Source: Candidatus Eiseniibacteriota bacterium (GTDB lineage: Bacteria; Eisenbacteria; RBG-16-71-46; JABDJR01). From it: a DNA stretch of 64,000 nt. The notes under the pieces are model-generated. The model had not been told where the DNA came from. It ran no database searches and saw only the letters and a list, made by a program, of their open reading frames with translations. A program made the translations under genes and the position numbers. Positions 1-64,000 of the stretch are shown in pieces (the first letter of the stretch is position 1; every line of letters starts with the position of its first letter). The stretch is from NCBI GenBank assembly GCA_963783375.1, contig CAWANH010000028.1, forward strand, positions 864,001 to 928,000. Direction: 5' to 3'.

Positions 1-1482
1 GCCGTCTCCGCGGGGGCGGCCCGCGCCGCCGCTACGGAGGGTCCGGCCGCCGGTGCCGGGGCGCTCGCCACGGTCCACGCCGGGTGGCGGGCGGTTTCAC
101 CGTTTCTCCCCCTGGTCTTGGTATGGCTCTGGATCCTGGGCGCAGGCCTCTCCCTCTTCCGGCTCGGTCTCGCCAAGGTCCGCCTCCATCACCTGCTCCG
201 CGGCCGCCGGCCGCTGACCGGCGGGCCCCTTCCCGAGCGCCTGGATCGACTTCGCCGAAGCGCCGGCATCCGCCGTCCGGTTCGCCTCACCGTTTCCGAG
301 CGCATCCCGGGGCCGGTGGCGCTCGGGCGATCCGAGATCTGCCTCCCCGGGCGGGCGCTGACCGACCTCGATCCGGTCCATCAGGAAAGCGTGCTCGCCC
401 ACGAGCTGGGGCACCTGGCCCGGCGCGATCCGGCATGGCTGGTGGCCACGGCCACTATGGAAGCGATCTTCTTCTTCCAGCCCTTGAACCGGCTGGCCCG
501 CCGTTCCCTCCGCGAGACGGCGGAGTTCCTCTGCGACGACTGGGCGGTGACCCACACCGGTCGGAGTCTCACCCTCGCCCGGTGCCTGGCCGAGGTGGCG
601 GGCTGGATCCACGCCCCGGCGCGCCCGGCCCTGGCTTCAGCCATGGCCGAGGGGGGCTCGCCCCTGGTGCGGCGGATCGAACGACTCCTGGAGGACGACC
701 CAGGCCGGGCGGATCGCCTTCGGGGCTGGACCTGGGCCGGGGTGGGAGCCATGGTGGCCCTGACCGCGGCGATCGCCCCCGGGGTGACCGCGGGCCGCCG
801 GGCCCCGGTGATCGCCTCTCCCGAGGCCTCGTTCTATCCGGCCGCCGCCACCGCGTTTCAGCCCGCGGTGAGCGTGTCGGTGGAGCCGAGCGCCCCCCGC
901 GTCATCTTTTTCCCCGGCCCGCCCCCCGCGGGAAGCGCGGCCCCGCCCGCCGGATCCGTGCCCCGGGCGGTGTTCCTGCCGCATGCTCGGGGGCGGATCC
1001 ACATCGAGGCTCCGACGCCCGACGGACGGGTGTTCGCTTTCAGCCCGGACGAACCGGAACCCCCCCTGCCCGTCGCGCCACCCGACCCGGTCTCGGCACA
1101 AACGTGGGTCGTACAACTCGGCGACCACGTGCAGATCGACCTCGATCCCCTGCTCGCCGCGCTGGCGGATTCACCGGAAGCCCGAGCCCGGATGGACGCC
1201 CTTCAGGACGAGCTTCGCGGAAAGCTCGGATCCAACATGGAGGACCTCGACCGTTTCTGTCGCGAGCATCTTGGCCCGCAGCTCGAGCAACTGAACCGCG
1301 AGCTGGATCCGGCCACGCGGGCGAAGCTGCTCGACCTCAAGGCCCGACTGATCCGGGAGCAGATCCGGCTCGACTCGGAGCGGCGCCAAGTGCTCCGCAA
1401 GAACGCGCGCATGGCCGAACAGGCGGCGCGCGAGGCGCGGGAATCGATGATCCGGTCGCGACCCAACCGGTCCACGATCTAG
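1..1482 (+). CDS. M56 family metallopeptidase (BlaR1/MecR1-like), 5'-truncated by window edge
   Basis: Frame open from position 1; WLWILG TM segment, 'ESVLAHELGHLARRD' HExxH motif, 'FFFQPL..LARR..RETAEFLCDD' typical of M56; coiled-coil C-terminus. Confidence 0.85.
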   Translation, partial: AVSAGAARAAATEGPAAGAGALATVHAGWRAVSPFLPLVLVWLWILGAGLSLFRLGLAKVRLHHLLRGRRPLTGGPLPERLDRLRRSAGIRRPVRLTVSERIPGPVALGRSEICLPGRALTDLDPVHQESVLAHELGHLARRDPAWLVATATMEAIFFFQPLNRLARRSLRETAEFLCDDWAVTHTGRSLTLARCLAEVAGWIHAPARPALASAMAEGGSPLVRRIERLLEDDPGRADRLRGWTWAGVGAMVALTAAIAPGVTAGRRAPVIASPEASFYPAAATAFQPAVSVSVEPSAPRVIFFPGPPPAGSAAPPAGSVPRAVFLPHARGRIHIEAPTPDGRVFAFSPDEPEPPLPVAPPDPVSAQTWVVQLGDHVQIDLDPLLAALADSPEARARMDALQDELRGKLGSNMEDLDRFCREHLGPQLEQLNRELDPATRAKLLDLKARLIREQIRLDSERRQVLRKNARMAEQAAREARESMIRSRPNRSTI

Positions 1483-1493
1483 CCCGCCGCCGG

Positions 1494-2042
1494 TCAGCCC
1501 GGAAATCCCTCCAGGAGCGGCCCAAGCCGCCGGGCCCTCGGGGCCAGCCGGTAGGACGTCCGGGGCGGGTAGCCGTTCACCACCACCCGCTCCACCAACC
1601 CGTCCTTCTCCAGGGTCTTCAGCGTCAGGGCCAGCGCCCGCGGGGTGACCTCGGGGAAGCGCGCGCGAAGTTCGGAGAACCGGCACGGTCCGCCCCGGAT
1701 GACGAACGCCACCGGGAGCGACCACTTGCGAAGCGCGGCGTTCTCCGCCCGGAGCGCGCGGAGGACCCCCATGAGCCGGACGCACCAGGGGGCCACGCGC
1801 CGGCCGGCGGCGGTCAGCACGTACTCGGGGCGCATGGGGTGGCCGTAGCCGGGGTTTCGCATCACCCACCCGGTCTCGATCAGCCAGGCCAGGGTGCGCC
1901 GGAGCGAATCGCGGCTCATCCCCAACCGGTTGGCCAGGGTCACGAACCGGCTCCCCCCGCCGCGGTGGATCTCCGCCAGCACCGGGGCCGCCCAGCGATA
2001 GTGGACCAGGGCGAGGAGCCGCCCCGGCGGTCGTCCCGTCAT
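1494..2042 (-). CDS. HxlR-family winged-helix transcriptional regulator with two tandem HxlR-like domains
   Basis: 'RW...VL..I..G..RF..L...LG..SR..L.R.L' followed by 'KW...V......GPCRFSELR..FPEVTPRALALTLKTLEKDGLVER....YPPRTSYRL'; ATG at 2042 preferred over the longer ORF. Confidence 0.8.
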   Translation of the reverse strand: MTGRPPGRLLALVHYRWAAPVLAEIHRGGGSRFVTLANRLGMSRDSLRRTLAWLIETGWVMRNPGYGHPMRPEYVLTAAGRRVAPWCVRLMGVLRALRAENAALRKWSLPVAFVIRGGPCRFSELRARFPEVTPRALALTLKTLEKDGLVERVVVNGYPPRTSYRLAPRARRLGPLLEGFPG

Positions 2043-2124
2043 GTTGCCTTTCGTGATCGTCGCGCCCGGGACCCGGACCGGCGCGTGAAGGTCCCGGACG
2101 CCCCGTCCATTGCCCCGGACGCTC

Positions 2125-2153
2125 TTGACACCCGTGAGTAGACTAAGTATACT
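2125..2153 (+). promoter_or_regulatory. sigma70-type promoter for the VOC gene with overlapping putative operator
   Basis: TTGACA (2125-2130), 17 nt spacer, TATACT (2148-2153); AGTAGACT/AGTATACT repeat and AAGTATACTT palindrome overlap it. Confidence 0.75.
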
Positions 2154-2233
2154 TTCAGAACCCAAGACGGTCAACCTCGGTCTCCACCCCAACCCGGGTC
2201 CGTGATTCGATCGGATCCGCCAAGGAGGTTCGC

Positions 2234-2617
2234 ATGGCCTCGACGCTCGACTACAACCGCACCCTGACCTGCGCCATCGCCGTGGGTAGCCTGAAGCAGG
2301 CTCTGGATTGGTACCAGAGCGTGCTGGGTTTCGAGATCGACTACCGGCTGGACGAGATGGGGTGGGCGGAGCTCAGCACTCCGGTCCCCGGTGTGACCGT
2401 GGGTCTGAGCGAGGTGGAGAATCCCCAGGTGAAGGGCGGCGCCACCCTGGTCTTCGGGGTCCGCGACATCGAGGCGGCCAAGCAGCAGCTGGAAACCCGA
2501 AAGGTGCGGTTCGACGGGGACATCATGACCATCGAGGGCATGGTGAAGCTGGCTACCTTCTACGACCCTGACGGGAACAAGTTCATGCTCTCCCAGTCGC
2601 TCGTGAACCCGGCCTAG
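2234..2617 (+). CDS. VOC/glyoxalase-bleomycin resistance family protein
   Basis: AGGAGG RBS; 'ALDWYQSVLGF', 'LVFGVRDIEAA', 'ATFYDPDGN' motifs. Confidence 0.9.
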   Translation: MASTLDYNRTLTCAIAVGSLKQALDWYQSVLGFEIDYRLDEMGWAELSTPVPGVTVGLSEVENPQVKGGATLVFGVRDIEAAKQQLETRKVRFDGDIMTIEGMVKLATFYDPDGNKFMLSQSLVNPA

Positions 2618-2648
2618 ACCGGCGATCCGGGACCCCGGTCAAGGCGGT

Positions 2649-3323
2649 CTAACCCGATGATTCCTCTTCCGCGTTGACCAGATCCTTCTCCAGGCGCGAC
2701 CAGGTCGCCGAGTCGAGGAGCTCATGGGCCAGGTTCCTGAGCGTGGTGAAGGTCTCCGAGGGCGCATTCGCCTTCATGGTCCGGAGCAACTCCAGCCGCT
2801 CGACATGACTGATCACCGGCACGATCTGGGTGAACTCGCGGATCTGCTCCGCGGCGGACCGGGAGGCCAGGAACCGCTGGATCCCGGAGCGGATCTCCTC
2901 TTCCGAGTACCTGGACCAGACGAGCGGCATGGCCACCGTCTCCTCGAGATCGACGTGATCGAGGTAACTGGCGATGAACCGGTTGAAGGCACGGTAGAGA
3001 TCGGCCCACTCCTCCCCGGAGCCGCCGGACTCGAACCGGTCCAGCGCGTTGTCGAGGTGCTCCATCAACAACTCGAGTTGATGGTGCTGGGTGGCCAGTC
3101 GGACGGAAACCGCGGGGTCGGCGGCGTCGATCCATGGATGGATGAACGCGTCCTCCTGGCGGCTGTGGACCCGGATATCCCCCAGAATCTCCCGGGTTTC
3201 CAGGACCAGCTCGCGGATTTCCGCCTCGTCCCCCGCCCCGAGCCTCCCCGCCCGCCGGGACACTTCGAAGAGACGGGCGCGCTGGCTCTTGTGAATGTTG
3301 GCGTAGAAGTCGATCCGGGCCAT
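2649..3323 (-). CDS. Hemerythrin/HHE cation-binding domain protein
   Basis: Start 'MARIDFYANIHKSQR'; H..ED..I.P, 'QHHQLE', 'YLDHVDLEE..AMP' HHE motifs. Confidence 0.75.
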   Translation of the reverse strand: MARIDFYANIHKSQRARLFEVSRRAGRLGAGDEAEIRELVLETREILGDIRVHSRQEDAFIHPWIDAADPAVSVRLATQHHQLELLMEHLDNALDRFESGGSGEEWADLYRAFNRFIASYLDHVDLEETVAMPLVWSRYSEEEIRSGIQRFLASRSAAEQIREFTQIVPVISHVERLELLRTMKANAPSETFTTLRNLAHELLDSATWSRLEKDLVNAEEESSG

Positions 3324-3484
3324 CGGGGTACGGTTCCTTTCAAGTAGTCTCCGGGAGGGGAGATGGATTCTGACCAAGTTCCCATGGGGAGTCCAGATGA
3401 AACGGCGACGCCCGGCTCGGAACGAACCGGGCGCCACTCCACGGCGCGGCGTCCCCCCGCCGGCCGGGGGGGAGACCTCCGCGA

Positions 3485-4465
3485 TCAGGTGTTCCCGCGG
3501 CCCTCGTCCAGGCTCTGGACCCAGGCGTCGTCCCAGTTGATCTCGACCACCGAATAGGGATAGGGATCCCCCTCGATCTTCTCGATGCTGATGGCCCCCT
3601 TGGCCTGGAGGTCCTCGACCATGCGTTTTCTGCCCCGGTTGTCGAGATAGGGGAAGCGGTCGTTCAGCATGCGCAGGAACGGGGTCAGCCACACCTTCCT
3701 CTCGCCGTACTGATAGAAGGCATTCAGGAGTTCTTCCATGCAGAGCTTGAGGTCTTCGTCGTTGATGGGGAGATCCGTAGCCGGCTCCGAGCCCTCGTCG
3801 CCTTCCTCCTCGTCCGCTTCGACCGTGGGACGGGAAAAGGAGCGCCGCTCGCTGCCGCCGCCGTTGGTGGCCGGGGCCTCGTAGGGAAGCAGGTAGTCGG
3901 CGTTGATGTAGTTCTCCTCCCCGACGATCTGGCGAAGATCCCCGCTGGTCGACTTTCCGAACCCCACCACGATCACCCGCTTCAGGTGCTCGTGGAGGCG
4001 GCGGACCACGGGGAGGAAGTCCCGATCCCCCCCCACGATCACGAACATGTCGAGTTCGGGGCGGGTGAGCAGCATCTCGACCGCGTCGATGGAGAGCAGG
4101 ATTTCGGATGAGCCCCGGTGCTTGGTGCCCAGCATGAAGCGCGGTTCGAAAGCCAGGAGCTGGAGCTGGGTCATCACGTCGCTGCCCAGGCGATCGAAGT
4201 CGGCGTAGGACCGGCCGATGGCCATGACCCCGCTATACTTTTCCCGGAGGCGACCCCGCAGATTCGAGAGCAGCTCGATCCCTTCGTCCAGGGCCTGATC
4301 ATCCACCGCGGTTTCGTCGATGGGCTCCGCGTCCAGGGCGGCGTCGTTCGACAGGGTGTAGTAGATATTCTCGAAATCGACCAAGACGGCACAGTGACGC
4401 AACCGTTTGCTTTGCGGAATCCGGGGCCTGCGCGATGCCCGCTTATCCTGGTACTCTTTCAGCAT
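3485..4465 (-). CDS. NYN domain (LabA/DUF88, PIN-like) putative ribonuclease
   Basis: 'VLVDFENI', 'SIDA', 'VGGDRDFLPVV..L....KRVIVVG....TS.DL' NYN signature; C-terminal winged-helix/OST-like region. Confidence 0.85.
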   Translation of the reverse strand: MLKEYQDKRASRRPRIPQSKRLRHCAVLVDFENIYYTLSNDAALDAEPIDETAVDDQALDEGIELLSNLRGRLREKYSGVMAIGRSYADFDRLGSDVMTQLQLLAFEPRFMLGTKHRGSSEILLSIDAVEMLLTRPELDMFVIVGGDRDFLPVVRRLHEHLKRVIVVGFGKSTSGDLRQIVGEENYINADYLLPYEAPATNGGGSERRSFSRPTVEADEEEGDEGSEPATDLPINDEDLKLCMEELLNAFYQYGERKVWLTPFLRMLNDRFPYLDNRGRKRMVEDLQAKGAISIEKIEGDPYPYSVVEINWDDAWVQSLDEGRGNT

Positions 4466-5293
4466 TTAATTCTCCTGACCGGTGTGTTTTGACGTGGTGT
4501 TGGTTCGTTCGTTCAGGGTGTTGTCGGTCTCTTCGGTCAAGGCCGTCGCGATGGTCTCGACCACCTCGGCGACCGACTTGTCCGAGGTCTCGGCGGTAAA
4601 GTCAGCGCCCGCATAAAGCGGGATCCGGTGGGTCCACAGCCGTTCGAGTTCGGCCATGGCGTCGGGGCGGTCGGCCATGGGGCGCCGGTCTCCCTGGGCC
4701 ATGACCCGACTCCAGTGATCCCGGGGCATGGCCTTGAGCCACACCGTGCAGGCCCGCCGGCGGAGGAAGGCAAAGGTGTCCGGGTCGGTGACCAGCCCTC
4801 CCCCGGTCGCGATCACCAGGCGCTCGGATCGGGAGAGGAGCCGGGCCAGCACCTCCCGCTCCAGCCGCCGGAAATAGGTCCCTCCCTGGAGTTCGAAGAT
4901 CTGCCCCAGGGGCATTCCCGCCTCCTCTTCCACAAGCTCGTCCAGCTCGACGAACGCCACCCCCAGGCGCTGGGCCAAGAGCTTTCCCACCGTGCTCTTC
5001 CCCGCTCCCCGCATCCCGATCAACGCCACCGGCCGGTCCGCCTGGCTCTCCGCCCGCTCGACCAGGTCGGCGACGCTCACCCCCAGGGCCCCGGCCACCC
5101 GGCGGAGTTTCAGGTAGGAGATGTTCCCCCGGCCGGCCTCGAGCTGGGCCAGGAATCGGAGGCTCAGGCCGGCCCGCTCGGCCAGATCGGCCCGGGAGGT
5201 CCCCAGCCCGGCGCGAAGAGAGCGCACCGCGTGGCCCAGGCGTTCCAGGGCCCGGGCGGCCTGGGAGTCGGAGAGGGTGGATGAATCCATCAT
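4466..5293 (-). CDS. boxR: BzdR/BoxR-type regulator (XRE HTH fused to shikimate-kinase-like domain)
   Basis: N-terminal HTH 'LAERAGLSLRFLAQLEAGRGNISY'; 'ALIGMRGAGKSTVG' P-loop and 'VIATGGG'; divergent from boxCB. Confidence 0.85.
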   Translation of the reverse strand: MMDSSTLSDSQAARALERLGHAVRSLRAGLGTSRADLAERAGLSLRFLAQLEAGRGNISYLKLRRVAGALGVSVADLVERAESQADRPVALIGMRGAGKSTVGKLLAQRLGVAFVELDELVEEEAGMPLGQIFELQGGTYFRRLEREVLARLLSRSERLVIATGGGLVTDPDTFAFLRRRACTVWLKAMPRDHWSRVMAQGDRRPMADRPDAMAELERLWTHRIPLYAGADFTAETSDKSVAEVVETIATALTEETDNTLNERTNTTSKHTGQEN

Positions 5294-5297
5294 TTCA

Positions 5298-5356
5298 TGC
5301 ATTATAGTGCATAACAAGGGTTGACCGAAACCGGTACTTCGATGCAAAATACTGCT
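5298..5356. promoter_or_regulatory. BzdR/BoxR-type operator boxes TGCA-N6-TGCA
   Basis: TGCA-TTATAG-TGCA at 5298-5311 and TGCA-AAATAC-TGCT at 5343-5356, flanking TTGACC (5321-5326). Confidence 0.7.
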
Positions 5357-5495
5357 GTTGCTCTGTCAGAACTCAGGCGGAAGCCTACCGGGTGGGTGGC
5401 CCGCTTGTCCAGTGGCCGCCGGACCCGGTCCCTACCGCGAAACCATAATCCCGATCGGAATCGTCGTCTTCTCCGCATCGCTCATGAGGTGATCC

Positions 5496-7157
5496 ATGCC
5501 CCAGCCCACCGTCTCCGCCCGCTCTCCCGAGGCCCCGGTTCAATTCCAGACCGCCCCCGATCGCTACCACCACTGGAAGCTCGAGTTCGAGGGTGAGATC
5601 GCCGTCCTCCGCCTGGACGCGAGGGAGGATCGGCCCCTTCGGGACGGCTATGCCCTGAAGCTCAACTCCTACGATCTCGGGGTGGATATCGAGCTGGCCG
5701 ACGCGGTGGACCGAATTCGTTTCGAGCACCCCGAGGTGCGGACGGTGGTGATCACCAGCGCCAAGGATCGCGTGTTTTCCTCCGGCGCCAACATCCACAT
5801 GCTCGGCCTCTCACCCCACGGGTTCAAGATCAACTTCTGCAAGTTCACCAACGAAACACGGCTGGGGATGGAGGACGCCTCCGGGCACGGCGGCCTCCGG
5901 TTCCTGGCCGCGCTGAACGGCCTGGCCGCCGGGGGCGGATACGAGCTGGCCCTGGCCTGCGACGAGATCGTCCTGGTGGACGACGGATCGAGCGCGGTGA
6001 GCCTTCCCGAGGTGCCCCTCCTGGGAGTGCTTCCCGGCACCGGCGGTCTCACCCGGGTGGTGGACAAGCGACGGGTACGCCGGGATCGGGCCGACGTGTT
6101 CTGCACCCTCCAGGAGGGAATCAAGGGCCAGCGCGCGGTGGACTGGGGACTGGTGGACGCGCTGGCGCCTCGGAGCCGGTTCGACGAGGTGGTGGGGGAG
6201 CGCGCCCGAGCCCTCGCCGCCGCCGCGCCCCCCCGCAGCGGCCCCGGCGTCACCTGGAAACCCGTTTCTGCGGAAATCGATGAAACCCGTCGCCGGTATC
6301 AATACGTGACGGTCGACATGGACGGAGAGGGAAGAACGGCCACGGTCACCGTGAAGGGGCCCGGGGCGGGAGAGCCGGTCTCGGCCGAGGCCTACCGGGA
6401 GCGGGGCGCCGACGCCTGGGCGCTCCGGGCCTTCCGCGAACTGGACGACGCGATTCTCGATCTCCGGTTCAACCGGCCCGAGCTGGGGCTCCTGCTGCTG
6501 AAAACCGAGGGAGAACCCGAAATGGTGCTGGAGGTGGACCGGGCCCTGGACGGCCTTCGGGACGACTGGTTCGTGCGTGAGATCCTCCTGTACCAGGCCC
6601 GGGTGCTCCGCCGGCTGGACCTCACCGCGCGAAGCCTGTTCGCCCTGATCGAGCCCGGCTCCTGCTTCGCCGGTTCGCTCTTCGAGCTGGTCCTGGCCGC
6701 GGACCGGAGCTACATGCTCGACCTGGAGGATCACCCGGTGGTCGCCCTGGGGCCGCTGAACGCGGGGGACTACCCCATGACCCACGGTCTGAGCCGGCTC
6801 CGGGCGCACTTCTACGGGGAGGAGGAAAGCGTCGCCCGCGCCCTCGCCGCGGGATCGCTGACCCCGTCCGAGGCAGACCGGGCCGGGCTCATCACCACGG
6901 TGCTGGACGACATCGACTACGAGGACGAGGTGCGGGTGGCGATCGAGGAGCGGGCGTCGCTCTCCCCGGACGCGCTCACCGGGATGGAGGCCTCGTTGCG
7001 GTTCCCCGGCACGGAAACCGCCGATTGCAAGATCTTCGGGCGGCTCTCCGCCTGGCAGAACTGGATCTTCATCCGGCCCAACGCGGTCGGCGAGCACGGC
7101 GCGCTCAAGGTGTACGGCCGCCCCGACCGGGCCGATTTCGACTGGAACCGGACATGA
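5496..7157 (+). CDS. boxC: 2,3-epoxybenzoyl-CoA dihydrolase (benzoyl-CoA-dihydrodiol lyase)
   Basis: 'KLNSYDLGVDIEL.DA..RIRFEHPEVR', 'KINFCKFTNETR', 'IFGRLSAWQNWIF.RPNAVG' BoxC-specific motifs; crotonase fold. Confidence 0.95.
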   Translation: MPQPTVSARSPEAPVQFQTAPDRYHHWKLEFEGEIAVLRLDAREDRPLRDGYALKLNSYDLGVDIELADAVDRIRFEHPEVRTVVITSAKDRVFSSGANIHMLGLSPHGFKINFCKFTNETRLGMEDASGHGGLRFLAALNGLAAGGGYELALACDEIVLVDDGSSAVSLPEVPLLGVLPGTGGLTRVVDKRRVRRDRADVFCTLQEGIKGQRAVDWGLVDALAPRSRFDEVVGERARALAAAAPPRSGPGVTWKPVSAEIDETRRRYQYVTVDMDGEGRTATVTVKGPGAGEPVSAEAYRERGADAWALRAFRELDDAILDLRFNRPELGLLLLKTEGEPEMVLEVDRALDGLRDDWFVREILLYQARVLRRLDLTARSLFALIEPGSCFAGSLFELVLAADRSYMLDLEDHPVVALGPLNAGDYPMTHGLSRLRAHFYGEEESVARALAAGSLTPSEADRAGLITTVLDDIDYEDEVRVAIEERASLSPDALTGMEASLRFPGTETADCKIFGRLSAWQNWIFIRPNAVGEHGALKVYGRPDRADFDWNRT

Positions 7158-7209
7158 GAGACGCGGGAGGGAACCGGGCCGGGCATCCGATCCGCCAACG
7201 GAGGACAGC

Positions 7210-8616
7210 GTGAACCTGTACGACAGCATTCCGAATAACGTGAACCTGGCCGACGACCCGCGGCTCAAGCGGGCGCTCGAGAAGTGGCTCCCCGACTTCC
7301 GCTCGTGGTGGATGGACATGGGTCCGGCGGGATTCCAGGAGGACGACGTCTACCTCCGCACCGCGATCAGCGTGGACCCCAAGGGGTGGGCCCACTTCGA
7401 CTACGTGAAGATGCCCGAGTATCGCTGGGGGATCTTCCTGGCCGAGCCCGGGACCGACCGCCGGATCGGGTTCGGGGACCAGCTCGGCCAGCCGGTGTGG
7501 CAGGAGGTGCCGGGAGAGTATCGGGGCATGCTCCGCCGGCTCATCGTGACCCAGGGTGACACCGAGCCGGCCAGCGTGGAGCAGCAACGACTCCTTGGGC
7601 GGACCTGCCCGAGTCTCTACGACCTGCGGAACCTCTTCCAGGTGAACGTGGAGGAGGGGCGCCATCTCTGGGCCATGGTGTACCTCCTTCACGGATTCTT
7701 CGGTCGCGACGGGCGCGAGGAAGCGGAGGCGCTGTTGGCCCGCCGCTCCGGCGATCCCGACAAGCCGCGGATCCTCGGCGCCTTCAACGAGCCGATCCAG
7801 GACTGGATGTCCTTCTACATGTTCACCATGTTCACCGACCGGGACGGGAAGTACCAGCTCCTGGCCCTGGCCGAAAGCGGTTTCGACCCGCTTTCGCGCA
7901 CCACCCGCTTCATGCTCACCGAGGAGGCCCACCACATGTTCGTGGGCGAGACCGGCGTGGGTCGCGTGGTGGAGCGCACCGCCCAGCTCATGAAGGAGTC
8001 GCCGGACGGCGACGTCCGCAAGGCCGGCGGCGTGGACCTGCCCACCGTCCAGAAGTACCTGAACCTCTGGTTCTCCCTGTCCCTGGACCTGTTCGGCGGC
8101 GAGAAGTCATCGAACGCGGCCGACTATTTCGCGGCGGGCCTCAAGGGGCGATACCGGGAGGAGCAATACGAAGACCACCTGGCGATGGAGGGCGTCTACG
8201 ACATGGAGCTTTCCGAAGGCGGAAAGGTGGTGAGGGAGTCGGTGCCCACCCGGAACGCCATGAACGAAATCCTGCGCGACGCCTACGTGGACGATTGCCA
8301 GCGCGGGGTGGACCGGTGGAACAAGATTCTGGCCAAGCACGGGATCGAGTTCGAGCTGAAGCTTCCCCACCGCCGCTTCCACCGGCAGATCGGCACGTTC
8401 CAGGGACTCCACTTCACCCCCCAGGGGGATCCGCTCACCGAGGCGGAGTGGAGCCGCCGCCGGGGGGAATGGCTTCCCGGCGACGGCGACAAGGAATACG
8501 TGCGCTCGCTCATGCACCCGGTGACCGAGCCGGGGAAGATCGCCGGCTGGATCGCTCCCCCGCCGCGCGGGGTCAACGGTCAGCCTTTCGAGTTCGAGTA
8601 CGTGAGGAAGGCCTGA
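7210..8616 (+). CDS. boxB: Benzoyl-CoA 2,3-epoxidase diiron subunit
   Basis: 'IPNNVNL', 'VYLRTAISV..GWAHF.YVKMP.YRWGIFL', 'QVNVEEGRH', 'MLTEEAHH' diiron motifs. Confidence 0.95.
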   Translation: MNLYDSIPNNVNLADDPRLKRALEKWLPDFRSWWMDMGPAGFQEDDVYLRTAISVDPKGWAHFDYVKMPEYRWGIFLAEPGTDRRIGFGDQLGQPVWQEVPGEYRGMLRRLIVTQGDTEPASVEQQRLLGRTCPSLYDLRNLFQVNVEEGRHLWAMVYLLHGFFGRDGREEAEALLARRSGDPDKPRILGAFNEPIQDWMSFYMFTMFTDRDGKYQLLALAESGFDPLSRTTRFMLTEEAHHMFVGETGVGRVVERTAQLMKESPDGDVRKAGGVDLPTVQKYLNLWFSLSLDLFGGEKSSNAADYFAAGLKGRYREEQYEDHLAMEGVYDMELSEGGKVVRESVPTRNAMNEILRDAYVDDCQRGVDRWNKILAKHGIEFELKLPHRRFHRQIGTFQGLHFTPQGDPLTEAEWSRRRGEWLPGDGDKEYVRSLMHPVTEPGKIAGWIAPPPRGVNGQPFEFEYVRKA

Positions 8617-8862
8617 CCCGCCCCGACGGTCATCCGCTCCGCGTCGCGATGCGGCATCATGAACGGTTCGGGCTGACCGGGCCGCTCCCTTCTGACAACC
8701 CCGGTGTGCCTCGAATCGGCGGGTGATACTCCCGCCGATTCGCTATAATCCGCCCGAATCATCCGTGGGGAGCGACCGGCGCCGCAATCAACCTCACACC
8801 CGCTCCCCGAATCTTCCACTCGCCTCGCCGTCGATCCCCCCGGCGGTTTGCGGAGGATTGTC

Positions 8863-9520
8863 ATGCAGATCACCGATCATCGACTGTGCCGGGACGACGG
8901 AAAGCCCTTCCCCTTCGTGGAGAGTCCGAACAAGGGGGGGCGGGTCGACTCCCGGTACCTGGTCATGCACTACACGTCGGGAGCGAGCGCCGAATCCTCG
9001 GTTCAATGGTTCAGGAATCCGGCCGCCCGCGCGTCCGCCCACCTCGTGATCGGCCGGGATGGGAGCATTACCCAGATGGTCCCCTTCGACCGGGTGGCCT
9101 GGCACGCCGGCCGGAGCCGATGGGAAGGACTGACCGGCCTCAACGCCTACGCCATCGGGATCGAATTGGACAATGCGGGCCGGCTGACCCGGAACGGCGA
9201 CCGGTGGACGGCCTGGTTCGGTACCGAATACGCGGACGAAGACGTGCTGGTGGCGGTGCACAAGAACGAGAGCGCGGCCTCCGGTTGGCACCGGTACACT
9301 TCGATCCAGCTCGACGCCGCGGTGGAAGCGGCCAACCTGATCGTAGTGACCTACGGACTGCTCGACGTTGTCGGTCACGACGACATCGCTCCCCGGCGAA
9401 AGTCCGATCCGGGCCCGGCGTTTCCATGGCGAGCTTCGTTCTCGGGTTCTCGGCCGTGAGGAGAAGGCGAGCGGTCTATCGCACGACGGCCGGCTCAACA
9501 TCCGGAGCGGCCCGGGACCG
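8863..9520 (+). CDS. N-acetylmuramoyl-L-alanine amidase (Amidase_2), C-terminal SH3b domain frameshifted/truncated
   Basis: GGAGG RBS; 'LVMHYT', 'ASAHLVIGRDG', 'AWHAG', 'IGIEL', 'VGHDDIAP.RK.DPG'; 'RLNIRSGPG' (SH3b start) follows in another frame before sequence degrades. Confidence 0.85.
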
Positions 9521-9529
9521 ACAACCCCG

Positions 9530-10562
9530 GTAAGGGAGGCGGGCGGGGGAGACGAGGGGAGCGGGCCGGGAGGAGGGGGGAAGAGGACAGGGGGGGAGGG
9601 CACGAGGGCGAGGGAAGCGCGCGGGCGGAGGCCGGGCGGCGCGCAGAGACGGCGGGCGCGGGAAAGAACGCGCGGAGGCGCGAAGGCGCGGCGAGCGGGA
9701 GAGCCGCGGCGAGACCGCGCCCCGGCGCAGGCGACGGGGGGGCGCCGGAGCGCGGCAGGGGCGGCGGCGGCGGCGCGAAGACCGGCGCCCCCGGCCGGCC
9801 GAGGACCGCCGGGAGGGAGGGCGGCGGGCGGCGGAGACGAGCCGCGGCACGGGGGAGACGGCCGGCAGGGGGGAGACGGCCGCCCGCGCAGGCCGGGGAG
9901 GAAGACGCGGCCGGGGCGCGACGCCGGGAGGGCGGCCGGAGCGGCGCCGGCGGAACCGGCGACGCGCGAACCGCGGCGGCGAGCCCGCGGCCCGCGGCAG
10001 CGAGTGCCCGGCGGTCGGCCGGGCGAGGCGGGGCGCGCCCGGGCCAGGGCCGAGGGGACGCGTCCGGCGCGGGGTGGAGGTCAGCGGCGCCGGCGGGGGC
10101 GCGGCGAGACGGGCGGCGACCCGCGGGACGCGAGGGCGGCCCGCGGACGACGGGCGGGACGAAGACGGCCGCGGGGGCGGGCCGCCGCACCCGGGCGAGG
10201 CCGGGCGGCCCGGCCGAGGCGGAAGGACCGCGCCGGCGCGGGGACCGGCGCCGGGCCGGCGGGCGACGGCGACGCGGCCCGAAGACCGACGGGGCGCGCC
10301 GCGGAGCGCCGCGCGCGGCCGCGCGGGCGGGGCGCCGGGGGCGGCGGGGGGGCGCGCGCGGGCCGCCGCGGCGGCGCGGGGCGCCCGCGGCGCGGGCGGC
10401 GGGCGGGCCGGGCCGCCGGGCGCGGCGCGGGGCGGGGCGCGGGGGCGCGGGGGCCCGGGCGGCGCGGCGGCGGGGGCCGCCGCCAGGGGCGGCGGGGGTG
10501 CGCCGGGCCCCAGCGAGGGTAGGCGCGCGCGCCGCGGGCGGTCGCGGCGGGGGGGGGGGGGC
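9530..10562. other. Low-complexity, G-rich, nearly T-free block (probable sequencing/assembly artefact)
   Basis: Only a handful of T in ~1 kb of + strand; ORFs translate to R/G/A/P gibberish; both flanking genes frameshift as they approach it. Confidence 0.7.
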
Positions 10563-10563
10563 G

Positions 10564-12019
10564 TCAGGGGGCCCAAGGGGATCCGGCGCGGGTGAAGGTC
10601 AGGGGCGGTTGGGCCAAACCCCGGGCCAGGGCGGCCGCTTCGGCCTCGGAGAACCGATAGGTGAACGCCACCGCTCGTCCCCAGGGTGATCATCTGCCGG
10701 GTCGAATCCGGGTCGGCGACGTTGAACGCGGCCAGGAACTCGTCCCGGTCCTCCGCCGTGTCCCAGGTCGTCACCCAGAGGCCTCGAAGGTTCCCGGCCG
10801 GAGGGAGGCCGCCATCCTCCCTCCGGAGCCGGCCGGGCGCATCCTCGGGCATCCGCGGCTTCCGCCGGTCCCAACCGCCGTCCGTGGACCCGCCGGCGAC
10901 CGGCCCCAGGAGATAGAACCGGTCCCCGCCCCAACCCTCCGCGGCGGGGTTCGTCCACGCGGCGGCGCTGGCCGCGGTCAGCGCGTTCACGTACTCCCCG
11001 GCCGGCGTGGTGAGGATGGCCACCAGGATCTCCCCCAGGGTGTCCCCACCCAGGATCTCGAGTCCCGCGGTCCGAACCGCCGCGGTCGCCGCACCCTCAT
11101 CCACCGTCACCGGGTCGTCGCGCCCGGCCGTGTTCCAGTACTTGTCGGGGTGGAGGATCTGTTCGGAGGAGCGGGGAAGATCGCGCGCGGCGATGAGGAA
11201 CCGCGCCCCGATCCTCGCGCCGGCCTCCGGCGACGCCAGCCCCAGAAGACCGCCGGGAGAGAGAAAGAGCATTCCGCAGGTGTACTGGGCGAGGAACGTC
11301 TGGAAGTAGGGCGGCGCCTCCAGGAAGGGCCGGCTCCGCTCGGCCTCGGATTCCATGATCTGGGTGAGGTCGGACATCCGCAGCTTTCCGGAAAGCTGGA
11401 GCTTCGTGGTGTAGATCGACATGATCGCGGTGGCCGAGCCTTCCACCGCGCCCCCCAGGGCGAAGTCGGCGTCCTGGCTTCGGGGGTGGTTTGCGATCAA
11501 CGAGTCCAGGCTCACGTACTGGTCGTCGAGGGCGTGGGTGAGTTCGTGGGCCACCATGATCTCCTCGACCTGTGGTCCGAACTGGACCCCACCTCTCCGC
11601 ACCATGTAGAAGGCCTCGGTTTCGGGATCGTAGAAGCCGCCGACCTGGTTCATGAGCACGGCTTCCAGGGTGGATTCGAAGTCGACCGAATCGGGAAGGA
11701 GTCCGGTCATGTGGAGGATGGCCTCGGTCCGGTTCGAGCGCTCCGGGGGATACTCCTTGGCGATCTCCTTCCGGAGGTAGATCCGGAGCTGATCCTCGCT
11801 GTAGAAGTCCTTCTTCACCGGATGCTTGAACGGGCGGCCGTCGATCGTGGCCACCTCGGTTTCGACCGAGTCGGCCATGGCGATGAGGGCGGCGGCGTCC
11901 ATGGGGGACGCTGGAGTCTCGGTTTCGAAGGCGGCTGCGCGCGCCGGCGCCCTCCCGAAGGAGGATCCGGCCAAGAGGAGTCCGGTCACGATGTGTGCCA
12001 TGCGTGGGTTCATATCCAT
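10564..12019 (-). CDS. Secreted zinc-dependent metallopeptidase-like protein (HExxH), one frameshift near 10680
   Basis: Signal-like N-terminus; 'VGGFYDPE', 'MVAHELTHALDDQ', 'AVEGSAT', 'PRSSEQILHPDKY', 'AAEGWGGDRF'; alternate frame ends '...GSPWAP*' at 10564. Confidence 0.7.
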
Positions 12020-12032
12020 CCGCGCGTTACCC

Positions 12033-13469
12033 TCAACCCGCCCGGGCGGCCCGGCGCCCCGCCTCCAGCGCGGGCACCAGGCGATCCAGATCCTCCCGCG
12101 TGGTGAGGAAATTGGTGATCGTGGCCCGGAGCGCGGGGCCGATCCCCGTGAGCCGCGCCACCGAGATCCAGGCCTCGCCCGAGGCCAGGACGCTTCGGAG
12201 AACCGCATCCAGGTACTCGAAGGTCCCGCCTTCGGGAAGGGTCCCGTCCACGAAGCATACGGTGGGAAGCGGCGTGTCGTTAACCACCTTCCAGCCCGCC
12301 TCGGCGAGCTTCTCCCCCAGCAGATCCCCCATCCGGGTCTGGTGGCGGATCGCCTCCGCATAGCCGTCCCAGCCCGCCACCGCCAGCGAGAGGAACACCT
12401 TGAGTCCGGTGAACCGGCGCGACCATTGCATGGTGGCCGTATAGGGATCGACCACGGGAAGGCCGGCCGCCTCGCGCGGCATGTAGTGGGCGGCCACCCG
12501 GAAGGTCCGGTCCAGGATTCCGGGGCGGCGGGTCAGGTAGAGGCCGGCCCCCATCGGCACCGAAAGCCACTTGTGGGCGTCGAAGGTGATGGAATCCGCG
12601 CGCTCGATCCCGGCCAGGGCCGGCCGGAGTTCGGGGACCAACATGGCCGCGCCCCCCCAGGCCGCATCGGCATGGAACCAGAGGATCTCGCGCTCGGCCA
12701 CATCCGCGATCTCCTCCAGGGGATCGACGACCCCGGCATTGGTCGTGCCCGCGGTTCCCACCACCAGGAACGGCAGGTCGCCCGACGCCCGATCGTGATC
12801 CACCTGCCGGCGCAGGGCGTCCGCCCGCATCCGGAGCGAGCCGTCCACCGGAAGCTCCCTCACCGCCTCGGTGCCCAGACCGCAGAGTCGCGCCGCCTTG
12901 AGGAACGAGTGATGGCTCTCCGCGGAAACGTAGATCACGGGCTCGCCGGCCAGGGCGCGCGCCCCGCGATCGCGGAATTCGGGGAACGCGTGGACCAGGG
13001 CGGTGAGGACGGCGGTGTGGTTGGCCTCCGCCCCGCCCGAGGTGAAGGCGCCCTCGGCTTCCGCCGGATCGTAGCCGAAACGGACGGCGAACGCCCGCAC
13101 CAGGTGCGCCTCGATCTCGATGGCCAGCGGGCTGTGGCTCCACGCCGCGAGCTGGGGGTTGAAGGCGGCGACCAGGGCGTCGGCGGCGATGCCCATGGTG
13201 GTCGAGGCGGGGTTGAAGAGCCCGAAGTAACGGGGGTTCGGAGCGTGGGTCTGGTGGCGGGTCAGCTCGTCGGCGGCGAAGGCCACCGCCTCCACCGGAT
13301 CCAGGGGCACCGAGAAATCGAACGGGGCCAGGAGCGAGCGAATCTGCGCCGGATCCAGATCGGGCGCCACCCGCACCTCGTCCACCGTCGTCAGGTAACC
13401 CTCGATCCGGGCGATGAGTTCCTTCCAGAGCGAAGCCCGTTCCTCGGCGGTCAGCCTGAGCGAGGCCAT
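12033..13469 (-). CDS. PLP-dependent group II decarboxylase (aromatic-L-amino-acid/glutamate decarboxylase family)
   Basis: 'PRYFGLF', 'GAFTSGG', 'VVGTAGTTNAGVVDPL', 'WFHADAAWGG', 'DSITFDAHKW' PLP-lysine motif. Confidence 0.9.
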   Translation of the reverse strand: MASLRLTAEERASLWKELIARIEGYLTTVDEVRVAPDLDPAQIRSLLAPFDFSVPLDPVEAVAFAADELTRHQTHAPNPRYFGLFNPASTTMGIAADALVAAFNPQLAAWSHSPLAIEIEAHLVRAFAVRFGYDPAEAEGAFTSGGAEANHTAVLTALVHAFPEFRDRGARALAGEPVIYVSAESHHSFLKAARLCGLGTEAVRELPVDGSLRMRADALRRQVDHDRASGDLPFLVVGTAGTTNAGVVDPLEEIADVAEREILWFHADAAWGGAAMLVPELRPALAGIERADSITFDAHKWLSVPMGAGLYLTRRPGILDRTFRVAAHYMPREAAGLPVVDPYTATMQWSRRFTGLKVFLSLAVAGWDGYAEAIRHQTRMGDLLGEKLAEAGWKVVNDTPLPTVCFVDGTLPEGGTFEYLDAVLRSVLASGEAWISVARLTGIGPALRATITNFLTTREDLDRLVPALEAGRRAARAG

Positions 13470-13553
13470 GGCGCCCCCTCCTTCCCCTCGTCGCGGACAC
13501 TCCCGGAAGGGGACGCTAGCACCCCGAGGGGGGCCGCGGGTAGCGCGAGGTTG

Positions 13554-13970
13554 CTAGTCGTCCTCTCCGCCGTAGAGGGCCTTGATCCGGCCCCAGGTGG
13601 TGGCCTTGACCGGAACGTCGTTGTTCACGGTCACCGTCCCGGTCATGCCCAGCCCGAAGTGGAACTGGCAGTAGTAGGGAATCATCCCGGTGATGGTGAA
13701 GGTGTATTCGAAGGTCGCGTTGCCGTTGTCGAGGGGGGCGTCGAACAGGGCGCCGGCGTCCGGGGAGTTCGGGTTCACGCCGTTGGTGACGGTATGAATG
13801 CCGTCGTTCCAGTGCCAGCGGACCGTGTCCCCCTTGTCGATGGTGATCTCGGATGGGTTGAAGACGAACCCCTGCTGCTGTACGTCGTGCACCGCGGCCG
13901 AAGCGGGGAGCGCGACGAGCAGGACCAGGAGGGCGAACGTGGCGTGGAGAACCAAGACGGGGCGGCGCAT
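13554..13970 (-). CDS. Secreted blue-copper (plastocyanin/azurin-like) cupredoxin with C-terminal TWGxIKALY motif
   Basis: Signal peptide; 'F.PSEITI..GDTVRW', 'HTVT', 'YYCQFH..GM' type-1 Cu ligands; tail 'VPVKATTWGRIKALY'. Confidence 0.85.
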   Translation of the reverse strand: MRRPVLVLHATFALLVLLVALPASAAVHDVQQQGFVFNPSEITIDKGDTVRWHWNDGIHTVTNGVNPNSPDAGALFDAPLDNGNATFEYTFTITGMIPYYCQFHFGLGMTGTVTVNNDVPVKATTWGRIKALYGGEDD

Positions 13971-14202
13971 GGGGACCTCCCTTCGATCTGGGTTGGGGGG
14001 ATGCCGATTCCCGATCCTATCATATTCCCGGCCCCCCCCGCCGTTCCCGCTTGTAGCCGTTCGCCGGGGCTGCTTACAATCAGGAAAGACCGAGTTCGGG
14101 CGGAATCCCCGGTAGCGGGGCGTTCCCGAGCGGTCGAGACGCCCCCGGGTGTCCGGCCCAGATTCGGCCTCCTGCGCCAATCAGAAAGGGAGGACCGTGA
14201 TC

Positions 14203-14676
14203 ATGGCCATCATCGCGAGCAGCCTCAGGCAGTACCTGGACGAGCGCAAGGTCAAGTACGAGACCCTTCATCACCGGCGCGACTACACGGCCCAGGAAAC
14301 CGCGGCGGACACCGGCACCCCCGGCCGGGAGTTCGCCAAGGTCGTCATGATGAAGACCGACAAGCGGTATCTCATGGCCGTCCTGCCCGCCCATCACCGG
14401 GTGAACATGGCGAAGCTCAAAGCCGTGCTCGGCTCCGACGACCTTCGTCTGGGCACCGAGGACGAGATCGCCAGCATCTGTCCGGACTGCTCGGTGGGAG
14501 CCGAGCATCCGTTCGGGAACCTCTACGAGATTCCGGTCTACGTCAGCAAGGATCTCGCCGACGACGAGTGGATCACCTTCAACGCGGGCACCCACGAGGA
14601 CGTCGTGCGCATGCGCTACGACGACTACCAGCGACTCGTGCAACCCCGGGTGGTGGACTTCTCGATCCGGCCGTGA
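14203..14676 (+). CDS. YbaK/EbsC aminoacyl-tRNA deacylase family protein
   Basis: 'YTAQETAA', 'FAKVV', 'CSVGAEHPFG', 'FNAGTH' motifs; GGAGG RBS. Confidence 0.9.
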   Translation: MAIIASSLRQYLDERKVKYETLHHRRDYTAQETAADTGTPGREFAKVVMMKTDKRYLMAVLPAHHRVNMAKLKAVLGSDDLRLGTEDEIASICPDCSVGAEHPFGNLYEIPVYVSKDLADDEWITFNAGTHEDVVRMRYDDYQRLVQPRVVDFSIRP

Positions 14677-14716
14677 AACGCCGCCGGATTGCGTGCATGC
14701 CTTCTGCTACGGAGCG

Positions 14717-15822
14717 CTAGGCGGTCGGCCTCCCGTCACGGGGGGTCCGGCCGCGGGGCGGCGGGGCCCGGTCGGGGGAGGCGGACGGACCGGCGGACAA
14801 CCGCCGCCGGCCGGCGAGCCGCGCCACGCCGGTCACCCCGAGCCCGATCATGAGAAGCGCGACCGGCCAGGCGTCGAGTCCCGACCAGAAGGAGCTCGTT
14901 CGCCGGTACTCGTCGTCGGTCGCGGCGCGGGTCAGGAACACGGAGCCGTCCATGGGGTCATCGGGGCCGAAGATCCGGTCCAGCCGGGTCACGAACCGGC
15001 CGGGGGCGATCAGCGCCCCCAATTCGGGGTAGCGCGCGGCCACCGCCGAGGCCTCGGAGCGGTTCACCGCGTTGGCGTAGACCGTGGTGAACCCGGGAAT
15101 CGTCGCGCGGTGACCGTCGACCACGAAGAACGCCATGGGGAGCCACTCCGCCCGATGGATGGAGAGGATCGGCAGCGGAACCTCGAGGGTGTCGGCGGCG
15201 TAGGTGAACCGCACCGGATCCACGTTCACGTCCACCTGGTCGCCGAGTTCGGCCCGCGCGGTATCGAGTTTCATGGCGGTGAAGATCCACCCGCGCGCGA
15301 CGTAGGGCGCGAACTTCAGCTCGTCCTCCGGTGACAGGCTGAACCCGTTCGAGTTCAGCCAGGCGCTCAGGCCGACGGATCGCCGGCGGAGAGGATGGTG
15401 GCGTCGAAGGCCCCCACCGCGAGACGGCCGATGATGTCGACCGTCGTCTCCCCCGCCCGCGGGTTGGGCATAGACCGATGTATGCCGCAGCCCAGGTCTC
15501 CCGGCGCCCGGTCGGACGGGGCCGGCGCGGTGAGCGCGAACATCCGGTCCAGATCCGCCGTATGCGGGTTCCAGATCGGGGATGGACGGGGTCGGCACGA
15601 TCAGCCCCCACTCCGAAGCGTTCCCCGCCACCCGGATGTTGGGAATCAGCTGGATCTTCCCGCCGCCCGGTCCATCACCACGACGTTGAGCTGGCCCATC
15701 GACTGCAGCTCACAGTCCACGCAATACACGGGGATGCACATGGCCTGCGCCAGGTCCGCGGACGGCAACCGGGCGGCCGCGACCAGGAGGATCAGGAGGA
15801 CGAGGTGACGGTTCATGGTCAT
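14717..15822 (-). pseudogene. DUF2330-like exported protein with C-terminal membrane anchor, several frameshifts
   Basis: Signal peptide 'MTMNRHLVLLILL...AQAMC', then 'WGLIVPTP', 'L.AWLNSNGF', 'PYVARGWIFTAMKL', 'FVTRL' across frames; C-terminal TM + RRR. Confidence 0.6.
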
Positions 15823-16427
15823 CTGACCGTGACGCTCAGCCCGAGTTGTACGAGCCAGCCGTCGTAGTTGATGTCCCCGGAGCCGCCGGAATAGTGAAGG
15901 TCCCCCACGAGCGAAAGCCGCTGGCGCGCCCAGATCGAGAGCGTGGGCGAGAGCGTGATCTCGGGCGGAGTCGATCAACCCCCCGATGGTGGGAGCACGC
16001 CGGGCGACGCCGGAGCGGTCGGTGAACCCGGTCAGAACGGTTTGGCCCCCGAGGCCCAGGTAGAGGGCCACGGGGACCCCGACCCGCTCGGGTACCAGGT
16101 CGGCCTGGACGGCCAGAATGATGGGGAGCACCCAGAACTTCGACTCCGGCCGCTGGAAGGTGGGGTCGGCCTGGACCTGGTCCGCGGTGGCCCAGAGATA
16201 GTCCGCCTCAGGAGGAAACGGCTCCGCTCCGGGACGGGGGACGCTGTAGCCCAGCTCAAGATCCGGCGGTGCTGAATGGGTTTGATGGGCGGAGTCGAGT
16301 TCGACTGGAATCCGCCCCCCAGTTCGATGGAGTGGGCCTCGGTCGGGGGGGCGATGAGGGTCAGGGAGGCGGCGAGGATCGAAACCAGGCCCCCGACCGT
16401 CACGCCGGAGAACAGGGAGCGCGTCAC
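15819..16427 (-). pseudogene. Outer-membrane beta-barrel protein (OmpW/OmpA-TM-like), frameshifted
   Basis: Signal peptide; alternating beta-strand segments 'LELGYS', 'ALYLGLGG'; terminal strand 'NYDGWLVQLGLSVTVR*' overlapping next ATG (ATGA). Confidence 0.5.
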
Positions 16428-17213
16428 GCCGGTACTCCTTTCGAGGGGAGGAGAAGGCCGGGAAAGAAGCTCGGGTTCGGTGGTTCAGACCCCGAAGGCG
16501 ACCGCTCGGTTCCCGCGGGCGCTGGACAAAAAATTGGCGGCACGGGACGAGGTCAGTGATCCGGCCCACGAACGCGGGAGTTTTTCCCCCAATGAGTCCC
16601 GCCGACCGGAGTCGGCGAAGGCCCAAAGACTCGCCGCGTCGTTGCCAAGCTCAAGGCTCGACCGTGCCGCCATCGTCGTCTCTCTCGATGCGCACCGTCT
16701 CTCTGTCGCGCTACTAACAATTCCTATACGATTTTTTCCAGGTCTGCATCCACCGACTTCACTTTTTCAAAACATTTTTGGGTGAAACCCCGCTGGATCC
16801 CCAAAACCACCTCAGTCGTAATAGCTTATAGCAAACCATGAAGAGCCCCTGTTCCCTTCCCCGTTCTCCTCGATCGCCACGTCTGTAACCGACTATTTCA
16901 GTTTGTTTTCACTGAAACCAGGATTCCGGGGAGGTCCCGGCCGCGTGGCTCCCACTATGCCTCTCTTTTCCACGCAGGTCAAGCGATTTGTGTGCCAGCA
17001 CCCTCTTTGTTAGACGGCTCGAACGGCGCCTTTCCCGACTCCGGTCCGAGATAACCGGAACTCGTCCGGATTTCCCGACCGCTGAGCCCGTAGCTCTCAC
17101 TCGCACAACGAGTTTTGGGTTGCAGTTTGGCGGCGCGGAGCTACACTGGCTTCCGCGCTTGGATTGTCCCCCCGTCCGCCGGTCGCCGAAGTGAATGGCG
17201 CGCGAACCCAAAT

Positions 17214-18588
17214 ATGAACGACCCACCCGTCCTCCTGATCGCCCTCGCCGCCCTGGTCATCGGGGCTCTTCTCGCCTTCCCCATGACCTCCCTGCGGGCG
17301 CGCTCGCGCCCGAACGGTTCCGGCTGTCCACCGCCGAGAAGCGCTCGCCGGCGCCGAGGCCTCGGCGAGAGCGAGCACCGGCGCCGGGAGGAACTCGAAA
17401 CCGAGTTCCGCAGCACGGCCGAGGCCCGCGCCGAGTTGGACCGCCGCCTGGCCACCGCCCTCTCCCAACTGGAGAACGCAAAAACCCAGGTCATCGAACA
17501 GCAAAGATTCATCGAAAGCTCGCGCCGGGACCTCCAGAACGCCTTCAAGGCCCTGGCCGGGGCGGCCCTGGAGGGGAACACGAAGCAGTTCCTGGAGCTG
17601 GCCCAGCAGCGGTTCGAGAAGACCGAGGCCGCGGCACGGGCAGAGCTGGAGAAGCGGAAGCAGGCCATCGAGGAGCTGCTGGCGCCGCTCCGAGAGACCC
17701 TGGGGAAGCTGGGGACCCGGACCGGGGAGCTGGAGGTGAAGCGGGAGGGGGCGTACAAGAAGCTGCTGGAGCGGCTGCAGGGACTCTCGGAGCTGACGTC
17801 ATCGCTGCAGGAGAAGACCACGTCCCTGGCCACCGCGCTCCGCGGGTCCCAGGTGCGGGGGCGCTGGGGCGAGATCGCGCTCAGGAACGTGGCCGAGCTG
17901 GCCGGCATGACCGAGCACTGCGACTTCGAGGAACAGGAGACGCTGGAGGAGGGGCGGCCGGCCGGACATGACGGTGCGGCTCCCGGGGGGCGCTTCATCG
18001 CCGTGGACGCCAAGGCGCCCCTGGCCGCCTACCTGGAGGCGGTGGAAGCGGGGGCGGACGAGGCCGCGCGGGAGGCGGCGCTGGACCGCCACGTGAAGGC
18101 GCTCCGCTCGCACATCCGCCCGCTGGCCGCCCGGGAGTACCCGGGCGCCCTGGCCGGGGCGGTGGACTTGACGGTGCTGTTCCTTCCCGGGGACCCCTTC
18201 CTGGCCGCGGCCTTCGGCCGGGCTCCGGACCTCCAGGTGGAGGCGCTCCGGTCCAAGGTCCTGGTGGCCACCCCGACCACCCTGGTGGCGCTCCTGCGAA
18301 CGGTGGCCATCTACTGGCAGCAGCGGCCCTGGCCGAGAACGCCGAGACCATCGCCGCCGCCGCGCGCGACCTCTACGACCGGGCGGCGATCTTCGGGGAG
18401 CACCTGGGCAGGGTGGGAAGGGGCTGTCCACGGCGGTGGGCGCCTACAATGACGCGGTGGGCTCCTTCGAGCACCGGCTGATGCCGATGGCGGGGAAGCT
18501 GGAGGCGATGAAGGCCACCGACGGGGCCAAGCGCCGGATCGAGGGGGCGGCGGGGATGGTGGAGGAGGGACCGGTGAGGGAGCGGTGA
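17214..18588 (+). CDS. rmuC: DNA recombination protein RmuC, frameshifted near 18330 and 18420
   Basis: N-terminal TM + coiled coil; 'RGRWGE..L..V.E.AGM..HCDF.EQ', 'VDAKAPL.AY', 'TPTTL.ALL'; tail 'AVGAYNDAVGSFE.RL' in shifted frame. Confidence 0.85.
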
Positions 18589-18872
18589 GAAAGCGGCGGG
18601 GACATCTGTCACGAGATCGAGGCGCTGAGGTATGACCCGCCCTTCAATCGAGGCCGACAGCCCGAGACCGCGCTGATCCTAGACTTTCAAACAAGAGAGG
18701 AGGCCGGGTCGCGAGGCCTGCCGGCGAGGGCCCTCGGCGCCGAAGTCATCGGCCTCGAACACCCGGTGAATCCGATACTGGACTTCCCCCTGGTACGCGG
18801 GCGCCCGAAGAAATCCCTGCGCCGGCCCCTTTTTCCTTGACGAATACCAGTCATACGGTTAGTATGTCCGAC

Positions 18873-21200
18873 GTGGACCGGCTCCCCCCGGCGCGAAGGA
18901 TGGGATCATGGAACTGGCTGGTGTGGTTGACATTGCATCTCCGGAGAGCCTCCCGGAACCCCGGTTCGGGGATCGGCTGGACGGCCTGTTCGGACCGGAG
19001 GCGGCTTACCCGGCCCGGGTTCTCCGGAGGGAGCGGGAAGAGCAGCGCCGCCGGGCTCGCGAACGAGTCCGGGAACCAGGCTCCAGCGGGAAGGGACCGG
19101 GCGCGCACCCGTGTCAAGTGCCGGCAGCTCGCCTGGCGCCTGCTCCACGCCGTCCGCGAGGCCCAGGCGGTCAGCCGCCGGCTGGAGGTTGCCCAGGGCG
19201 CGGCGCTCGGTGGGCTGCGCTCGGGCGACCGGTACCGGGATCTCGGCCATGTCCGGTTCGCCGATTCTGCCGGGAAGCGCTTCAGCTTCATCCCCGACCG
19301 CCCGTCGCCGGGTTGCAGTGCAGGACATCCTGGACCGGGTTCCCGCGGCGAGGCCCGCGTATCTCGAAGGGCGCGTAGATGCCAGCAAACTCCTGGCCCT
19401 CCGGCCGGTTCTCAACCCCGAGAACGCCCCGGTCTGGCTTGCCCTCGGCACGAAGCTCACCGTGCGCCGACTCGCGGCACGGACGGCGGAGACCGGCTCC
19501 GCTCCCGCCACGGCCCCCGACGATCTTGATGAGCCCAACCGAGGGAGGATTGCTTTTCCCGCGCCCCAGGCCGTCGGGTTCGCCTTCGAACATGCTCTCG
19601 AAACCGCCCAGCGGGTGCTCGGCTGGGATGCTCCACGCGACGAGTGCCTGGAGGCGATGCTGATGGAGTCGGATTCGTCGCTTCCCTGGCTCGCGGCGCC
19701 CCCGGAGGAGTCCGAGGCGGATCCGGCCGCCGCCGCCGCCCCGCACGATCGGAAACGGAAGGGCTCGGAGCGGGAGGTGACGGTCGGCGGCCTGGGCCCA
19801 GGCCGGGCGGCTCCCCTGGGCGGATCGCGTGGCCGGTCACGCCTCCCGGGCGCGACGTTCCCGTGCGCCGGGGGAGCCTCCCCCCGGCGGCCCGGGCGGA
19901 GCGCGACCCTGGTCGCCCTCCTATCACCGATGGGATTACAAGCGGGCCAAGAACACGTTGAGGGCCCTGGAGCGCAGGCTTCGACGCATCCATCGGCTGA
20001 CCCGGGAGACCGGCCCGTGCGCGGGGAGCGCCGTGCCCGCAGCGGACCCGGAGGGTGGACGGTTCCCGGTGCCGGCGCGGGCGCTTCTCGATCGGTACCG
20101 GGCTCTCGAAGGCGAGGTTCGGCCGCTCTTCGCGCTCCAGGCCCGCGCGCTGGTGCATCTCGATACCCTGGATGCCCCGGCCCTCGTCGGTCTCCCGCAC
20201 CTGGGGGAACTGGGCGCGCGTCTCCTCGGGCTCTCGGAGCGCGCCACCTGGGATCGGTTTCACGCTGGCTTCGCCTTCCAGTACGGCCGACTCCTCGCCG
20301 ATCGGTACGTCCGCGGCGAGGTCGGGCTGGGCCACGTGCTGCCCCTGGCGGGACGAGGGGACCTGGACACCGGGCCATGATCGAACGGGCCCGCTCGGTC
20401 ACCTATCGCCAGTTCCGGCGGGAGACTGCGCTTCCTTGGGCGGCTGAGCCTCGTCGGGTTCCGATGGACGTCCTTCTCCCGGGGTGATCACCGACCCCGC
20501 GGTCGAAGGCCGGCTCCAAAGGCGGCTCGCCCGGGCCGGTTGGTCGACCACAGACATTGAGCGCCGCCTGGACGAGCGGGGGCTCGGTCTCGCCCTCGGG
20601 GTCTTCCCTGGACCCGGCCGAGAACCCCCTCCGGATGGCGCGGCTGGAAGCACTCCTGGACCTCGCGATCCTGGCCACCTGCCGGGAGCCTGACGAGGCC
20701 GAGGAGCTGCTTCGCGGCCGGAAAACGTTGTCCGCCCCCGGCCGCCACCACCGCGTGGTGGTCTGGGCCCGTCCCGGGATTCGTGCCCGCTGGGAGCGGG
20801 CGTGCCGGGCGGTTCGACGGCGGGACGGACGGCTGCCCGACTGGGCGGCGGCCGTGGTGGTGTCCTGGGAGGCGCTGGATCAGTGGACGCACCTGGATCC
20901 CGGCCGCCTCCCCACCGAACGACGGACCCTGGAGCGTGACGGCTGGAGGTGCCGGGTTCCGGGCTGCGGGGCGCGCCGAAACCTCGAGGTCCACCACATC
21001 GTATTCCGCTCCCGTGGCGGTTCGAACGCGTCCTGGAACCTCGTCACGCTCTGCCACGCCCATCATCATCACGCGCTTCACCGAGGCACCCTCCGCGTGA
21101 CCGGCCGGGCGCCCTGCGCGCTTGACCTGGGAGATCGGCTGTTCCCCGGATGCCGCGCCGCTCTGGACCTACCGTGGCGAACGGCTCGTGCGCCGTCCGG
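18873..21200 (+). pseudogene. Large HNH endonuclease (DUF222-like N-terminal region + C-terminal HNH), multiple frameshifts
   Basis: 'ERDGWRCRVPGC....LEVHHIVFRSRGGSN..WNLVTLC.AHH' HNH motif at ~20930-21070; coding-like segments spread over several frames; TTGACG-N17-TAGTAT at 18837-18865 upstream. Confidence 0.6.
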
Positions 21201-21314
21201 TCAGGGGCGGATCGCGCATGCCGCCCGGGCGAACTCATCCCCGCGCTCCGTCTCCCCCCCGCCGGGCTCGCCCACCGGGCCGCGCGATGTAGGCTTCTGT
21301 CACTCCGGTGACCC

Positions 21315-21410
21315 GAAATCCGAGTCCGAGGCTCGGCCCGCAATCCCGGACCGAATCCCGAGTCCGAAACCTGATCCGAATCCGAATCCCGCGAGACCCG
21401 AACCCAACCG
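21315..21410. repeat. Degenerate hexamer (ATCCGA-like) repeat tract
   Basis: aatccgagtccgag...aatcccggaccgaatcccgagtccgaaacctgatccgaatccgaatccc. Confidence 0.5.
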
Positions 21411-21428
21411 AGAGGAGTCCCCATACCG

Positions 21429-22217
21429 GTGCGCGCTTCGATCCCCCACTTTCCGGTCCTGCCGCTTTCGTCTCCGTGCTTCTGGCCGCCCTGCTGTTGG
21501 GCGCCATGCCCCGTGCCGCCCAGGCCCAGATCCTGAACACCCTCCGGGGGTTCAAGGAGAACGAGCCGGGGTGGAGCGGGATCATGGACGCTTCCTTCAG
21601 CGCCACCGGCGGAAACACCGAGGTTCTCTCCCTCGCCGGGAGCGGCCAGGTTCAGTACCGGGTCGCCCGGGAACGGTTCCGACTTCATCGCCAGCGGCGC
21701 CCGGAAGACATCCCGCGGCGCGGCCATCGAGGAGCAGAGCGCGGCTCACCTGCGCCACAACCACCGGGTGAGTTCCTGGTTGAGCTCGGTGGCCTTCGTC
21801 CAGCACCAACGAAACCCGTTCCAGCGGCTCGAGACCCGGTTTCTCTTCGGGCTCGGCGCCCGGTTCGACGTGATCCGGGAAACGTCCTGGCGGCTGTCTC
21901 TCGGCGCCACCCCCATGCTCGAGCTCGAGAAGATCAAGAATCAGTCCGGGACCGACGCCGACTCCCGCATCTCCACCTTCGCGGTGATCGACGGCCGGCT
22001 GAACGACCTGGTGACCCTTCAGCTGACCGGCTTCGTCCAGCCCCGCATCTCCGACTTCGGCGATCTGCGAGCCATGACCACCGGCGGGGTCCGGGTGAAG
22101 CTCGGAGGGGCGCTCTCGCTCACCGTGGCCTCGGACGTGGAGATCGACACCCGGCCGCCGGCCCGGGTGAAGAAGACCGACTGGGAAGTGACCACCGGAC
22201 TGGGGATTTCGCTCTAG
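21429..22217 (+). CDS. DUF481-like outer-membrane beta-barrel protein, frameshift near 21682, start uncertain
   Basis: Signal peptide 'LLAALLLGAMPRAAQAQILN'; 'SFSATGGNTE', 'AHLRHN', 'FVQHQRNPFQRLETRFLFGLGARF', terminal 'TTGLGISL'. Confidence 0.7.
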
Positions 22218-22314
22218 CCCGCCCTGGCGGTCAGGTGCCCGTCGCCGCAGCGGCTTCATGAATAGGTGGGGCCGGCCCCGGTGTCGCCCGCCCCCCGGCG
22301 GACTCCGCCCCCCC

Positions 22315-22348
22315 AAAAAAAGCGGCGGACGCCGATGTGGCGTCCGCC
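22315..22348 (-). terminator. Rho-independent terminator downstream of DUF4382-like gene
   Basis: Perfect 10-bp stem GGCGGACGCC/GGCGTCCGCC (22324-22348), 5-nt loop, A7 at 22315-22321 (U-tract on minus strand). Confidence 0.8.
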
Positions 22349-22409
22349 TCGGGGAAAACGGGGGATGTCCGTTTGACCCCGTCAACTCCAGTGTCGTCTC
22401 GATCGGGGG

Positions 22410-23282
22410 CTAACCCTTGTGGCCGTTGCCCCCTCCATTGCCCCCGCCGTTCCCGTGCTGGGCCCCGTTGTTCCCGCCGTCGTCATGCCCGAATTGGGAG
22501 TCATGGTCGTGGTCGTGGGAACCCCACGCCCCGTGGAGCACCGGCTTGATCTTGAAGTTCCCGCTTCCGGGAGGCGCCTCCACCACCGACTTGTCCAGAT
22601 CGAACACGATCACGATGTCGGTCACCTGACCGTCGGACACGGTGAAGGGGAAGATGACCTTGAGCATGTCGTTGTTTCCGGGAACGTCCGCCCTGATCGA
22701 GTCTCCGGCCTGGGTGACCACCCACCCGTCGGCCACATGGAGGGCCAGGTGGCTGTAATCGCCCTGGGGAAGCTCGAGGGTCCCCAGGAACTCGGAGAGC
22801 GTGGTGTCGAGGCCGGCCAGGTTGACCGTGACCGGGTCGGTGAGGACCTCGACGGCGCCGCAGTCGGCGTGGGTGCTGTCGTCCCCGCCCCCGGTCGAGT
22901 CATGGTCGTCGTGGAGAAAGCTCAACCCGTTCCACCGTTTGGCGGCGGACGTGGAGTCCTCCTCCTCACCGGTGGTGTCGTCGTCCGCGCTGTCCTCGCA
23001 AGCCGGGTAGACCCGGATGGAATCGAAGGTGATCCAGACCGCCGAGATGGGGGTGCGGTCGGAACCGAGTGGGTGGACGCCCATCGTGGCCGCGGCGTTC
23101 ACCGAGCCCACCGTGTTCAGGGAAACCGCGAGAAGTCCCATCCCCGAACCGGCGGGGGGAGGGGAGAACACGTTCCCCGGAGCGGCGGGGTTCGAACTCG
23201 AGCCGCAGCCGACCAGGCCGGCCCCGACCGCGAGAGTTAATGCGCTGGCAATCAATAGCTTACCAAGAAATCCCGATTTCAC
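22410..23282 (-). CDS. DUF4382-like lipoprotein with His/Asp/Gly/Asn-rich tail
   Basis: GTG start after GGAGGG; lipobox 'LVGC'; 'VWITFDSIRV', 'LPQGDYSHLAL.V', 'IVIVFDLDKSVV...G...KIKPVL'. Confidence 0.75.
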   Translation of the reverse strand: MKSGFLGKLLIASALTLAVGAGLVGCGSSSNPAAPGNVFSPPPAGSGMGLLAVSLNTVGSVNAAATMGVHPLGSDRTPISAVWITFDSIRVYPACEDSADDDTTGEEEDSTSAAKRWNGLSFLHDDHDSTGGGDDSTHADCGAVEVLTDPVTVNLAGLDTTLSEFLGTLELPQGDYSHLALHVADGWVVTQAGDSIRADVPGNNDMLKVIFPFTVSDGQVTDIVIVFDLDKSVVEAPPGSGNFKIKPVLHGAWGSHDHDHDSQFGHDDGGNNGAQHGNGGGNGGGNGHKG

Positions 23283-23381
23283 GAATGCACCCTCCTTGTA
23301 TCCAGGGGCGTGCAAAGCCAACCGATCCGCATCGCGTTCGTCAGCTTCGATATGGGGACGGCCCGGACGGTCTCAGGCTTG

Positions 23382-23407
23382 GACGGTATCGTCACCCAGA
23401 GGTTACA
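23382..23407 (-). promoter_or_regulatory. ECF-type promoter TGTAAC-N16-CGTC (drives DUF4382-like lipoprotein)
   Basis: Minus strand TGTAACCTCTGGGTGACGATACCGTCCAAG. Confidence 0.75.
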
Positions 23408-23581
23408 CCACAACCTGCCCCGGCGTTCCAAGTCCTTGAAAATGGTACAATTCACCCATCGGTGGAACCCTCCCCGAACCTCCGCGGTTCCAGTTCAGGG
23501 AACCGCGACCGGCGGGACCGCCCGTCCGGCCGACCTATGTCCCCGGGGATTTCCGCTTTAGCCCCGCCCGCGCGTCGCACC

Positions 23582-23607
23582 TGTAACCACGGGATCATCG
23601 AGCCGTC
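23582..23607 (+). promoter_or_regulatory. ECF-type promoter TGTAAC-N16-CGTC (autoregulatory, upstream of ECF sigma operon)
   Basis: TGTAACCACGGGATCATCGAGCCGTCAAAG. Confidence 0.75.
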
Positions 23608-23695
23608 AAAGAAGACGAAGACAGACGGCTCTGGACCAGATCGTCCCCCCGGTCTAAGCGAGCGAGCATCGTTCGAACCGCGATCCGGGGGGGAC

Positions 23696-24340
23696 GTGAG
23701 CGAGCAAGGCCGTCCATTGACGGAGCATGATCAGGGGCGACGGAAGCCGAGAGGCATCGCCCCGCTTGAGATCGATGAAGAGCGAGATCTGCTGGAGCGG
23801 ACCCGGCGGGGCGACACGGCTGCCTACACCCGCCTGGTTCGCCTGCATCAGGATCTCATCTTCGGCCTGGTCTCCCGGATGGTGCGGGACGCGCATCTCG
23901 CGGAGGAAGTGACCCAGGACGCCTTTCTCAAGGCCTACCGGGCGCTCGACACCTTCCGCGGGGATGCCCGGTTCGCCACGTGGCTCTACCGGATTGCGGT
24001 GAACCTGTGCCGGGACCATAGCGGGAACCCGACTTCGAGGCTCCGCCGGATGGAGACCAGCCTGGAGGGGGCCGGGGCGATGGGAGTGGACCCTCCCGCC
24101 CCGCACCCCCGGCCCGACGAGGCTCTGGAGGCCGGGCAGGTGGCCGATGGGTTCCAGGCCGAGCTGGACGCTCTCGACCCGATCTATCGCGAGGCTTTCC
24201 TGCTCCGGCATCAGGAAGGCCTGGGTTACGAGGAAATCGCCGGGATCCTCGAGATCTCGGTGAGCAACGCCAAGGTGCGGGTGCATAGGGCCCGGGAGTC
24301 CATTCTGGGCGCGCTCCGGCGCCGAGGTTTCGAGGTCTAG
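23696..24340 (+). CDS. ECF RNA polymerase sigma factor (sigma-70 family, RpoE/SigW-like)
   Basis: 'GD.AAY..LV..HQ', 'AEEVTQDAFLKAYRAL..FRG.ARFATWLYRIAVN' region 2; 'YEEIA.IL.IS..N.KVR.HRAR' region 4; start uncertain. Confidence 0.92.
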   Translation: MSEQGRPLTEHDQGRRKPRGIAPLEIDEERDLLERTRRGDTAAYTRLVRLHQDLIFGLVSRMVRDAHLAEEVTQDAFLKAYRALDTFRGDARFATWLYRIAVNLCRDHSGNPTSRLRRMETSLEGAGAMGVDPPAPHPRPDEALEAGQVADGFQAELDALDPIYREAFLLRHQEGLGYEEIAGILEISVSNAKVRVHRARESILGALRRRGFEV

Positions 24341-24372
24341 GCCCCCTCGGGGGGCGGGACATCGCAGACATC

Positions 24373-25122
24373 ATGAACGACGAATTCGAAAGCGACCGGG
24401 TGAATCCCCGGTTTCATGAGTACCTGGATGGGGAGCCGCCTCCGTCGAACCCTGCTGCCTTCGAGGGGGACCTGCGGACCGGGAAGCTCCTGCGGAACCA
24501 GTTGAACACCATGTGCCGCATCGAGGCCTGGTTCCGGTCTACCCGCTCGCGGGCCCCATCCTCTCTGGCCCGGGCCGTGGAACGCGCCTTGGAGGTCGAG
24601 CGCGCCGTCCCGGCCCGGGCCAGATCCTCTTCCCGGCTCCGGTTGCTTCCATCGCTTCCGGGCCAGGGGTGGCTCCGGTGGGCCTGGGTGCCCGCCGCCG
24701 TTGCCGCCCTGATCGTGGTGCTGGTTGCCATCCCCCAGGATCGCGCAAAGAACCGCTCCGGCGACACCCGGTCGCCGGAGCGCGCGATCTTCTCCCAGCC
24801 CACCTCCGGCGGCGATCTGGCCGCCGGCCTGGACGGGAACGAAAAGCCTCCGAACGCCTCCTCCGGTGCGGTATCCTATAGGTTCGTCATACGGGCTCAG
24901 GATGCCTCTCAAGTCTGCCTTGCCGGGGACTTCAACCAATGGAGGGTGTGTGAGGCGCCGATGCGGCGCGTCGGGGAGGACCTCTGGTCTCTGTCCGTGA
25001 ATCTCCAGCCGGGTCGCTACGAGTACATGTTCGTGGTGGACGGCCGATGGGTGACCGATCCCAACGCCATCGCCCACGCCGACGATGGTTTCGGGAATCG
25101 GAACGCCGTGCTGCTCCTCTAG
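24373..25122 (+). CDS. Putative anti-sigma factor with C-terminal CBM48/AMPK-beta glycogen-binding (E-set) domain
   Basis: Cytoplasmic 'FHEYLDGE' anti-sigma-like start, single TM 'WVPAAVAALIVVLVAIP', then 'ASQVCLAGDFNQW...W...L.PGRYEYMFVVDG.WVTDP...DDGFGNRNAVL'. Confidence 0.8.
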   Translation: MNDEFESDRVNPRFHEYLDGEPPPSNPAAFEGDLRTGKLLRNQLNTMCRIEAWFRSTRSRAPSSLARAVERALEVERAVPARARSSSRLRLLPSLPGQGWLRWAWVPAAVAALIVVLVAIPQDRAKNRSGDTRSPERAIFSQPTSGGDLAAGLDGNEKPPNASSGAVSYRFVIRAQDASQVCLAGDFNQWRVCEAPMRRVGEDLWSLSVNLQPGRYEYMFVVDGRWVTDPNAIAHADDGFGNRNAVLLL

Positions 25123-26471
25123 TCCCCGCCGGGCTCGTTTTCCTCGCCCTGGCCGTTTCGGGACTCCTGTCCGCCGGTCCCGCCGCCGCCGCTCCCGAAA
25201 CCCGCCTGAGCCTCGACCTTGCCGCCGGCCACGACGACCAGGTCCTGGCCAGCCAGGACCTCGGCGTGATCTCGCCGGTATCCGAGGGCTACTTCACCGG
25301 GACGAGCCGGCTGTTCCTTCGATGGGCCTCCGCCCGAAGCTCCCGGCGCCTGGATCTGACCGCCCGGGCCTCGGGAACGAGCTACGGCTCCAAGGTGAGC
25401 GGCAACGACTCGGATCTTCGTCTGGCCGCCCGTTATCGGCAGGGCCTGGGTTCGAGACTGGCGCTGGACACCGCCGTCGCCGGTTGGCGATATCGCCGTG
25501 AAGAGTCGGCCGTCTTCGATCTCGATCTCCTTCGAGGAGAGACCCGGTTGGGATGGACCCCCGGGCCGGGCTGGCTCGTCAGCCTAGGCGCCCGCTACAA
25601 CCACAGCGCGTATCCGCACCGATATCTTCCCGCCGACTCAACCCGGCATGAGGTGCAGCGGCCCTTCGACGTCGTTTTCGGGGTGGTGCGCGGCGTCGGC
25701 CGGACCGGGTACCTGAGCGCGGAGGCGAGCTACCGGTCCGCCTCCTCCAATGCCCCCCGCTCCCGCTACCTGGGGCCGATCTTCGTCCTCCGGTCGGGGA
25801 CGCAGATCTTCCTGCGGATCTCCCTTTCCGGCTACGTCGTTTACGGGAACCGGGACTACCGGGATTCGGGGGTGCTCCTCGCGGTCGGCGGTACGGCCGG
25901 GGACTCCGTGGGCACCCGTCGGGACGAGGCCTGGCAATTCGGCCTGGCCATGGAACGGCCGGTGGCGAATCGGGTGCGGCTTTTCCTGGATGGGAACTAC
26001 CTGATCCAGGACTCCAACGCCTCGTTCGCCGACTTCAACCAGGCCCAGGTCTCGATCGGGATCTCGGTGGATCTGGTGACGATCGGGAGAGCCAGGGACA
26101 GGGAGCTGCCGGAATCGGTCAGCTCACCCACCGCTCCGCTCATCTCCGGAGACCGGGCCCGTTTCCGGGTCCTCGCTCCCGGAGCGCAATCGGTCTCGGT
26201 GGTGGGGGGGTTCAACGGGTGGGATCCCGAGCGGAACCCGCTTTCGGGCCCGGACCGGGACGGGCTATGGGAGACGTCCCTGACCCTCCACCCGGGGATC
26301 TGGCGGTACGCCTTCGTGATTGACGGCGTCTGGACGGTCCCGCCGGATGCCCCTCGCTACGAGGCCGATGGCTTCGGAGGCCAAAACGGGGTGATCGACG
26401 TCACCGGGGGCGGGTCCGACGCGCCTGTAACCGGGGACGACTCCACCCGTCCAAGGCAGCAAAGACGGTGA
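25047..26471 (+). CDS. Predicted outer-membrane beta-barrel protein with C-terminal CBM48/AMPK-beta glycogen-binding domain
   Basis: Signal peptide; ~300 aa of amphipathic beta-strands ending 'AQVSIGISVDL'; then 'AQSVSVVGGFNGW...WET.L.L.PG.WRYAFVIDG.W..PPDA..YE.DGFGGQNGVI'. Confidence 0.75.
   Translation: MGDRSQRHRPRRRWFRESERRAAPLVPAGLVFLALAVSGLLSAGPAAAAPETRLSLDLAAGHDDQVLASQDLGVISPVSEGYFTGTSRLFLRWASARSSRRLDLTARASGTSYGSKVSGNDSDLRLAARYRQGLGSRLALDTAVAGWRYRREESAVFDLDLLRGETRLGWTPGPGWLVSLGARYNHSAYPHRYLPADSTRHEVQRPFDVVFGVVRGVGRTGYLSAEASYRSASSNAPRSRYLGPIFVLRSGTQIFLRISLSGYVVYGNRDYRDSGVLLAVGGTAGDSVGTRRDEAWQFGLAMERPVANRVRLFLDGNYLIQDSNASFADFNQAQVSIGISVDLVTIGRARDRELPESVSSPTAPLISGDRARFRVLAPGAQSVSVVGGFNGWDPERNPLSGPDRDGLWETSLTLHPGIWRYAFVIDGVWTVPPDAPRYEADGFGGQNGVIDVTGGGSDAPVTGDDSTRPRQQRR
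26426..26451 (+). promoter_or_regulatory. ECF-type promoter TGTAAC-N16-CGTC (upstream of exported protein 26573)
   Basis: TGTAACCGGGGACGACTCCACCCGTCCAAG. Confidence 0.75.
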
Positions 26472-26572
26472 CATGAAAGGAGTTGGCCGAACCCGGCGCA
26501 GTGCGCTAACCTTTAGCTGCCGTTGGTGTTGGCGCCGCCGGGCTATGTGCTGGCTCTGAAGGGAATACCGCC

Positions 26573-27595
26573 ATGAACCTGAAGAGGTCCTCTTTCTCCA
26601 TGAATGGCCGAAGGCTGGTCGGCTTGGCCGCGACCGCTTTGCTGGTTCTCGGATCGGCTCCGGCCCTGGCCGGGGACGGCGCCCCGGGCGGCGCGCCGTC
26701 CGGGGCGGCCCATGATCTGGCGCTCAGCCGAGCCCTGGCTCTCCATGCCGCCTCCCCCGAGGCCCCGACCTTGAACGCCGCGGTCAAGGATGCGCTCGAC
26801 GCCGGGGTTGGGCCCGACCTTCTGGCCGAGGTCCTGACCCGCTCCGCCGAAGAGGCGCTTCCCGACTCCGACCTGCTCCTCATCGTGGATCATGCCACCC
26901 GGCTTGCCCGTCGGGATCTCCCGGCGGGGCCGGTGGTCAGCCGCTACCTTCAGGGATTGTCCAAGGGGGTGCCATTTCCCCGCATCCAGGCGGTGACCGA
27001 TGAACTGGACACCCGCCTGGCCACGGCGGCCCGACGGGTCGACGCCTCCCTACCCACCCCCACCGACGCGGCGCTGCGCCGGGCCCGCCTTGCCGCCATC
27101 GACTACGGAGCCTACGCCTTGAGCGTCGGCGTCTCGGAGGCTGCCTTCGACCACTCCCTGGGACTGGTGGCCGATGAACCGCGCCCCCTGGAGGCGCTGC
27201 AATCCCCGCTTCTCACCATGGGCGTTCTGGTCTCCTCCGGGGTGGCTTCGGCCAAGTCGATGGAAGTGGTGGACATGGCCTGGAAGCGCGGCTTCCGCGG
27301 TGAGAACCTGGAGCGGCTGGGGAAGGCAGTGGGTCGCCTCAGCCGGGAGGAGGGCTCTTCCTCCAATTTCATGGGTCGGATACTGGCCATGATCGACGAT
27401 TCCTCCCAGGAGCGGGTATTCCAGGGGCTCGATGAATTGATCGGCCGTACCGAAGGGGGGCGCGGCAACACCACCATCGGCCCCGGCGAGGACCCCGGAA
27501 ACCGCCGGGTCCCGGGAGACCGGCCCATCAATCCCGGCCCCGGGAAGCACGAGGGCCAGCAGGACCAGCCCAGAGACGGGAGCGGAACCAACTGA
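26573..27595 (+). CDS. Exported alpha-helical hypothetical protein
   Basis: Signal peptide 'LVGLAATALLVLGSAPALA'; 'YLQGLSKGVPFPRI' motif; G/P-rich disordered tail. Confidence 0.7.
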   Translation: MNLKRSSFSMNGRRLVGLAATALLVLGSAPALAGDGAPGGAPSGAAHDLALSRALALHAASPEAPTLNAAVKDALDAGVGPDLLAEVLTRSAEEALPDSDLLLIVDHATRLARRDLPAGPVVSRYLQGLSKGVPFPRIQAVTDELDTRLATAARRVDASLPTPTDAALRRARLAAIDYGAYALSVGVSEAAFDHSLGLVADEPRPLEALQSPLLTMGVLVSSGVASAKSMEVVDMAWKRGFRGENLERLGKAVGRLSREEGSSSNFMGRILAMIDDSSQERVFQGLDELIGRTEGGRGNTTIGPGEDPGNRRVPGDRPINPGPGKHEGQQDQPRDGSGTN

Positions 27596-27787
27596 TTTGG
27601 GCCGGGATCGCCCGGCTGCCTCGCACGCCATCCCCCCCGGGCGGCCCGTTGATGGGGCCGCCCGATCCTTTTCCGGACCAGCTGAACCCGCTCCGGCACC
27701 GGCCGTCCCCTTGCGGTATGATGCAGATCAGCCGCCTTTCCGGTAGTCCCCGGGGATGAGGGCACCGGGGGCAGGGAGGTAGGGTCG

Positions 27788-28171
27788 TTGCCCACCATTC
27801 TCCTGGTCGAGGATGATCCAGCTGTTCGGAAGATGCTCGAAGTCCTGGTGCGGAGCGCGGGCTACGACGTTCTGATCGCGGCCCGCGGGGACGAGGCGCT
27901 GCGGATCCTGGACCGGGTTTCGCCGGAGATTCCCCCCCCGGTCGATGCCCTGGTCACCGACGTCATCATGCCCGGGGATCTCGACGGCGCCGAACTCGCC
28001 CGCCGCTTCAGGGAACGTTTCCCCGGTCTCGGGGTGGTTTGCACCTCGGGTTTCGTGCGCGATGCTCTCAGCGACACCTCCGAGCTTCCCGAGGGAGCGA
28101 TCTTCCTCCAGAAGCCCTTTTCGGCGGAAGATCTCCTGGATGCCCTGATCCGGGTGATTCCCCATGGCTGA
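27788..28171 (+). CDS. Single-domain response regulator receiver
   Basis: 'ILLVEDD', 'LVTDVIMPG', 'TSG', 'FLQKPF'. Confidence 0.85.
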   Translation: MPTILLVEDDPAVRKMLEVLVRSAGYDVLIAARGDEALRILDRVSPEIPPPVDALVTDVIMPGDLDGAELARRFRERFPGLGVVCTSGFVRDALSDTSELPEGAIFLQKPFSAEDLLDALIRVIPHG

Positions 28172-28378
28172 CGGGGTCGAGCGCGCCCGACTCTCCGGCA
28201 GCCGGAAAGGGGGGTCCAAGAACCCGAGGCGGTTCTGGTACACTGAGTGGCCGTTTCCCCCGCTGGCGGTCTTTCCGCATCCCGCAACGGTCGACCGGGG
28301 GTATCGCTACGAGACGCGAGCGCGCCGGCCGGGCCGCGTCGCCGCGCCCATTCGTGACCCAGGAGGAAATCAGAGCCG

Positions 28379-29599
28379 ATGGCCCTAGACGTGATGCTCG
28401 CCCGCGCCCAGTTCCCGGCGCTCTCGAGTGAATGGATCTTCATGGATAACGCCGGCGGGACCCAGGTTCCGCTCCAGGTGGCCGACGCCATGCGCGACTA
28501 CCTGCTTCACACCAACGTGCAGTTGGGGGCGAGCTACGAGGTTTCGAAGAAATCGGGGGAGGCGGTGTGGAATGCTCGCCGGCTGATGGCGGACATGATC
28601 GGAGCCGTGCCCGACGAGATCATCTTCGGGGCCAACACCAGCCAGCTCCTCCGCATGCTGGCCATGGTCCTCTCCACCCGCTGGGAGCCCGAGGACGAGG
28701 TCATCATCTCCCAGGCCGAGCACGAGGCCAACGCCGGCTGCTGGGAGTACCTCGAGCAGTTCGGCATCGTGGTCAAGACCTGGGAGATCGACAAGGAAAG
28801 CTACACCTTCGAGATCGACCGGCTCACCGACCTCCTGTCCGAGCGCACCCGGCTGATCGCCGTTCACCACTCCAGCAACATCCTCGGCAACGTGATGCCG
28901 ATTCGGGACGTGGTGAAGCTGGCCAAGGGCTCGGGAGCGATGGTCGTGGTGGACGGGGTGGGCTACGTCCCGCACCGGGCGGTGGACGTGAGAGACCTGG
29001 ATGTGGACTTCTACGTCTTCTCCAACTACAAGGTTTTCGGCCCCCACATGGGGGTCCTCTATGGCAAGGCCGAGCGGCTGAAGCAGATGCCCCGCTGGAA
29101 CCACTTCTTCATCGGCGAGGACGAGGTTCCGGGGAAGTTCGAGCTGGGGTCGGGCCAGTACGAGGGCGCGGCCAGCCTCCTGGGTCTCGAGAAGTACTTC
29201 CGGGCCCTGGGAAAGGCGTTCACCGCCCCCATCAAGAGCGTGTTCGGCGACGTCTACGAGGACATCCAGGCTCACGAGGGCCGGCTGACCCGCGATCTCC
29301 TGACCTTCCTCAACAAGCACCCCCGGGTCCACGTGGTGGGCGAGTCCGATCCCCGGCGCCTCGAGGATCGCCTCCCCATCGTCTCCTTCGTGGTCGATGA
29401 AGCCGACCCCGAGGAACTGGTACTCGAGGTGGACAAGGCCAAGGTCGGGATCCGCTGGGGTCACTTCTACGCGGTCCGCCTCCTCGACGCTCTGGACCTT
29501 CTCCAGTACAAGGGAGTGGTGCGGGTGAGTCTCGCCCACTACAACACCGAGAACGAGTTGGCGCGGCTCAAGGACGTGCTGGGGCCGCTGATCTCGTAG
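28379..29599 (+). CDS. Cysteine desulfurase-like PLP protein (aminotransferase class V)
   Basis: 'FMDNAGGTQVP', 'HEAN', 'VVDGV.YVPH', 'FSNYKVFGPH'; 'GHFYA' in place of the SufS 'GHHCA' motif. Confidence 0.88.
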   Translation: MALDVMLARAQFPALSSEWIFMDNAGGTQVPLQVADAMRDYLLHTNVQLGASYEVSKKSGEAVWNARRLMADMIGAVPDEIIFGANTSQLLRMLAMVLSTRWEPEDEVIISQAEHEANAGCWEYLEQFGIVVKTWEIDKESYTFEIDRLTDLLSERTRLIAVHHSSNILGNVMPIRDVVKLAKGSGAMVVVDGVGYVPHRAVDVRDLDVDFYVFSNYKVFGPHMGVLYGKAERLKQMPRWNHFFIGEDEVPGKFELGSGQYEGAASLLGLEKYFRALGKAFTAPIKSVFGDVYEDIQAHEGRLTRDLLTFLNKHPRVHVVGESDPRRLEDRLPIVSFVVDEADPEELVLEVDKAKVGIRWGHFYAVRLLDALDLLQYKGVVRVSLAHYNTENELARLKDVLGPLIS

Positions 29600-29605
29600 T
29601 CGGGT

Positions 29606-30115
29606 TCAGCGCGTATCGGGTTTCGCGCTTCCCGTCTCCTCGAGGAAATCCGTCAGCGACCGGGTCTTCGCCCGCCGCGCCTCGCGGATGAACGCCGCGT
29701 AGCTTCCGGGAAAGTCCCCCGGGCGAAGCCGGAACCGCGGCTGCCCCAGGGCGTGGGGCCGGGGGGCGAGTTCGGGGGGGAGATGGGCCAGAACCTCCTC
29801 GCGCGCCTCCGCCCGGCTCGGGAGCCCCACTTCCAGGGTGAGCGAGTCCTCCTCGCCGGGGAGCGGCCGGTAGAGCGATGCGTAGTTCTTCGAGGTCCGC
29901 CACCGCCGGAGATGGACCGGGAGACTGAACACGGCCACCCGGTCGGTCACCCCTTCCCAGTCCTGGGTGTGGCACCGGCCGTCCAGCCCCCACAGGAAGC
30001 GGCAGACTTCCCGTCCCAGCCCGGCAAGTTCCCGGGACGACGTCGCGAAAAAGCCTTCCAGCACGACTTCATTGAATTTGCTGAGGGCAAAAACCTGTTC
30101 GCTTTCCATGGACAT
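29606..30115 (-). CDS. Hypothetical protein
   Basis: GGAG RBS before ATG 30115; protein-like composition; no recognised motif. Confidence 0.55.
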   Translation of the reverse strand: MSMESEQVFALSKFNEVVLEGFFATSSRELAGLGREVCRFLWGLDGRCHTQDWEGVTDRVAVFSLPVHLRRWRTSKNYASLYRPLPGEEDSLTLEVGLPSRAEAREEVLAHLPPELAPRPHALGQPRFRLRPGDFPGSYAAFIREARRAKTRSLTDFLEETGSAKPDTR

Positions 30116-30309
30116 GGCCGGTTCTCCCGGGTAGAGTTCGGGGCGCGTCCCCAGACGCGAAAACCATCCGGATTTGTCGCTCTTGGCCGCCGAACCCCTC
30201 CGGCGCCGAGGCCTCGGTCCCGCTGCAAGGCGCGGCGGAACCCGCCGGACGCACGCTACCAGAATTGTTCCCATAGGACAACGCAGGCCGCTGTAGCCGA
30301 GGAATTTCC

Positions 30310-31389
30310 ATGTCCGAATCCCCCCCTTCTCCTCCCTTCGAGGTTCGCTCCGGGGAGCTGGAGTGGCGGCTCTGGCTCGACGATCAGGGCGCTCTCGAAG
30401 CGCCGGACTGGGTGACCGTGCTTTCCCGCGAGGCGACGACGCGCATCGCGGACGCCGATCCCGGGAGCGCGATCCGGCTCCTGGAGCTCGCGGTGAGCCC
30501 GGCGAGCCCGGTATTCGACGGTCTCACCGGGCCGCGGGCCCGGGAGCTGGCCGGCCGCCTGGAGCGGGCCTGGAAGACCGCGGGATCGGAAGACGAGGCT
30601 GCGTTCGGTCCATGGGAGGATCGGGCGGGGGCGATTCTCGCGGTGCTCCATCGCTGGGTGCGGTACCGGCGGCATCGCCGCCGGGAACAGGCCGAGGCCT
30701 CGGCGGCTTCCCCCGCCGAAGAACGGAGCCGGGACGACCTCGACGGGTTCTATCGGGACTGGGTTCTCATTCCCCTCCGCGAGAACTTCCTCCGGGTCCT
30801 GGAGGATCGGGGCATCACCCGCCGGCAGTTCTGCGCGTCCCTGGGCATGAGCGAGGCGTACCTCTCCCAGATCCTGAACGGGCGGCGGAACCCCTCGCTC
30901 CGCAAGCTCTCCGAGATCTCCCGCGCCCTGGAGGTGGACCTGGGGCGGCTGTTCGCGGTGCGCGCCCACCGCGGCTCGGACTCCCCCTGGAAGAGAGGGA
31001 GTCATCCCGAGCCGGGGGACACCGGGAACTGGTTTCCCGGCAAGGTGTCGCGGCCCTACGCGGCCCTGGAGGCGCATTACCGCCTGATCTTCTATCCCGG
31101 GCCCGATCTTCCGGGGGAGAAGGTCCTGGCCCGGAGTTTTCTGATCGTGGATCCGGTCCCCGGCGAGCTCGCGTTCGAAGGACGCTACGCCCTTCAGGAC
31201 GAGAACGAAGTGGTCATGGTGGCCTCCTACGCGGGGACGAGTGGTGGTGGGAAGCGGCAACGCTTCATGGCATCGGACGGACGAACCCTGGAGGTGCCGG
31301 TATCCTCGCCCCGCGCGGGCGAGGAGAAGGTTCCGAGGGGGGAGTCGCATTTCCTGGGCCGGGTGACCGGGACCCTGGTGGAGTTTTGA
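30310..31389 (+). CDS. XRE-family HTH protein (central HTH, possible degenerate S24-like C-terminus)
   Basis: 'RGITRRQFCASLGMSEAYLSQILNGRRNPSLRKLSEISRALEV'; GAGG RBS. Confidence 0.75.
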   Translation: MSESPPSPPFEVRSGELEWRLWLDDQGALEAPDWVTVLSREATTRIADADPGSAIRLLELAVSPASPVFDGLTGPRARELAGRLERAWKTAGSEDEAAFGPWEDRAGAILAVLHRWVRYRRHRRREQAEASAASPAEERSRDDLDGFYRDWVLIPLRENFLRVLEDRGITRRQFCASLGMSEAYLSQILNGRRNPSLRKLSEISRALEVDLGRLFAVRAHRGSDSPWKRGSHPEPGDTGNWFPGKVSRPYAALEAHYRLIFYPGPDLPGEKVLARSFLIVDPVPGELAFEGRYALQDENEVVMVASYAGTSGGGKRQRFMASDGRTLEVPVSSPRAGEEKVPRGESHFLGRVTGTLVEF

Positions 31390-31391
31390 AC

Positions 31392-33278
31392 ATGAAACGA
31401 CTCACGTGGATCGGGCTCTTCGTGCTCTCGATCATGACCGTGGCGGTGGGGGCGGCCCTGGCCTCCGACGGCGCGGTTCCCGAGAGAAAGGACATCGAGG
31501 CCAAGTACAAGTGGGCGCTGGAGGACATCTATCCCACCGACCAGGCCTGGGAAGCCGACTTCCAGAAGTTCCAGGCGGCGATTCAGGAGATCGCCCAGTA
31601 CAAGGGAAAGCTGGGGGAGAGCGGGGAGACCCTGCTCGCCGCGCTCAAGACGCGGGACGGGCTCGGTGAACTCCATGGAAAGCTCTTCGTCTACGCCTCC
31701 ATGCGTTACGACCAGGACACCCGGGTCGACCTCTACGCCGGGATGCGGGACCGGATCTCGAGCCTCGGGGTGCAGTTCGCCCAGGCCGCGGCCTACATGG
31801 AGCCGGAGATCCTGGCCGTTCCCCGCGACGACCTGTGGGCGATGGTGGATAAGACCCCCGGGCTCGACCTCTACCGGCACTACCTGGACGACCTGATCCG
31901 GGGCCAGGCCCATACCCTGAGCGCGGAGGAGGAGGAGCTCCTCGCGCTCTCCAGCGACGTATCCGGCACCTTCGGCAAGACCTTCGGGGCTTTCCACAAC
32001 GCCGACCTCACCGTCTACGGCCGGATGCCGGACGAGGACGGGAACATGGTGGACCTCACCAAGGCGCGCTACAGCGCGTTCCAGGAGTCCCCGGACCGGC
32101 GGGTGCGCGAGCAGTCCTGGAAGCTCTTCTACGCTCCCTACGAGGAGTTCGGCCACATGATGGCCAACAACATGGCCGGGAACGTGAAGTCCCACACCTT
32201 CTACGCCAAGGCCCGCAAGTACGACTCCGCGCTCCAGGCCTCCCTCGATCGCAACGCCATCCCGACCGAGGTCTACACCAACCTGGTGAAGACGGTGCGG
32301 GAGAACATCGATCCCCTCCACCGCTACGTCGCCCTTCGGAAGCGCATGTTGGGGGTGGACACCCTTCAGGTCTGGGACATGTCGGCGCCTCTGGTGACCG
32401 GCACCGTGAAGGACATCCCCTTCGAGACCGCGGAGACAATGGTGGTCGACGGGTTGAAGCCCCTCGGGCCCGAGTATCTGACCCCGTTCCGGACCGCGTT
32501 CAATTCGGGCTGGATCGACGTGTACGAGACGGCGGGGAAGCGCAGCGGGGCCTACTCGTGGGGGGACTACGACACCAAGCCCTACCTGCTCCTGAACTAC
32601 AACGGGACCCTGGAGGACGTGTTCACCCTGGCCCACGAGATGGGCCACTCCATGCACTCCTACCTGACCCGGCACAACCAGCCCTACGTCTACGGCGACT
32701 ACGCGACCTTCGTGGCCGAGGTGGCCTCGACCACCAACGAGGCGCTCCTCATCCACAAGATGCTGGGCGAGACCAGCGATCACCAGAAGCGGCTGGTTCT
32801 CCTGAACCACTACCTGGAGCAGGTCCGGGGCACGTTCTTCACCCAGGTGATGTTCGCCGACTTCGAGCTCCAGATGCACGAGATGGTGGAGAGCGGGAAG
32901 CCCCTGACCAAGGAGTCCCTGGACCAGCTCTACATCGACACCTACAAGACCTACTTCGGGCCCTCGGTGAACGTGGTGGATCTGAACGGGGCCACCTGGA
33001 GCCGGATCCCGCACTTCTACTACAACTTCTACGTCTACCAGTACGCCACCTCCTACGCCGCGGCCACCGCGCTCTCCGGGAAGATCCTCAAGGAAGGGCA
33101 GCCCGCGGTGGACAGGTACCTGGCCTACCTGAAGTCGGGGAGCAGCGACTACCCGATCAACGTGCTGAAGAAGGCGGGGGTGGACATGACCACGCCGCAG
33201 CCGATCGTGGACACCATCAACACCTTCTCCGACGTGCTGGACCAGATGGAAGCGGAGCTGAACAAGAGCGGGGAGTAG
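31392..33278 (+). CDS. pepF: Oligoendopeptidase F (M3B) with signal peptide
   Basis: 'KYKW.LEDIY', 'WIDVYE..GKRSGAYS', 'TLAHEMGHSMHS', 'FVAEVAST.NE', 'W.RIPHFY.NFYVYQYAT'. Confidence 0.95.
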   Translation: MKRLTWIGLFVLSIMTVAVGAALASDGAVPERKDIEAKYKWALEDIYPTDQAWEADFQKFQAAIQEIAQYKGKLGESGETLLAALKTRDGLGELHGKLFVYASMRYDQDTRVDLYAGMRDRISSLGVQFAQAAAYMEPEILAVPRDDLWAMVDKTPGLDLYRHYLDDLIRGQAHTLSAEEEELLALSSDVSGTFGKTFGAFHNADLTVYGRMPDEDGNMVDLTKARYSAFQESPDRRVREQSWKLFYAPYEEFGHMMANNMAGNVKSHTFYAKARKYDSALQASLDRNAIPTEVYTNLVKTVRENIDPLHRYVALRKRMLGVDTLQVWDMSAPLVTGTVKDIPFETAETMVVDGLKPLGPEYLTPFRTAFNSGWIDVYETAGKRSGAYSWGDYDTKPYLLLNYNGTLEDVFTLAHEMGHSMHSYLTRHNQPYVYGDYATFVAEVASTTNEALLIHKMLGETSDHQKRLVLLNHYLEQVRGTFFTQVMFADFELQMHEMVESGKPLTKESLDQLYIDTYKTYFGPSVNVVDLNGATWSRIPHFYYNFYVYQYATSYAAATALSGKILKEGQPAVDRYLAYLKSGSSDYPINVLKKAGVDMTTPQPIVDTINTFSDVLDQMEAELNKSGE

Positions 33279-33348
33279 AGGCCGGGTGGGACCGGGCGCG
33301 CGGCCGAAGAGGCACCGCCCCTTCGGCCGCGCGCGAAGGGCCGGGCTC

Positions 33349-34361
33349 CTACCTGGAGTCCACCCGGAGCGAGAGCGCGTAGGCCCGGATCATCCAGCCC
33401 AGCAGCCCCAGAGCGATCACGAAACACACCGCGAAGATCGCGAACACCGACCACTGGGGCCGGATCGGGATCGACGACGGGCTGAACACCCCGTCGAGCA
33501 CCACCAGGCGGAGAACGTGGCGGTTCAGGACCATGGCGAAGAGCGATGCCCCGAGCATCGTCCCGGATAGGACCCATCGCCGCTGGAAGAAGAAGTAGGC
33601 CGAGCCCAACGATAGAAGGATCGCCCCCAGGACCAGCCAGATCCCGGGTGAGCGCATGTAGGGGAGGAGGTGGTCGCCCAGGGTGGCGATGTAGGCCAGC
33701 CCCAGGAGCATGGTGAGCACCATGCCTCCCAGGAACGCGGTCCGGCCCATACGGAAGGCCGGCTCCTCGTTCCGGCCCACGAGGCCGATCATGAACCCGC
33801 CCACGGTGATCGCCCCCGACACCATGTGGAGCCAGCGGAACCCCCATAGCCCCACCGCCCCGTTCACCGCCCAGCCCGACGGGTTCCCGGCGTAGATGGC
33901 CCGGTAGAGGTCCGGCCGCTCGGTCATCGAGAAGACCGAGCTGTAGACCAGCGACACGTAGAGAAGCCCGAGGACGGCCACCCCCAGGAAGACCCCCGGC
34001 CTCCGGGCCGAGGCCGCGGCGTAGAACAGGTAGTAGGCCAGGATAGCCGCGGCGATGACCAGGAGCCACCACCAGGCGCTGGTGATCGACGCCGCGTAGA
34101 ACTGGCGGTGGTATGCGAGCTGGACGAAGAGAAGCGGGGCCACCCCCAGGGTCACGGCGCCGGCCATGACCGAGGGAAAGAGCCGCACGAACTTCCGGAT
34201 CGTCGGGCTCTCCCATTTCCCCGGCATCCGGCCGAAGAGCACCAGGATCACCCCCCCAGAACGAAGTTCATGGCGATCAGGTGGAGCCCCAGGGTCAGCA
34301 CGTGGAGCACGGTGATGAGCCACAGGGGCCCGGGAAGGAAGTTGTAGTCGGGCAAGCTCAC
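33349..34361 (-). CDS. Multi-pass membrane partner subunit of cytochrome bd-like oxidoreductase; frameshift in homopolymer run near 34250
   Basis: N-terminus 'MSLPDYNFLPGPLW...LHLIAMNFVLGG' joins 'VILVL...AVTLGVAPLLFVQ..Y...FY', 'RWLHM'; overlaps stop of upstream gene. Confidence 0.7.
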
Positions 34362-35872
34362 TTTGCGCCACCTTCCGCCGGTAGGGACACCAGGTACTCG
34401 ATCAGCGCCTCGCGTTCGGCGGGGTCGCCGGTGAAGGCGGGCATCTCGGGGGCGATGTCCCCGGCCATGTCCAGGATGTCGCCCAGGTCGGCGGCGGAGA
34501 CCCCCACCAGGGAGGCCGACTTGTCGTTGTAGCCGCCGATCTCGTGGCAGCGCCCGCAGCGGATCCCGTAGACCTTTCGCCCCAGCGCGACCCCGCTCAG
34601 CCCGTAGACGTCCTCGAACGGCCGGTGGTCGACCTGGGTCCAGATCGTGTCGGCGATCAGGCGCGCCTCCTCGTCGGTGCCCAGGAACGGCGGCATGTTT
34701 CCCTTCATCGCGCTCGTCCCCTTCACCAGCCCGGCGATGAACGCCGCGTCGGTCCCGTCGAAGGCGGGATGCAGCGCCCGGTAGCCGTCCACGGTGTGAC
34801 AGCTCCGGCAGGCGTGGCGGAAGAGGTCCGCCCCGTCGTTTCCGGTCCGGAACTCGATGTGGGCGAGAAGCCCGTCGGTCCGGTAGGCGTCCGCCTTCGA
34901 GACCTCGGTGGCGTTTCCGTACATGAAGCCGCTGATGACGTAGGGCTTGCGGATCGACTCCCGCATCCACTCGAACCGGCTGAAGTAGCCCAGCGCCAGG
35001 ACCAGGATCACCCCGGCGACGACCGGGTGGAGCCGTTTGGGGAAGAGGAGGCCGAACACCACCAGCATGGCGGCCAGGGCCGCCGCCCACCACAGGGACG
35101 CGCCCAGGTCGGCCACCGGACCGGGCATGGCGGCCAGGGCCTCGGTGGTGATCGCGGTGGGAATCGCCTTCCAGTACCAGGCGAAGGACGGGGCCATGAT
35201 CAGGAGCCCGCCCAGGGCCCAGCCCGCGTTCGATCGCACCAGCCGCTGCTTGAGCTCCCCGGGCCGGCAGGTGGAGGCGACGAGGGCGGCGAAGACCCCG
35301 GCCAGCATGACGCAGACCCCGGTCCGGAACACCAGCGACGGCCAGTAGGTGGGATTGAAGAACCCGTCCCAGAACCCTCCGGTCTGGAGCCAGCGCCCCG
35401 GGGTGAGCATGAAGGCCACGATGCCGTTGATGACCACCAGGGAGAGCCAAGCCGCGCCGAAGTAGATCCATCCCACCGCCAGGTGGCGGCGGGCGGACAG
35501 GGTTCGCCAGCCGTAGTAGTAGATGAGGGCGGCGGCGATCTCGACCAGGAAGAAGGTCCACTCGATGGCCCAGCCCCAGACGAAGTTGTGGATCAGGACC
35601 TCGGTGGCCGCCGGGTTCAGGAGCCCGATGATGAACCAGATCCCCACCCCGGTCAGCGCCCCCAGAACCAGCGTGGTCAGCGCGAAGAACTTGCTCAACC
35701 GCCGGAGGAACTCCAGCCGGTTCTCGTCCGCCTTCCGGCGGGCCCGGGTTTCCATCACCACCAGGTAGAGGCCGCCGCCGATGGCGAAGTGGGAGATGAA
35801 GACATGAAGGACGGCGATGGTTCCCATCAACGCGCCGTACCCGATCCCGACGTCCCAGAACGGATAACCCAT
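34358..35872 (-). CDS. CydA-like (cytochrome bd subunit I family) membrane protein fused to two c-type heme domains
   Basis: 'HVFISHFAIGGG', 'GALTGVGIW', 'WAIEWTFFLVE', 'EWMRESIRKPY'; CxxCH motifs CRSCH and CGRCH. Confidence 0.85.
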   Translation of the reverse strand: MGYPFWDVGIGYGALMGTIAVLHVFISHFAIGGGLYLVVMETRARRKADENRLEFLRRLSKFFALTTLVLGALTGVGIWFIIGLLNPAATEVLIHNFVWGWAIEWTFFLVEIAAALIYYYGWRTLSARRHLAVGWIYFGAAWLSLVVINGIVAFMLTPGRWLQTGGFWDGFFNPTYWPSLVFRTGVCVMLAGVFAALVASTCRPGELKQRLVRSNAGWALGGLLIMAPSFAWYWKAIPTAITTEALAAMPGPVADLGASLWWAAALAAMLVVFGLLFPKRLHPVVAGVILVLALGYFSRFEWMRESIRKPYVISGFMYGNATEVSKADAYRTDGLLAHIEFRTGNDGADLFRHACRSCHTVDGYRALHPAFDGTDAAFIAGLVKGTSAMKGNMPPFLGTDEEARLIADTIWTQVDHRPFEDVYGLSGVALGRKVYGIRCGRCHEIGGYNDKSASLVGVSAADLGDILDMAGDIAPEMPAFTGDPAEREALIEYLVSLPAEGGAK

Positions 35873-36033
35873 GCGGACCTCCCCTCACGATTCAAGACCG
35901 TTGATGCCGCCGAGCAATTTCATAGCACAGGTTCCCCGGACCGTCTGTACCTTCTAAAATCGATGAGGCTTATCCGGTATCGCCGGGCCGCAGGTGTTAA
36001 TCTCACCCCCCCGCAACCCATCTGGAGAAACTC

Positions 36034-38130
36034 ATGGCGCGGATGTTCCCCGACACCCTGGACGGCAGGAACCCCACCCCCGGGGAAGCCCGGGTCTTTG
36101 CCCACCTGAAGCGTGTCCTTCCCGGCTCCGAACACTGGGCGTGGTACGAACCCACCCTGCGGGTGAAGCGCGGGAAGTCGCCCGAGCCCGACTTCGTCCT
36201 GGTGGGACCGGGCTACGGGGTGATGGTGCTCGAGGTCAAGGACTGGGGTCGGGGGGCGGTGCGGGGCGCCGACGCCTCGACCATGACGGTGCGTGAGGCC
36301 GGGGGGCGCGAGGAGCGCCATACCCATCCCTTGAAGCAGGCCCAGCGCGCGGCCTACGCCCTGAAGGAGCGCTTCGAGAGCGTGCCCGGGCTCACCCACC
36401 CCGCCGGGAAGTACCAGGGGAAGAGCGTCGTGCCGGTGAACTGGGGGGTGGTCTACCCGAACCTCCGGCGCCGCGACCTGGACGAGATGGAGCGGCGGGG
36501 AGTGCCGGTGCGGGTGGAGAGCTGCCTGGCCGCCGAGGACCTGGAACGGGACGACGAGGAGGGGACGCGGCGACTCCTGGGCGCGCTCGAGCGGATGGCC
36601 GGGGTGGCCTTCGCGTTCACCCTCGACGACCCGCTCCGCGACCGGATCCGGACCGCGATCGAACCCCAGCTCCACTTCTTCGATTTCCGCGAGCCGGGGG
36701 CGCCGAAACCGCCCTCGTCCTCCCCGGCGCCTCCGTCCGCCTCCCCCGAGGCCTCGGAGGGACGGACCGAAGCGCCGCGGGTGACCCGGGCCCCGCTCCC
36801 CGAACTCTACGGCCACTGGCTCGACCGCAAGCAGGAGCGAATGGCCCGGGAGCTGGCCTCGCCCCGCACCCTGGTCTACGGCCCGGCGGGTTGCGGGAAG
36901 ACGGTCTTCCTGACCGCGCGCGCCCAGTACTGGCTCGACCGCCGCCCCGAGTCCCGCGTGCTCTTCACCTGCTACAACGCGAGCCTGGCTTCGCACCTCC
37001 GGAACGTCTTCGCCCTGAAGGGGCTTCCCCCCGACGGGGAGCGGTTGACCGTGCTCCACTATCACGATCTGTGCGGCCACATTCTCGGCCGCGACGACAT
37101 CCACGAGCGGCCCGAGGGTTTCTACGCCACGTTGGAGCCCAAGGTGCTCCAGGAGCTGGCCCGCCGGGACGACGTTCCGGCCTACGACCTGATCCTGGTG
37201 GACGAGGGCCAGGACTTCACCCGCCGCATGCTCGAGGTGCTGGTGCGGCTGGCCGCGCCGGGAGGCGAGATCACCGTGGTGTGCGATCCCGCCCAGGACA
37301 TCTACGGGCGCTGGAGCGAGGACAACCTCGCCCCCTTCCGGAGCCACGGAACCGAGCGGCTGGTGGACTGCTATCGGAACACCGCGCCGATCTTCGCCCT
37401 GGCCCTGGCCGTGCTTTCCCCGGAGACCCGGGCCGCGATGGGCCTGGAGCGGTTGGAGCTGACCAAGCCCCAGGACCTGGGGCGGGACGGGCCGGCTCCG
37501 GAGCTGGTCGCCCTGGACGGGCTCGACGCCCTGGTGTCGGTGATCCACGAGGCGGTGCGGGAGTTCGACCGCGAGGGACGTGACCTCTCCGAGTTGGCCG
37601 TGCTCTATCCCGGGCGCGAGTCGATCCCGAACTTCCCCGGCAGGCTCGGGCACTCCAGGTGGGTGGCCGCCGGCGACCCGCGGTTCACGATCGAGTCCGA
37701 CGCCGGGGAACCGGCCGCGGACCCCACCCAGGGCACCCTGGTTCCCGACGACGATCGGGACGGGGCGGCGGCCGCGGCGCGGCCGCACTTCGCCGAGGCC
37801 CTGGAGGCGGAGCTCCTGGCCCGGAACGTGCCGGTGGAGTGGATGGCCCGGGATTTCGCCTCGAAGGCGGCCTACGACATCTCCCGGTCGCGCCTCACCC
37901 TGTCCACCATCCACAGCGCCAAGGGGATGGACTTCCACACCGTGATCCTCCTCGGAGCCGAGAGCCTCTCCACCCGCCCGGGCCGGGACCGGGAGCGCTC
38001 GGCGGCGCTCCTCTTCACCGGGGTGACCCGGGCCCGGGAACGGCTGGTGCTTCCGTACTTCCTGGACCGGGGCTGGGTGCCGGAGATCCGCGAGCGCCTG
38101 GACGCGATCGAGGAGGACGTGGGGGCATGA
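36034..38130 (+). CDS. NERD nuclease domain fused to superfamily 1 (UvrD-like) helicase
   Basis: 'EPDFVLVGPGYGVMVLEVK' NERD; Walker A 'GPAGCGKT', 'LVDEGQD', 'YRN', 'STIHSAKG', 'TGVTRAR'. Confidence 0.9.
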   Translation: MARMFPDTLDGRNPTPGEARVFAHLKRVLPGSEHWAWYEPTLRVKRGKSPEPDFVLVGPGYGVMVLEVKDWGRGAVRGADASTMTVREAGGREERHTHPLKQAQRAAYALKERFESVPGLTHPAGKYQGKSVVPVNWGVVYPNLRRRDLDEMERRGVPVRVESCLAAEDLERDDEEGTRRLLGALERMAGVAFAFTLDDPLRDRIRTAIEPQLHFFDFREPGAPKPPSSSPAPPSASPEASEGRTEAPRVTRAPLPELYGHWLDRKQERMARELASPRTLVYGPAGCGKTVFLTARAQYWLDRRPESRVLFTCYNASLASHLRNVFALKGLPPDGERLTVLHYHDLCGHILGRDDIHERPEGFYATLEPKVLQELARRDDVPAYDLILVDEGQDFTRRMLEVLVRLAAPGGEITVVCDPAQDIYGRWSEDNLAPFRSHGTERLVDCYRNTAPIFALALAVLSPETRAAMGLERLELTKPQDLGRDGPAPELVALDGLDALVSVIHEAVREFDREGRDLSELAVLYPGRESIPNFPGRLGHSRWVAAGDPRFTIESDAGEPAADPTQGTLVPDDDRDGAAAAARPHFAEALEAELLARNVPVEWMARDFASKAAYDISRSRLTLSTIHSAKGMDFHTVILLGAESLSTRPGRDRERSAALLFTGVTRARERLVLPYFLDRGWVPEIRERLDAIEEDVGA

Positions 38131-38537
38131 GGTTCGCGGTGGCGGGTCTGGTCCTGGCGCTCGCGTTCTGTGGCTGCGTCGGAGCCTCGGAGGAGGGGGC
38201 GTACCGGGGAGCGGTGCCGGTGGTGGGGACGGAGGCGCTTCGGACGGAACTCGACGCTCCGGACCCCCCCATGCTGCTCGACGTCCGCACCCCCGGCGAG
38301 TACGGCGAGGGACACATCCCCGGCGCGGTGCTGGTCCCCATCTATTCGCTTTCGGAGAAGCTCTACGGCCTTCGCCGCTACACCCACCGCCGCATCGTGA
38401 CCTATTGCGAGATCGGGGCGCGAAGCGAAGCCGCGGCGCGCATTTTGATCGGCGAGGGCTTCGACCACGTGGAGAACTACCGGGCGGGGATGGCCGAGTG
38501 GCGGCGGATGGAGCCGGTGGAGCGGGGGGGACCGTGA
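38127..38537 (+). CDS. Rhodanese-domain exported/lipoprotein
   Basis: ATGA overlap; 'LLDVRTPGEY.EGHIPGA', 'YCEIGARS', 'GM.EW'. Confidence 0.85.
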   Translation: MRFAVAGLVLALAFCGCVGASEEGAYRGAVPVVGTEALRTELDAPDPPMLLDVRTPGEYGEGHIPGAVLVPIYSLSEKLYGLRRYTHRRIVTYCEIGARSEAAARILIGEGFDHVENYRAGMAEWRRMEPVERGGP

Positions 38538-38619
38538 GGCGCCGGGGGTTCGTGGTGAGCGCGGGTCGTGCGGCCTCGGCGGCGAGGATGCCGGTGGCGG
38601 GCCGCGACGCACCGCGGGT

Positions 38620-39396
38620 CTAGCGGAACGCCCAGATCTCGACCTTCCGGTCCGGCGAGAGGATCACGAACTGCTCCTCGGATCCCGCCGAGTACTCCGC
38701 CCCCAGGGAGAGCGCCTTCATCCGGGACCGGGGCACCCCGTGGGCGGCGAGCACCGCCTCGGCCGCCTGGGCCCGGGCGAGCGCCAGGGCCCGGGCCCGC
38801 CCGCGCTCCGCGAACCCGTCCGCGTGCCCCACCACCAGGAGGAAGGTCCCGGGGTGTTGCCGCCAGGCGTCCACCGCCGAAACCAGGGTTCCCCGGGCCT
38901 CGGCATCGACGGCGGCGGAGTTCCGCTGGAAGGTGAAGGTCCGGAGCAGGCCGGTCAGCCGGCGGCCGGTGGGGACCGGCGGGTACTCGACGTAGGGCCA
39001 GCCGTCCCGCGAGGGCTGGGCCAGGCGGCTCCAGGGGAGGTACCGGAAGGGGAGCCCGGCCAGGCGGGGGGCCGCCGGGGTGACCGATCCACCCGCCGGG
39101 GCTTCCGCCGTCGTGGCCGTCGGCCCGGGCAAGCGCCCGTCCGCGGGAGTCCCGAGCGGCCGGGGTGCCGTGCCCGCGGCGCCCACGGCCAAAAGGACCC
39201 AGAGCGCCCGGCCCAGGGCGAGCCCGGCCCGCCGGATGCCGCCGTCTCGCTGGATCAACCCGCGTCCTCCTCCCGGGGTCCCATCCCCCGAGCTCCGAGA
39301 ATACAAGACTCCGGCCTCCATCATCGGCCGGCGGGCGCGGGGATTGACGCGATCGGGGCTCGGCCGGGGGGGCTCGGGGGAAACCGCTCGGGCCAC
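38620..39396 (-). CDS. OmpA C-terminal-like peptidoglycan-binding protein (start uncertain)
   Basis: 'F..NSA', 'VVGHAD', 'LA.ARA.A...L...GV...RM...S.G', 'DRKVEI'. Confidence 0.7.
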   Translation of the reverse strand: MARAVSPEPPRPSPDRVNPRARRPMMEAGVLYSRSSGDGTPGGGRGLIQRDGGIRRAGLALGRALWVLLAVGAAGTAPRPLGTPADGRLPGPTATTAEAPAGGSVTPAAPRLAGLPFRYLPWSRLAQPSRDGWPYVEYPPVPTGRRLTGLLRTFTFQRNSAAVDAEARGTLVSAVDAWRQHPGTFLLVVGHADGFAERGRARALALARAQAAEAVLAAHGVPRSRMKALSLGAEYSAGSEEQFVILSPDRKVEIWAFR

Positions 39397-39402
39397 CGCC
39401 GC

Positions 39403-40164
39403 CTATTCCGGCGGGAGGTCCTGGTAGAGGGCGTCGGCGATCGCCTCCGGGCGGTTGGTGACCACCGCGGTCACCCCGAGCCGGACCAGCCGCGAGGCCT
39501 CGGCAGGATCGTCCACGGTCCACGTGTTGACCTGGAGCCCCCGCTCCCCCGCCCGCTTCATGAGCTTCGGGTCCACCAGGTCGTGGCGGGGATGGATCGC
39601 GACCAGGTTCTCCACGATCTCCTCCTCCTCGAGGTGGTTCAGGTCCTTCATGGACGTGAAGAGAAACGCCAGGAGCACCGAGGCGTCGCGTCGCCGGATG
39701 GCCGCCAGGGCCTCCGGGTCGAAGGAGGAGACCAGCACCGATTCCCGGGGCCGGACCGGCTTCAGCGCGTCCAGGAGCCGGTCGGCCACCGACCCGTGCC
39801 GGCCGGGACCCGGCGGCTTCACCTCCACGTTCAGGAGGCACCGGCCGCGGAGCGATTCCAGCACGTCCTCCAGCCGGAAGACCCGGTACGGGCCGGCCGA
39901 AGACGAAAACGTCTCCCCCTCGATCCGGTCCCACTCGGTGCGTTCCAGGACCAGGGACCCGGCCGCGCCGTCCACCGAACCGTCGTGGTGGACCACCAGC
40001 GCGCCGTCGGCGGTCATCCGAACGTCCATCTCGACCCCGTCGCACCCGGCCTCCAGGGCGGCCTCGAAGGCGGGGGGGGTGTTCTCGCGGGCGGCGGCGG
40101 GGTAGCCCCGGTGCCCGATCAGAAACGGGCCGTGAAGACGAATCCAGGAGAGAATGTCGGACAT
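39403..40164 (-). CDS. Glycerophosphodiester phosphodiesterase
   Basis: 'IGHRG..A..ENT..AF..A...G.DGVEMDV..T.DG..VVHHD', 'NVEVK', 'WTVD', 'VTNRP'. Confidence 0.92.
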   Translation of the reverse strand: MSDILSWIRLHGPFLIGHRGYPAAARENTPPAFEAALEAGCDGVEMDVRMTADGALVVHHDGSVDGAAGSLVLERTEWDRIEGETFSSSAGPYRVFRLEDVLESLRGRCLLNVEVKPPGPGRHGSVADRLLDALKPVRPRESVLVSSFDPEALAAIRRRDASVLLAFLFTSMKDLNHLEEEEIVENLVAIHPRHDLVDPKLMKRAGERGLQVNTWTVDDPAEASRLVRLGVTAVVTNRPEAIADALYQDLPPE

Positions 40165-40350
40165 GGCGGGTATTCCCTATGGCCCGGGCGGGCCGGGACC
40201 CCCGAACGCCGGTGATCGGCCGGTTCGAGGGGCGCCGGAACAGCGCCCGCGGAGCCATGGTATCATCCGTGGTCCCCGTCCTTTTCGGCAAGCGATGATG
40301 GGCGGTCCCCTCGTCCGAAACACTCAATCCACCCCTGAAAGAGGACCTCC

Positions 40351-41364
40351 ATGGCAGAAACGGAAACCCGGAACCTGGAAGCGCTGGAAGAGCTCGCCCA
40401 AGGCCATCGCCGCATCCTGGACGAGCTCCGGAAGGTCATCGTGGGTCAGGACCAGGTCATCGACGAGCTCCTGACCGCCCTCTTCGCCAACGGACACTGC
40501 CTTCTGGTGGGGGTGCCGGGCCTGGCCAAGACCCTCCTCATCCACAGCCTGGCCGACGTCCTGGACCTCAAGTTCAGCCGGATCCAGTTCACCCCCGACC
40601 TCATGCCCTCGGACATCACCGGCACCGAGATCCTGGAAGAGGACCGCACCACCGGGAAGCGGGCGTTCAAGTTCGTCCAGGGCCCCATCTTCGCCAACGT
40701 GGTCCTGGCCGACGAGATCAACCGCACGCCTCCCAAGACCCAGGCCGCGCTCCTCCAGGCCATGCAGGAGCGCCAGGTCACCGCGGGGGGGCAGACCTGG
40801 GACCTGGTGCCGCCCTTCTTCGTGCTGGCCACCCAGAACCCGATCGAGCAGGAGGGGACCTATCCGCTCCCCGAGGCCCAGCTCGATCGGTTCATGTTCA
40901 ACGTCCAGGTGGGCTACCCCTCCGCGGACGAGGAAGTGGCGATCGTGAACCGCACCACCGGCGGCGAGCGGGCGGAGCTCCGGCAGGTCCTCACCGGCGA
41001 GGACATCAACCGCTTCCAGGCCCTGGTGCGGCGGGTGCCCGCATCCCCCTTCGTGGTGGAGTACGCGGTGCGGCTCGCCCGGGCCACGCGTCCCACCGAG
41101 ACCGGGGGCGAGATCGAGTCGATCAAGCAGTACGTGAGCTGGGGAGCGGGCCCGCGGGCCAGCCAGTACCTCATCCTGGGGGCCAAGACCTGGGCCGCCC
41201 TGAACGGCTCCATGGCCCCGTCCTGCGACGACGTCCGCCGGGTGGCGCGGCCGGTGCTCCGCCACCGCGTGGTCACCAACTTCAGCGCCGAGGCGGAAGG
41301 GGTGAGCACCGAGGACATCATCGACAAGCTCCTGGCCGCGGTTCCCGAGTCTCCGGGGAAGTAG
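40351..41364 (+). CDS. MoxR family AAA+ ATPase
   Basis: 'HCLLVGVPGLAKT', 'RIQFTPDLMPSDITG', 'LADEINRTPPKTQAALL', 'ATQNPIEQEGTYPLPEAQLDRF'. Confidence 0.95.
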   Translation: MAETETRNLEALEELAQGHRRILDELRKVIVGQDQVIDELLTALFANGHCLLVGVPGLAKTLLIHSLADVLDLKFSRIQFTPDLMPSDITGTEILEEDRTTGKRAFKFVQGPIFANVVLADEINRTPPKTQAALLQAMQERQVTAGGQTWDLVPPFFVLATQNPIEQEGTYPLPEAQLDRFMFNVQVGYPSADEEVAIVNRTTGGERAELRQVLTGEDINRFQALVRRVPASPFVVEYAVRLARATRPTETGGEIESIKQYVSWGAGPRASQYLILGAKTWAALNGSMAPSCDDVRRVARPVLRHRVVTNFSAEAEGVSTEDIIDKLLAAVPESPGK

Positions 41365-41371
41365 CCCGCTC

Positions 41372-42271
41372 ATGTCCGACTCCGCCCTCCAGTACCTCGA
41401 CCCCCAGATCCTCTCCAAGGTTCGCGGCCTGGACCTGATCGCCCGGCTGGTGGTGGAGGGGTTCATGACCGGGCTCCACAAGAGCCCCTACCACGGGTTC
41501 AGCGTGGAGTTCGCCGAGCACCGCCAGTACATGCCCGGCGACCCGTTCAAGCACGTGGACTGGAAGCTCTACGGGAAGAGCGACCGGTTCTACGTGAAGA
41601 TCTACGAGGAGGAGACCAACCTCCGCTCCCATCTCCTGGTGGACGCCAGCGCCAGCATGGGCTACGCCTCCCCCGGAAGGCTCACCAAGTTCCAGTACGC
41701 CTCGTTCCTGGCCGCCGCCCTGGCCTACATGATGTTCGCCCAGCAGGACGCGGTGGGGCTCCTCACCTTCCGGGACACGGTGGACCGGCTCATCCCCCCG
41801 CGCTCCAGCAAGGGTCACCTGAAGCTGATCCTGAACCAGCTCGAGCGGACCCGACCCGGGTCGACCACCGCCATGGGCAACGCCCTGGAGTACCTGGCCG
41901 AGCGGATCAAGCGGCGCGGTCTGATTCTCCTGTTCTCCGACCTGATGGACGACCCCCAGAAGGTCATCCGTGGTCTCAAGCACTTCCGCCACCGCCAGCA
42001 CGAGGTGGTCGTGTTCCACGTGCTCGACCCCTACGAGATCGAGTTCCCCTTCCGCCAGGAGGCGGGGTTCGTGGACGTGGAAACCGGGCGAGAGCTCATG
42101 ACCCAGCCCTGGGAGGTGGCCCCGGACTACAAGCGGCGCTTCGAGGCGTGGAGCCTGGCCTACCAGCGGGCCTGCCTCGAGAACCGCATCGAGTACGTGC
42201 GCCTCTCCACCGACACCCCCTACGACGTCGCCCTGCTTCGCTATCTGGAGAAGCGGAAGACGCTGTACTGA
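41372..42271 (+). CDS. DUF58 (vWA-like) MoxR partner protein
   Basis: 'GLHKSPYHGFSVEFAEHRQY.PGD....DWK', 'VDASASM'. Confidence 0.93.
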   Translation: MSDSALQYLDPQILSKVRGLDLIARLVVEGFMTGLHKSPYHGFSVEFAEHRQYMPGDPFKHVDWKLYGKSDRFYVKIYEEETNLRSHLLVDASASMGYASPGRLTKFQYASFLAAALAYMMFAQQDAVGLLTFRDTVDRLIPPRSSKGHLKLILNQLERTRPGSTTAMGNALEYLAERIKRRGLILLFSDLMDDPQKVIRGLKHFRHRQHEVVVFHVLDPYEIEFPFRQEAGFVDVETGRELMTQPWEVAPDYKRRFEAWSLAYQRACLENRIEYVRLSTDTPYDVALLRYLEKRKTLY

Positions 42272-42439
42272 CCGGCCGGCGAGTGGACGGCGTCAAGGTT
42301 TGCTGACACGGAGTCGGTCTCAACCAGGATCGAATTTGTCCGTTTACGCTGTAGTGACACCCGCAATCGGGTGTCGGCGAAGTTTTCATAAATCGGCAAG
42401 CACTTGGAATCCATCATCTTGGCAAACCGTTAAAATTGT

Positions 42440-42468
42440 TTGACTTACAGGCTTGAATCCTCCATAAT
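42440..42468 (+). promoter_or_regulatory. sigma70-type promoter for PEP-CTERM gene
   Basis: TTGACT (42440-42445), 17 nt spacer, CATAAT (42463-42468) in AT-rich intergenic region. Confidence 0.55.
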
Positions 42469-42638
42469 TATCCTGTGTCGGAGGTGGGTCGAGGTTCGTG
42501 AGAGCCTTGATTCTAGCCCCGATCAGCTTCCGGCTCGGGCCGGAACGGGAGGTGGAAGGGCGGCGGGGTGTCAGGGATCAGCAACACGTGGTCGTTCGGA
42601 TTGTCCGGGTTGTCGTCGCCGGACGGGAGTTGAGTAAA

Positions 42639-43418
42639 ATGTCGAGGCTCACGAAGTTCTCATCGATCTTGATGCTCGCGGGAGGCTTCGCCGTTTGGGC
42701 GGCGGCTCCGGCGTCCGCCACGATCCTGAACCTCACCTCGCTGGGGTCGAGCGGCAACATCGGGACCGCGTTCTTCCAGCAGGTCAGCAACCAGTCCACC
42801 GGGACCGGGGTCATCGATCCGTTCGTGCGCTTGCAGCACAACGGTTCCGAGATGGGGTTCAACACCGATTACCGCCCCTTGAACGGGGACCTGGCCGACG
42901 TGAACAACTCTCCTCAGTTCACCCACTCGCTCAAGGTGGGGGATTTCGGGGTGGTGAACCAGGGCGGGGTCCAGAAGATCCGCTTTCTCCTGGACATCAA
43001 CCAGACCAGCAACAACCCGTATCTTTCCCTGGATCAGCTGAAGGTGTACGTCGCCGATGCCCCGGACCTTCACACCAACGCGTCGCTCTTCTCGCAGACC
43101 CTGATCTACGACATGGACGCCGGTGGCGACAGCAAGGTTCTCATGGACTATCGCCTGGAGAGCGGGAGCGGCTCCGGCGACATGTTCGCCTACCTTCCCT
43201 ACGATCTTCTCTCGTCCTACACCAACAAGTACCTCTACCTGTTCTCGGAGTTCGGGGCCAGCGGCGACAGCCTGGCCACCAACGACGGCTTCGAGGAATG
43301 GGCCCGCGTCGACGGCGAGCCCCCGACGTCCACCGTCCCCGAGCCGACCACGCTGCTCCTTCTGGGCGCCGGTCTCGCGGGGAGCGCGTTCATGCGCCGT
43401 CGCCGCCGCTCGGCTTAG
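42639..43418 (+). CDS. PEP-CTERM sorting-domain surface protein
   Basis: Signal peptide; 'STGTGVIDPFVRLQ', 'FLLDINQ', 'GSGSGDM'; C-terminal 'VPEPTTLLLLGAGLAGSAFMRRRRR'. Confidence 0.92.
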   Translation: MSRLTKFSSILMLAGGFAVWAAAPASATILNLTSLGSSGNIGTAFFQQVSNQSTGTGVIDPFVRLQHNGSEMGFNTDYRPLNGDLADVNNSPQFTHSLKVGDFGVVNQGGVQKIRFLLDINQTSNNPYLSLDQLKVYVADAPDLHTNASLFSQTLIYDMDAGGDSKVLMDYRLESGSGSGDMFAYLPYDLLSSYTNKYLYLFSEFGASGDSLATNDGFEEWARVDGEPPTSTVPEPTTLLLLGAGLAGSAFMRRRRRSA

Positions 43419-43457
43419 GAACCAATCAGGACCACACCTCGGCTCCTTGAACGACTG

Positions 43458-43492
43458 CCGGGGCGGCCCCATAGGCCGCCCCGGATTTTTTT
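43458..43492 (+). terminator. Rho-independent terminator after PEP-CTERM gene
   Basis: 11-bp stem CCGGGGCGGCC/GGCCGCCCCGG, 5-nt loop, T7 tract. Confidence 0.88.
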
Positions 43493-43514
43493 ACCCCTGT
43501 GCTAGGCTTTGCCC

Positions 43515-45593
43515 ATGCCGTTTTCGTTCCTGAACGCCGCGCTCCTGGCCGGAGCGGCCGCGGCCGCGCTACCCATCCTCATCCACCTCTTCAGCCGCCG
43601 CAAGGTGGCGCGGATCCCCTTTTCCACCCTTCAGTTCCTGGAGGAGATCGCCCGCCGCCGGGTGCGGCGGGTCCGGCTCACCCAGTGGATCATCCTGGCG
43701 CTTCGGGTCCTGGCCCTGGCGCTCCTCGCCCTGGCCCTGGGGCGCCCCGCCTTCCGGGGCGATTTCGCTTTCGGCAAGAGCCGGGGGGAGAGCGCGGTGG
43801 CCGTGGTGCTCGACCAGTCCTACAGCATGCGGGCCGAGGGGGAACGGCGGGCCCTGTGGGAGAAGGCTCTGGCCCGGACCGGTGAGGCGCTGGGGGCCAT
43901 GGAGACCGAGGACCAGATCTTCCTCCTCGGGGTGGACCCCCGGCGGGACGAGGTGGAATCCTACCCCGGACCACACGCCGCCGCCGAAGCCCTTCGCGGG
44001 CGGGAGGCCGGCTTCGGCACCACCGATCTGAGCGGCGCCGTGCACCGCGCGGGATCGGCTCTCACCGACGCCACCGCGCTCAACAAGGAACTCTTCATCG
44101 TCTCCGATTTCCAGCGGACCGGCCTGGGACAGGGGATCGAGCTGGGAAAGACGGACCTTCTCGCCGACCTCGACCCCAAGACCCGGGTGTTCCTGGTGCC
44201 GGTGGACGAGGGCCCCCTCCCCAACACCGCCCTGGAGGACGCCCAGCTGGTGGGAAGCTCCATGGACCAGCGCGTGCACATCCAGGCCGCGCGATACGGT
44301 GAGACCTCGGTGGACGGACTCTCGGTCACGGTCGAAGCGGGAGCGGGGGAGGTGCTGGGGGAGGCGGTGATGAGCCTCGGCCCCGAAGCCCGCGAGGGCG
44401 TGGACGTGGCGCTCACCCGGATGCCCGCCGAAGGGGAGGAACTCCGGGCCCGCCTCGCCCAGGACCGCCTTCCCGACGACGACGCGCATTATATCCCCGC
44501 CCTGGGGAGCGGCCGGGTGTCGACGCTCCTGGTGGAGTCTCCGGCCCAGCCCTCGCCCTACCTGGGCCTGGCCCTCAGCCCCGGAACCGATGAAGGGCGT
44601 TTCGACGTGAAGCGCGTCACCCCCGATGAGCTTCTCTCGGTGGGACTCGGCGACGTCCGGCTGGTCATCCTCGACAACATCACCAACGTCCCGCGCGAGG
44701 CCCTGATGCGGCTCCGTCAGTGGCACGGGGCGGGCGGGGCGCTCTTCATCACCCTCGGGGACCGGGTGGACCTCCGCTATTACAACGAGTCGCTCCTCCC
44801 CGCGCTCTTCCCCGGGGTCGCCCTGGGGAACCTGCTGGGCACCGACGAGGCCACCGGCACGAGCTACAGCCTGATTCCCCGTGCCGCCGGTCACGACGCT
44901 TTCGCCGGGTTCCAGGCCGAGGTCGGCCGGCCGATCACCGGGGCCTCGTTCTGGCGGATCGTGGAGATCAAGAACCAGGAAGGCGTCCGTACCCTGGCCG
45001 AGTTCGCGCCCGGCCTCCCCGCCCTGGTGCAGGGGGACCGCGAACTGTTGTTCGGCTCCTCGCTGGACGGACAGTGGAACAATTTCCCCACCCACGCCGC
45101 CTTCCTCCCGCTGATCCACCAGAGCCTGGACGCGCTCCTCCGCGAGGGATCCGAGGACCGGGTGGTGGTGGGCGAGCCGGTTCAGGGGGTGGTGGACCTG
45201 GCCGCGGTGCCCTCGGGCTCCGACCTGGTCTGCATCGGACCGGAGGGGGTGACCCTGGACGTGACCTCGGAGCCGGTGGCCCGCGGTCTCCAGGTACGAA
45301 GCGCCCCCACCCCGCGCCCCGGCTTCTACACCATCCAGGTGGCCGATCGCGAGATCCTGCGCCGGGCGGTGAACCTCGAGACCACCGCCGAGTCGGACCT
45401 CACCCCGCTCACCCGGGACGAGCTCCGACGGATGTTTCCCGGGAACCGCGTTACCGTGGTGGAGCCGGGCGAGGCCATCGGGACCCCGATCCGCGAAGCC
45501 CGTTACGGGCGCGAGTTCTGGCGGGAGCTGGTGGTGGTGGTCCTGCTTCTCATGATCAGCGAAGGCTGGCTCGCCCGGCGCGGGGTGGCCTGA
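43515..45593 (+). CDS. BatA-domain/vWA membrane protein (MoxR-associated)
   Basis: 'FLN...L......LPILIHL..RR...I.FSTL.FL', 'LALGRP', MIDAS-like 'VLDQSYSM', 'VSDFQ', C-terminal TM. Confidence 0.88.
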   Translation: MPFSFLNAALLAGAAAAALPILIHLFSRRKVARIPFSTLQFLEEIARRRVRRVRLTQWIILALRVLALALLALALGRPAFRGDFAFGKSRGESAVAVVLDQSYSMRAEGERRALWEKALARTGEALGAMETEDQIFLLGVDPRRDEVESYPGPHAAAEALRGREAGFGTTDLSGAVHRAGSALTDATALNKELFIVSDFQRTGLGQGIELGKTDLLADLDPKTRVFLVPVDEGPLPNTALEDAQLVGSSMDQRVHIQAARYGETSVDGLSVTVEAGAGEVLGEAVMSLGPEAREGVDVALTRMPAEGEELRARLAQDRLPDDDAHYIPALGSGRVSTLLVESPAQPSPYLGLALSPGTDEGRFDVKRVTPDELLSVGLGDVRLVILDNITNVPREALMRLRQWHGAGGALFITLGDRVDLRYYNESLLPALFPGVALGNLLGTDEATGTSYSLIPRAAGHDAFAGFQAEVGRPITGASFWRIVEIKNQEGVRTLAEFAPGLPALVQGDRELLFGSSLDGQWNNFPTHAAFLPLIHQSLDALLREGSEDRVVVGEPVQGVVDLAAVPSGSDLVCIGPEGVTLDVTSEPVARGLQVRSAPTPRPGFYTIQVADREILRRAVNLETTAESDLTPLTRDELRRMFPGNRVTVVEPGEAIGTPIREARYGREFWRELVVVVLLLMISEGWLARRGVA

Positions 45594-45605
45594 CCCCGCC
45601 GTGTG

Positions 45606-46781
45606 ATGAGCCGCTCGGCCGCCTTCCGCCTCATCATTCTCTTCGGGGTGGTGAGTCTCCTCGCCGACATGACCTACGAGGGGGCGCGGAGCATCACCGG
45701 ACCGTTCCTCGCCGTGCTGGGAGCGAGCGGGGCCGCGGTGGGGGTGGTGGCCGGCCTGGGCGAGCTGGTGGGCTACGGGCTCCGGTTGCTCTCCGGCTAC
45801 GCCGCCGAGCGCACCGGCAAGGTGTGGGCGTTCACCCTCGTCGGCTACGCGGTCAATCTCTTCTCGGTGCCGTTCCTCGCCCTGGCCGGGAGCTGGCCGG
45901 TGGCCGGTGCGCTCATGATCGCCGAGCGGACCGGAAAAGCCATCCGGGCTCCCGCCCGCGACGCGATGCTGTCCCACGCGGCCAAGGAAGTTGGGACCGG
46001 CAAGGCGTTCGGCATCCACGAGGCCATGGACCAGATCGGCGCGGTGGCCGGCCCCCTCGGGGTGGCCGGGGTGATGTACGTCTTCGGGGGCTACCGCCTG
46101 GGCTTCGGCTGGCTGGTCATCCCTGCGGTGGCGGCGATGGCGGTCCTCTTCCGCACGCGCCGGCTCTATCCCGACCCCCGTCGCCTGGAAGTCGCGGCGG
46201 CCGCCGGCGGGGAGAGCACCGCAATCCCCCGGTTGTTCTGGGTCTACGTGGCGGGGGTGGCGCTCACCGCCGCCGGCTTCGCGGACTTTCCCCTGGTGGC
46301 ATTCCACCTGGAGAAGGCGTCGGTGGTTCCGGCGGGGTCCATCCCGCTTCTCTACGCCCTGGCCATGGCGGTGGACGCCGGGGCGGCGCTGGCCTTCGGG
46401 TACCTCTTCGACCGGGCGGGGATCGGGGTGTTGGCGGTGGCGGCGCTGGTCACCTCCGGATTCGCGCCCCTGGTGTTCCTGGGCGGGACCGCTCTGGCCG
46501 TGGCCGGGATCGCGGTGTGGGGGATCGGCATGGGCGCCCAGGAGTCGATCATGCGGGCGGCGGTGGCCGAGATGATCCCCGCCGCGCGCCGGAGCTCAGC
46601 CTACGGCATCATGAACGCCGGCTACGGCGGGGCGTGGTTCCTGGGGAGCGCGGCCATGGGCTTCCTCTACGACCGCTCGCGGCTCTGGATCACCGCCTTC
46701 GCGGTGGGGATGCAGCTCCTGTCGATCCCGGTGTTCCTGGTGACGGCGCGGATGATGCGGCGGGGGGAGAAGAGGGCATAG
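45606..46781 (+). CDS. MFS transporter
   Basis: ~12 TM; 'VSLLADMTYEG', 'ER.GKAIR.PARDA', 'GKAFGIHEAMDQ.GA'. Confidence 0.92.
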   Translation: MSRSAAFRLIILFGVVSLLADMTYEGARSITGPFLAVLGASGAAVGVVAGLGELVGYGLRLLSGYAAERTGKVWAFTLVGYAVNLFSVPFLALAGSWPVAGALMIAERTGKAIRAPARDAMLSHAAKEVGTGKAFGIHEAMDQIGAVAGPLGVAGVMYVFGGYRLGFGWLVIPAVAAMAVLFRTRRLYPDPRRLEVAAAAGGESTAIPRLFWVYVAGVALTAAGFADFPLVAFHLEKASVVPAGSIPLLYALAMAVDAGAALAFGYLFDRAGIGVLAVAALVTSGFAPLVFLGGTALAVAGIAVWGIGMGAQESIMRAAVAEMIPAARRSSAYGIMNAGYGGAWFLGSAAMGFLYDRSRLWITAFAVGMQLLSIPVFLVTARMMRRGEKRA

Positions 46782-46910
46782 CCGGTTTCCCGTACCGCTC
46801 TGCCGGCCGGTCGCTCTAGATGGAATTCCGGTTGTCGAGACGGCGTATCATGATGCAATTGGTGTCCCCTCGCGCAGCATCCCATTACCCCAGCGAAAGG
46901 ATTGACCCTC

Positions 46911-47330
46911 ATGTCCACCGAAGACGAAGTTCGCAAAGCCTCAGACTTGTTCTACTCCGCGTTGAACCGCATGGCCAACGGCAATGCAGGGGCCATGGGC
47001 GACATCTGGTCGCATGGTTCGACCGTGACCGCCATGCATCCGATCGGCGGACGGGAAGTCGGCTGGGAGGCGGTCCGGACCTCGTTCGAACAGGTGGCCA
47101 AGCTGGCCTCGGACGGGAAGATCGAGGTGAAGGACCAGCTCATCCGGGTGGCCGGGGACATGGCCTACGAGCTCGGCATCGAGCACGGGCAATTCAAGCT
47201 CGGCGGACACCAGGTGGCCATCGAACAACGGGTTACGAACGTGTATCAGCGCGAGTCGGGATCCTGGAAGATCGTCCATCACCACACCGACGCCTCGCCG
47301 GCCATGATGGAGGTTCTGAGCAAGCTGTAG
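46911..47330 (+). CDS. SnoaL/NTF2-like (DUF4440-type) protein
   Basis: 'FYSALN', 'HP.GG...GWE.V', 'RVTNVY.RE.G.WKIVHHH'. Confidence 0.85.
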   Translation: MSTEDEVRKASDLFYSALNRMANGNAGAMGDIWSHGSTVTAMHPIGGREVGWEAVRTSFEQVAKLASDGKIEVKDQLIRVAGDMAYELGIEHGQFKLGGHQVAIEQRVTNVYQRESGSWKIVHHHTDASPAMMEVLSKL

Positions 47331-47591
47331 CCGGCCCCGCGCCAGCTGGGCGGCAGGCCGCTCGGGCGCCCGGCAAGGTCCGGCCGAGTCGACCCGACCC
47401 TGTTCCTGCCCCGGTCCGTGGTCAATGCCTCCCGGCTTCCGGCGGCGGCCCGGCGCGCCGGTCAACCCACCGCGGGAACCGTCGCCCTGGGAAATATCGA
47501 TCCTGGTGGTATGAGGTGTACCCGGGTACATTTTTTTCTGATTGCAACAAGAATTTCCATCAAATGATCCAGGTCCCGGCGATGAGACCGG

Positions 47592-48497
47592 TCAGCCCGC
47601 GCGGAATCGTTCGTAGCGGCGGGAAAGGAGAGCCGGATCCGGGCGAAGCGCCGGATCCCGCGGAAGCACGATCCGGTTTTGATGCATCCCCTTCAGCCCG
47701 TGGAGGAGCATCGGCCCATCCTCTTCCTCCAGGATGACCGGCTTGATCTCGACGACGTAGTCGGGGCGGATGCCGAGGAAGTTCCGGTCGAACGCCGCAT
47801 GGTGAAGCTTGCAGAGCGCCAGGCCGTTGGAGACAACCGGCTCGCCCTCCGGTTCCTTGTCCGGAATGATGTGGGCCGCATCCAGGAGCTCCTCGTGCCG
47901 GAGTCGGCAGAGCGCGCACTGCTCCCGGTAGGCCCGCAGAACGCGCTCCCGGAAGGACCGCTGATGAACGCGCTGCCGGACCACGGCCGTGACGTAGGCG
48001 CGCCGGACGCCGGCTTCCGGCTCGGCGACTAGCGAGAAACCGGTGCTCACGAATTTTGCGTCGTCCGCCTCGACCGTGAAGGACAGGCCTTCAGGGTCGT
48101 CACCCCGGACGTAAACCGGCCAGACCGCCAGGTACTTTCCCTTCACCAGACCGAAGAAATAGATGAGGGGCGTCTGGGTGGCCATCGCCCGCCGCAATCC
48201 CACGTTGTCCCGATGCTGCGGATCGGTGCCCCGATAGCGATAGCTCAGCCGGTCGCTGCCAATGAAGCCATCGTTGTAGGGACCGTTCGGCGTGGTGGTG
48301 ATGGACAGCGGGATTTCGCTGATCAAGCGCGGTTTGAAGATCCCCTGGGGACCCATCAGGGGAACCCGCTCGCCCCGGAAAGTGAACCCCTGAGTCAGGA
48401 GGGACCGGGGCAGAACATCACCGAGGAGATCCACCTGCTCGGCGAGCCAGGCGAACGCAGCCAGTCTGACGGCACGATCCGATTCGGTTCTGTCCAT
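47592..48497 (-). CDS. HNH endonuclease with SRA-like N-terminal domain (putative restriction enzyme)
   Basis: 'FRERVLRAY...CALC......LDAAHI.P......VSNGLALCKLHHAAFD' HNH; N-terminal 'GPYND....YRYRG....DN.GLR.AM....PLIYF'. Confidence 0.85.
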   Translation of the reverse strand: MDRTESDRAVRLAAFAWLAEQVDLLGDVLPRSLLTQGFTFRGERVPLMGPQGIFKPRLISEIPLSITTTPNGPYNDGFIGSDRLSYRYRGTDPQHRDNVGLRRAMATQTPLIYFFGLVKGKYLAVWPVYVRGDDPEGLSFTVEADDAKFVSTGFSLVAEPEAGVRRAYVTAVVRQRVHQRSFRERVLRAYREQCALCRLRHEELLDAAHIIPDKEPEGEPVVSNGLALCKLHHAAFDRNFLGIRPDYVVEIKPVILEEEDGPMLLHGLKGMHQNRIVLPRDPALRPDPALLSRRYERFRAG

Positions 48498-48556
48498 GGG
48501 ATTGCGTCAGATTAGCCGATACGAATGCCAGCCACCAGGCCATACCCGGAAGCCGC

Positions 48557-50095
48557 CTACCCCACCCCCAACCCCGCCTCCAGCGCCCGCACCGTGGTCT
48601 CGAGCACCTTCACCCGCGCGAAGTGCTTGTCGTCGGCCTCGACCAGGGTCCAGGGGGCATAGGGCGTGCTGGTGTGGCGGATCATGTCGCTCACCGCTTC
48701 CAGGTAGCGGGGGAGCTTGGCCCGGTTCCGCCAGTCCTCGTCGGTGATCTTGTAGCGCTTCCGGGGCACGGCCTCGCGCGCCCGGAACCGGCGGAGCTGC
48801 TCGTCCGGGCTCACCTGGAGCCAGCACTTGACCAGGATGATCCCCGCCTCGGAGAGCGTGCGCTCGAACTCGTTGATCTCCTGGTAGGCGCGCCGCCACT
48901 CCGGCTCGGTGGCGAACCCCTCCACCCGCTCCACCAGGACCCGCCCGTACCAGCTCCGGTCGAACACGGTCAGGTGGCCGGCCTTGGGGATCTCCCGCCA
49001 GAACCGCCACAGATAATGGTGCGCGGCGGCGGCGCCCTGGGGCGCGGCGATCGGAACCACCTCGTAGCCCCGAGGGTCGAGCTTCTCGGTCAGGCGCTTG
49101 ATCGCGCCCCCCTTCCCGCCGGCGTCCGAGCCCTCGAACACCGCCACCGCGGCCCGGCGCTTGGCGTAGGCCGCGAACTCCAGCTCGCGCAGGCGATCCT
49201 GGGCCCGGTGGAGCGCCTCCGAGTACGCCTCCGGCTCGAGCTTCTGCGAGAGGTCCAGCCCGGCCAGGGGCGAGTCCCGGGGAATCGGCGGCGGATCGGT
49301 GAGCGGATCCGGATGCGGCTCGAACGCGGCCGCCGCGCCCTCGGGCGGATCCGGCGCGTCGTGTTCCGGGTCGGGAAGGGCCACGCCGCGTGCTTCCAGC
49401 GCCCGTCGCAACGCCTCCGAGGCCTCGGTCAGGATCTTCACCCGCCGGTGGCGGTCGTCCTCCGCCTCCACCAGGACCCACGGGGCGTCGGCGGCGTAGG
49501 TGAGGGCCAGGGTCTCCTCGGCCAGCTCCACCACCCGCTTGTAGCCATGGCGCGCGGTCACCGGCTCCCGCGCCCGCCACTCCTGGTAGGGGTCCTTCGA
49601 CCACGCCTTCACCCGGCGCTTCTGCTCCTTCTTGCTGATGTGGAGCCAGAACTTGACCAGCACGGTGCCGTCGTCCACCACCTGGCGCTCGAAGTCCTTC
49701 GCGGCCTCGACCGCCCGGTCCCATTCCGCCTGGTCCAGCTCGCCGGCCAGGCGCGCCTCGATGAGCACGCTGTACCAGGACCGGTCCAGGATGCCGATTG
49801 CCCCCCGGGCGGGGAGCCGCCGCCAGAACCGCCAGAGAAGTGGCCGGAGCGCCTCATCCTCGGTGGCGGCGCGGGTGGTGTGCACCTTGAACCCGCGGGG
49901 GTCCATGTCCTCGACCAGGCGGGCGATGGCGTCGCCCTTCCCGGCCCCGTCCAGCCCCTCGAAGACGAAGAGCGCCCCCACGCCGTTCTCGTAGGCCGCC
50001 CGCTGGAGGACGGAAAGCTCGAGGCCGAGCCGGTCCATCGCGGCGTGGTACTCGTCCTTCCCGAGCTTGAGGTCGAGATCCAGGGTTTCGAGCAT
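48557..50095 (-). CDS. pap: Polyphosphate:AMP phosphotransferase (two-domain PPK2)
   Basis: Two PPK2 domains: 'FEGLDGAGKG...DPRG', 'DRSWY' and 'FEGSDAGGKGGAIKR...LDPRG', 'FDRSWYGRVLVERVEG'. Confidence 0.9.
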   Translation of the reverse strand: MLETLDLDLKLGKDEYHAAMDRLGLELSVLQRAAYENGVGALFVFEGLDGAGKGDAIARLVEDMDPRGFKVHTTRAATEDEALRPLLWRFWRRLPARGAIGILDRSWYSVLIEARLAGELDQAEWDRAVEAAKDFERQVVDDGTVLVKFWLHISKKEQKRRVKAWSKDPYQEWRAREPVTARHGYKRVVELAEETLALTYAADAPWVLVEAEDDRHRRVKILTEASEALRRALEARGVALPDPEHDAPDPPEGAAAAFEPHPDPLTDPPPIPRDSPLAGLDLSQKLEPEAYSEALHRAQDRLRELEFAAYAKRRAAVAVFEGSDAGGKGGAIKRLTEKLDPRGYEVVPIAAPQGAAAAHHYLWRFWREIPKAGHLTVFDRSWYGRVLVERVEGFATEPEWRRAYQEINEFERTLSEAGIILVKCWLQVSPDEQLRRFRAREAVPRKRYKITDEDWRNRAKLPRYLEAVSDMIRHTSTPYAPWTLVEADDKHFARVKVLETTVRALEAGLGVG

Positions 50096-50278
50096 GGGGG
50101 GATTATTCCACAAACCCGCGCGCCCGGCGGGAAACAGGACCCCGTTCCTCATGTTTGGCCAATCTCCGGCTTTCCGGGCGCTTTTGGTATAGTCGTATCG
50201 ATCCTCCCGGTCGACCCTCAAACGCGGCCGGACGGCGAGCCGGATCATCCTGCCGCCCGCGCCGGGGAGCGATAGGAC

Positions 50279-50581
50279 ATGGAAGCCAAGCTGACCCAGG
50301 ACGAGGACCGCTACCTTCACGACCTCCTGATCTGGGACGCCCGCCACCGCTCCATCGAATCGGTGTTCCAGCACGCCGCGCTCGGTCTGGGGGGGCTCAT
50401 CATCGTGGGGGCGATCGTGGTCGCTCTCCGGGGACTCACCGACCGGATGATCTACGGGATGCTGGTGCCGAGCATCCTCTGCGGGCTCTTCTTCGTGGGT
50501 CTCTACGTCTTCGGCCGGATCCGCGCCCACGAACGTCATCGCCTGGCCGGGATCGCCCGGAAGCTGATCGAGTACCGCTGA
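50279..50581 (+). CDS. Small two-TM hypothetical membrane protein
   Basis: AGGA RBS; two hydrophobic helices. Confidence 0.65.
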   Translation: MEAKLTQDEDRYLHDLLIWDARHRSIESVFQHAALGLGGLIIVGAIVVALRGLTDRMIYGMLVPSILCGLFFVGLYVFGRIRAHERHRLAGIARKLIEYR

Positions 50582-50681
50582 CCCCGCCGCGGCCCGCCGA
50601 CGCGGACCCCGGGCGGTCCGTGAGCACCCGCGGCGGAGCCTCGGGGCCCGATCACCGCGCCGGTGGTATCCTCTGTCCCTC

Positions 50682-53600
50682 ATGTCCGGCGTGAACCATC
50701 ACCCCCCCCAGATCCTGGACCGCCCGGAACCGGTGTGGCGCGAGCGCTTCGGGGAGCTTCCCGCCCTGGGGGAGATCCTGGCCCACCTCGACGCCGAGGC
50801 CGGCTCCGGCGGCGCCCCGCGCCCGATCCACGTCCACAAGCTGGTGGGTTCGGCCAAGGCGCTCCTGGCGGCGGAGATCCGCCGCCGCACCGGCCGCCCG
50901 GTCCTGGTCCTCACCTCGGGGGAGGAAGGGGCCGAGGCCTTCCGCACCGACCTCGAGACGTTCCTCGCCGAGCCCGTCCTCTACCTGGCCGAGCACCAGG
51001 TCCGCCCCTACGAGGTCAAGGTGCCGCATACCGCGGTGGCGGCGGCCCGGCTCGAGGCCATGACCCGCCTGGCCGCCGACGAGGACGGCGTGGTGGTGGC
51101 CACCGCCCGGGCCCTGGCCGAGAAGGTTCCCTCCCCCCGCGTTCTCCGCGAGCACCTGGTCGCCTTCAAGGTCGGGGATCCGGTGGACGTGGAGGAGATT
51201 CTCACCCGGCTCACCTACCTGGGCTACGACCGGTCCCAGGCGGTGGAGGAGGTGGGGGACTTCGCGCTCCGGGGGGGGATCCTCGACGTCTACTCCCTGG
51301 GCGGGGAGCACCCCATCCGGATCGAGATCGAGTACGACGAGACCGCCTCGATCCGCGAGTTCGACGTCCACACCCAGCGCTCGGTCCGCTCGCTGGACCG
51401 GGCGGTGGTGATCCCCCGCTACGAGCTTCTCCTGGACGAGAAGCGCATTCGCGAGGCGGCGGACGCGCTCGGGGCGGAGAGCCCGGAGGCCGGCCGCGAG
51501 CTGGAGAGCGCCTTCGAGGTGGAGATCCACCCCGCGGGGATCGAGCGGGTGGCCGCCCGCTTCGGCCAGGAGCTGGGCTCGTTCCTGGGCTACCTCCCGC
51601 CGGGCGCCGTGGTCCTGGTGGAGGAGCCGGGGATGCTGCGGGCGCGGGTGGAAACGATCTGGGACGAGGTACTCGCCGCCTACGATGCGGTTCACGCCGA
51701 CTTCCCCCACGTGAGCCGCCCGGCCGATCTCTACCTCGATCCCTCGGTCCTCTACGAGGAACTCACCCTGTTCCCCGAGGTGCGCCTGTCCGACTTTTCC
51801 CAGGAGCCCGGCGACGCGGTCCTGGTCAAGGCGCGCTCCTCCCCTCCGGAATCCTTCGGCCGGAAGATCGATCTCTGGCGGGAGTACCTCCGCGGGCTCG
51901 TCCTCCGTGGGCTGGACGTGGTGGTGTTCTGCGACAACGAGGGCCAGCGCACCCGGCTCCACGAGCTCCTGGTGGAGGAGGGAATCGCGGTGCGGCTGAT
52001 CCTGGGGGTGATCTCCGCCGGCTTCCTTCTCGAGGAGGCGGGGCTGGCCGCGCTCACCGACCACGAGTTCTTCGGCCGCCCCCGCCGCCGCGCCCGCGCC
52101 CGCCGGTTCCGGTCCGGCTTCGGGCTGAAGGAGCTCCGCACCCTCAAGCCCGGGTCCTTCGTGGTCCACGTCGAGCACGGGATCGCGCGCTACCTGGGGC
52201 TCAGCCGCCTGGAGGTGAACGGCCACCTCACCGACGTGGCCCAGCTCGAATACCAGGGGAGCGACAAGCTCTACGTCCCGGTGGACCAGCTCGGGCTCAT
52301 CCAGCGCTACTCCTCGGAGGAGGGGAAGACGCCGGCCCTGTCCCGGCTGGGCGGGACCGGTTGGGCCAAGACCAAGAGCAAGGCCAAGAAGGCCATCCAG
52401 GAGATCGCCGGGGAACTGGTCCGGACCTACGCGCTCCGCAAGGCCCACCCCGGCCACGCCTTCGGCCCCGACACCCCCTGGCAGCGGGAGCTCGAGGGCT
52501 CGTTCCCCTTCGAGGAGACCCCCGACCAGCTGAAGGCGGTGGAGGCGACCAAGACCGACATGGAGACCCCCACCCCCATGGACCGGTTGATCTGCGGGGA
52601 CGTGGGGTACGGCAAGACCGAGGTCGCGGTGCGGGCCGCGTTCAAGGCGGTGATGGACGGGAAGCAGGTGGCGATGCTCGTCCCCACCACCATCCTCGCC
52701 GAACAGCACTTCAACACCTTCGCCGAGCGCTTCCGGGACTTCCCGATGCGGGTGGACATGCTTTCCCGCTTCCGCACCGCCCGGGAGCGGGCGTCGATCC
52801 TGGAAAAGGCCGCCGCCGGGACCCTCGACATGGTGATCGGCACCCACGCCCTCCTGGGCAAGGGCACCCGGTTCAAGAACCTCGGCCTCATCGTGGTGGA
52901 CGAGGAACAGCGCTTCGGGGTGGCCCACAAGGAGAAGCTGAAGCGGCTCCGGGCCAACGTGGACGTGCTCACCCTGACCGCCACCCCGATTCCCCGGACC
53001 TTGAACCTGTCGCTTCTGGGGGTGCGCGACATCACGGTGATCCAGACCCCGCCCGAGGGGCGGATGTCCGTCCAGACCGAGATCGCGGAGTTCGACCGGG
53101 AGCTCATCCAGGAGGCCCTGCTCCGCGAGGCCGACCGCGGGGGGCAGTCGTTCTTCGTCCACAACCGGGTCGAGTCGATCCACACCATGGCGGTCTTCAT
53201 CCAGAAGCTCTGTCCCCAGCTCCGGGTGGCGGTGGCCCACGGCCAGATGGCCGAGCGCCAGCTCGAGAAGGTCATGCACGACTTCGTGGAGAAGCGGATC
53301 GACGTCCTGGTGGCCACCATGATCATCGAGAACGGCCTCGACATCCCGTCGGTGAACACCATGGTGGTGAACCGGGCCGACGCCTTCGGCCTCTCTCAGC
53401 TCTACCAGCTCCGCGGCCGGGTGGGCCGGAGCGTGCAGAAGGCGTTCTGCTACTTCCTGGTCCCCGCCAACACCGCCCTGTACCGAGAACGCCATGAAGC
53501 GGCTCCGGGCCATCGCCGAGTTCGACGAGCTGGGAAGCGGCTTCGCCCTGGCCATGCGCGACCTGGAGATCCGGGGGGCGGGCAACATCCTGGGCCGCGA

Positions 53601-54147
53601 GCAATCGGGGCACATCATCTCGGTCGGCTTCGAGATGTACGTCCGCCTGGTGGAGGAGGCGGTCAGGGAGCTCAAGGGACTCCCGACCGAGGAGCGCCCC
53701 GAGCCGAGGCTCACCACCGACGTGGACGCCTACCTCCCCGACGACTACGTGGAGGACGCCGAGGAGAAGGTGGCGTTCTACAAGCGGCTGGCCGACGCCT
53801 CGGATCCGGACGAGATCCAGGCCCTGGAGGAGGAGCTTCGCGACCGGTTCGGCCGGCTGGCCCTCCCCGCCGAGGCCCTGTTCCAGCTCCGGCGGCTGAG
53901 GCTCCTGGGGGGGATGGCCGGGGTCTCCTCAATCTGGCTGCGAGGCAATAAGATCGACTTCGAGCTGGCCGCCCCCCCCGCCCCGGGTACGATCAAGGAG
54001 TGGATGAAACAAATCACGGTTCCGGTAGAGTTTGCGACTTCCGGGCGCTTCGTGCTCAAGGCCAAGGGGGGTCTTCCCGAAGCGCTGGACCTTCTGTCCC
54101 GGATGGCGGGTAATCCCCCCGGGGACGAAACCGGGACCGGGGCCTAG
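50682..54147 (+). CDS. mfd: Transcription-repair coupling factor Mfd, +1 frameshift at ~53481
   Basis: 'VVHVEHGI.RY.G', 'MDRLICGDVGYGKTEVA', 'DEEQRFGV', 'TATPIPRT', 'QLRGRVGR'; TRG/TRCF part 'AMRDLEIRGAGNILG.EQSG' in next frame (53494-54147). Confidence 0.95.
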
Positions 54148-54214
54148 TCCCGGGACTCGCGGCGGCCGGCGGGATTCCGGCCCGGCCGGTTGGCAATTCA
54201 CCGAAAGCAGGACC

Positions 54215-55504
54215 ATGAGACGCATTCTCGGCAGCCTGGCGGTCCTGGTGGCCGCCTTCGCGCTCCTCACCGGGGCCGAGCAGATCATCGACCGCATCGC
54301 CGCGGTGGTGAACGACGACATCATTCTCCGTTCCGAGGTGGACGAGAAGATGTTCATCCTCGACTCCCAGAACCAGCTGGCGGGGAAGGATTCCACCGAG
54401 ATCGCCCAGATCCGCTCGGACGTCCTGAACCGGCTCATCGAGGAGCGGCTGGTGGTGCAGCGCGCCAAGAGCCAGGGGATCACCGTGGACGACAGCGAGG
54501 TCACCCAGCAGGTGGACCAGGCCATGGCCAAGGTGAAGGCGCAGTTTCCCTCGGACGCGGAGTACCAGGGCGCCCTCGAGAAGGAAGGCATCACCCAGAC
54601 CATGCTCCGGGAGCGCTACGAGACCGACATCCGCCAGGAGCTTCTGGCCCAGAAGGTGGTGGGACGGGAGATCCGGAGCAAGGTTGAGGTGTCCACCGAC
54701 CAGGTCCAGAAATACTACGGGGAGCACAAGGACGAACTCCCCCAGAAGCCCGACGAGGTCCACCTGGCCCACATCGTGATCTACCCGGTGGACCCGGCCA
54801 AGGAGCAGGCGGCGCTGTCCCGGATCCAGGCCGCCCGCGCGCGCATCGTGAACGGCGAGAGCTTCGAGACGGTGGCCAAGGAGGTATCCGACGATCCCTC
54901 GGCCGGCAACGGCGGGCTTCTCCCCGGCTGGTACCAGCCCGGGGACCTCGACCCCGATTTCGAGGCCGCCGCCGATAGCCTCCAGATCGGCGAGCTTTCC
55001 CAGCCCATCCGCACCCAGTACGGCTACCACCTGATCGAGGTGGTGGACCGGGACGGGCCGAAGTACCAGGTTCGCCACGTCCTGGCCATGGTGAAGCCCT
55101 CGCCGGCCGACGTTCAGACCGCCGAGGCCACCGCGGAGAAGGCCCGTGAGCGGGTGCTGGGGGGCGAGGACTTCGGCAAGGTGGCGGCGGAGATGAGCGA
55201 CGACCCGCTCACCAAGGACCAGGACGGCGACCTGGGGTGGACTCCGATCCAGGCCCTGGTCCCGGCGGTGGCCCAGCTCGTCGACAGCGTGGGGGTGAAC
55301 GGGATCAGCCCGGTGGTGCGCTCCAACCGTGGCTTCCACGTGTTCAAGATCCTGAACCGGAGGAGCGGCGGGGCCTATACCTACGACGAGGTCCAGGACC
55401 GGCTCAAGAACTACCTGGAGCAGCAGGAGCTCGAGAAGGCCTACGACAAGTGGATGACCGCGGTGCGGGACTCCGCCTACGTGGAGATCAAGGCGGCCTC
55501 CTGA
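54215..55504 (+). CDS. surA: SurA-like periplasmic chaperone/PPIase (two parvulin domains)
   Basis: 'IDRIAAVVNDDIIL.SE', 'F..VA...SDD.S...GG.L', 'YGYHLI', 'GFHVFK', 'RDSAYVEI'. Confidence 0.88.
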   Translation: MRRILGSLAVLVAAFALLTGAEQIIDRIAAVVNDDIILRSEVDEKMFILDSQNQLAGKDSTEIAQIRSDVLNRLIEERLVVQRAKSQGITVDDSEVTQQVDQAMAKVKAQFPSDAEYQGALEKEGITQTMLRERYETDIRQELLAQKVVGREIRSKVEVSTDQVQKYYGEHKDELPQKPDEVHLAHIVIYPVDPAKEQAALSRIQAARARIVNGESFETVAKEVSDDPSAGNGGLLPGWYQPGDLDPDFEAAADSLQIGELSQPIRTQYGYHLIEVVDRDGPKYQVRHVLAMVKPSPADVQTAEATAEKARERVLGGEDFGKVAAEMSDDPLTKDQDGDLGWTPIQALVPAVAQLVDSVGVNGISPVVRSNRGFHVFKILNRRSGGAYTYDEVQDRLKNYLEQQELEKAYDKWMTAVRDSAYVEIKAAS

Positions 55505-55530
55505 CCGCTCCGTTGGGGGAACCCGACCCG

Positions 55531-55800
55531 ATGCGGATCGACGTCTACCTGAACGCGGTGAACATCCTGAAGAGCCGCACCCTGGCCAAGGAAGCCGCGG
55601 AGCGGGGGAAGGCGACCCTGAACGGGCAGCCGGTGAAGGGAGCCCACCCGGTGGCGCCCGGAGACCGGGTCCGGCTCGACCTGGGGACCCGGGTCCTCAC
55701 CATCGAGGTGGTGGAGATTCCATCCGGACCGGTGGCGAAGAAGCTCTCCGGGGACTACTACACCGTGATCTCCGACGAGAGGGTCTCCCTGGACTTCTGA
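55531..55800 (+). CDS. S4-domain RNA-binding protein (HslR/RqcP-like)
   Basis: 'MRID.YL....I.KSRTLAKEA...G...LNG...K..H.V..GD'. Confidence 0.88.
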   Translation: MRIDVYLNAVNILKSRTLAKEAAERGKATLNGQPVKGAHPVAPGDRVRLDLGTRVLTIEVVEIPSGPVAKKLSGDYYTVISDERVSLDF

Positions 55801-55869
55801 GCGCCCGCGCCCACCGCCGGTTCGCGGCCCCGTTTCATCAAACGATCATTCCCCCGGAAGGAGGACGTC

Positions 55870-57249
55870 ATGGCATCGGGCTACGATGCGATCATCATCG
55901 GGACCGGGCAGGCCGGTCCGGGTCTGGCCGGGCGCCTCACCGCCGCCGGCATGAAGGTGGCTATCGTCGAGCGGAACCGCTTCGGCGGCACCTGCGTCAA
56001 TACCGGCTGCATCCCCACCAAGGCCATGGTGGCCAGCGCCCGCGCCGCCCACGTGGCCCGGCGGGCCGCCGATCTCGGGGTTCGGATCGAGGGGTCGGTT
56101 GCGGTGGACATGGCCGCGGTCAAGGCCCGGAAGGACCGGATCGTGGCGGAGTCCCGGGATCCACTGAAGGGGTGGCTCGATGGGATGGACGGCTGCACGG
56201 TCTACCGGGGGCACGCGCGGTTCGAGAACACCCACGCGGTCCGGGTGGGGGACGATCGGCTCGAGAGCGAGCGGATCTTCGTCAACGTCGGCGGACGGGC
56301 GGCGGTGCCGGAAATGCCCGGGATCGACACCGTTCCGGTCCTCACCAACTCGACCATGATGGACGTGGACTTCCTTCCCGAGCACCTGGTGGTGGTGGGG
56401 GGAAGCTACATCGGGCTCGAGTTCGGCCAGATGTTCCGGCGGTTCGGGAGCCGGGTCACGATCATCGAGAAGGGCCCGCGGCTGATCGGCCGGGAGGACG
56501 AGGACGTCTCCGAGGCGATCCGGGGGATCCTCGAGAACGAGGGGATCGAGTTCCGGCTGAACGCGGAGTGCATCGGCTTCGAGAAGCGCGACGGGGGGAT
56601 CGCGGCGCGGGCGGAGTGCGCCGAAGGACCGCCCGAGGTCGCCGGCACCCACGTCCTGCTCGCGGTGGGGCGGCGCCCCAACACCGACGACCTGGGCCTG
56701 GAAAAGGCCGGGATCGAGGCCGACGATCGCGGCTACATCGTGACCGACGACCAGCTTCGGACGAGCGTGGAGGGGGTGTGGGCCCTGGGGGACTGCAACG
56801 GGAAGGGCGCCTTCACCCACACCTCCTACAACGACTACGAGGTGGTGGCGGCGAACCTGTTGGACGACGACCCCCGGCGGGTGAGCGACCGGATCACCGC
56901 CTACAATCTATACGTCGACCCGCCCCTCGGGCGGGCGGGCCTGACCGAGGCCCAGGTGCGCTCGTCGGGGCGGAAGGCCCTCCGGGGCTACCGGCCCATG
57001 ACCCGGGTGGCCCGGGCCGCCGAGAGGAGCGAGACCCAGGGGTTCATGAAGGTGCTGGTGGACGCGGAGACCGAGCGGATCCTGGGGGCGGCGATCCTGG
57101 GGATCGAGGGCGACGAGGTCATCCACTCGATCCTCGACGTCATGTACGCCGACGCTCCCTACACCGTGATCAGCCGGGCCGTGCACATCCACCCCACGGT
57201 CTCGGAGCTGGTGCCGACGATGTTGCAGGAGCTGGAGCCGTTGGATTGA
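55870..57249 (+). CDS. FAD-dependent pyridine nucleotide-disulfide oxidoreductase (Lpd/MerA/RclA family)
   Basis: 'IIGTGQAG', 'GGTCVNTGCIP.K', 'GGSYIGLE', 'WALGD', 'HPTVSE'. Confidence 0.92.
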   Translation: MASGYDAIIIGTGQAGPGLAGRLTAAGMKVAIVERNRFGGTCVNTGCIPTKAMVASARAAHVARRAADLGVRIEGSVAVDMAAVKARKDRIVAESRDPLKGWLDGMDGCTVYRGHARFENTHAVRVGDDRLESERIFVNVGGRAAVPEMPGIDTVPVLTNSTMMDVDFLPEHLVVVGGSYIGLEFGQMFRRFGSRVTIIEKGPRLIGREDEDVSEAIRGILENEGIEFRLNAECIGFEKRDGGIAARAECAEGPPEVAGTHVLLAVGRRPNTDDLGLEKAGIEADDRGYIVTDDQLRTSVEGVWALGDCNGKGAFTHTSYNDYEVVAANLLDDDPRRVSDRITAYNLYVDPPLGRAGLTEAQVRSSGRKALRGYRPMTRVARAAERSETQGFMKVLVDAETERILGAAILGIEGDEVIHSILDVMYADAPYTVISRAVHIHPTVSELVPTMLQELEPLD

Positions 57250-57369
57250 ATTCGGAGGCGCGGATCGTTCGCGTTGTCGCCTGATCGATCGGGCCGATGT
57301 TCGTTTTGATCGTGGTTCGTTTGTGTCGTTGTTTGCCGGTACGGAAACCATCATCACGGGAGGTGACCC

Positions 57370-58374
57370 ATGCGACGGGTCCAATTGGTATTGGTGGCAT
57401 CGGCGGTCGCGGCTCTGGCCGGCTGGACGCTCGGCGGGTGCTACGGCCAGAAGAAGCAATCGGAGCGCCTATCCGAAACTCCGGCCGACACCACGGGGCT
57501 CGCCGCCGCCTCGGACTCGGCGTTCGTTCCCTACTGGACGTCGCGCGGGATCGTCTACATCCAGGCGGTCTGCGACTCGACCGGCCGGGTGATCCAGGCC
57601 ACGCCCTACGAGGGGGACGTGACCGGCCCCACCGCCGACTCCCTGGTGGCCCTGGTTCGGGGATCGACCTATTCCCCGGAGGACCTGGAGCGGCGCGAGA
57701 CCGGGCAGTTCGACGTGGTGATCCCGTTCGCACTCAACCGCCGCGCCGAAGGTTTCGGCGGGCGGGAGGGCCCGAGGCTCGCCGCCGCGGTCCGCGACAC
57801 GCTGCGCGAGGGGTCCTTGAAGCCCTGGTACGACCTGTGGCGGGCGGTCGATCCCGGCTTCACCCTGGACGACTTCACCTCCACCGGCCCGCAGCCCATT
57901 CCCCGGGCGGAGTGGCCGCACTTCCTGGACACCCCGGAGATCACGGCCAAGGCGGGGCTGGGGCTCCTGCGGGTCTCCTCCTCCGGCAGGTGGGTGCTGG
58001 ACCCCTACGCCGGAACGACCTTCCCCGGGGGGCAGCCGGCGGCGGACGTCGATCGGGGGTTTTCGCTGAGCGAGGAGGCGACGGGAAAGCGCATCTTCCA
58101 CGTCGTCGCGCCCAGGGAGGACATGTGGCTCGCCGCCTGGACCGGTCCCGACACCTTCGTCATCGTGGGCATGGCGGCGGTGTTGAATCCGAAAGCCCGG
58201 CACGGGCGGGACCTGGACGTCTGGGCCCCCGCGGTCTGGATCGGCGACGCCGATGCCGGGACGCTGGAGACCTTCCACGGCGTGCCGGTGGACCCCCGGG
58301 AGACGCGCGAGGTGGACGCGCGGAAGACGAAGCTCCTGGAAGGGGCGTTTCCGAACGTGAACTGGGCGGGGTAG
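57370..58374 (+). CDS. Hypothetical lipoprotein, possible TonB-C-like domain
   Basis: GGAGG RBS; lipobox 'LGGC'; 'GIVYIQAVCDSTGRV...DSLVALVRGSTYSP...VVIPFAL'. Confidence 0.65.
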   Translation: MRRVQLVLVASAVAALAGWTLGGCYGQKKQSERLSETPADTTGLAAASDSAFVPYWTSRGIVYIQAVCDSTGRVIQATPYEGDVTGPTADSLVALVRGSTYSPEDLERRETGQFDVVIPFALNRRAEGFGGREGPRLAAAVRDTLREGSLKPWYDLWRAVDPGFTLDDFTSTGPQPIPRAEWPHFLDTPEITAKAGLGLLRVSSSGRWVLDPYAGTTFPGGQPAADVDRGFSLSEEATGKRIFHVVAPREDMWLAAWTGPDTFVIVGMAAVLNPKARHGRDLDVWAPAVWIGDADAGTLETFHGVPVDPRETREVDARKTKLLEGAFPNVNWAG

Positions 58375-58476
58375 GGGCGGGGCCGGCGTCCGCCGTCGCT
58401 CGGAGGGCCTTGGTCCCCCGGGGGAACTTCGGGCGCGGCCGTCGGGCGGGCGCACCTTCCGCGCCCGGGTACCGGC

Positions 58477-59067
58477 TCAGCCCCCCGCGGTGACGAGCAG
58501 GCCGAACAGGTTCATCCACCAGAGGAACAGGCACGCCCCCACCAGGATGATCTCGGCGCGGTTGAAGGCGACCCGGACCGGGAGCCGCGGCTCGGCCACC
58601 GACCAGACCGCGTTCATGGCCCCCTGGACGTAGACCAGGGGAAGGATCTGGAGGGCCAGGAGCAACACGTCGATCAGGAACGAGCTCAGGCTCTCCCCGA
58701 TCCCCTTCGGCTTCCAGCGATAGACCATGAGCCACACCGCGGTGGTGAAGAGGTTGATCCCGATGAAGGCCAGGAAAGCCCGGACCGCGGAGAACCCGGC
58801 GATCCCCAGCCGGAGCGCGGTGAGCTGAACGGCGCGGAAGAAGTCGTAGACCAGGTAGAAGTTCAGGAATGGAACGAGGAGCCCGGCGGTTCGCCATCCG
58901 GCGTGGGGCGTCTCCAGGTCGCGCCAGCTCCGCCAGAACCAGTAGAACTGGTACAGGCCGAAGGACGCGAAGATCAGGACCACCAGGCGCCGGACGGGGC
59001 GGGCCCGGGACCAGGCCGGCGGCGGGGCGGCGAGCTGTTCGTCGTTCCGAGGGTCGCGTTCATCCAT
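58477..59067 (-). CDS. DUF4234-like membrane protein
   Basis: 'L..ASFGLYQFYWFWRSW', 'YVQ..MN..W', 4-5 TM. Confidence 0.65.
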   Translation of the reverse strand: MDERDPRNDEQLAAPPPAWSRARPVRRLVVLIFASFGLYQFYWFWRSWRDLETPHAGWRTAGLLVPFLNFYLVYDFFRAVQLTALRLGIAGFSAVRAFLAFIGINLFTTAVWLMVYRWKPKGIGESLSSFLIDVLLLALQILPLVYVQGAMNAVWSVAEPRLPVRVAFNRAEIILVGACLFLWWMNLFGLLVTAGG

Positions 59068-59101
59068 CGCGGCGGTTCCACCCAGTGCCCATCGTTGCCG
59101 T

Positions 59102-60523
59102 CTACTCCCCGTCGAGCTTCACGCTGTCCTTGTCGATGATCCCGGGCTGGGTCCATCGAATCGGATCGAGAAGCTCGCGCGCCCTGGCCTCGGGAATCCC
59201 CAGCACCTCCGCCGCCACCGCGATCACGCTCCGCCTCTCCGCCACCGCCTGCTTCACGATCTCCGCCGCCTTGCCGTACCCCACCACCGGGTTCAGCGCC
59301 GTGGCCAACGACACCGTCCGCTCGGCATAGTTGCGGCACACCTCGGGATCGGCCTCGATCCCCTCCACGCAGAGTTCGCGGAAGACCCGGAGCGCCCGGG
59401 TGAAGATCCCCATCGAGAACAGGATCTCGTAGGCGATGACCGGCATCATCACGTTGAGCTGGAACTGGCCGGCCGCCGACGCCATCGCGACCGCGGTCTC
59501 GGCCCCGATCACGTGGAAGCACACCATGTTCATGTTCTCCGCCATCACCGGGTTCACCTTCCCGGGCATGATCGAGGACCCGGGCTGGACGGCGGGGAGC
59601 ACGATCTCCCCGATCCCGCTGGTCGGCCCCGACGACATGAGACGGAGGTCGTTGGCGATCTTCGTCATCTCCAGGGCCACCCCCTTGAGCGCCCCGGCGT
59701 AGCGGGCGAAGTCGTGGGTGCTCTGGTGCATGGCCACCGGAGTCCCGATGGGGCGAAGCGGGAGGCCGGTGAGCCGCGCCAGCTCCTCGCAGATTTTCGG
59801 GGGATAGTCGGGGTGGCGGTTGACCCCGGTCCCCACCGCGGTTCCCCCGATCCCCAGCTCCTCCAGGGCCCCGGCGGCGGTCTCGAGATCCCGCCGCGCC
59901 CGCCGGATGGTCTCGGCGTAGCCGTCGAACACCTGGCCCAGGGTGATGGGCGTGGCGTCCTGGAGATGGGTCCGCCCCGCGGTCACCAGGTCCCGGAACG
60001 CGTGTCCGCGGTCGTGGAGGCTCCGGGCGAGGTCGTCCAGGGCTCTCTCCAGCTCGCCCTCCACCAGCTGCACCGCGATCCGCATGGCGGTGGGAAAGGT
60101 GTCGTTGGTGGATTGGCCGAAGTTCACGTGGTTGTTGGGGTGGACCGGGTCGTAGGTCCCCTTGGTCCCCCCCAGGATCTCGTTGGCCCGGTTGGCCAGG
60201 ACCTCGTTCACGTTCATGTGGTGGCTGGTGCCCGCCCCGGCCTGGAAGGGGTCCACCACGAACTGGTCGGCCAGCCGTCCGGCCAGGACCTCGTCCGCCG
60301 CCTGGACGATCGCCCCGGCCCGCCGCCGGTCCAGGAGCCCCAGGTCCGCGTTCACCGTGGCCGCCGCCCGCTTGAGGAAGGCGTAGGCCCGGACCAGGGA
60401 GGGATCGGGATCCAGCCCGGAAATGGGGAAGTTGTGCACGGCGCGCTGGGTCTGGGCCCCCCAGTAGGCCCCGGCGGGGACCTCGACCTCACCCAGGGAG
60501 TCGCGTTCGCGGCGGGTTTCCAT
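59102..60523 (-). CDS. aspA: Aspartate ammonia-lyase (fumarase/aspartase superfamily)
   Basis: 'RERDSLG', 'FQAGAGTS..MN.NEV' (aspartase-like rather than FumC 'WQTGSGT'), 'QSTNDTFPT', 'GSSIMPGKVNPV'. Confidence 0.75.
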   Translation of the reverse strand: METRRERDSLGEVEVPAGAYWGAQTQRAVHNFPISGLDPDPSLVRAYAFLKRAAATVNADLGLLDRRRAGAIVQAADEVLAGRLADQFVVDPFQAGAGTSHHMNVNEVLANRANEILGGTKGTYDPVHPNNHVNFGQSTNDTFPTAMRIAVQLVEGELERALDDLARSLHDRGHAFRDLVTAGRTHLQDATPITLGQVFDGYAETIRRARRDLETAAGALEELGIGGTAVGTGVNRHPDYPPKICEELARLTGLPLRPIGTPVAMHQSTHDFARYAGALKGVALEMTKIANDLRLMSSGPTSGIGEIVLPAVQPGSSIMPGKVNPVMAENMNMVCFHVIGAETAVAMASAAGQFQLNVMMPVIAYEILFSMGIFTRALRVFRELCVEGIEADPEVCRNYAERTVSLATALNPVVGYGKAAEIVKQAVAERRSVIAVAAEVLGIPEARARELLDPIRWTQPGIIDKDSVKLDGE

Positions 60524-60925
60524 GCTGGGGCTCCTGACGACGGGGGAGGTTGGCTTGCGCGCCCCGGTCCCGAACCCGGGCCGCCCGGACGGGGATCGCG
60601 GGGAGCGCGAAAACGCAACCCATGCTAGCACAGGGAAATGGCGGGGACGAGGGAGCCGGTGGGGCCCGGTTCGAAGTCCCGGGAACCGCCGATCGCCCCC
60701 CCGGGTTCCCCCCGCGCCGACCCGGCGAAGCCGTTCATTGTCCGGCGGTGTGGGCTGTGATAGCCTCGGGCCTCCAGCCCACGATCGCCGGAGCGGATCA
60801 TCCAACCAGAATTCGCTACGGCCCAGCCTCGGCGCGGACGAAAACCCTTGGAGGGGGGGAATCGCTATCGCGAGCGATCCCTGTTGCCCTCCCCCGGCAT
60901 CACCGCGTTACCGACCACAAGGCAC

Positions 60926-61615
60926 ATGATCAAGTTTTTCCACGTCACCAAGGCGTACCGGAACGGCGCCCCGCCCGCGCTCGTGGACGTGAACCTCACC
61001 GTCGAGGACGGGGAGTTCGTCTATCTCGTGGGCCCGAGCGGCGCGGGCAAGACCACGATCCTGAAGCTCATCCACATGGAGCAGTTCCCCAGCGAGGGGG
61101 AAGTGGTGGTGGCCGGCTTCACCACCGCGGCCATGACCCGGAAGAAGATCCTCACCCTGCGCCGGCGGGTGGGGGTGGTCTTCCAGGACTACCGGCTCCT
61201 CCACGACCGGTCGGTCTACGAGAACGTGGCCTTTCCCCTCCGGCTCTTCGGCGAGTACGGCGAGACGGAGATCCGCGACCGGGTGGACTTCGTCCTCGAC
61301 CAGGTCGGCCTCCTCCACCGGGCCGAGGACCGTCCCCGCGAGCTTTCGGGGGGCGAGCAGCAACGGATCGCCCTCGCCCGCTCGGTGGCCAACCGCCCCT
61401 TCGTGCTCCTGGCCGACGAGCCGACCGCCAACCTGGACCCCAGGACCTCGGACGAGATCATCGACATCATCCGCCGCATCCACCTGGGCGGCACCGCGGT
61501 GATCCTGGCCACCCACAAGATGGAGCTGGTCATGAACTCCGGCGAGCGCTACGTCCGCATGGACGGCGGGGCCATCGTCGAGGACTGGGTGGATCCGCTC
61601 CGGGGGGTGCGCTGA
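60926..61615 (+). CDS. ftsE: Cell division ATP-binding protein FtsE
   Basis: 'GPSGAGKTT', 'GVVFQDYRLL', 'LSGGEQQR', 'LLADEPTANLD'; upstream of ftsX. Confidence 0.92.
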   Translation: MIKFFHVTKAYRNGAPPALVDVNLTVEDGEFVYLVGPSGAGKTTILKLIHMEQFPSEGEVVVAGFTTAAMTRKKILTLRRRVGVVFQDYRLLHDRSVYENVAFPLRLFGEYGETEIRDRVDFVLDQVGLLHRAEDRPRELSGGEQQRIALARSVANRPFVLLADEPTANLDPRTSDEIIDIIRRIHLGGTAVILATHKMELVMNSGERYVRMDGGAIVEDWVDPLRGVR

Positions 61616-61684
61616 CATGATCGCGTACCCGGAACCGACACGCCGGAGCGGCCCCGCCGGGCCGCCTCACGGGGGACCCCGGCC

Positions 61685-62560
61685 ATGAAGATCCGCACCC
61701 TGCGCTACCTGGTGAACGAAGGCGGCCGCGGCCTGGGCCGCCACCGCGGCCTCACCATGACCGCGATCCTCACCATGACCGCCAGTCTCCTGGTGCTGGG
61801 GGTGTTCCTGGTCACCACCTACAACGTCCGCCGGGTCCTGACCGGGCTCGAGGACCGGAAGGAGGTGGTGGTGTACCTGAAGGACGGCCTCACCGACCGG
61901 GACCGGGACATGGTGAAGGAACGCCTCGAGATGCACCCCGCGGTGGCCGGCGCCCGCTTCGTCTCCAAGGAAGAGGCCTGGGACGCGTTCTCGAAGGACA
62001 TGCAGGTGGACGGGCTCCTGGAGACGGTGGGCGGAAACCCGCTCCCCGACAGCTACCACCTGATCCTCGCCCCCGACCGTCGCGACGCCGCCACCCTCGC
62101 CGGGCTGGCGTCGGAGGTCGGGAACTGGGACGAGGTGGACGAGGTCCTGACCGGCGGCGAATGGGTGGGCCGCATGGACCGGTTCGCCCACTCGGTGCTG
62201 CTCTTCACCCTGGCCATCGGGATCGCGGTGGCGCTTTCCATCGTGGTGATCGTGGCCAGCACGGTGCGGCTCACCGTGGTGGCCCGCCAGGACCTGATCC
62301 ACATCATGAAGGCGGTGGGGGCCAGCGAGAGCTTCATCCGCCTCCCGTTCCTGAGCGAGGGCGTGCTCCAGGCGGTGATCGCCGGGGCCCTGGCCCTGGG
62401 CTCCCTCTACGGCGCCACCCTGCTGGTCGCCCACCGGTTCACCGGGCTCGAGTTCTTCTCCCCGGCCTGGTGCCTGGGCTTCGTGGGGCTGGCGCTCGGT
62501 CTGGGTCTCCTGGGGAGCGCGCTCTCCGTCCGACACGTGCTCCGGCAGGCGGGGCTCTGA
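61685..62560 (+). CDS. ftsX: Cell division permease FtsX
   Basis: TM1, periplasmic 'VSKEEAW..F', 'NPLP', 'I.IMK.VGA...FIR.PFL.EG'. Confidence 0.92.
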   Translation: MKIRTLRYLVNEGGRGLGRHRGLTMTAILTMTASLLVLGVFLVTTYNVRRVLTGLEDRKEVVVYLKDGLTDRDRDMVKERLEMHPAVAGARFVSKEEAWDAFSKDMQVDGLLETVGGNPLPDSYHLILAPDRRDAATLAGLASEVGNWDEVDEVLTGGEWVGRMDRFAHSVLLFTLAIGIAVALSIVVIVASTVRLTVVARQDLIHIMKAVGASESFIRLPFLSEGVLQAVIAGALALGSLYGATLLVAHRFTGLEFFSPAWCLGFVGLALGLGLLGSALSVRHVLRQAGL

Positions 62561-63789
62561 TGATCCGGGCCAGGGTGCGCGCCTCGCGGTTCCTGGTCTG
62601 GGGGGGCTTGGCCGCGGCGGTTTGTTGGACCGCGGCGGGACCGGCGCCGAGGCCTCGAACCGCCTTCGCCCAGAGCCAGTACGACGACGCCATCGGCGAT
62701 CACCAGAAGCAGCTCGAGGAGTTGAAGCGCCAGGCCGCCGAGAAGCGGCAGAAAGCCCGCGAGTTCGCCAAGCAGGAGCGGGGGGTCCTGGCCCGGCTCA
62801 ACAGGGCCGAAGAGGCCATCGCCGCCACCCGGAACTACCTGGACCGGCTCGGGGACCGGCAGGTCGATCTGGAGAGCCAGATCCGGCGGAACGAAACCGA
62901 TCTGAACCACGCCGAGACCGTTCTCGCCGGGCGGAAGCAGGACCTTGGCCGGCGGCTCCGCTACTCCTACATGTACGGGAAGGCGCGGGCGCTGGAGGTG
63001 GTCTTTTCGGCCGATACCTTCGCCGACCTCCTCCAGCGGGGGGCGTTCCTGAATCGCGTGCTCCAGGAGGATCAGCGGCTCATCACCGAGGTGGAGGAGC
63101 GCGAGGCCGAGGTACAGGACAAGCTCGACCGGCTTCACCGGAAACAAGACGAGCTGGCCCATCTGAAGTCCGAGAAGGAAGACCAGCGCCGCCAGTACGA
63201 AGCCCTGAAGGCCCAGCGCGGCCACGATCTGGCCACGGTGCGGAACCATAAGACGGAGAACGAGGCGGCGGCGCGGGAGCTGGAGGCGGCGGCGACCCGG
63301 ATGCAGAAGGTCCTGGCCGAGCTGGAGCGCAAGCGCCGCGCCGCCATGACCCGCCACAGCCCGGTCCTGGCCGAGCTGGACCGGAACGATTTCGGGAAGA
63401 ACCGCGGGCGGCTTCCCTGGCCGGTCCAAGGCGAGATCATCGACGCCTTCGGCCGGCACGAGCATCCCAAGTACCACACCATCATCCTGAACAACGGCGT
63501 GGACATCGCCGCCGACATCGGAACCCCGGTGATCTCGGTGGGGGACGGGGTGGTGGACCTGGTGCAGTGGCTTCCCGGTTACGGACAGACGGTGATCGTG
63601 AACCACGGCCGCGGGTTCTACACGGTCTACGCTCACCTCTCCGCGGTGTCGGTGGCCCAGGGCGCGAGGGTGGCCCCCGGTCAGACTCTCGGCGCGGTGG
63701 GGGACACCGGAAGCCTCAAGGGGGCCTGCCTCCACTTCGAGGTGCGAAACGGCGGCTCCGCCGAGAACCCCACCGGCTGGCTCAGATAG
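62560..63789 (+). CDS. envC: Murein hydrolase activator EnvC (coiled coil + M23)
   Basis: Signal peptide, long coiled coil, 'GRLPWPV.G.I...FG', 'NGVDI', 'GYG..VI..H', 'LHFEVR'. Confidence 0.88.
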   Translation: MIRARVRASRFLVWGGLAAAVCWTAAGPAPRPRTAFAQSQYDDAIGDHQKQLEELKRQAAEKRQKAREFAKQERGVLARLNRAEEAIAATRNYLDRLGDRQVDLESQIRRNETDLNHAETVLAGRKQDLGRRLRYSYMYGKARALEVVFSADTFADLLQRGAFLNRVLQEDQRLITEVEEREAEVQDKLDRLHRKQDELAHLKSEKEDQRRQYEALKAQRGHDLATVRNHKTENEAAARELEAAATRMQKVLAELERKRRAAMTRHSPVLAELDRNDFGKNRGRLPWPVQGEIIDAFGRHEHPKYHTIILNNGVDIAADIGTPVISVGDGVVDLVQWLPGYGQTVIVNHGRGFYTVYAHLSAVSVAQGARVAPGQTLGAVGDTGSLKGACLHFEVRNGGSAENPTGWLR

Positions 63790-63916
63790 CCCTCCTCACG
63801 CCGGAAATCCGCCCGCCGGACGATCCCCCCGTTTACGGTAGAATCATGATCCGCCGAAGGGGGGAACCGCGGGGCCCGGGATAACCGGGCGGCCCGCCGA
63901 CGGGGAGGAGAGGACG

Positions 63917-64000
63917 ATGGGGAGCCTGCGAGCGCGAATCACCGGCACCGGATCCTACGTGCCTCCGCGCGTCGTCACCAACCAGGAGCTGACCCGGCTC
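63917..64000 (+). CDS. fabH: 3-oxoacyl-ACP synthase III, 3'-truncated by window edge
   Basis: GGAGAGG RBS; 'MGSLRARITGTGSYVPPRVVTNQEL'. Confidence 0.8.
   Translation, partial: MGSLRARITGTGSYVPPRVVTNQELTRL

What the first reader, a model, noticed from the sequence alone, without database searches (positions are those of the whole stretch)
22410..27595. Candidate trans-envelope signalling system: ECF sigma + CBM48-tipped anti-sigma + CBM48-tipped outer-membrane barrel + two exported proteins
Seen: an ECF sigma (23696-24340) is followed by a single-TM protein with an anti-sigma-like 'YLDGE' N-terminus and a C-terminal CBM48/AMPK-beta glycogen-binding domain. Next comes a signal-peptide beta-barrel protein ending in a second copy of that domain (both have 'G.FN.W...W...L.PG..Y.FV.DG.W...DGFG..N.V'), then an exported helical protein. 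A DUF4382-like lipoprotein is divergent. Known: CBM48/E-set domains normally bind glycogen or alpha-glucan, and cell-surface signalling (FecI/FecR/FecA type) normally uses a TonB-dependent receptor. Inference: this is a TonB-independent relay in which paired extracytoplasmic E-set domains either sense alpha-glucans or dock with each other to couple the outer membrane to sigma release. No glycosidase or sugar transporter lies in the module, so a pure envelope-signalling role is also possible.
Basis: partly seen in the sequence, partly recalled or inferred. Interest (0 to 1): 0.88.

Follow-up and report, generated by a model that had tools for sequence, protein, structure and literature searches.

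The report
Sigma switch with repurposed starch-binding domains
This is a real, widely conserved bacterial gene module in which a predicted self-activating sigma factor sits beside its likely membrane brake, an outer-membrane barrel and an unnamed secreted helical protein; the two starch-binding-type domains lack a key sugar-binding residue and likely serve as protein docking sites rather than glycogen sensors.

Summary
Observation confirmed. Genes: ECF sigma; one-pass anti-sigma with RsiW/RseA-type N-terminus and CBM48-like tip; predicted 14-stranded barrel with a second CBM48-like domain; exported 13-helix solenoid (HELIX); divergent DUF4382 lipoprotein. Three TGTAAC-N16-CGTC promoters tie them together (3 found, 0.14 expected).

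The sigma plus CBM anti-sigma pairing is already described in silico (ECF278s1, 'could be sensing glycogen'); no experiment was found. The barrel fusion is in 36 of 80, and in 0 of 34 Desulfobacterota regions found by HELIX alone. All five genes occur in 9 of 80.

No module CBM keeps AMPK's K126 (0 of 57 in the unbiased set), whereas 7 of 7 other CBM48s in this genome do. No glucan genes carry the promoter. Best reading: an RseB-like, HELIX-gated envelope sensor using exapted CBM48 folds. Binding is untested; the complex predictor was unavailable. The scan reported this module four times before on other DNA. New variant of a known kind.

The parts
22324..22348 (-). Terminator-like hairpin after the DUF4382 gene
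   Evidence: 10-pair stem plus T-run; consensus match only (5 sites found in the region, 2.9 expected in shuffles)
22410..23321 (-). DUF4382 lipoprotein (likely start GTG 23282; lipobox LVGC; His/Gly-rich tail); predicted target of the sigma; lineage-limited
   Evidence: PF14321 E 5e-16; in 10 of 80 related loci by my profile plus L067 by Pfam
23382..23407 (-). ECF-type promoter TGTAAC-N16-CGTC facing the DUF4382 gene
   Evidence: same site before DUF4382 genes in related loci
23582..23607 (+). ECF-type promoter TGTAAC-N16-CGTC before the sigma gene (predicted autoregulation)
   Evidence: in 12 of 14 Eisenbacteria-type loci; best score in the genome
23696..24340 (+). ECF sigma factor, 214 aa
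   Evidence: PF04542, PF08281; TIGR02937 above cut-off
24373..25122 (+). Anti-sigma factor: zinc-free class I anti-sigma domain, one TM helix (103-121), about 45-aa linker, CBM48-like domain with W190 (=AMPK W100) and W226 (=W133) but M219 in place of K126
25047..26471 (+). Outer-membrane protein: signal peptide, predicted 14-stranded barrel, C-terminal CBM48-like domain (W392, W429; A422 in place of K126), predicted periplasmic; start codon uncertain
26426..26451 (+). Third ECF-type promoter, inside the 3' end of the barrel gene, facing the HELIX gene
   Evidence: in 11 of 13 Eisenbacteria-type loci
26573..27595 (+). HELIX: exported 13-helix alpha-solenoid with low-complexity tail; unnamed family, constant third member of the module
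27638..27664 (+). Terminator-like hairpin after HELIX
   Evidence: 10 G-C pairs plus T-run; consensus match only

Best explanation
This is a predicted self-activating ECF sigma module whose membrane anti-sigma carries a CBM48-like tip lacking the glycogen-binding lysine, and which is likely gated by the co-encoded periplasmic helical protein (HELIX) binding that tip, in the way RseB or MucB guards its anti-sigma. Steps: (1) the N-terminal domain holds the sigma (inferred from homology). (2) HELIX docks on the anti-sigma's CBM-like domain and shields it from proteolysis (inferred from co-occurrence; untested). (3) The second CBM-like domain, here fused to the periplasmic end of an outer-membrane barrel, offers a competing or bridging site for HELIX, so the state of the barrel or envelope shifts HELIX off the anti-sigma (inferred, weakest step). 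(4) Site-1/site-2 proteolysis frees the sigma (by analogy; M50 proteases are present in the genome). (5) The sigma transcribes itself, the lipoprotein, a few other exported proteins, and extra HELIX from its own promoter, closing a negative feedback loop (promoter motifs shown; activity predicted). The signal is most likely envelope or export status, not glycogen.
For: Core composition: sigma in 79 of 80 and HELIX in 74 of 80 loci found by the anti-sigma; five of the six without HELIX end within 0.9 kb. Reciprocal search by HELIX alone: a CBM gene in 33 of 34 and a sigma in 31 of 34 Desulfobacterota regions.
Binding site: K126-equivalent in 0 of 38 anti-sigma CBMs and 0 of 19 second CBMs of the HELIX-selected set; W133-equivalent kept in only 9 of 38. 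K in 0 of 37 barrel CBMs and 0 of 27 stand-alone ones, against 7 of 7 other CBM48s in this genome, four of them on a GH13 amylase. K126 and W133 are named as critical for AMPK glycogen binding (PMC4032982, passages).
Promoters: 3 in the window against 0.14 expected; 60 sites in 82 sequences against 6-11 in simulated DNA and 3-15 at other spacings. HELIX has its own promoter in 11 of 13 Eisenbacteria-type loci.
Outputs: no strict site before the amylase or the other CBM48 genes. Neighbours differ by lineage but are often exported proteins: DUF4382, DUF5666 and CarboxypepD_reg proteins, and thioredoxin-like proteins with multiheme cytochromes. M50 proteases are in the genome.
Against: In the window and its close kin both tryptophans of the glucan platform are kept (W190/W226; W392/W429), and W100 is kept in 38 of 38. 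Plant AKINbeta2 lacks K126 and N150 yet bound starch in vitro, and Ostreococcus starch-binding domains have Val there, so loss of the lysine is not decisive. The barrel's top fold match is CymA, recalled as a cyclodextrin channel. One of 52 scanned flanking genes in the first set is a GH57 glucanase directly upstream of the module (L035). Only 52 of 155 and 49 of 97 flanking candidates were scanned, chosen by eye. The HELIX promoter may simply make up for distance: in Gemmatimonadota it is seen in 10 of 17 barrel loci, 0 of 11 without, and in 0 of 17 loci with a short second CBM. The direction of HELIX's effect (brake or activator) is not constrained by any result.
Confidence: 0.5

Rival explanations
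1. Alpha-glucan sensor (the ECF278s1 proposal and the first reader's first option): malto- or cyclodextrins enter through the barrel and bind the anti-sigma CBM, releasing the sigma.
For: Both domains pass the curated cut-offs of CBM_48 and AMPK1_CBM and keep both tryptophans in this lineage. The top barrel match is CymA, E 8.7e-8. Lys-less starch binders exist. The genome has a four-CBM amylase. One GH57 neighbour. RsgI anti-sigmas sense polysaccharides through CBMs (abstract starts).
Against: K lost in every module CBM examined, W133 lost in 29 of 38 in the unbiased set. No promoter before the amylase. No glycoside hydrolase among gene clusters shared by 3 or more loci. CymA identity is 8-9% and OmpG scores almost equally. 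The module is in Nitrospira, recalled as nitrite oxidisers rather than starch users.
Confidence: 0.18
2. Sensor of another periplasmic glycan or small ligand (for example an envelope-derived sugar), with HELIX as co-receptor and a reshaped CBM pocket.
For: W100-equivalent and the DxFG..N motif stay nearly invariant. Met at the Lys position is fixed in 108 of 109 matched close homologues, which suggests a selected surface.
Against: That position varies freely (A, S, V, N, M, L, T, F) in the wider family and W133 is mostly lost, which fits poorly with one small ligand.
Confidence: 0.14
3. Direct CBM-CBM docking between anti-sigma and barrel couples the two membranes; HELIX is only an output.
For: Both domains are predicted periplasmic. 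The anti-sigma linker here is about 45 residues. 63 of 80 loci have two CBM genes. Where the second CBM is separate, an unrelated barrel lies upstream in 14 loci.
Against: At least 9 well-flanked loci and 19 of 33 CBM-bearing Desulfobacterota regions have one CBM only but keep HELIX. Anti-sigma linkers are only about 15-20 residues in Gemmatimonadota-type relatives.
Confidence: 0.1
4. A Slam-like export unit with a built-in regulator: the barrel moves the DUF4382 lipoprotein to the surface, HELIX stands in for Slam's TPR domain, and the sigma reports cargo backlog.
For: 14 strands, as in DUF560/Slam (PMC8406197 passages). The nearest named Atlas clusters are SlipAM at 0.95 with 181 shared features. 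A co-regulated lipoprotein lies next door in many loci.
Against: SlipAM matches only 4 of 35 members, best E 0.025; BBP2_2 matches 19 of 35. No TbpB_B_D domain was among the Pfam matches of the lipoproteins scanned. HELIX persists where no barrel is adjacent (33 of 34 Desulfobacterota regions by profile).
Confidence: 0.08

Closest known systems
ECF278, subgroup s1 (Casas-Pastor et al. 2021, PMC7826278, supplement part 29 of 36 read whole)
   Same: ECF with a +1 single-TM anti-sigma bearing the AMPK glycogen-recognition domain in the periplasm. Desulfobacterota relatives found here through HELIX carry the ECF278s1 promoter type (GTGAC / YGTA) before the sigma in 8 of 9 loci of one clade.
   Different: The entry has no studied member and mentions no HELIX, second CBM, barrel or lipoprotein. 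The window's promoter is GTAAC/CGTC. Its sigma falls in a separate clade (support 98 versus 95) and is 32-37% identical to that Desulfobacterota clade, no closer than to an unrelated paralogue at 37%. Glycogen sensing is doubted here.
E. coli RpoE-RseA-RseB and P. aeruginosa AlgU-MucA-MucB (mechanism recalled)
   Same: Autoregulated ECF, zinc-free class I anti-sigma domain (profile hit to RseA, E 6.8e-5), co-encoded soluble periplasmic protein.
   Different: The anti-sigma ends in a folded CBM48-like domain. The periplasmic partner is an alpha-solenoid with no match to RseB in the fold searches. A dedicated barrel carries a paralogous domain.
FecI-FecR-FecA cell-surface signalling (recalled)
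   Same: Sigma, single-pass regulator and outer-membrane barrel in one operon.
   Different: 14 strands with no plug domain instead of a 22-stranded TonB-dependent receptor; periplasmic domain at the C-terminus; no FecR domain; the barrel is dispensable in many loci.
Clostridium thermocellum SigI-RsgI (search listing and abstract starts only)
   Same: Anti-sigma factor tipped with a carbohydrate-binding-type module.
   Different: Different sigma and anti-sigma families; RsgIs control cellulosome genes, whereas no glucan gene carries this promoter.
Slam / DUF560 type XI secretion (PMC8406197, passages)
   Same: 14-stranded barrel next to lipoprotein genes; feature-level likeness.
   Different: No fused TPR domain, no TbpB_B_D cargo seen, Pfam SlipAM match weak.
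ECF277, ECF231 and ECF120 (same supplement)
   Same: ECF277 and ECF231 use HEAT-repeat solenoids on or beside the anti-sigma; ECF120 and ECF231 have a TGTAAC -35 box; ECF120 has an outer-membrane protein at +2.
   Different: No CBM48-like domains are described there; HELIX has no HEAT match in Pfam.

Membership tests
ECF sigma with class I anti-sigma | Sigma with regions 2 and 4 only | tested here: met
ECF sigma with class I anti-sigma | +1 gene with N-terminal anti-sigma domain and one TM helix | tested here: met
   family profile hits RsiW E 1.8e-11, RsrA, RseA; TM 103-121
ECF sigma with class I anti-sigma | N-terminal domain binds and inhibits the sigma | not tested
   no complex model or assay
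ECF278 (s1) | +1 single-TM anti-sigma with periplasmic AMPK glycogen-recognition domain | tested here: met
ECF278 (s1) | Promoter GTGAC (-35), GTATA (-10) | tested here: not met
   window has TGTAAC-N16-CGTC; met by Desulfobacterota relatives in 8 of 9 loci
ECF278 (s1) | Sigma sequence scores within the group's HMM or clade | tested here: inconclusive
   group HMM and named members not on hand; a quick tree puts the window sigma in a separate clade, with the joining node at support 80
CBM48 / AMPK glycogen-binding domain | Sequence family match above cut-off | tested here: met
   PF16561 and PF02922 in both proteins
CBM48 / AMPK glycogen-binding domain | W100 and W133 aromatic platform | tested here: met
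   kept in both window domains; W133 lost in 29 of 38 distant anti-sigma CBMs
CBM48 / AMPK glycogen-binding domain | K126 | tested here: not met
   M219 and A422 in the window; 0 of 57 in the HELIX-selected set
CBM48 / AMPK glycogen-binding domain | Binds alpha-glucan | not testable with these tools
   needs a binding assay
TonB-dependent cell-surface signalling (FecIRA) | 22-stranded plugged receptor with N-terminal signalling domain, and FecR-type regulator | tested here: not met
   14 strands, no plug, C-terminal CBM; no FecR domain; definition recalled
Slam / type XI secretion | 14-stranded barrel | tested here: met
Slam / type XI secretion | DUF560/SlipAM domain | tested here: inconclusive
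   4 of 35 members, best E 0.025; Atlas likeness 0.95
Slam / type XI secretion | N-terminal TPR domain and TbpB_B_D cargo | tested here: not met
   barrel starts right after the signal peptide; no TbpB_B_D match in DUF4382 or scanned neighbours
RseB/MucB co-anti-sigma | RseB fold | tested here: inconclusive
   the HELIX model is all-helical; RseB is not listed in fold searches, which does not by itself exclude a family
RseB/MucB co-anti-sigma | Binds the periplasmic part of the anti-sigma | not tested

The most novel reading that the evidence does not exclude
The CBM48 fold has been exapted into a protein-docking module, and HELIX, an unnamed family of more than 3,000 clusters at 50% identity, is a two-site clamp that bridges the anti-sigma's copy and the barrel's copy. 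This would be a TonB-independent trans-envelope relay in which a Slam-like 14-stranded barrel reports its own assembly or lipoprotein traffic directly to a sigma factor.
Probability: 0.15. Interest if true: 0.85.

Novelty: new variant of a known kind. Interest (0 to 1): 0.57.

Why it matters
ECF278s1 is on record as a possible glycogen sensor on the strength of a domain name. The binding-site decay, the missing glucan outputs and the constant third gene argue that this label is likely wrong, and name the missing component. HELIX is a large unannotated family (3,056 representatives at E<=1e-10) with no close solved natural fold, tied to one signalling module across at least nine phyla by record titles. 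If it gates the anti-sigma, it is a new RseB analogue and a clear case of a carbohydrate-binding fold turned into a protein interface. The predicted promoters make the system directly testable in a laboratory strain.

Tried and rejected
- Inter-protein covariation (MI-APC on 110, 79 and 83 paired loci): top scores 5.3, 5.0, 4.3, no higher than shuffled pairings. The alignments are too shallow to say anything.
- Fused forms of HELIX: none among longer proteins (weak test). One 523-aa barrel-HELIX join among the best 150 representatives (P0223) has a truncated barrel and lacks the CBM, so I read it as a deletion or misassembly, not a fusion.
- HELIX fold: no Foldseek match at E<=0.001; best VIA Z 9.7 (rmsd 5.9, 187 aligned) to a designed cage, first natural match exportin-4 Z 8.1 (rmsd 13.6, 243 aligned), both within background for helical repeats. 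Atlas best 0.89, unnamed. Pfam T2SSF in 11 of 71 members is weak.
- CymA likeness as evidence of cyclodextrin uptake: rejected; 8-9% identity and OmpG nearly ties.
- Invariant Met in the first 80 loci: partly built in by the search pattern, so the HELIX-selected set was used instead.
- Wider regulon: off-locus promoter hits in 15 related genomes were near the reversed-pattern control counts; only one target recurred.
- RNA: contigs of a relative in one metatranscriptome cover the sigma, and one begins at 23629, 22 nt past the -10 box; contigs cannot show starts or strand, and no silent control was laid.
- No loci in viral contigs. The metagenome scan did not run on the HELIX alignment.
- Literature searches with no paper on this module: 0 hits; 1 listing each, unrelated by title, not read.
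- Sigma tree: only the quick tree finished; monophyly of module sigmas is neither shown nor excluded.


Full report
OBSERVATION. The sigma has regions 2 and 4 only. The next gene has one TM helix (103-121) and a C-terminal AMPK1_CBM/CBM_48 domain. A profile of 33 N-termini matches RsiW at E 1.8e-11, then RsrA, RseA and ChrR, so it is a class I anti-sigma domain, here without zinc ligands. The third gene folds as 14 strands followed by the second CBM (pLDDT 85.6), with CymA and OmpG as best matches at 8-12% identity. With an even strand number the C-terminal CBM should be periplasmic (general rule, recalled). The fourth gene (HELIX) folds as 13 helices (pLDDT 97.5). The divergent gene is a DUF4382 lipoprotein. 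The closest named relatives are labelled Candidatus Eisenbacteria.

PROMOTERS. TGTAAC-N16-CGTC occurs three times in the window, against 0.14 expected, and none of 100 shuffles reached 3. The sites face the sigma, the lipoprotein and, from inside the barrel gene's 3' end, HELIX. Over 82 sequences (80 related loci, the genome's second copy, the window region) GTAAC-N16-CGT occurs 60 times, against 6-11 in simulated DNA and 3-15 at other spacings. It lies before the sigma in 12 of 14 and before HELIX in 11 of 13 Eisenbacteria-type loci. Gemmatimonadota loci use GTGAC-N17-CGT (20 of 30 before the sigma). Nitrospira and Vicinamibacterales loci show TTTAC-N16-CGTC further upstream, ahead of a separate barrel gene. 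That the sigma reads these sites is inferred.

WHAT IS CONSERVED. A scan with the anti-sigma alignment confirmed 399 of 453 candidate stretches, and the best 80 were kept. Of these 80: sigma 79, HELIX 74, two CBM genes 63, barrel-CBM fusion 36, DUF4382 10 (plus one by Pfam), all five genes 9. Five of the six without HELIX end within 0.9 kb of the last module gene. Where the second CBM stands alone, 14 loci have an unrelated barrel just upstream (PF13557 in 8 of 9 scanned). The reverse search, by HELIX alone, hit 38 of 401 sampled genomes of the phylum of L084 (Desulfobacterota by its title). I fetched 34 regions from 32 genomes, leaving out the five weakest hits and L084's own genome. A CBM gene was in 33, a sigma in 31, a second CBM in 14 and a barrel by my profile in 1. 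HELIX was also in 41 of 201 genomes of the window's phylum, 7 of 7 in its family; these overlap with the 80 loci and kin are not independent. The family has 3,056 representatives at E<=1e-10 and no fitting Pfam model. The core is therefore sigma + anti-sigma-CBM + HELIX; second CBM, barrel and lipoprotein vary.

THE CBM-LIKE DOMAINS. Aligned to AMPK beta, both window domains keep W100 and W133 but replace K126 (M219; A422). W100, K126, W133 and N150 are named as critical, confirmed by mutation (PMC4032982, passages). In the first set no module CBM has Lys: 0 of 76 anti-sigma, 0 of 5 anti-sigma-like, 0 of 37 barrel, 0 of 27 stand-alone (2 Arg). All 7 CBM48s elsewhere in this genome have it: four on a GH13 amylase and three in a cluster whose neighbours I did not examine. 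Because the search pattern contained the Met, I repeated the count on the HELIX-selected set (34 regions plus 5 from the own phylum): Lys in 0 of 38 and 0 of 19; W133 kept in 9 of 38; W100 in 38 of 38. Against over-reading: AKINbeta2 lacks K126 and N150 yet bound starch, and Ostreococcus domains have Val there (PMC4625611, passages).

OUTPUTS. The strict promoter occurs five times in the genome: three here, one on a duplicate contig and one before a 230-aa exported protein. That last site recurs before the orthologue in G020 and G027, so 3 of 4 same-genus genomes have it. None lies before the amylase or the other CBM48 genes. Flanking genes (52 of 155 and 49 of 97 candidates scanned, picked by eye) include DUF4382, DUF5666 and CarboxypepD_reg proteins, and in one Desulfobacterota clade thioredoxin-like proteins with multiheme cytochromes. 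One GH57 gene lies directly upstream in L035.

MECHANISM. Shown: domain content, predicted folds, co-occurrence, promoter motifs, loss of the lysine. Inferred: sigma inhibition by the N-terminus; HELIX docking on the anti-sigma tip as an RseB analogue; the second CBM as a competing or bridging site; proteolytic release (M50 proteases present); feedback through extra HELIX. I put this at 0.5, alpha-glucan sensing at 0.18, another ligand at 0.14, direct CBM-CBM docking at 0.10 and a Slam-like exporter at 0.08. For the last, the barrel's nearest named Atlas clusters are SlipAM (0.95), but Pfam support is weak (4 of 35, best E 0.025; BBP2_2 19 of 35). No interaction was modelled, since the complex predictor was unavailable. 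An earlier scan note (e1-6563678) says the domain is predicted to grip the helical protein. I had reached that idea before seeing it and could not check its prediction, so it is not counted as support.

WHAT IS KNOWN. [quoted passage not shown] That entry lists no studied member and no further conserved genes. One clade of the Desulfobacterota regions has that promoter type before the sigma in 8 of 9 loci, which links the HELIX module to ECF278s1 by inference. The window's sigma is in another clade, with another promoter and 32-37% identity to that clade, so it works like ECF278s1 but is not filed as a member. The quick tree leaves open whether the module has been paired with more than one sigma lineage. 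Searches found no paper; two gave one unrelated listing each; most subscription papers are outside the library. RseB/MucB, FecIRA and CymA functions are recalled. Slam features come from passages of PMC8406197, RsgI from abstract starts.

VERDICT. Real, conserved and uncharacterised; a new variant of sigma/anti-sigma/periplasmic-partner signalling. What remains valuable is the unnamed HELIX family, the evidence against the glycogen label, and ready-made promoters for a test. Interest 0.57.

Noticed in passing
L002 (G000:C29 about 1,482,400-1,486,700): A second copy of the module in the same genome (order sigma, anti-sigma-CBM, HELIX, barrel-CBM), with a divergent CarboxypepD_reg lipoprotein. 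The sigma and barrel frames are broken (sequence error or decay). Its CBMs have Ser and Cys at the lysine position.
   Followed up: partly
G000:C26 versus C28:874,559-887,543: Contig C26 repeats the region left of the module at 84-98% identity and ends just past the DUF4382 promoter; probably a strain variant.
   Followed up: partly
L116:3232-3981 (-), G000:C28 near 542,847: Exported protein of about 230 aa without a Pfam match, ending in SWGRVKSLYR, with the module's promoter upstream in 3 of 4 same-genus genomes. The tail resembles a sorting signal recalled from related phyla.
   Followed up: partly
L117:735-3599: S8 protease with Ig domains and a FlgD/T9SS-like C-terminal domain, behind a weaker promoter match (score 16.8, within background).
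   Followed up: partly
L158, L162, L165, L167, L171, L172, L174, L180: Desulfobacterota variant with order sigma-HELIX-anti-sigma, divergent thioredoxin-like genes and, in several, multiheme cytochromes downstream; some have a promoter before the anti-sigma gene.
   Followed up: partly
L019:9604-10284, L043:3156-3758: A second, more distant HELIX paralogue in the same locus; in L043 it has its own promoter.
   Followed up: no
L001 (G000:C28 about 146,300-151,600) and L003: Three clustered genes with lysine-bearing CBM48 domains, and a GH13 amylase with four; the likely true alpha-glucan system of this genome.
   Followed up: partly
window 21308-22217: A DUF481-type barrel gene that is whole in L005 (E 7.8e-25) appears split over two frames here.
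   Followed up: no
window 20557-21771: ORF holding an HNH-endonuclease-like stretch (by eye, motif recalled), amid ORFs that look frameshifted.
   Followed up: no
window 27788-29599: Stand-alone receiver domain and a class V aminotransferase follow the module; the aminotransferase is also downstream in four related loci.
   Followed up: no
L207 (G006:C24): A promoter match precedes a lipoprotein with Spy/CpxP-like repeats (by eye, motif recalled).
   Followed up: no
window 26426-26451: The conserved-looking tail of the barrel protein (VT...RP/RQ in many relatives) is the reading of the embedded promoter, not a protein motif.
   Followed up: yes
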